Assembly (NCBI GenBank): GCA_964016885.1
Contig: OZ024758.1
Span: 27,156,001 to 27,220,000, forward strand
Length of the DNA stretch: 64,000 nt
Source of the DNA: Eledone cirrhosa
Taxonomy: Eukaryota
Reading direction: 5' to 3'
This document shows positions 1-64,000 of the stretch, one piece after another; position 1 is the stretch's first letter; the number at the start of each line of letters is the position of its first letter. A program made the position numbers and the translations under genes. Below the pieces are notes generated by a model that ran no database searches, had not been told where the DNA came from, and was given only the letters and a program-made list of their open reading frames with translations.

Positions 1-1583
1 ACACAATCAAATTATATACCAGTAAACCATGCGTCTTGTATAGAAGATGCTTTTTTAAATTAATTTCTACTGGAGTCATAAGCGTATTGCTCCTATCATT
101 TTAGGGGTGCAGACATTCATAATTTTCTGACAAAAATGACTAAATGTTCCAACAGCTTTTTTTTTGGTGGAGCAGCTCCTCCCCCCTATCAATACGCCAC
201 TCTCTAATTGTTCTTGTTGCATGTCGACAGAAATTTCCTTTCATAGGATAACTCCTCCCACACTCATACATATGTATATATATCCAGAGAGAAATCAAAA
301 ACCGATGAGGCTACGCATAATTCTCACATCTACAATTATTATGCAAGAGAGTGTGCAACTTAGTGTAATCATTAGAATATTAATGAGTGTCTCACTGGGA
401 ATACAACTATTACAAATAGTCTTTCTCTTTCGAATAAAATTATTGCCTCAAAAAACGCAAAGGTTTTAAATATATTCAGATAGCAGTTGTACACTAATTG
501 CAACTAGTAGAGTAATAAAAGAATACAGAATAAAGAATAAAAGAATGAAATAATAAAAGAATAAAGAATTTAAAAAATGAAAGAATAAAAAATGAAAGAA
601 TAATTTATGTACGAACATCATCTTTCAGACACAGGCTCAGTATTTCTTAAATGCAGAAATGAATAAAGCTACAAAAATAAAGAGTTAACCAGAAAGTTCT
701 TTATTTCAAGATATGAAGAAAAAGGTAGTGGTAAAATAGCTCAGTGGTCGAGAAAAATTAATCGCCTAATCTGTAGTTCTTTTACAAAGAAGAAGAAGAA
801 GAAGAAGAAAGCATCTAATACTAAAAATTATAGAGTAAAAATAATGTCTGTAGTATATACTGATTACAACATATGAGATGGGAAAATACAAATAAAATAG
901 TTTAGAAAGAATGGAAGTTATAACTCAAAAGAAAATGGCGAATGAGGAGGAAGAGAAGATGAAACACGTTATACAAGTGTGTGAAAGACGTTGATGAAGA
1001 ACTGGGACTAAAGTGAAGCATTAACATTTGCTTGAATAACCAGTTTTATCACATCTCTCGTTAGATCGACAATATCTAACGATAAAATCAACAGCCATTA
1101 CTATAGCAATTCCAATAGCAACAAACATGTCTTCATAAAAAAGATATATGTAGCATAACGTTTCACCTTACAATTGCATCTAAAAAGACGTCAATAAATC
1201 AGGAAATATATGAGCACGGGCGGGAAAAAATAAAAAAAAGGACACTTCTGTATACGTTCTTGTATCTTTCTATCTAGTGAATGTGTTAAAGATAGGTTTG
1301 TATGAATGTATGTATGCACCAATGTGTTCAGATGATAGCTAAGGTTATGAGTATAAGCCTATTACAAATTATAAATATACTCGGCTGAATCCACATGTCA
1401 AGTCAGAATGATAAATGTGTATACCCACAACCTACTACCTGAGATTAATGAGTTACGAATATTTCTTATACTATAAATACTAGCCTTGAATTGCATCTGG
1501 TATAAATTCATCAGAGTAAAGTGCCTGTCATATTTCCAGACACAATCAAATCATATACCTTCTGTTTTGAAGGCCAAATGAAA

Positions 1584-1623
<40 letters not shown>

Positions 1624-1627
1624 ATAA

Positions 1628-1955
1628 AAAATCAAAAGATGGTTAAAAGAGTTCCATGTATTTTGTGACTTCGAAGTTTCTGTTTGGTTACTTCATCTGT
1701 GATGCGCTTCTGTATATGTACGGCAACTCTCAAAATGTAGATGCAGTCATCATACACACAAACACACACATATATACTATATATATATATAGAGTGTCCA
1801 CCCAAAATGTATACACATATTTATTAGAATACTTTTAAAACTCTTTTAACCATTTTTTGATTTTATATTATTTATACTCCAGTCCTATAAACTGTTGAGT
1901 GCTACTTATCCGATATATGCATTGCTTTATTGTGCTACAATAAAACTCACCTCCT

Positions 1956-1958
<3 letters not shown>
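1628..1958 (+). mobile_element. Penelope-like fold-back fragment (family A) in (TA)n, with captured spacer
   Basis: Arms atcaaaagatggttaaaagagtt / aactcttttaaccattttttga; same tail as 2809-2900, 26131-26225 and 47270-47640; (TA)n on both sides. Confidence 0.7.
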
Positions 1959-2001
<43 letters not shown>

Positions 2002-2157
2002 GTATCCACTGTAAGTTGTGGGGTCTATTCTGTATGAAGAACTCAATGTAATCCATATGTTGAAAATGTTGTAGGTTAAGATAAATCTCAGAAAACAATA
2101 AAACATTAAAAGGAAAACAGAGTCATGATATAAGTTAAAACAATGAAATAAAAAATG

Positions 2158-2210
<53 letters not shown>

Positions 2211-2339
2211 GAGGTTATATTTAATTTGTTGGGATACAACAAGCAAATATTTTTATAACTGATATAAAGCACTCAACAAATTTTTGGAGTAAACATACAA
2301 TATATTAACAAATGGAAACTATATTTATAAAATCATATT

Positions 2340-2404
2340 TATTTCATTATACATATTTCAAGGACACCAAAGCAGATTATGGTGCGCTTTCATCAGATAA
2401 AATA
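2340..2404 (-). ncRNA. Type I hammerhead ribozyme (left arm)
   Basis: Near reverse complement of 2543-2607; tcatcag core at 2390-2396. Confidence 0.8.
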
Positions 2405-2542
2405 TAATATGGATCAGTTTTATAAACAAATATTGACATACCCTTAAAGAATGCGACCATATCGGTTGGCTATCCGGGAGCTTCCAATGGTCGCATTTTT
2501 TAAGGGTATGTCAATATTTGTTTATATAACTAATTCATATTA

Positions 2543-2607
2543 TATTTTATCTGATGAAAGCGCACCATAATTTGCTTTGGTGTCCTTGAAATATGTATAA
2601 TGAAATA
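2543..2607 (+). ncRNA. Type I hammerhead ribozyme
   Basis: TATTTTAT-CTGATGA-[AAGCGCACCA..TGGTGTCCTT]-GAA-ATATGTAT-A-ATGAAATA; stems I and II pair, stem III is near-palindromic. Confidence 0.8.
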
Positions 2608-2645
2608 AATATGGTTTTATAAATATAGTTTCCATTTGTTAATAT

Positions 2646-2676
<31 letters not shown>

Positions 2677-2750
2677 AAGTAGAAGGGATATTTAATTTGT
2701 TGGAAATTCAACAAATATAAATGTTTATAACTGAATCAAAGCACTCGACT

Positions 2751-2808
<58 letters not shown>

Positions 2809-2810
<2 letters not shown>

Positions 2811-3144
2811 GTAGGAGGTGAGTTTTATTGTAGTACAATAAAGCAATGCAGATATCGGATAAGAAGCACTCTACAGTTTGTAGGACTGGAGTATACATAA
2901 TATATAAGATCAAAAGATGGTTAAAAGAGTTCCATGTATTTTATTATGCGCATTTCAAAAACAAATATCATCATGCAATAACATATGTTGATTTAAAACT
3001 GCACTATCCACAAGTGTTTTTTAACCTTCATATCATGTCTTCCTATTTTATCTGATGAAAACACAAATGTTATTGCATGATGATATTTGTTTTTGAAATG
3101 CGCATAATAAAATACATGGAACTCTTTTAACCATCTTTTGATCT

Positions 3145-3153
<9 letters not shown>
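2809..3153. mobile_element. Penelope-like fold-back element (family A)
   Basis: Arms ~2897-2984 / 3067-3153, tail at 2809-2896, (TA)n flanks. Confidence 0.8.
3044..3114 (+). ncRNA. Type I hammerhead ribozyme
   Basis: TATTTTAT-CTGATGA-long stem II-GAA-ATGCGCAT-A-ATAAAATA; perfect 8-bp stem I and perfect palindromic stem III. Confidence 0.85.
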
Positions 3154-3186
<33 letters not shown>

Positions 3187-3192
<6 letters not shown>

Positions 3193-3272
3193 TTACACTT
3201 TACTCACAAGTACTGAGTGATCACTCAATGCACGATCACTCAATACTTGTGAGTAGAGTGTAACATTTTATA
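3187..3272. repeat. Small fold-back next to (TA)n
   Basis: ttacactttactcacaagtactgagtgatc / gatcactcaatacttgtgagtagagtgtaa. Confidence 0.7.
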
Positions 3273-3417
3273 AGTAGAAAAGTGGCAGTGACTTCGAAGT
3301 TTCTCTTTGGTTACTTCATCTGTGTGATGCGCTTGTGTATGTGTACGGCAACTCTCGAAATATAGATGCAGTCATCAAACACACAAACACACACATATAT
3401 ACAATATATATATATAT

Positions 3418-3494
3418 AGAGTGTCCACCCAAAATGTATACACATTTATTAGAATACTTTTGAAGTATGTATACATTTTTAGGGGGACATCCTG
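3418..3494. mobile_element. Tc1/mariner-type MITE (CAGGGTGTCC family), diverged
   Basis: gagtgtccacccaaaatgtatacac ... gtatacatttttagggggacatcctg. Confidence 0.55.
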
Positions 3495-4310
3495 CTCATG
3501 TAACCCACCTGTAACACGTGGTTTAGTTATATAGGCAAGTATTCTCTTTGGCTAGTTTCGGTAGAGGTTTCAATCGATTCATTGGAAAAATTCAATAAAT
3601 GAATGATTTAGTATTTGATTGTGCGTTTTGAGTGTCATGATTTCATGAAAAGAAGTGATTTGTTTCACATATATAATACCATTACATGAATTGTGTTGTC
3701 ACCGTAAATGTTATTGTTAGTTAATAAACAACTTTAAATATTTGTTTAATTACTTTATTATTTATTGTATTTTGTTGAAATGTAACGTTTTCCTGTTTAT
3801 TAAAAACTTTTACTTTCGTTTACAGACTCATTTTATCGATCTTTATCGAACGCATGAGTTCATCTACTGTTTTACGACCATTTAGGGACTTACTTCCTAT
3901 TAAGTAATAAAAAATCCAAGAATTTACATCGGTTTGCACTGATAAACAAACTCTGAAACTCATAATCACATGCGTACACATAAGATACAACATACGTAAT
4001 ACATACACAGACGTGTGTATGTGTGTGGCTATTTATGTATACGACAAGCTTCTTCAACATTTCCGTCTACTAAATTTCATTCAGCCATTGGTGAATCTTC
4101 GGTTAACGAGAAAGGCTCTTGTCCAAGATGCTGTGTGGTGGGATCTTTTGTACTCCAGGTACTAAACAAAGTTCCAACTATTGCACTATGCAGCGGTTCG
4201 CACTGCTAGAAATAGCAACCAACCCATACCTCTCCTATACACATCCCAACTAATGGCACACTGTATTAAAAAAGAATAGAGACATTGGATACTGCAGTCA
4301 TAGAATATAC

Positions 4311-4670
4311 CAGGCCTGTCAACTCTCCCTGTCCGACGGGGAGCTCTCCCACCCACTTTCAGCTGAGTGAGAAATGTCTTCTCTTGTGAGAATGGGGACA
4401 GCTTTCATTATGTTGGCAGTATCGGTGGAGGGTCGGACGCCATGCTTTCCAGCATAGTTACGTCCCTTTACGATCTGAGTTCAAATCCCGCCGAGGTTGA
4501 CTTTGCCTTTCATCCTTACGGGGTCGATAAAATAAAGTACCAGTAATGCACTGGGTAATTGCTGGCCTTGTGCCTAAAGTAGAAACAATTATGTAAAACG
4601 TCCCCCTTTTGCCTCATTTCTCCCCCTTTTGCCTCATTTCTCCCCATTTTGGGGCAATTTTAAAATAAAA
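4311..4670 (+). mobile_element. hAT-like MITE fragment interrupted by a SINE
   Basis: Starts caggcctgtcaac; homologous to the reverse complement of 7884-8081. Confidence 0.55.
4413..4591 (+). mobile_element. tRNA-derived SINE (main family)
   Basis: A box TGGCAGTATCGG, B box GAGTTCAAATCC, core GCCTTTCATCCTTACGGGGTCGATAAA, tail GAAACAATTA; TSD attatgt. Confidence 0.9.
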
Positions 4671-4918
4671 AAAAAAAGACAAAATTCCAACCGATTGGCG
4701 AATCTCGATAGATGGAAACAATGTAAAGAAGTTATTAATTCATTTACTTTCAGGTCCCAAATAATGGGGAGGGGATAAGTGGTGGTGGTGATGGACATTT
4801 ACTTAAATTCTTATAAGCGGGTGGTTGGAATAAACGAGGGGGGAGGGGTCGGTAATTGTATAGTGTACGTTCGTAAATATGGGATTTATTGTAATGTTCC
4901 TTTTTATTTTTGTCATAT

Positions 4919-5109
4919 ATAATTGTTTCTACTTTAGGCACAAGGCCAGCAATTACCCAATACATTACTGGTACTTTATTTTATCGACCCAGTAAGGATG
5001 AAAGGCAAAGTTAACCTCGACGGGATTTGAACTCAGACCGTAAAAGGGACGTAACTATGCTGGAAAGCATGGCGTCCGACCCTCTACCGATACTGCCAAT
5101 CCACCGCCC
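4919..5109 (-). mobile_element. tRNA-derived SINE
   Basis: Full length; TSD tgtcatatataat. Confidence 0.9.
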
Positions 5110-5270
5110 TGTCATATATAATGTGTTTTTTTTAATGTAAAATAAAATTATTGATTCTCCAGCTGCTGTATCAATATGAATCACAATAAAATTTCGCTGG
5201 AGATAGATTAGCAAAATTTAATAAGCCTGGGGGATGGGTGTAATAAAAGCGAGTTTGATCTGAAAAATTA

Positions 5271-5409
5271 ATAATTGTTTCTACTTTTGGCACAAGGCCA
5301 GCAAATACCCAATGCATTACTGGTACTTTATTCTATCGACCCCGGAAGAATAAAGTACCAGTAATGCATTGGGTAATTGCTGGCCTTGTGCCAAAAGTAG
5401 AAACAATTA
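5271..5409. mobile_element. Inverted pair of SINE 3' ends (hairpin)
   Basis: Two ~65-bp SINE tails facing outward; aattaataat on both sides. Confidence 0.85.
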
Positions 5410-5437
5410 ATAATGAGTATTTTTCATTGGTTATATA

Positions 5438-5514
5438 CAGGGTGTCCTCAAAAATGTATACACATGTCAACAGTGTTCTAATGAATATGCGTATATATTT
5501 TTTGGGGACACCCT
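5438..5514. mobile_element. Tc1/mariner-type MITE
   Basis: TA-CAGGGTGTCC...GGACACCCTA-TA. Confidence 0.7.
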
Positions 5515-5725
5515 ATATATAGTTTTTCTTTTTGTCTGTGTAACTCAAAATATGATAGATGGACAGAAAGGAAAACATTGTTCTTCGAAAAGCAGACCTC
5601 GACCGGGAAGTTTGCGGCGAGAAATGGAATTGCGCTAAATTCACCCAGCCTGCTTCAAAACTGATTTAACTCCCAGTAATTTGGCCGACATGCAGCGGGA
5701 TCAAACATGAAACTAAGCCCAGTTA

Positions 5726-6100
5726 ATAATGATTTCTCGTATAGGCACAAGGCCAGCAATTATCCCAGTGCATTACTAGTACTTTATTTTATCGACCCCG
5801 TAAGGATGAAAGGCAAAGTTAACCTCGGCGGGATTTGAAATCAGAAGGTAAAGGACCGTAACTCTATGATGTAAAGAATGGCGTCTGACCCTCTACCGAT
5901 GAAATAAACTTATCATCTCCTCCTCCTCCTACACACACATCATCTCACAAATTCAGTATATTTTCATATATAATTGTTTCTACGTTAGGCACAAGGCCAG
6001 CAAATTACCCAGTACATTACTGGTACTTTATTCTATCGACCCCGTAAGGATGAAAGGCAAAGTCAACCTCGGCGGGATTTGAACTCAGATCGTAAAGGGA
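5726..6100 (-). mobile_element. Two tRNA-SINE copies (5726-5900, 5969-6100)
   Basis: Family consensus, 5'-truncated. Confidence 0.85.
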
Positions 6101-6318
6101 CCCTTTACCATTTACATTACTCTACATATACTATTGTATTTTTATGGTAAAGGCTTTATCTTACATAATTATCTCACATATTGAATCTACGAGATTTTGA
6201 TATTTATTTTAAGAACAGTACCCCAACACCAGCATGAGCGGCCGGTTACGGCCGATTTAAACAGAAAGGGATGATAGAATTCTAGCCGGATACAGTCGGT
6301 TTAAATGCTAAGGCGGTT
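6101..6318. mobile_element. piggyBac-like MITE
   Basis: Homologous to 46562-46788. Confidence 0.6.
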
Positions 6319-6327
6319 ATATTATTT

Positions 6328-6508
6328 TTGGCAGTATCGGTAGAGGGTCGGATGCCATGCTTTGAAGCATAGAGTTACCTCCCTGTATGATCTGAGTTCA
6401 AATCCCGCCGAGGTTAACTTTGCCTTTCATCCTTCCGGGGTCGATAGAATAAAGTACCAGTAATGCATTGGGTAATTGCTGGCCTTGTGCCAAAAGTAGA
6501 AACAATTA
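6328..6508 (+). mobile_element. tRNA-derived SINE
   Basis: Family consensus; TSD attattttt. Confidence 0.9.
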
Positions 6509-6653
6509 TTTTTATTTTCTATATTTTCACGTTTTCAGGCTTTGATAATCTTCTAAGTTATATAAGAATTATGTAACCTATATAAATATAACTATCATAT
6601 ACGTAATATTTTTAAACCGAAAGAAAAATAAATCGAAGGTTTGGTTAAATATA

Positions 6654-6754
6654 CAGCGTGTTCCCCAAAAATGTATACACACTTCAACAGCATTCTAATA
6701 AATATTGCCTGTACAGGTAATCAAAGTGTGTATACTTCTTTGGGCGACACCCAG
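6654..6754. mobile_element. Tc1/mariner-type MITE
   Basis: Same family as 26264-26363; TA flanks. Confidence 0.65.
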
Positions 6755-7061
6755 TATTTCGGTAAGTATAAATCAAATAGTAATTCGGGTTGCTTGAGTC
6801 AGAGTTATAATGGAAATATCCAACTAGAATTATGAAAGAAAGGGGAAAAAGAAAGACACGGCCAATGAAGAGAAAGACATCAAAGACAATGAGCTAAAAT
6901 ACAAAAGTCTGTATAATTACACTGTGACAAAATACAAGGTGGAGGCCGCCACATTTCTAAAGATTGTCCTGTGGCAAGAAAGGAAATTAGGAAAAAGAAT
7001 ACATACTAGGTGAAGAAACATAAAAACCTTGCTGCGATCAGTGAGAAAGAATATTGTATTT

Positions 7062-7197
7062 GGTAAAGCGGAAGTGGGTAATGTGGGAGGGGGTAAAGCG
7101 GAAGTGGGTAATGTGGGAGGGGGTAAAGCGGAAGTGGGTAATGTGGGAGGGGATAAAGCGGAAGGGGGTAATGTGGGAGGGGGTAATGTGGAAGTGG
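7062..7197 (+). repeat. 30-bp minisatellite, ~4.5 copies
   Basis: ggtaaagcggaagtgggtaatgtgggaggg repeated. Confidence 0.9.
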
Positions 7198-7883
7198 ATG
7201 AAGCAGGGCGGAAGAAGGTAGAATGGTGGTTTGCAGCCAAAAAGAGCGAACTAAGGGAGATAAGCGATATACGTGTGGGGAAGGTGTAAATTAATCTGTG
7301 TGCGTATATTCTATTATGTGTGTGAGAGAGAAGTAAAATATGTGTAGATTGTGTCTGCGTGACGAAATATGTGAACACGGCGTAGTATTGTGTGTGAGAA
7401 GCAAAGTATATATGTGTGTGAGCTGGGAGATAGGTGTGGGTGGTGTATAAAGCAGTGGGGGGGGGGGAGGTTTAACTGAGCATGATAGCTTGTGTTGTGG
7501 GTAGCGCAGTGGTGGTGAAGTGCACAGGAGGGTGTTTATCGCTGTGGGCGGGCGGTTGTTTTCTTTGGGAAGGCAGTGTTTTTAGAGAAAAACAACTCGA
7601 TTATTAATCCCAGCTGGGCTTAGTTGTGCCTAACCAAAAAAAAAAAAAAAAAAAAATTATTCGTGATGCAAGCGGCAAAGAAAAGCTTTGTGGTGTTGTA
7701 CAATATTACAAACGGTGAGAATTTGTATGTTGTAGATCAATCTATTTAAAGAACTAAGAAATTTGATATTGGTTATCCATTTCCTTTATTCCAATTATGT
7801 ATTCCCTCCGTTTCTCTCATCCACAAACTACTTAGAAGCTATATTTTGATTGTGTAGCATAAATCTTTCAAATCTGGTGAATC

Positions 7884-8081
7884 CAGATCTGCCAACCTTT
7901 AAAAAAACCCAAACGGGGAGTACCATGAAAAAAAACTGCCCCAAAAAGGGGAAAAATGAGGCAAAATGGGGAGATTTTACACAATGAAAGCTATACCCAT
8001 TTTCACAAGAGAAGACATCTCTTACCCACCCCAAAGTGGGTGGGAGGTCTCCCCGTCAGACGGGGGGAGTTGACAGGTCTG
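7884..8081. mobile_element. hAT-like MITE with 6-bp TSD
   Basis: TIRs cagatctgccaac / gttgacaggtctg; TGAATC directly on both sides. Confidence 0.75.
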
Positions 8082-8194
8082 TGAATCTCGGTTGTTTCTG
8101 ACATCGAATGCTCCAGTTGAGCCAAATAAACGGAACTGTCACTTCTTGAAACTAACGTGTAAGTGGCTGGGCAGTCTACTGATACATACACCTT

Positions 8195-8408
8195 TAATTT
8201 AGTTCTCAGGGATATTCAGAGTCACACGGTATGTGACAAGGCTGGCATGCTGAATTACAGGTACAACTCATTTTTGCTAGTCGAGTGGACTGGAGCCAAG
8301 TGAAATAAGCGTTTTGATCAAGGAGACAACGTGCCGTCCGGTCCGGGAATCGAACTCGCGGCCTTACGATCTTGAGCCGAATACTTCTAACCACAAAGCC
8401 ACGTGCCT
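8195..8408 (-). mobile_element. CORE-type tRNA SINE (second family)
   Basis: tRNA head ggctttgtggttag...gagttcgattccc and core-like tccttgatcaaaacgcttatttcacttggctccagtccactc. Confidence 0.7.
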
Positions 8409-8700
8409 GAAAGTTATTTTGTTACATATATAATTTTCACTTTCTAATTTACATAATTCAAAATATTTCTACGCTATTTTGTGTGTGTGTGTGTGTGTGT
8501 GTGGTTAGGAATGCTCAGTCACTTATACGTTAATTTCAAGAACCGACAGTTCCGTTGATTGAGGGCCCTTCCCCCACCACCCTTTCAGGAATAAGTGGGC
8601 GAAGAAAAAGAAGAAAGAAGTGGGGTTAGGAAGGACCCAGTGTAGCAATACTGGCGAAGAAATCTAATACAATCTCCTCTTGATATTTCATTTTCCCCAA

Positions 8701-8860
8701 GGTCGGAGATTGGTAGAGCGTCGGACAACATGCTTTATGACATAGGGTTACGTCCCTTTTACGATCTGAGTTCAAATCCTGCCGAAGTTAGCTTTGCCTT
8801 TCATCCTTACGGAGTCGATAAAATAAAGTACCAGTAATGCAATGGAGTTGATTTAATCGG
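8701..8860 (+). mobile_element. Older tRNA-SINE copy
   Basis: Diverged family core. Confidence 0.7.
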
Positions 8861-9340
8861 ATAGATTGTCAAATGTATGAACGAATGAAAGAAACGGATA
8901 GACGTATATTTGAGGGACAGAAAAAAGCAGATGGATGGATTATCAAATACTTCTGTTTAGAGAAGTGAAACGCTGTTAATTTGGGCTTTCAAAGTATATA
9001 TTGTGAAAGAGGAGTTCAGTCACACACCAGTGAACAAACACATTATTAGAATAGTCACGCATATAAAACTCCCATTTACATAGATATAGAGCTAGAATGA
9101 AATACGTTTATAAAGAGTAGGATTTATACTGTCATGTAGAGCAAGACAATTTAATTAATTCTACTGTATGTCATGTAAAAATGTTCTGTTAGTTATTTCT
9201 TAATTCTTCTTTTGTTGCTTCACCTGGAATATTTGGAATGTTTTCTCTCAAGTGATACAACAAACCATACAAGAAACACCACATAAGTGAAGACAGCTCT
9301 AAAATATCTTGTATTTTGCTGTTATGAAGATCTAATTTGA

Positions 9341-9545
9341 GGGCGGTGGATTCTCAAAATCGTTAGAGCGCCGGTCAAAATATTTCATAGTATTTGATCA
9401 CGGCGCTTCAACTTCTGAGTTCAAGCCTCTCCAGGTCCAATTTTACCTTTCATCCATCCGGAGTCGATAAAATAAAGTACCAAAAACCAACTGGCGTTGA
9501 TTTAATTGACTCTCCACTTCCCTTGTGCCTAAATTAGAGGCCATT
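9341..9545 (+). mobile_element. Older tRNA-SINE copy (long-tail subfamily)
   Basis: Diverged head, core and tail. Confidence 0.7.
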
Positions 9546-9706
9546 TTGGACACTAAAATGTCTTTTTTTTTTTTACTTTATTCCAAGCCTAGAAGAAGTC
9601 GATTATACAAATCAAATAAATAACATTAGTTTCAAGGCCAATAATTTGGGAGAGGGGATGAACGTCGATTAAATCGGCCACTGGGATTTGAACACAACCC
9701 AAAGAA

Positions 9707-9900
9707 ATAATTGTTTCTACTATAGGCAGAAGGCCAGCAATTATCCCAGTGTATTACTGGTACTTTATTTTATCGACCCCGTAAGGATGAAAGGTAAAGT
9801 TAACCTCGGCGGGATTTGAACTCAGAATGGCAAAGGGCCGTAACTCTATGCTAGAAAGCATGGCTCTCCGACCCTCTACCGATACTGCCAATCCACCGCC
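9707..9900 (-). mobile_element. tRNA-derived SINE
   Basis: Full length; TSD cccaaagaaataat. Confidence 0.9.
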
Positions 9901-10126
9901 CCAAAGAAATAATAATGGTTTCTCATATTCATACAATTCTTTGTTATTTGGTCGAGGTGATTGGACAGTATCGAAATATTCTTTGGCACACCAAGACTGG
10001 GAAGATCGATACAGCTGAGCTTTTATGTTGTTGTATGTAGGGAAGTCATGGTTAGGGGGTGATTTCTAGAAAGTTTCACTTCTGTTAAAAAACAATAAGG
10101 CTAATTATTAAGTACATGGCTTAGGG

Positions 10127-10421
10127 TAGAGGTCCCCAGCCGCCGGGTCGCGGACCGGTAGTGGTCTGTGGACCATTTGCGACCGGGTCGCAAAGAAATA
10201 ATTAACTTGCTTAAAATTATATAATAGATAAATTGAATATTGGACTTTAAATTTAAAAAGATTTGTTGAAATATTCAATATTCGTCTACTTTAATGAATT
10301 GCTCTTTTTATTATTGATCTCTTTATCGAAATACACTTAAATAACAGATATGTGCAACTACCGGTCAGCGGAAAGGTTGTCCGGCATGAAGCCGTGGTAT
10401 AAAAAAGGTTGGACACCATTG
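10127..10421. mobile_element. hAT/Charlie (MER1-like) MITE
   Basis: agaggtccccagccgccgggtcgcggaccggta ... aaaaaggttggacaccattg; 8-bp TSD gcttaggg/gcttagag. Confidence 0.65.
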
Positions 10422-12270
10422 GCTTAGAGAGTGAAATAATCAAATGACTTATTTTTAGGGACTAGATATAGTGTTGAACGTGTCTATATGTGCCGTAGTA
10501 GACATGTGAACATTACTTTCTGTGGATCATACTTGCTTCGTTTGAAGACAAGCAGCTGTTCAATGTTAAAGTAGTTTCTTTACATAGAAAGGACGCCGAA
10601 TCTTTGGAGGTGAACTTTTGACTGTATTTTATATAGATGCGTGTGTGTTTGTAAAGAAAGATCATCAGAGATTGTGAATTCGAGCATTAATAAATCTTGT
10701 GATATGTTTAGTTGTGTGTTATTTTCATGTAATTTTGTTGTTGATGATGTTAGATCTTGGGTCAACTCAGATCGAGCAAACCTATAACAAACATTCCATT
10801 TTTAGGGGGGAGGGGGGTATAGCAAAGACTATATTATTTAATTATCATTTGCCATTTTTAAAATGATAATTTTAGGGAGGTTTGGCTGTTATTTCTAACA
10901 AGTTAAGTGATTATTTAGATGCTGTCTATTTGACTTATGTGGATATGTTTTTTGATATGTGAAGTGAAGAGATCAAATTTTCATACCCTTATTGAAAGAT
11001 GTTTTCTAGATTACTGTGAATAGAAGTAGCGTATGTCACGTGTGAGTGTGTCACATGTTGTGGAATACACCTATTTGCAAAAGATCATCACAAGTGAAAG
11101 ATAATATCATCCCGTATCGGATTGTGTGTGGTTAGAGGTACAGGGTTAGGTCGTTAACATACAGAAGGAATAACGCAACATAATAAATTGGTGTGCTCCA
11201 GCATGGCCTCATCCCATCGACGTGAATATGTAAAATATAATGTGGAGGAAGAGAGGACACTTTGAACACACGTTGTGATGGAATGGGCTAACAGGGGTCG
11301 ATAAAATAAAGTATCAGTCAAAACTGGGGCGGATATAATCGGCTTGTCTCTTCTTCAAATATCTGGCCTTATTTGTTCATCTCTTCAAAGTGACCTTGAC
11401 ACATTTTACAAAACAAATTCCTGTCAATTTCTCTACTGAATCCGCAACTTCATCTGCGATCTCTAAATCACTCATTTATGTCTAATTAATATGTTTATGG
11501 AAGAGACTATTTTGCCGGTCTCGGTAAAGTAAACTTCCAGGCTATTTTACCGGTAAGAGTGTCAGACACGATGCTTTGCAGCATAAAGTTGCGGCCATTT
11601 ATGGTCTGAGGTCAAATCCCGCCCACGTTAGCTTTGTCTTTCACCATTATGGGGTCAATAAAATAAAGCACCAGCACTGAATTTCTAATTATTTTTCTTT
11701 CAGCTTCTTACACTAAATTTCCCCACTGACCCCTCATAAACCCTGTTTCAATGTGATCAATTTATATTCAACTGATCATTTCTTCACTATCACTAAATAT
11801 CGTTTCCATTTTATTATTTGTTTTACTAGTTGTTAGTAAAGAGTGTAGTTTTGTTTGTGTTTGCACGAGACACGCATCACCACGTGATCGATAGGCTTCA
11901 ATAGATTAACGATCTTTTGTTCGATTTTGCAGACCCATAATTAATTGTACTTTTACTATTATTTTGTCTTTATATCTTTAGTACCACCAAGATAATGCTT
12001 TATAATCGTTGCTAGGGCATGTAGACAAGCGTTAATTTACCAACATGTTTAGGTATTAATTTGTCGTAAATATTCACACATATACGTATGTATGTATGTA
12101 TGTATGTATGTATGTATGTATGTATGTATGTGTGTGTGTGTGTGTGTGTATGTGTGTGAGTGTATGTATGTATGTATGTATGTATGTATGTATGTGGGAT
12201 TGGCTCAGTGCACAGTCTTTCCTCACTTTCAAAAATATCTTCACGCACAGGCATTTCACGATAGAATTAA

Positions 12271-12458
12271 TTAATTGTTTCTACTTTAGGCACAAGGCCA
12301 GCAATTACCCAGTGCATTACTGGTACTTTATTTTATCGACCCCGTAAGGATGAAAGGCAAAGTCAACCTCGGCGGGATTTGAACTCAGATCGTAAAGGGA
12401 CGTAACTATGCTGGAAAGCATGGCGTCCGACCCTCTACCGATACTGCCAATCCACCAC
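12271..12458 (-). mobile_element. tRNA-derived SINE nested in an RTE-derived element
   Basis: TSD cgatagaattaattaat. Confidence 0.9.
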
Positions 12459-12607
12459 GATAGAATTAATTAATAATGATTAATAATGGTATATCGTGCA
12501 ATGGCCATACTCGATAACGAGGGGGCAGCCATCATCATGTATGTATGTGTGTGCGTGCGTGCGAGTATATATATGTATGTATGTGTATATGTATGTATGT
12601 GTGTATC

Positions 12608-26085: not shown

Positions 26086-26088
<3 letters not shown>
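24493..26088. mobile_element. Two diverged copies of a ~535-bp (TA)n-embedded element; the second has a ~95-bp terminal direct repeat
   Basis: 24493-25070 resembles 25458-25992; 25458-25553 is repeated at 25993-26088. Confidence 0.7.
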
Positions 26089-26130
<42 letters not shown>

Positions 26131-26134
<4 letters not shown>

Positions 26135-26225
26135 GGAGGTGAGTTTTATTGTAGTACAATAAAGCAATGCAGATATCGGATAAGAAGCACTCTACAGTTT
26201 GTAGGACTGGAGTATACATAATATA
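26131..26225 (-). mobile_element. Solo family-A tail in (TA)n
   Basis: Identical to 2810-2905. Confidence 0.8.
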
Positions 26226-26230
26226 ATATA

Positions 26231-26263
<33 letters not shown>

Positions 26264-26267
<4 letters not shown>

Positions 26268-26361
26268 GATGTCCCAAAAATGTATACACACTTCAACAGC
26301 ATTCCAATAAATATTGCCTGCACAGGTAATCAAAGTGTGTATACATTTCGGGGGGACACCT

Positions 26362-26363
<2 letters not shown>
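26264..26363. mobile_element. Tc1/mariner-type MITE
   Basis: caggatgtcccaaaaatgtatacacac ... gtgtgtatacatttcgggggacaccttg. Confidence 0.7.
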
Positions 26364-26394
<31 letters not shown>

Positions 26395-27419
26395 CTGTGT
26401 GTGTATTTATGTATGCATGTATATAAGTTTAATAAATATTTACCCCTTTAATTGATACTGTTTTGAAAATATTTATAGCATAGTATAAGCAAAATAAACT
26501 GCGATGCTGGTGTTTCACTTATCTTATGTGTGAGTTTAATATCAAAATTTCTTCAAATGAGGAGAGAAAAATATTCACTTATGTAAACAATTTGTAAAAG
26601 CTTCACTCACTTACATTTACATAGTAACTAGTAATATTCACTTTATATAAACTTCAAGAAAGTCATGAGTGTTAACCACTTTTTGACATTTTCCTCAAAT
26701 GAAAACAATTTTCCTAATCGATATTTCAGCCGCTTAAAACATAGATAACAATTTTAGAAGGTCATAAGTTCATTCACTCTACTATATTATAGTCGTTTTT
26801 AAGAAAGTGTAAACAAAATATAATCTGTCTGTGTTTACATTTATGCATATTTTATTAGCGAAATAAGCTAGCAAAATATACCAAAATATACTTTAGAGGA
26901 AACTGGCTCAAATATAATTAATATATTTTTGTTTCGATGACGGAAAAGTTATATTCAATGGAAACCTAAAACAGGAAAACTGGGAATTAATTATTTCAGA
27001 CATTTCATAAAAGTATTATTTATCACAAAAACATAAAAATATACAATGTACTATACTGAAACGTTAAGTAATATTGGATATTCCGAAGTAACAAATATAT
27101 CCCATTCTCAAGAATATTAAGAAAGCCTTTTAGTTTATGAAATCAACATGAGAATTTTTAATTAAATCCTTTACATGTTTGCGCAAGGAACTTATCATTA
27201 AAATTTCTATTAGTGTTGTTTTTTAATGAATAACATAATTAAATTGCTATTATTGTTGTTGTTTAATGTAATTAAATCTTCAAATCCAATAATTTCACAC
27301 TGTTTCTTAAATCTGGACAACATCAAAGTTCCAACATTGAAATTAAGATTAAACTTTATAGTGCAATACTTTTGTTAATCAATAGTTCTGTATGTTTGTG
27401 AATAAAACATGGAAGACAT

Positions 27420-27700
27420 TCCACGAACATTGCATATTGAACATTATCAAGGTCACCTAGCAAGATAAAGTTACACACGAAGAAATTCACTTACAAAGGA
27501 AGTTCTAGCCGCTTGCAAATTACCGTGAACAGCATGGACTGTGTCTGCAAAGGCTGCCTGGGTTGCGCGGTTTGTCTGGTTTGTTGGTGGACCACATTTC
27601 TGCGCCTGCAAGCCACTCATAGACACGGGGGAATGGAAAATTGAAAAAGGGCCGCTCTAAGAACATCTGATACCAAACATTCCTGAAGAACTTATTCAGA
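27420..27700 (+). pseudogene. Highly degraded RTE-type LINE fragment
   Basis: Remnant motifs by eye (LNI..DKVT.EE, RF.G, GR) broken by frameshifts. Confidence 0.3.
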
Positions 27701-27779
27701 TATTTCTTTGTTAATACAGTGAACTCATAAACATCACATACATAGACTGTGAATGTAAAAGATAGACAGTTCTCTACAT

Positions 27780-28929
27780 CAGTGGTTCCAAAACAGGGTT
27801 ACGCCGAGGAGTGTCTGGGATTCCGTGAAAAAAGGTAGAGGAGTATATTTATATAATTGTTTCTACTTTTGGCACAAGGCCAGCAATCACCCAGTGCATT
27901 ACTGGTACTTTATTTTATCGACCCCGTCAGGATGAAAGGCAAAGTTAACCTCGGCGGGATTTGAACTCAGAATGGCAAGGGCCGTAACTCTATGCGTCAA
28001 AGCATGGCGTCCGACCCTCTACCGATACTGCCAATCCACCGCCCTCAGTTATATAATTGTTTCTACGTTAGGCACAAGGCCAGCAATTATCCCAGTGCAT
28101 TACTGGTACTTTATTTTATCGACCCCGTAAGGATGAAAGGCAAAGTTAACCTCGGCGGGATTTGAACTCAGAATGGCAAGGGCCGTAACTCTATGCGTCA
28201 AAGCATGGCGTCCGACCCTCTACCGATACTGCCAATCCACCGCCCTCAGTTATATAATTGTTTCTACGTTAGGCACAAGGCCAGCAATTACCCAGTACAT
28301 TACTGGTACTTTATTTTATCGACCCCGTAAGGATGAAAGGCAAAGTTAACCTCGGCGGGATTTGAACTCAGAATGGCAAGGGCCGTAACTCTATGCGTCA
28401 AAGCATGGCGTCCGACCCTCTACCGATACTGCCAATCCACCGCCCTCAGTTATATAATTGTTTCTACGTTAGGCACAAGGCCAGCAATTATCCCAGTGCA
28501 TTACTGGTACTTTATTTTATCGACCCCGTAAGGATGAAAGGCAAAGTTAACCTCGGCGGGATTTGAACTCAGAATGGCAAGGGCCGTAACTCTATGCGTC
28601 AAAGCATGGCGTCCGACCCTCTACCGATACTGCCAATCCACCGCCCTCAGTTATATAATTGTTTCTACGTGAGGCACAAGGCCAGCAATTACCCAGTGCA
28701 TTACTGGTACTTTATTTTATCGACCCCGTAAGGATGAAAGGCAAAGTTAACCTCGGCGGGATTTGAACTTAGAATGGCAAGGGCCGTAACTCTATGCGTC
28801 AAAGCATGGCGTCCGACCCTCTCCCAACACTGCCAATGACCATATAACAGTATTAGAATTTCGGGTTCCCTTCTAAGTTTCTGAACCAAAAAAAGGGTTC
28901 AGCGTTTGAAAAAAGTTTAATAAACCCTG
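27780..28929. mobile_element. hAT MITE hosting the SINE array
   Basis: cagtggttccaaaac ... gtttaataaaccctg; 8-bp TSD ctctacat/atctacat. Confidence 0.6.
27853..28837 (-). repeat. Five tandem SINE copies (period 200/201 bp)
   Basis: Units start at 27853, 28053, 28254, 28454, 28655; linker ctcagttat. Confidence 0.95.
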
Positions 28930-29242
28930 ATCTACATGATCACTCAACCTATACTAACACATCTACGATTCATCAATATTGTATCATGGAGCCACGGGAT
29001 ACATCATTAATGCTGTATCCTGTTGTATCCTATACATGATTGGGTGCTCGGGGGGTGTCTTAAAGCACCCTCATACATGTGACCAGACTAAGGTTGATCA
29101 AACCTCAGCTTATGTTCAAGTGGCATTTTATTGACCTCACCGTTCACACTAGAACGCCCCCACATCATAGGGCTCCGCCCGGGTTGAGGAGCAAGAAATA
29201 CGGTTGCTTGCATTGCAAAAATAGCCAAACTTCCGCCAAGTT

Positions 29243-31160
29243 ACACACACACACACACACTGCCCCCCCCCCCCTCACACTGTACCCCCACACCACCACC
29301 ACACACACACTGTACCCCCCCCCACATTCTCACTCCCCCCACAGTCACACTGCCCCCACCCACCCCACACACATTCACACTGTCCTCCCACACGCACACA
29401 TTCACACTGTCCCCCCCACACATACACTCACACTTTCCCCACACACATTCACGCTCACAATGTCCTCCCCCCCCGACACACACTCACATTAACACTGTTC
29501 CCACACACATTCACACTCACAATGACCCCCCCCCCCCCCCCTCCGACACTCACACTCACACATTAACACTGTCTCCCCACACACACACTCACTTACACAT
29601 TCACACTGCCCCCCCCCCCACAAAAACACTCACACTGTCCCCCCACATACACACTCACACATTCACACTATCCCCCACCCCACACATTAACACTGTCCCC
29701 CCACTCACACTCACACTGTCCCCACACACCCACCCCCACTCACACATGTATATATATGCTAAAACGTTATCTCTAAGATAATGTATTATAAGTTCATGTG
29801 TTTGTCTGTATAAGTGTATGTGTGAATGTGTGTGTGTACGTGTGTACGTGCGAATGTGTGTGTATATGTGTGAGAGTGCGAACGTGCGTGTGTGTATGTG
29901 TGAGTGTATGTGTGAGAGTGTCAGTGTGTTTGTGTGAGAGTGCCAATGTGTGTGTATGTGTGAGTGTGCGAATGTGTGTGTGAATGTGTGAGTGTATGTG
30001 TGAGTGTGTGAATGTGTGAGTGTATGTGTGAGAGTGCCAATGTGTGTGTGTTTGTGTGAGTGTGCCAATGTGTGTGTGTTTGTGTGAGTATGCCAATGTG
30101 TGTGTGTTTGTGTGAGTATGCCAATGTGTGTGTGTTTGTGTTAGTATGCCAATGTGTGAGTGTGCGAATGTGTGTGTGTATGTGTGAGAGTGCGAATGTG
30201 TGTGTGAATGTGTGAGTGTATGTGTGAGAGTGCCAATGTGTGTGTGTATGTGTGAGAGTGCGAATGTGTGTGAATGTGTGAGTGTATGTGTGAGAGTGCC
30301 AATGTGTGTGTGTATGTGTGACTGTGCGACTGTGTGTGTGTATGTGTGAGTGTGCGAATGTGTGTGTGTATGTGAGAGTGCCAATGTGTGTGTATGTGTG
30401 AGAGTGCCAATGTGTGTGTGTATGTGTGACTGTGCGACTGTGTGTGTGTATGTGTGAGTGTGCGAATGTGTGTGTGGATGTGAGAGTGCCAATGTGTGTG
30501 TATGTGTGAGAGTGCCAATGTGTGTGTGTATGTGTGAGTGTGCCAATGTGTGTGTGTGTGAGAGTGCCAATGTGTGTGTATGTGTGAGAGTGCCAATGTG
30601 TGTGTGTATGTGTGAGAGTGCCAATGTGTGTGTATGTGTGAGTGTGCGAATGTGTGTGTGTATGTGCGAGAGTGCCAATGTGTGTGTGTATGTGTGAGAG
30701 TGCCAGTGTGTGTGTATGTGTGAGAGTGCCAGTGTGTGTGTATGTGTGAGAGTGCCAGTGTGTGTGTGAATGTGTGTGTGTATGTGTGAGAATGCGAATA
30801 TGTGAGTGTATGTGTGAGAGTGCGAATGTGTGTGTATGTGTGTGTGTGTATGTGTGAGAGTGCCAATGTGTGTGTATGTGCGAGAGTGCCAATGTGTGTG
30901 TGAATGTGTGAGTGTATGTGTGAGTGTGCCAGTGTGTGTGTATGTGTGAGAGTGCGAATGTGTGTGTGAATGTGTGAGTGTATGTGTGAGAGTGCCAATG
31001 TGTGTGTATGTGTGAGAGTGCCAATGTGTGTGTGCCAGTGTGTGTGTATGTGTGAGAGTGCCAATGTGTGTGTATGTGTGAGTGTGCCAATGTGTGTGTG
31101 AATGTGTGAGTGTATGTGTGAGAGTGCCAATGTGTGTGTATGTGTGAGTGTGTGTATGTG
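29243..31160. repeat. Complex CA/TG-derived satellite (gagtgccaat / gagtgcgaat punctuated)
   Basis: Direct reading. Confidence 0.9.
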
Positions 31161-31249
31161 TAGTTATATACTTGCACTTATAAACCTCCTCATGTAATGT
31201 CTAACAGTATATAAACATGCATTTCAAAGAGATAGCGTAAGACTGAAAC

Positions 31250-32062
31250 TCACTCACACCAACGCACACACTTACACACGCACGCACACACTCACACACG
31301 CAAGCATACACACACACACGCAAGCATACACACACACACACTCACATGCACGCACACATACACTCACGCATACACTCACACATATACACACACGCACACA
31401 CACACGCATACACACATACGCTCACACAAACACTCACATGCACGCACGCACATATACACACATGCTGAGAAATATACTCAGGAACGCACACACATATACA
31501 CACGCACACATCCACACATACTGAGAGATATACTGATAAACGCACACACATCCACACATACGAGAGATACTGGCTCATAGACACGCATACATACATACAC
31601 ACACACCCACATACACATACTGAGAGATACAGGCTCATAGACACGCATACATACACACACACACAGACACAATCACACACATCCACACATACTGAGAGAT
31701 ACAGGCTCATAGACACGCATACATACATACACACACACCCACATACACATACTGAGAGATACAGGCTCATAGACACGCATACATACACACACACACAGAC
31801 ACAATCACACACATCCACACATACTGAGAGATACAGGCTCATAGACACGCATACATACACACACACACACACACATCCACACATACTGAGAGATACAGGC
31901 TCATAGCCACGCATACATACATACACACACACAATCACACACACATCCACACATACTGAGAGATACAGGCTCATAGACACGCATACATACACACACACAC
32001 ACACACAGACACAATCACACACATCCACACATACTGAGAGATACAGGCTCATAGACACGCAT

Positions 32063-32116
<54 letters not shown>

Positions 32117-32245
32117 CCACACATACTGAGAGATACTGGCTCATAGACACGCATACATACATACACACACACCCACATACACATACACATACTGAGAGAT
32201 ACAGGCTCATAGACACGCATACATACACACACACACACACACACG

Positions 32246-32296
<51 letters not shown>

Positions 32297-32428
32297 CCAC
32301 ACATACTGAGAGATACAGGCTCATAGACACGCATATATACATACACAGACACAATCACACACATCCACACATACTGAGAGATACAGGCTGATAGCCACGC
32401 ATACATACACACACACACACAATCACAC
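31250..32428. repeat. Minisatellite catactgagagatacaggctcatagacacg with variable (CA)n
   Basis: About 14 units of variable length. Confidence 0.9.
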
Positions 32429-32449
32429 GCTCAAGCACATCTCTTCAAT

Positions 32450-32900
32450 CACAATAAAAGTCACAGATGACCAGTCGGTATTTGAGTCAAAGGATCTTCT
32501 GAAGTACATTTGTATCAGGCTTTGACGTAACTGTCGGCTAAATACTTTGATGTGGGCATCTTGCTACTTTAAAATTAATCAGGTGTCGATAACAACATTC
32601 CAAGTAAACGGTTTACAGGGGAATGTTGGTTGTATTTGGAGTCAACAGTGGCTAATATTCACCATAGTCTGTTGTTACTGAAACAAACAGAAATCTAGTT
32701 AATCTCTTTGCGTGTCGATTAGTTACTATGACAACGTTTAAAGCATCTGTTTCAACGTCTTATAAAAGGCAAGACTTTCAATTGTACAATTTCAATAGAA
32801 GGAAATATAACTTTTCACTTCTTTGTTCATGTTGAATAGTAGTAATAGCAAGAACGAAATCAATATCTTTGAAGTTACAAGGTCCTTTCATAAACTTCTG
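32450..32900 (-). pseudogene. Possible degraded pogo/Tigger transposase
   Basis: Minus-strand LTPNTTN resembles the LPPNTT motif; otherwise heavily decayed. Confidence 0.25.
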
Positions 32901-33390
32901 TTGGTGTGCTGATTAAAGCTAATTTAATGAACCGCCGTCAATTAACCGCCTCGCGTTTTATGCTCAATAGATATTAGAAACATTGATACGTGTTGTTGTT
33001 GTAGTCGTCGTCGTTGTTGTCGTTGTCGTTGTAGTTGTCGCCGACGTCGTCGTTGTTATTTAAGCAGGCCTCTGATCAAAAAGCATTCTAGTTGTAAAGA
33101 CTACGATTTCTTTTTCAAAGTGTATCTAGTAACACTTTATCCAAGTAATCTTTTTTTAATGTTTATTGAGGGAAGTTTGGCTGTTATTTTAGTAGGCAAA
33201 ACGAGCACGAAGAGGATATATCTTCGTCGTTGCCTGAAATTATTTAAATTTTTATATATTATATCTTTTTATATATTGAGATGTAAAAACATATAAATTC
33301 ATGAATAGGGAATTCATTTCTGAAACTGCATGAAACGGGAGATATCCTTTAGTCGGAAAATTAAGTATTAATTCAATAAAAGCAGTGTTT

Positions 33391-33467
<77 letters not shown>
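33391..33467 (+). repeat. (CAG)n
   Basis: About 25 units. Confidence 0.95.
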
Positions 33468-33662
33468 CGTGATTACTATAAAATATTCGATAGACACAAT
33501 TACTGTAAACTGATGTCACAATGTAAGAATGGTCCTTCTGAAATTTCCTGTTGAGATGTCGAATCCATGATTCCATTTCACTTCATTTTCGCGTGTGTGG
33601 GGGGAGGGGGGAGGTCTCCCTCGTTACCAGCGACCACATAGAGCCCCAAACTGTCCTGTGAG

Positions 33663-33801
33663 CAGTGCCAGATTTACCATTGTGCTTAGTAGTGCTTAAG
33701 CCCATTTTCCTGCCCCCAAACTTTTTATTTCCTTCAGGGCCAAGTAAGGGGCCTCATAACCAAACTAGCACATTGCCTCATTTATTCTAAATCCAGCACT
33801 G
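33663..33801. mobile_element. hAT MITE
   Basis: cagtgccagattta / taaatccagcactg; TSD cctgtgag/cctgtaag; relative at 34642-34809. Confidence 0.7.
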
Positions 33802-33899
33802 CCTGTAAGTTTTTCTGGTGATAAAAGTATGTCAAGGGTGATGGGTGTCTAACAGCTAGTCTGGTTCTATCTCAAATGAAAAGCTTCCAAAAAGATATT

Positions 33900-34561
33900 A
33901 TAAATACAATCAATAACCCACAACGATACTGATAAAAGTATTATTATGCAACAGTTCCTCGGATGGACATTAAATAAAGCCACACACTTCATAGTTGTTT
34001 GTACGGTTATTAGTATTTCTGTTGTGCACATTTCACGTCAAATGGGGTAACTGCCGTTAAAGAACTTACTGTTAATATACAGGATGAAGCCTTGAAACTC
34101 CAGTTATAATGGAACCTGATACATTTTTGAAAGCGTTCATGTCTCCGATTTGTTCCAGGTAGCCCTAACGCCCACGGGGACTGGCAGAATTTGAAGTAGC
34201 AGCCATTACCACTGACCGTTGGAGACTCAGTTTCCATAGCAGTAATGACTGCTTTAAACCACCCTGTTTGACTGTTATCTATCTTCAGAACTGTGTCTGA
34301 TCTCTCTATTTAGGGTTTGTAGCAATTGGCGGTAATAGCCGATGGTTTTTTTTTGGTTTTTTTTTTCGTGAAAAGGGTTGTCACAAAAAGGAGAACTCTT
34401 TTCCAGTAGTTTCCAAGAATTCTGAAGAATTGATTGTAAGGTGATGGACATGTTCGCAAAGTATCGTTCATATACACCTCGCGACAATGTTGAATCCTCC
34501 ATAAATTCACGTCTGTAGCTAATACAGCATTCGGCCCGTGGACCGCAGTTTGCCCACGACT
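33900..34561 (-). pseudogene. Possible hAT (Charlie/GTF2IRD2-like) transposase remnant
   Basis: hAT-like end ggcccgtggaccgcagtttgcccac; PFDVKCA... resembles the region before the dimerisation domain. Confidence 0.3.
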
Positions 34562-35027
34562 AACATAAACAGATGCTTATCAGTAGATATAAATCAAAAG
34601 CTCCCCCTCCCCACACATACACACATTGGTACTGTTTAATTGCAGTGCCAGATTTAGGACAGATGAGGCCCTGTGCTAATTAAGTTATGAGGCCTCAAAC
34701 ATTTGAAAGATTCATCGTAAATAATTTTTTTTGTCCCCCCCCCCCCCCCCCCCGACTAACGAGGCCCTGTGCTTAAGCATACCTAAGCCCAATGGTAAAT
34801 CCGGCACTATTGCAGTTAACATTTTCATTAAACAGATCTATATTCCTTTTATATTTTCATGTAGAAAAATAAAACACATGCCCACATTCAAATGCAGTCA
34901 TGATTCAAATGTAACAAGAACCTCTCATGTGGCAATGCATTGGTTCATTGTCCATCTATTCCCACATAGGTAGATACCCGAGTTATTAATGGGGTTTGCT
35001 ATTGTTTACAGTCACATGATTCTGCTT

Positions 35028-35177
35028 GGAAGCATAGAGTTGTGGCCCTTTACGTTCTGAGTTCAAATCCCGCCAAGGTTAGCTTTGCCTTCCGGGGTCG
35101 ATAAAATAAAGCACCAGTAATGCACTGGGGGGGGGGGGGGGTAATTGCTGGCCTTGTGCCAAAAGTAGAAACAATTA
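35028..35177 (+). mobile_element. tRNA-SINE copy
   Basis: Family consensus with a poly-G expansion. Confidence 0.8.
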
Positions 35178-36049
35178 TTCAGTATTGTCTATTGTCCTTC
35201 GTGAATATCATACAGTCTAGAAAACCAAACACAACCCCCGTCTGATGAAAAAGTCCTCTAATTTTAGTTATAAAATAAATCTTGAAAAACTCATGTTTTA
35301 CTTTTCGCACTAACAGCCTTTTGCTCAGAATTCTATTTAAAGTTTAGTCTTATATACAAGGGAAACTCTGTTATAACGAAATGTAATACATAAGAATAGA
35401 ATTTACCCATTTGTTTTGCGTGCATTTTTTTAACCCACTAACTTTTTAAATATAGAGTTTCTTTTAAAGAGGGTTTTGGATTTTTAAGTTTTTAACATCA
35501 GAATATGAAAACAATCGCATACGAATAGAGAAATAAATGTTTTTCATTTTTGTAAAATCAGAAAGTGATTATGGTCAGAAGATTTACAGCTGCAGTATTT
35601 TGACATTGTGGTTTAAATCAGAGATTTATGGCAATCATAGTTAAAGAGTATTAGTTTTCAAAGTAATCTGTCCTAATTAGTATTGTACTGTTTCACGTTG
35701 TACGATTGTACAATTCTGCTGTTTCAGATTAAGTTTATTAAAGATACAGATGTAATTACAAAGGCAAACAAAACTAAATGTACTAGACAGTTAATGGAAT
35801 ATATGAACAGTGTGTGTGTGTGTGTGTGTGCGTGTGTGTGCGAGTGTGTCTGTGTGTGCGCGTGTCTGTGTGTGTGTGTGTGTGCATGTGTCTGTGTTTT
35901 CGACCTCCGTCAGTTCTGTTGAAGAGTGTTCCAGTTGTTCAGTCAGAGGAATAGCCTACTCGAGAAATTAATATGCAAGCTGGTCGAGCACTCCATAAAC
36001 ACGTGTATCCTTCTTCAAGGGGAGGGAATTCGAACTAAGATTGAAGGGT

Positions 36050-36325
36050 GCCGAAGCACATCTCTCTTTCTGTCTCTCTCTGATCGATCGACAACATCCC
36101 AAAGCTCATTCGCTTGCCGAGTGGGGTGAACCTTGTCAAATCGGATCAAAGAAACAATGGCCTTTCCATTGCTGATACTATCTCCTGGTCGCAACTCCTG
36201 GTAGAAGCAGAAACGTCAAATAAGGTGTCTTGCGCAAAGGACACAACGCATCACCCGGTCTGGAATTGAGCTCACAACCTCACGATTGCGAATCCTACTC
36301 TCTAACCACTATGCCATGCGCCTTC
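36050..36325 (-). mobile_element. CORE-type SINE
   Basis: Homologous to 23025-23245. Confidence 0.65.
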
Positions 36326-36643
36326 GCGCAATATGTACTTCTTGCGTATCAGAGTGTGGCTGTGTCAGGTTGTTGTCGTTCGCTTGATCGAGATTAGTTA
36401 CCAGAGCCCACCACGAGGATGGCGACATACTTTAAAAGATTCATGAACCGAGGTTCCGCTGAGCATGTTTTTGTGTTTTTGTGTTGCTGTGTTCCCACGC
36501 AAACCCCACGTTTATCCACCATGTAACGTATTGTGTCCGCTCTGGTATATAGGTTCGTATGATGCAAATACGATCTTTGTAAAAGCATTGAGCTTATGGA
36601 AATCGGCGACCCTAGGCGATATCTAATTGTCTGGCTCGTTATC

Positions 36644-37668
<1,025 letters not shown>

Positions 37669-37884
37669 GGATAACAGGTCATCGTTATAGGCAGTCCACT
37701 TAGATGTAGTCCAGTCTTTCGCACGCTCTGATGAAAACGACTGGTTATAAACAAAGTATTGGAGATCGATTGACACAACATCAAGCGAGTAGCGGACTCT
37801 AGACCTACCCAGATCAAAGAAACAATTATCAGCAATGTGAATAAAGCCCTTATTGTATAGCAAACCATGTCACTCTTATTCTTG

Positions 37885-37957
<73 letters not shown>

Positions 37958-38103
37958 TTTAGAGTTTATGTTGGTTGTATACCAACACCTCAGTATGCAG
38001 GCTGGAGCACTCGACGAAGTGCGCAGGTTGGTTTGGTTACTCCGGAGTAGTGTAAAATAAAGTTAAATAAAAGTCAAATGATTAAAATTTAGCTTCGTTT
38101 ATT

Positions 38104-38158
38104 ACTGCTATATATATTTCAGTGACAGCCATCTTTGGCTGTGACCTCTTCAGGCAGT
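38104..38158 (-). ncRNA. Type I hammerhead ribozyme (left arm)
   Basis: Exact reverse complement of 38709-38763. Confidence 0.9.
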
Positions 38159-38708
38159 TTGAATTAGTATGGTATAGACAAGTACATATGTTGTTTAGGT
38201 GTATGATATTGTCAATACTCTGATATGCCCAGTTCCTTGTTGGGTTGTTAATTCACTGGGGAACTGTTAGCAGCAGCAAGATATAAGCTGACCACTACAA
38301 CAACAACAGTACCAAAATAATGGTGGAGGTCAAATGTACTGAACAATAGCAGGCATAAACACTACAGGGAGCCTCACCCCAGAAAGAATTCTATAGACTT
38401 CTGACTGAGGAATGCTCTCAGAACTGAACAATGGGAAGTTTGACACATTTTTTGATATTTTGTTCCTTCAACACCTTCTCCCTTCTACCATTTTATCAAT
38501 TTTTAAGCTAACTCCAACAATGACAACACTAATAACTGACCAATGAGAGGAGAAGGGGACCTGTGACACTAAAATTCGTTTGTTTGAATTTATATGACTC
38601 CAGTTCCCCAGTGAATTAACAACCCAACAAGGAACTGGGCATATCAGAGTATTGACAATATCATACACCTAAACAACATATGTACTTGTCTATACCATAC
38701 TAATTCAA

Positions 38709-38763
38709 ACTGCCTGAAGAGGTCACAGCCAAAGATGGCTGTCACTGAAATATATATAGCAGT
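38709..38763 (+). ncRNA. Type I hammerhead ribozyme
   Basis: ACTGC-CTGAAGA-[GGTCACAGCCA aaga TGGCTGTCACT]-GAA-ATATATAT-A-GCAGT. Confidence 0.9.
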
Positions 38764-38999
38764 AATAAACGAAGCTAAATTTTAATCATTTGACTTTTAT
38801 TTAACTTTATTTTATATATATATATATATATATATATTGTTTGCTGAAAATTGAAGTAAGTGACATTGTCGCTACTTTAAAACAATAGCGTAGGTTTTCA
38901 AAATGCTTTTAATTAAGCATACAGTGTATTGCAAAATACACTATATTCATATATATATCGCTATTTCAGATCACCTATTCTAATATATATATATATATA

Positions 39000-39186
39000 T
39001 TTGTTTCTACTTTAGGCACAAGGCCAGCAATTACCCAGTTCATTACTGGTACTTTATTTTATCGACCCCGTAAGGATGAAAGGCAAAGTCAACCTCGGCG
39101 GGATTTGAACTCAGATCGTAAAGGGACGTAACTATGCTGGAAAGCATGGCGTCCGAGCCTCTACCGATACTGCCAATCCACCGCCG
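39000..39186 (-). mobile_element. tRNA-derived SINE
   Basis: Full length, in a TA run. Confidence 0.9.
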
Positions 39187-39469
39187 TTATATATATATAT
39201 CGTCTTGTCATTGGGCATAAGTTATATATTGTCAGTCAATATACGACTTAATGTGTTTCTTTAATTTGTGACCCCAGAGCCCTTGCTTTTCCCTTCATTT
39301 TCCGTTTTTAAATATCTGTAGTGTTGAAATAGATTTGTTTATGATTTTTTGGATATTTATTAATAAAACGTATTTCTTAACTACTATTCACGTGACAATT
39401 TTTCTTGTAACTTTTTCCTGGTTTCAGACTTTTTCTGTGAGATCTGTTCTCATTTCATTATATTTCCAT

Positions 39470-39652
39470 TGGATTGGCAGTATCGGTAGAGAGTCGGACA
39501 CCATGCTTTCCAGCATAGTTACGTCCCTTTACGGTCTGAGTTCAAATCCCGCCGAGGTTTACTTTGCCTTTCATCCTTACGGGGTCGATAAAATAAAGTA
39601 CCAGTAATACACTGGGTAATTGCTGGCCTTGTGCCTAAAGTAGAAACAATTA
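39470..39652 (+). mobile_element. tRNA-derived SINE
   Basis: TSD attatatttccatt. Confidence 0.9.
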
Positions 39653-39762
39653 TATTTCCATTCACCCCATGCACTAGTCTTTCACATGAGAAAATTGAAA
39701 AAAAATAATTAAGCGTTAAACACAATCGGAACAAATGTTTACTATTTGTATGAGTAACAACA

Positions 39763-39945
39763 GGCGGTGGATTGGCAGTATCGGTAGAGGGTCGGACGCC
39801 ATGCTTTCCAGCATTGTTACGTCCTTTTACGGTCTGAGTTAAAATCTCGTCGAGGTTAACTTTGCCTTTCATTCTTACTGGGTCGATAAAATAAAGTACC
39901 AGTAACGTGCTGGGTATTTGCTGGCCTTGTGCCAAAAGTAGAAAC
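39763..39945 (+). mobile_element. tRNA-derived SINE
   Basis: TSD gtttactatttgtatgagtaac (1 mismatch). Confidence 0.9.
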
Positions 39946-40572
39946 GTTTACTATTTGTATGAATAACTTCCGATTTGTTTCCAAAGCACTCAAATAATTT
40001 TTCTAGAGTTATATAAAATTATATAAAAATAATAAAGAATTTAATATTTAGTCAAATATATAGAAAAAGAAAGTAGTATTGGAAAGGACTATAAATGATA
40101 TAAATGAGAGGAGAAGAATGGAAAGAGCAAGGACCCCGCGAGGTGAGGTGGCTGTTGCAGCGGGTGTGGCTGACCATTGTCCGTGGAGTGCAGCCCCATT
40201 ATCACCAAGCCCTAGTCCCAGAGCCCAATCCCCCTCTCCTCATTCTTCAATCTAAATTTTCATTTTTCTTTTTCTATTAAATTGTATTTACATGATATAT
40301 TTTTTACTTAGGATAAAGATCTTATTTAAATGAAACCCCAGTTATATCTTAAAAAGGTGTTTCTAGTAGTTTTCAAAAATAACCCATGTGACCATTTCTT
40401 TTCACGGTAAGCTTCAATTTCTATCTTATGATTTTGATATTTGTTCACTATAATATTTTACTGGTTATATTGTATACGTATATATACTAATATATATACT
40501 AATATATATACTAATATATATACTAATATATATACTAATATATATACTAATACATATACTAATATATATACT

Positions 40573-56570: not shown

Positions 56571-56716
56571 ATTAAAGTTGATTACTTCGATCTGATTCTT
56601 AATTTTTATGAAAACATTAGATCTTAATTAATTAAATTTGTAATCTAATTTTAACTGTGGATCACAGCATGTGACAAGGCATTGTGTAAGGTTATCTAAA
56701 ATTTATTAAATGATTG

Positions 56717-57241
56717 TGGATTGGCAGTATCGGTAGAGGGTCGGACGCCATGCTTTCCAGCATAGATACGTCCCTTTACGATCTGAGTTCAAATCCCGCC
56801 GAGGTTGACTTTGCCTTTCATCCTTACGAGGTCGATAAAATAAAGTACCAGTAATGTACTGGGTAATTGCTGGCCTTGTGCCTAAAGTAGAAACAATTAA
56901 ATGATTGAAAGATGCGACAGCGAGTTTCAGGTATTTTCGATCGTTTCGTGGTGATGTCTCTTCATCTTCAGTTGTGTCCGTTTAACTGTTAAAAATAGGC
57001 TATCCAGCTGGTATCTCTATTTGTTATATTCGGACGCCATGTTTTGCAGCTTAGAGTTATGGCTCTTCATGGTCTGGGTTCAAGTCCCACGGAGGTTAAC
57101 TTTGCCTTTCATCCTTACGGTGTCGATAAAATAAAGTACCAGTAATGCACTGAGATAATTGCTGGCCTTGTGCTAAAAGTAGAGACAGTTATTGCAGTGT
57201 TTGTTGCATTTTTAGAAATTTATCTTAAGAGCTAACCGAGG

Positions 57242-57295
<54 letters not shown>

Positions 57296-57642
57296 CACAT
57301 CTCCCCCTCCCCCTCATATTATCTTTGTGTGTGTATATATATATATATATATATTATAAATATACATATATCTGCGTGCTTATAAATGAAGGATTCGGGA
57401 CCCCGACGGCTGAGCTCCTGCCGTTTCGACAGTGAGATCCGAACTGCCGGAAGATATATATATAATTGTTTCTACTTTTGACACAAGGCCAGCAATTACC
57501 CAGTAGATTACTGGTACTTTATTTTATCGACCCCATAAAGATGAAAGGCAAAGTCAACCTCGGCGGGATTTGAACTCAGATCGTAAAGGGACGTAACTAT
57601 GCTGGAAAGCATGGCGTCTGACCCTCTACCGATACTGCCAAT
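56717..57642. mobile_element. Three main-family SINEs (56717-56899 +, 57029-57191 +, 57462-57642 -)
   Basis: Consensus matches; the first has TSD attaaatgattg. Confidence 0.85.
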
Positions 57643-59044
57643 ATATAATGATAGGGTGTGGTAAAAAAAACCCAAAAAACAGGTGGACCATAACCCACCA
57701 GAGTACTCGATATTTGGGGTAGTAGAGTGGGTAATATGAAAAGATTGAGGACCGTTTCAACAGCCGTCTTGAATCTTTTCATATATATCAAATATATTTG
57801 AGTATATACATGAATATATGAGTATATACATGAGTATATACATGAGTATTATGTTTGTTGGTGTGTGTATATAAATGTAAAAGTAAGTGTAAATAAGAAA
57901 ATTTTATATAAAATATCTGGAATTTGCATAAATATTGTGTATGTGTGTATGAGGTCCTTTAAATGTTAGCGGGGCGAGTAGTGCACAGCTAGAAATTCGT
58001 GTTTGTGTGTACACGATAGATAGCTAGCTATCTTGCCAGCTCTTCTCCCTTATTCAGCTGTCGTACAGTTAAAACAGGAGAGGAAATTCCCTTCACTTTA
58101 TATGACCGTTCCTTTCCTTACCCAACTTTTCCAGCGTTCTCCCACGTCGCAACAGCCTGTCAAATATTTTATTGTTTCGGTTAGTAGAGAAGATTTTGTT
58201 TCCAATATTCGTTTGACTTCACGTAGACACCACCTCCGTCGCCATCTTTATATTTACGATAGCAAAAGCGCTTCATGTTGTCATTCATACTTGTGTTAAA
58301 GGTGCTTGTCTATCTTAGAGGTATTATACGCTCGGGACGAAGAACAATATATACGATAAGCAATCAATCAAATAAATATTTAAGCAATTCTATATAAGTA
58401 TCGATCGCAAGAAGTCGGCAGTCGAGAATTCTAGAAATGAGCTGCGGTAAGAAAAGAATTGAACGCTGTCGCCGAGTTTCACGTATCAGCTTGAATGACT
58501 AGCTATCCCCAGCCACACAAACCACAAAGTCACGTATGTACCTAATAATCAGATTACTTTACATACTCGAAACTATTTGACTGGGAAAGTTGAGTCTATT
58601 GAAGTATATTTCTGTTTAAAGTATTATTTATATTCGCGGGGAGGGGGGGGGGGTACATTCCGAGAGCATCCGCAAATAGTGGACGTGGTCCATAAAATAA
58701 CTATCAATGCCAAAATATAACGTAAAATATGATAAAAAAAAACGAGGGGGCGTCTTATGTCAAGAGGCGTCCAATAGGCCGGCAAATACAGTATATTGTT
58801 ATTAATAATTTAGCGTTAAAAAAATATATATATATATTGCCATGAAAGAAGATAGTTACGATTCCGCGAATATGCGATGGTTTCCACGAACAATTATTAG
58901 TTAGGTTCCAAGAAAAATTCCGCGAATAACCGGAGTAGACTGTAGTTTTGCAGCGGAACGAAATGTTGAAGGTATAACACAAGTAGGATCTTAATAATTA
59001 GTAAACTGGAAATCGTGTTCTCAATGTTTATATAATTGTTCGAT

Positions 59045-60560
59045 AAACTATATTGGCCTAGTGGTACGGGTGTTGGGGTTCGATTCCTGGGCTCCTTTTT
59101 TTTAATGACCAGTTATAGCCAATTTCAACAGAAAAAGGTAGAGAATTCTGGCCGGTTTGAACATTAACTGGTTAAGACAGGCTTTAGAATTAGATAAGAA
59201 ATAGCTGTAAATATCAGTACTTCAACAGACAACATCCAGGGGCTGGGACCAATATAAAAATAATAGTTTCTGATTTTAGGCCCAAAGTAAACAAACTATA
59301 TTGGCCTAGTGGTACGGGTGTTAGGGTTCGATTCCTGGGCTCCTTTTTTTAATGACCAGTTATAGCCAATTTCAACAAAAAAAGGTAGAGAATTCTGGCC
59401 GGTTTGAACATTAACGGGTTAAGACAGGCTTTAGAATTAGATAAGAAATAGCTGTAAATATCAGTACTTCAACAGACAACAACCAGAGGCTGGGACCAAT
59501 ATAAAAATAATAGTTTCTGATTTTAGGCCCAAAGTAAACAAACTATATTGGCCTAGTGGTACGGGTGTTAGGGTTCGATTCCTGGGCTCCTTTTTTTAAT
59601 GACCAGTTATAGCCAATTTCAACAGAAAAAGGTAGAGAATTCTGGCCGGTTTTGGCCGGTTTGAACATTAACGGGTTAAGACAGGCTTTAGAATTAGATA
59701 AGAAATAGCTGTAAATATCAGTACTTCAACAGACAACATCCAGGGGCTGGGACCAATATAAAAATAATAGTTTCTGATTTTAGGCCCAAAGTAAACAAAC
59801 TATATTGGCCTAGTGGTACGGGTGTTAGGGTTCGATTCCTGGGCTCCTTTTTTTAATGACCAGTTATAGCCAATTTCAACAAAAAAAGGTAGAGAATTCT
59901 GGCCGGTTTGAACATTAACGGGTTAAGACAGGCTTTAGAATTAGATAAGAAATAGCTGTAAATATCAGTACTTCAACAGACAACAACCAGAGGCTGGGAC
60001 CAATATAAAAATAATAGTTTCTGATTTTAGGCCCAAAGTAAACAAACTATATTGGCCTAGTGGTACGGGTGTTAGGGTTCGATTCCTGGGCTCCTTTTTT
60101 TAATGACCAGTTATAGCCAATTTCAACAGAAAAAGGTAGAGAATTCTGGCCGGTTTTGGCCGGTTTGAACATTAACGGGTTAAGACAGGCTTTAGAATTA
60201 GATAAGAAATAGCTGTAAATATCAGTACTTCAACAGACAACATCCAGGGGCTGGGACCAATATAAAAATAATAGTTTCTGATTTTAGGCCCAAAGTAAAC
60301 AAACTATATTGGCCTAGTGGTACGGGTGTTAGGGTTCGATTCCTGGGCTCCTTTTTTTAATGACCAATTATAGCCAATTTCAACAGAAAAAGGTAGAGAA
60401 TTCTGGCCAGTTTTGGCCGGTTTGAACATTAACGGGTTAAGACAGGCTTTAGAATTAGATAAGAAATAGCTGTAAATATCAGTAGTACTTCAACAGACAA
60501 CCAGGAGCTGGGACCAATATAAAAATAATAGTTTCTGATTTTAGGCCCAAAGTAAACAAA
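59045..60560 (+). repeat. Six-unit tandem array of ~247/257 bp
   Basis: Units start at 59045, 59293, 59540, 59797, 60044, 60301. Confidence 0.95.
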
Positions 60561-61122
60561 TTTTTTTTTTGTGGGGTCAACTAACTCGATCCCAGTGCGT
60601 TACTGTTACTTTATTTTATCGATCTTGTAAGGATGAAAGGCAAAGTTAATCTCGGTGGGATTTGAACTCTGAACGTAAAGGGTCATAACTCTATGCCGTA
60701 AAGCACGTCCGATGCTCTACCGATACTGCGAATCTACCGCTCTTGGGATTAATATAATAATTGTTTCTACATTAGGCACAAGGCCAGCAATTACCCAGTG
60801 CATTACTGGTACTTTATTTTATCGACCCCGTAAGGATGAAAGGCAAAGTCGACCTCGGCGGGATTTGAACTCAGATCGTAAAGGGACGTAACTATACTGC
60901 CAATATAATCGTTTCTGATTTAGGCACAAGGCCAACTAATTTGGGGCAAGCGAAATATGATTAAATCGATCCCAGTGTATTACTGGTACTTTATTTTATC
61001 GACCCCGTAAAGATGAATGGCGAAGCTGACATCGGCGGAATTTGACTCAGAGCGTAAAGGGATATAACTCTGTGTTGTAAAGCATGTTGTCCGACGCTCT
61101 ACCGATACTGTTAATCCGCCGC
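60525..61122 (-). mobile_element. Three consecutive SINE copies
   Basis: Consensus matches. Confidence 0.85.
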
Positions 61123-61297
61123 CATTGAGACCAATATAGGAATAATACAAGGAGAACCGATTAATGATACAATGAATGCGGCTAAGAGCGTTAGAGCGCC
61201 ACACAAATATATTAGCCGTACTAGCAGAAAAACCAGCCTTCGGGCGGTTTTCTACTAGCATGTGTAGTGTGTATATTGATATTATACACAAATATAT

Positions 61298-61355
61298 GGC
61301 ATAGGTTAAGTTTAACGTCCTCGAAAATGAAAGTGGATTTTCTGACAAGTGAATG

Positions 61356-61386
<31 letters not shown>

Positions 61387-61927
61387 TGAAATTTACGATA
61401 CACTTTTTGTTTATTTACAACAGGTCTCTATAGTGATATGGTGTTAATTAGTATTGCGTGTGTGATTATTTTCTCTTATATATATATATGTGTGTGTGTG
61501 TATATATATGTGTGTTTGTATATATATATGTGTTTGTGTCATCATCATCGTTTAGATGTTTTTGTAATATCTTGCCAAAGTTGGCACCAACTATAAACAA
61601 ATTAAGGCCGGATCATAAGAAGGACAGAGAATGATAAGGGATTTGGGTAAAAACATCTAAACGATGATGATGACACAAACACATATATATATATACAAAC
61701 ACACATATATATACATACAGACACACATATATATACACACATATACACACCCACACACATATATATAAGAGAAAATAATCACATACGCAATACTAATTAA
61801 CACCATATCACTATAGAGACCTGTTGTAAATAAACAAAGTGTATCGTAAATTTCACTGTAAAACAAACGCATTCACTTGTCAGAAAATCCACTTTCATTT
61901 TCGAGGACGTTAAACTTAACCTATGCC
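61298..61927. mobile_element. Mutator/Foldback-like non-autonomous element
   Basis: TIRs of ~265-280 bp, GGCATAGG...CCTATGCC; exact 9-bp TSD CAAATATAT (61289-61297, 61928-61936). Confidence 0.85.
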
Positions 61928-62260
61928 CAAATATATTATACATGTAGAAATGATACATCAAATAAAATCGTAATTGACAATATACACAGAAAGACTGTGT
62001 TACACTGTCTTATGTAATCAGTAACGTAATCCATGATACATTAAAAAAAGACGATATTATATATAAACTGCATTAGGAGAAAATAAGCGACGGAAATATA
62101 TGCAATATTTTTATAAGTGATATAATATAACGGCCGCTAACCGGAAGTGTTGACGTTTGAACATTTTAAAGATCTTTAAATAAGCTATAAAATATATTTA
62201 ATCAACAGCCACGAAATTTGGCACATAAATTATGTAATATTCATTCATTATTTATTCAAA

Positions 62261-62448
62261 GGCGGTGGATTGGCAGTATCAGTAGAGGGTCGGACGCCAT
62301 GCTTTCCAGCATAGTTACGTCCCTTTACGATCTGAGTTCAAATCCCGCCGAGGTTGACTTTGCCTTTCATCCTTACGGGGTCGATAAAATAAAGTACCAG
62401 TAATGCACTGGGTAATTGCTGGCCTTGTGCCAAAAGTAGAAACAATTA
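62261..62448 (+). mobile_element. tRNA-derived SINE
   Basis: TSD attatttattcaaa. Confidence 0.9.
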
Positions 62449-62772
62449 TTTATTCAAAGTAATCCAATTTATTTTACAAACGGGGTAAAAAAAAAATATC
62501 CTGGACGCAATCCCGCTCTCCTTTCTTTATTATAGTTAATATTTGTTCGGGTCTTTACATCTGAGTTCAAATCCTACCCAGGTCAATTTTGCTTTTCATC
62601 CTTCTGAGGTCGAGAAAATAAAGTAGCAATCAAGTACTAGGACAGATATAACCGACGTCTCCACCTCTAAAATTTCTGGGTTGTGCCTAAATTAGAAATC
62701 GCTATTTGTTGGCTTTTCCTTTATATCGGAGGAGAGGAGGGAGAATATATTTTGGTCTCAATATATTTGTTT

Positions 62773-62949
62773 GTATTTTGGGCACAAGGCCAGCAATTAT
62801 CCCAGTGTATTACTGCTACTTTATTTTTATCGACCCCGTAAGGATGAAAGGCAAAATTAACCTCGGCGGGATTTGAACTCAGAATGGCAAGGGCCGTAAC
62901 TCTTTGCTGCAAAACATGGCGTCCGACCCTCTACCGATACTGCCAATCA
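62773..62949 (-). mobile_element. tRNA-derived SINE
   Basis: Consensus; attttggtctcaatatat on both sides. Confidence 0.85.
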
Positions 62950-64000
62950 CCTCTACTGATACTGCCAATCCACCATTTTGGTCTCAATATATTATTGCTA
63001 TGGTTTACTTGATCTTTCATCTTTTTCTTACGCCGCAGACTCCTAAGATGTTGAATATATTAAATATAGTTTATACAGCTGCTCTATCCCCATCGTCATT
63101 GTAGTTCCTTTAAACTTTCTTCTCTTCTTCATTAACTTCATTACAAGACGAGCCTTTGCTAACTGGGCTGGATTATCTTCCAGCATTTATACTTCAAGAA
63201 AAATTATCTTCCCTTGATATATGAAAAGTAATTGCGACCTTCTTATTTTCTAACTATACTAAGGACTTGATAATTCATTGCAGTATCGACTGGGGCTAGA
63301 TTTTTTGTTTGTTTGTTCTGTTCTTTTATCTCCAACCGTTTTAGTTATTGCTTCATTTTTATCCGTTTTAAGGGTTGGTGGAAGCATTTCTGTATTGGGT
63401 GGGCGGGAGTTGAGCAAATGTAGGCGTAGTGATTAGTTTAGCTATCTACCAAGATATAAAAAAAAAAAAACTTCGATATACGATAAACATAAGATGTACA
63501 TAAACTGTAGTGCAAATACAATTAGATGTGTGTTTAGGTAGTTTGGGAGAGAAATATAATTATAGGCAGGGGGAGGGCGTCCCCCCCTCCAGTTCCACCG
63601 TCCCGGCTTTTATGAATGTTGTGGCTGGTATTGCTGATGGCTACCGTTTCGAAGAGCCGCATAAATATCTATCACATTCTAAGCGCTTCCGACCGATTTC
63701 TTTCCTCCGTCACACATTTAATTCTTTTCAGCGATTTATTTGACACATAATCGCATCCCTTATTAAAAGAACAGCCGAGAATACCTTCAGGAAAATTAAC
63801 TGAATATCAGGAAAAGCCGATACGAGAATTAGGAAGCGATCTACCTTAAAGCAGCGAGTGTATTGGCACTATACATCCATCAAATGTTATATAGAGAGAA
63901 GATGGTTGATAATACTAGAGGTTTTATCTATGCCACTGACAGCATGCCAAAGGCAAAATTCCAACTATACCGAAACAACCGTCAGTGCCGCTTTACATTA

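Follow-up and report, generated by a model that had tools for sequence, protein, structure and literature searches.

Introduction

Insertions of Penelope-like elements (PLEs) are recognized by several structural marks. Their pLTRs have been described as carrying an inverted 5'-truncated copy, a tail on one side, a hammerhead motif and a bias towards (TA)n targets (PMC8557442). In work with a purified PLE protein, both strands were cut and extended, and synthesis started from two RNA sites, which mark the limits of the tail (PMC11167929). The excerpted part of that report describes ribozyme cleavage as unnecessary in vitro, with no reads ending at the cut. PLE hammerheads were reported to have low activity in vitro (PMC4209133). 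Foldback elements are defined by long terminal repeats with internal tandem units and by target duplications of 8-10 bp (PMC4079207). Our comparisons with these and the following papers refer to excerpts from each.

Capture of foreign sequence has been described in two retroelement systems. In the rotifer Adineta vaga, host DNA was captured between the pLTRs of Penelope elements, and template jumps were proposed as the cause (PMC3846280). L1 produces short, locally templated insertions (10.1101/2024.08.27.596794) and RNA chimeras that arise by template switching or ligation (PMC13174262). Host-DNA capture by PLEs and local templated insertion by L1 are already known, and a PLE that captures local sequence goes modestly beyond them. 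The literature searched, which consisted mostly of open papers, supplements aside, did not place PLE junctions at the cut sites of hammerheads. What is new here, as read from alignments, is a left join that lies near the family's predicted ribozyme cut and in register with a decayed hammerhead-like motif of the donor.

Results

We analyzed a 64,000-nt stretch of DNA (the window) that contains element A, a hairpin-shaped insertion with a spacer between its arms, along with several sister copies (Table 1). A preliminary description had proposed that this spacer is a slightly diverged copy of a segment downstream, copied from that local donor. The alignment bears this out. The two segments lie on the same strand in direct orientation, 1623 bp apart, and align over 176 columns with 164 matches, 6 substitutions and 3 indel events (BLAST, 92.7%, E 4e-70). 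The captured length is 172 nt, and the spacer-donor distance is 3.5%. These differences between the copies, together with their unrelated flanks, rule out an assembly artefact. The captured tract consists of repeat remnants. The donor matches the non-MITE part of the spacer (1665-1770) with a score of 175, and no other place in the window scores above 36. Besides the spacer itself, the donor is the only place in the window where the remnant, microsatellite and MITE of the tract are joined.

Table 1. Positions of the features discussed, numbered from the first letter of the window
Feature	Positions	Strand	Basis or remark
(TA)n target, left part	1585..1618	.	tandem array 1585-1623
Element A, inverted tail-less copy	1611..1664	-	5' end (sense) at base +3 from the ribozyme cut predicted for the family
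Captured segment, direct copy of 3288-3461	1665..1836	+	sequence alignment
Copy of the donor's decayed motif	1667..1699	-	predicted cut abuts left junction; missed by model R1
Left part of MITE within captured segment	1790..1836	+	alignment
Element A, direct 5'-truncated copy	1837..1871	+	family match from 1839, +14 from cut
Unpaired 87-nt tail of A, starting with ACTCC..GAGTGC motif	1872..1958	+	alignment
(TA)n target, right part	1960..1994	.	tandem array
Sister copy B	2810..3159	-	tail 2810-2896, arms 2892-2988 and 3063-3159
Family type-I hammerhead motif within B, with its predicted cut after 3106	3044..3114	+	descriptor, covariation
Palindrome with tail-type motif (ACTCTACT..ATTGAGT)	3184..3272	-	probably 3' part of an older element continuing into the donor
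Donor of captured segment	3288..3461	+	sequence alignment
Decayed hammerhead-like motif of the donor	3290..3322	-	one-mismatch core, GAAA, palindromic stem III and GUC; stems I and II absent
TA-flanked MITE of the short form with both ends; the copied tract stops within it at 3461	3417..3494	-	alignment with sister copies
Sister copy D, tail and a few arm bases	26131..26225	-	alignment
Tandemly duplicated sister copies C1 and C2, without a spacer	47265..47637	+	arms joined at 5-nt microhomology

The right end of the copied tract falls inside the donor MITE. This MITE is about 78 bp long and belongs to a short form that lacks 22-24 bp of the long copies. The copy takes 45 bp of it. Both terminal-repeat ends of the donor MITE can be aligned to three sister copies in the window. 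The short terminal inverted repeats are clear in all three sisters and decayed at the donor, where an inverted-repeat search that recovered the sisters (18-nt pair) found none. The right TA of the donor MITE is not preserved. The earlier claim that the copy stops in the middle of a MITE that is complete at the donor therefore holds for the breakpoint and for the presence of both ends, which are decayed and have lost one flanking TA. This MITE may be of the Tc1/mariner type, judging from its TA flanks and a CAGGG-like terminus.

Sequence variants connect the spacer to this one MITE copy. The spacer and the donor have three variants in common that are absent from all three other MITE copies in the window. 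A further 2 bp have been lost in the donor alone and are present in A and in the three other copies. The partial MITE (45 of 78 bp) and the three private variants establish, within the window, that copying ran from donor to spacer and that its origin was local; both points had been proposed before. We conclude from these alignments that the donor is this particular MITE copy, and that time has elapsed since the copying.

The carrier had been called a fold-back element, with a start at 1628. In the DNA-transposon sense that label is not supported: the anatomy is that of a Penelope-like retroelement, with an unpaired tail and short, non-modular arms. Element A starts near 1611-1619 and extends through the tail to 1958. 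Its inverted arms (1615-1653 and 1839-1876, 92% identity) flank the spacer. The two arms have in common one variant that is absent from B and C, and they differ from each other by one substitution and one short indel over ~35 nt. This divergence is weakly in line with the spacer-donor distance and a single event, in a comparison too short for dating.

The traits of PLE insertions recur among the sister copies. In A, B and C1/C2, an inverted 5'-truncated copy stands head-to-head with a direct copy. A tail of 87 nt is found on one side only in A, B, C and D, and the ACTCC..GAGTGC motif at the arm/tail boundary is common to several unrelated hairpin families in the window. The terminal repeat contains a type-I hammerhead motif, recognized by a descriptor, by shuffles and by covariation. 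All five copies (A, B, C1, C2 and D) are inserted in (TA)n, an AT-rich microsatellite target. Copies in the window end at two points equivalent to the PLE RNA start sites, and D is almost nothing but tail. These copies resemble published PLEs in their head-to-head inverted copies, one-sided tail, hammerhead, AT-rich or (TA)n target and two fixed 3' ends (PMC8557442, PMC11167929). They differ in that the tail is 87 nt long, compared with 30-40 bp in the excerpted description (PMC8557442), and that the inversion junction of A holds a foreign tract where the published passages describe overlaps or palindromes. Unlike autonomous PLEs, these copies show no ORF.

We searched the window for the proteins of such elements. 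None of the 106 open frames of at least 70 aa in the window matched a reverse transcriptase or a GIY-YIG domain, and a Pfam search of the same 106 frames returned four sub-cutoff matches, none of them to a mobile-element domain. Short non-coding copies are expected to lack the PLE enzyme, and the parent element may lie beyond the window. Element A is likely a non-coding PLE insertion, an assignment that is structural because no PLE protein was found.

Other classes of hairpin element fit less well. The arms of these copies (35-97 bp) contain no internal tandem array, and one terminus of the element is the unpaired tail in place of an inverted repeat. A target duplication, including one of the 8-10 bp Foldback type, is not readable inside the (TA)n around A. 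Element A resembles the Foldback elements Tetris and Galileo in having inverted arms around a variable middle; it differs from them, as far as the excerpted account describes them (PMC4079207), in having no long modular terminal repeats, no visible 8-10 bp duplication, an asymmetric tail and a family hammerhead motif. Non-LTR retrozymes are likewise non-coding, carry type-I hammerheads and are proposed derivatives of PLEs (10.64898/2026.07.22.740005). They are described as head-to-tail arrays with a ribozyme in each unit, whereas the copies in the window are inverted pairs, and the only tandem pair (C1/C2) has no hammerhead core. C1/C2 is a 209-bp tandem duplicate that includes the (TA)n array, at 47222-47685.

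Hammerhead motifs are frequent in the window. The type-I descriptor gave 11 matches in 7 insertions, while 100 local shuffles gave a mean of 0.17 matches and a maximum of 1. We aligned eight hammerheads, a set that excludes the unrelated 37036-37086 motif as well as two sister arms that were nearly identical. In this alignment 94.7% of cells are paired, compared with 37-56% for slid structures. Two-sided changes occur in 10 of 19 pairs, and none of 500 shuffles scored as high; the structure was drawn from the same eight sequences, which favours it. A covariance model (R1) built from these eight window hammerheads returned 27 matches, among them the eight training copies and the two sister arms, and it missed the intact unrelated motif at 37036-37086. 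With Rfam, no hammerhead reached E<=1 anywhere in the window or E<=10 in 3030-3400, and the scans yielded only sub-threshold microRNA-like hairpins. At least seven hammerhead-bearing insertions are present in 64 kb of this genome.

The window motifs resemble the minimal type-I hammerheads described from metazoan PLEs (PMC4209133). Both have a long helix II and a short palindromic helix III suited to dimers, and both occur in pairs 100-700 bp apart on opposite strands. The window motifs, putative ribozymes, differ from the excerpted description in having a helix I of 5-11 bp and a first helix II pair, A-U or G-U, that directly follows the core. They also lack a G10.1-C11.1 pair placed as described there.

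Further hairpins were observed in the window. Families in or beside (TA)n at 2208-2657, 19514-19870, 20139-20518, 37956-38813 and 51587-51772 contain intact type-I hammerhead motifs and mostly have one-sided tails. The intact motif of an unrelated family at 37036-37086 (minus strand) sits within 36834-37628, between duplicated and inverted blocks. A near-perfect palindrome of 650 bp (20874-21523, 99%) has (TA)n on one side and no match to the hammerhead descriptor.

Sister copy B lies between A and the donor, in opposite orientation to A, with arms of 97 nt. Its centre, which corresponds to the position of the spacer in A, is occupied by the family's own hammerhead motif; in A this motif has been truncated away. 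The spacer of A is absent from B, C1, C2 and D, so that within the window it is not a routine part of the family. Each of the three pieces that make up A can be matched within 2773-3464, around B. The tails of B and D are identical over all 87 sites, and those of B and C differ at a single site, whereas A and B differ at six of the 87 (polarised differences, Fisher P 0.03). Because A stands apart in this way while B and D are identical, we conclude from the tail sequences that B is younger than the capture event and that A is an older, independent insertion. The same polarised differences rule out A as a copy of B. Derivation of A from a C-like hairpin is ruled out by five additional family bases in A's right arm. 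Without B, the distance between A and the donor is 980 bp; it would shrink to 455 bp if two more insertions, whose age is similar or unknown, were taken out as well.

The two junctions of the spacer are different in character. At the right junction, donor sequence runs to 1836 and is followed by AA and then by family sequence. There is an imperfect microhomology of 2-3 nt at this point, with GAA in both donor and family and AAAA observed. The left junction shows no microhomology, and A's arm stops there 2 nt short of the family's predicted cut. The tail-less arm of C ends 1 nt short of the cut, and its 5-nt microhomology also explains C's join. We located 16 independent copy ends from five families relative to the cut, leaving out C2 and tail-only copies: 2 lie at +1..+3, 3 at +14 to +19, and 11 past the cut. 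Two of 16 ends at +1..+3 correspond to P ~0.03 under uniform models, a post hoc value. Because 11 of the 16 ends lie past the cut, most insertions would derive from RNA that had not been cleaved, in agreement with the in vitro findings. The ends of A and C could reflect run-off at a cleaved 5' end.

At its left end, the donor contains a decayed hammerhead-like motif. Read on the minus strand, it consists of a one-mismatch core, 12 nt, GAAA, an 8-nt palindrome and GUC, with a predicted cut at 3290. GAAA, helix III and an NUH cut triplet are present. An intact CUGAnGA core with helices I and II is not, and the core mismatch occurs in both copies. Folding gave no hammerhead and no helix I or II, and the motif is not among the 27 matches of R1. 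When aligned on their predicted cuts, the family, the donor and A are in exact register. The chance of this is ~0.0004 for an exact match and 0.002 within 2 nt, both calculated post hoc. Out of 20000 donor shuffles, 9, 2 and 1 placed a degenerate form of the motif within 3 nt of a junction at the three stringencies used, with a descriptor written after the motif had been seen. The left end of the copied tract also coincides with a 10-bp DNA palindrome.

A tail-type motif lies 30 bases downstream of the donor motif and belongs to a second tail class. Three of four copies of this class have GAAAC..GTC 25-35 nt upstream of the tail, and the fourth has a shortened hairpin at that place; no complete hammerhead of the class was found in the window. 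This arrangement suggests that 3184-3390 is a decayed element of the second class, in which case the neighbouring DNA that was captured would itself be partly retroelement remnant. Members of the second tail class (ACTCTACT..ATTGAGT) were observed at 51120-51331, 51811-51972, 57398-57784 and 19104-19131, some with the GAAAC..GTC half-motif upstream and none with a visible complete ribozyme core.

We examined seven spacers in the window (those of A, B, F2, E19, E38 and E23 and the segment 37030-37215), and one of the seven, that of A, has a specific local donor. The spacers of B and F2 are element-internal. Those of E38 (334 bp) and E19, like the 37030-37215 segment, occur just once in the window; the arms around the E38 spacer are 100% identical over 214 bp. 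The E23 spacer matches a MITE-family motif in two copies and therefore has no specific donor. In the hairpin at 23570-23697, the short spacer matches the long MITE form over 29 nt (96.6%, 26321-26349) and 25 nt (100%, 6713-6737). The arms of this hairpin also resemble MITE words, and both capture and kinship are possible.

Discussion

The main result is a correction of class: the abundant hairpins of this region are probably retroelement insertions. Annotation from inverted repeats alone would label such hairpins MITEs or fold-backs. For element A, we favour the reading, at a probability of roughly 75%, that it is a non-coding PLE pLTR insertion in (TA)n in which a 172-nt local copy bridged two cDNAs during integration. 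The PLE protein would have been supplied from elsewhere, and both strands of the (TA)n array would have been cut. Two cDNAs would then have been primed towards each other, with starts at the tail end and at the arm/tail boundary. The cDNA that lacks the tail would end at, or 2 nt short of, the RNA 5' end made by the ribozyme. The gap between the cDNA ends would have been bridged by 172 nt from a locus ~1.0-1.3 kb away, through a reverse-transcriptase jump or repair synthesis. Two-strand priming, timing at insertion and use of cut RNA are the steps that we infer. The choice between an RNA and a DNA template is nearly even; the orientation fits a jump onto a minus-strand transcript, a fit with even odds by chance. 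The template switching put forward in the preliminary description is supported as the likely cause of the copy.

The copy could also postdate the insertion. In that case A would have begun as an ordinary PLE hairpin whose centre broke later through cruciform cleavage, with nearby DNA then serving as the template for repair synthesis. A hairpin within (TA)n is a plausible place for a break. The imperfect microhomology at the right junction is in keeping with such a repair, and the palindrome at the left end of the tract could stall synthesis, which offers an explanation of that end without RNA. Later repair does not explain, however, why A's arm should end 2 nt from the ribozyme cut and almost at the base where the arm of C ends, and the arm and spacer-donor divergences are compatible, weakly, with one event. 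We consider later repair rather unlikely.

Two other accounts would dispense with capture by a PLE. The spacer might be a dispersed composite repeat or a copy of a paralogous locus, near its match by chance, in a carrier that is a Foldback-type DNA transposon or a MITE. The captured DNA is built of repeat remnants, which leaves room for a paralogous donor beyond the window. The joined remnant, microsatellite and MITE of the tract occur elsewhere in the window only at the donor, however, and arms of ~35-50 bp without internal tandem repeats, with a long tail outside them, are unlike the Foldback elements of the excerpted account (PMC4079207); we regard this explanation as very improbable. Local replication slippage (FoSTeS/MMBIR) that copied B's two ends and adjoining sequence would account for the matches to all three pieces of A within 2773-3464. 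It is hard to credit, since the tail differences (6/87 between A and B, 0/87 between B and D, 1 between B and C) place B after the copying event, and the two products of that event are 3.5% apart, the donor with its own later change.

The left junction may have a more specific origin. It could be the join of two ribozyme-cut RNA ends, one from hammerhead-cut element RNA and one from a cut nascent local transcript. We put this forward tentatively, as a minority possibility. The ends could have been ligated as RNA, cyclic phosphate to 5'-OH, or bridged by a reverse transcriptase that jumped on running off, and the decayed local site, acting as one half of a hammerhead dimer, could have been cleaved in trans. 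The exact register, the rarity of the motif in shuffles and the GAAAC..GTC in three of four tail-class copies would speak for such a join. Against it, the motif was already decayed when copied, and there is a single case. The failure of the motif to form helix I or II, its absence from the R1 matches (which also miss one intact motif) and the lack of any complete hammerhead of its class in the window likewise speak against such a join. The second base after the cut in A is the donor's and not the element's, so an exact cut-to-cut join would need one later transition.

This junction matters more than the local capture, since it bears on what PLE hammerheads do in vivo. A left join so close to the predicted cut hints that RNA ends made by self-cleavage may set off captures of this kind. 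If the cut-to-cut join is general, PLE inversion points would cluster at ribozyme cut sites, which would be the first genomic record of these ribozymes acting in vivo, as well as a route to duplicating neighbouring sequence.

We compared this capture to those described in other systems. Like the A. vaga Penelope elements (PMC3846280), A holds unrelated captured sequence, and in A. vaga the source of one segment lies near a pLTR. In the excerpted account, the A. vaga captures lie between direct pLTRs and measure 0.9-1.5 kb or comprise whole genes. The tract in A measures 172 bp, sits at an inverted junction, can be traced to a local donor and has a breakpoint at a predicted cut. A and L1 would be alike in copying non-element templates of <250 bp during integration (10.1101/2024.08.27.596794, PMC13174262). 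The L1 templates are typically within 15 bp, as the excerpts describe them, whereas the donor here is ~1 kb or more away. L1 also belongs to a different retroelement class, and no ribozyme is involved in its case.

Other features of the window

An open frame at 52464-52991 (minus strand) contains a PD..E-like motif, with related pieces near 12483-12897 and 13981-14346. It had no Pfam match, and a PDB sequence search with 52464-52880 gave nothing significant. The motif is reminiscent of the endonuclease end of a non-LTR retrotransposon. A long imperfect inverted repeat with internal microsatellites occupies 61291-61937, and a 1.6-kb (TA)n-rich array at 47990-49813 ends in a 200-N assembly gap; the host genome is animal-like and microsatellite-rich. 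At 5267-5414, a piece of an abundant SINE-like repeat is folded into a 68-bp hairpin with a 12-nt centre. Tandem arrays of SINE-like units or fragments lie at 27849-28837, 59045-60560 and 43958-44443, with periods of 201, 257 and 45. The SINE of the window may resemble octopus SINEs.
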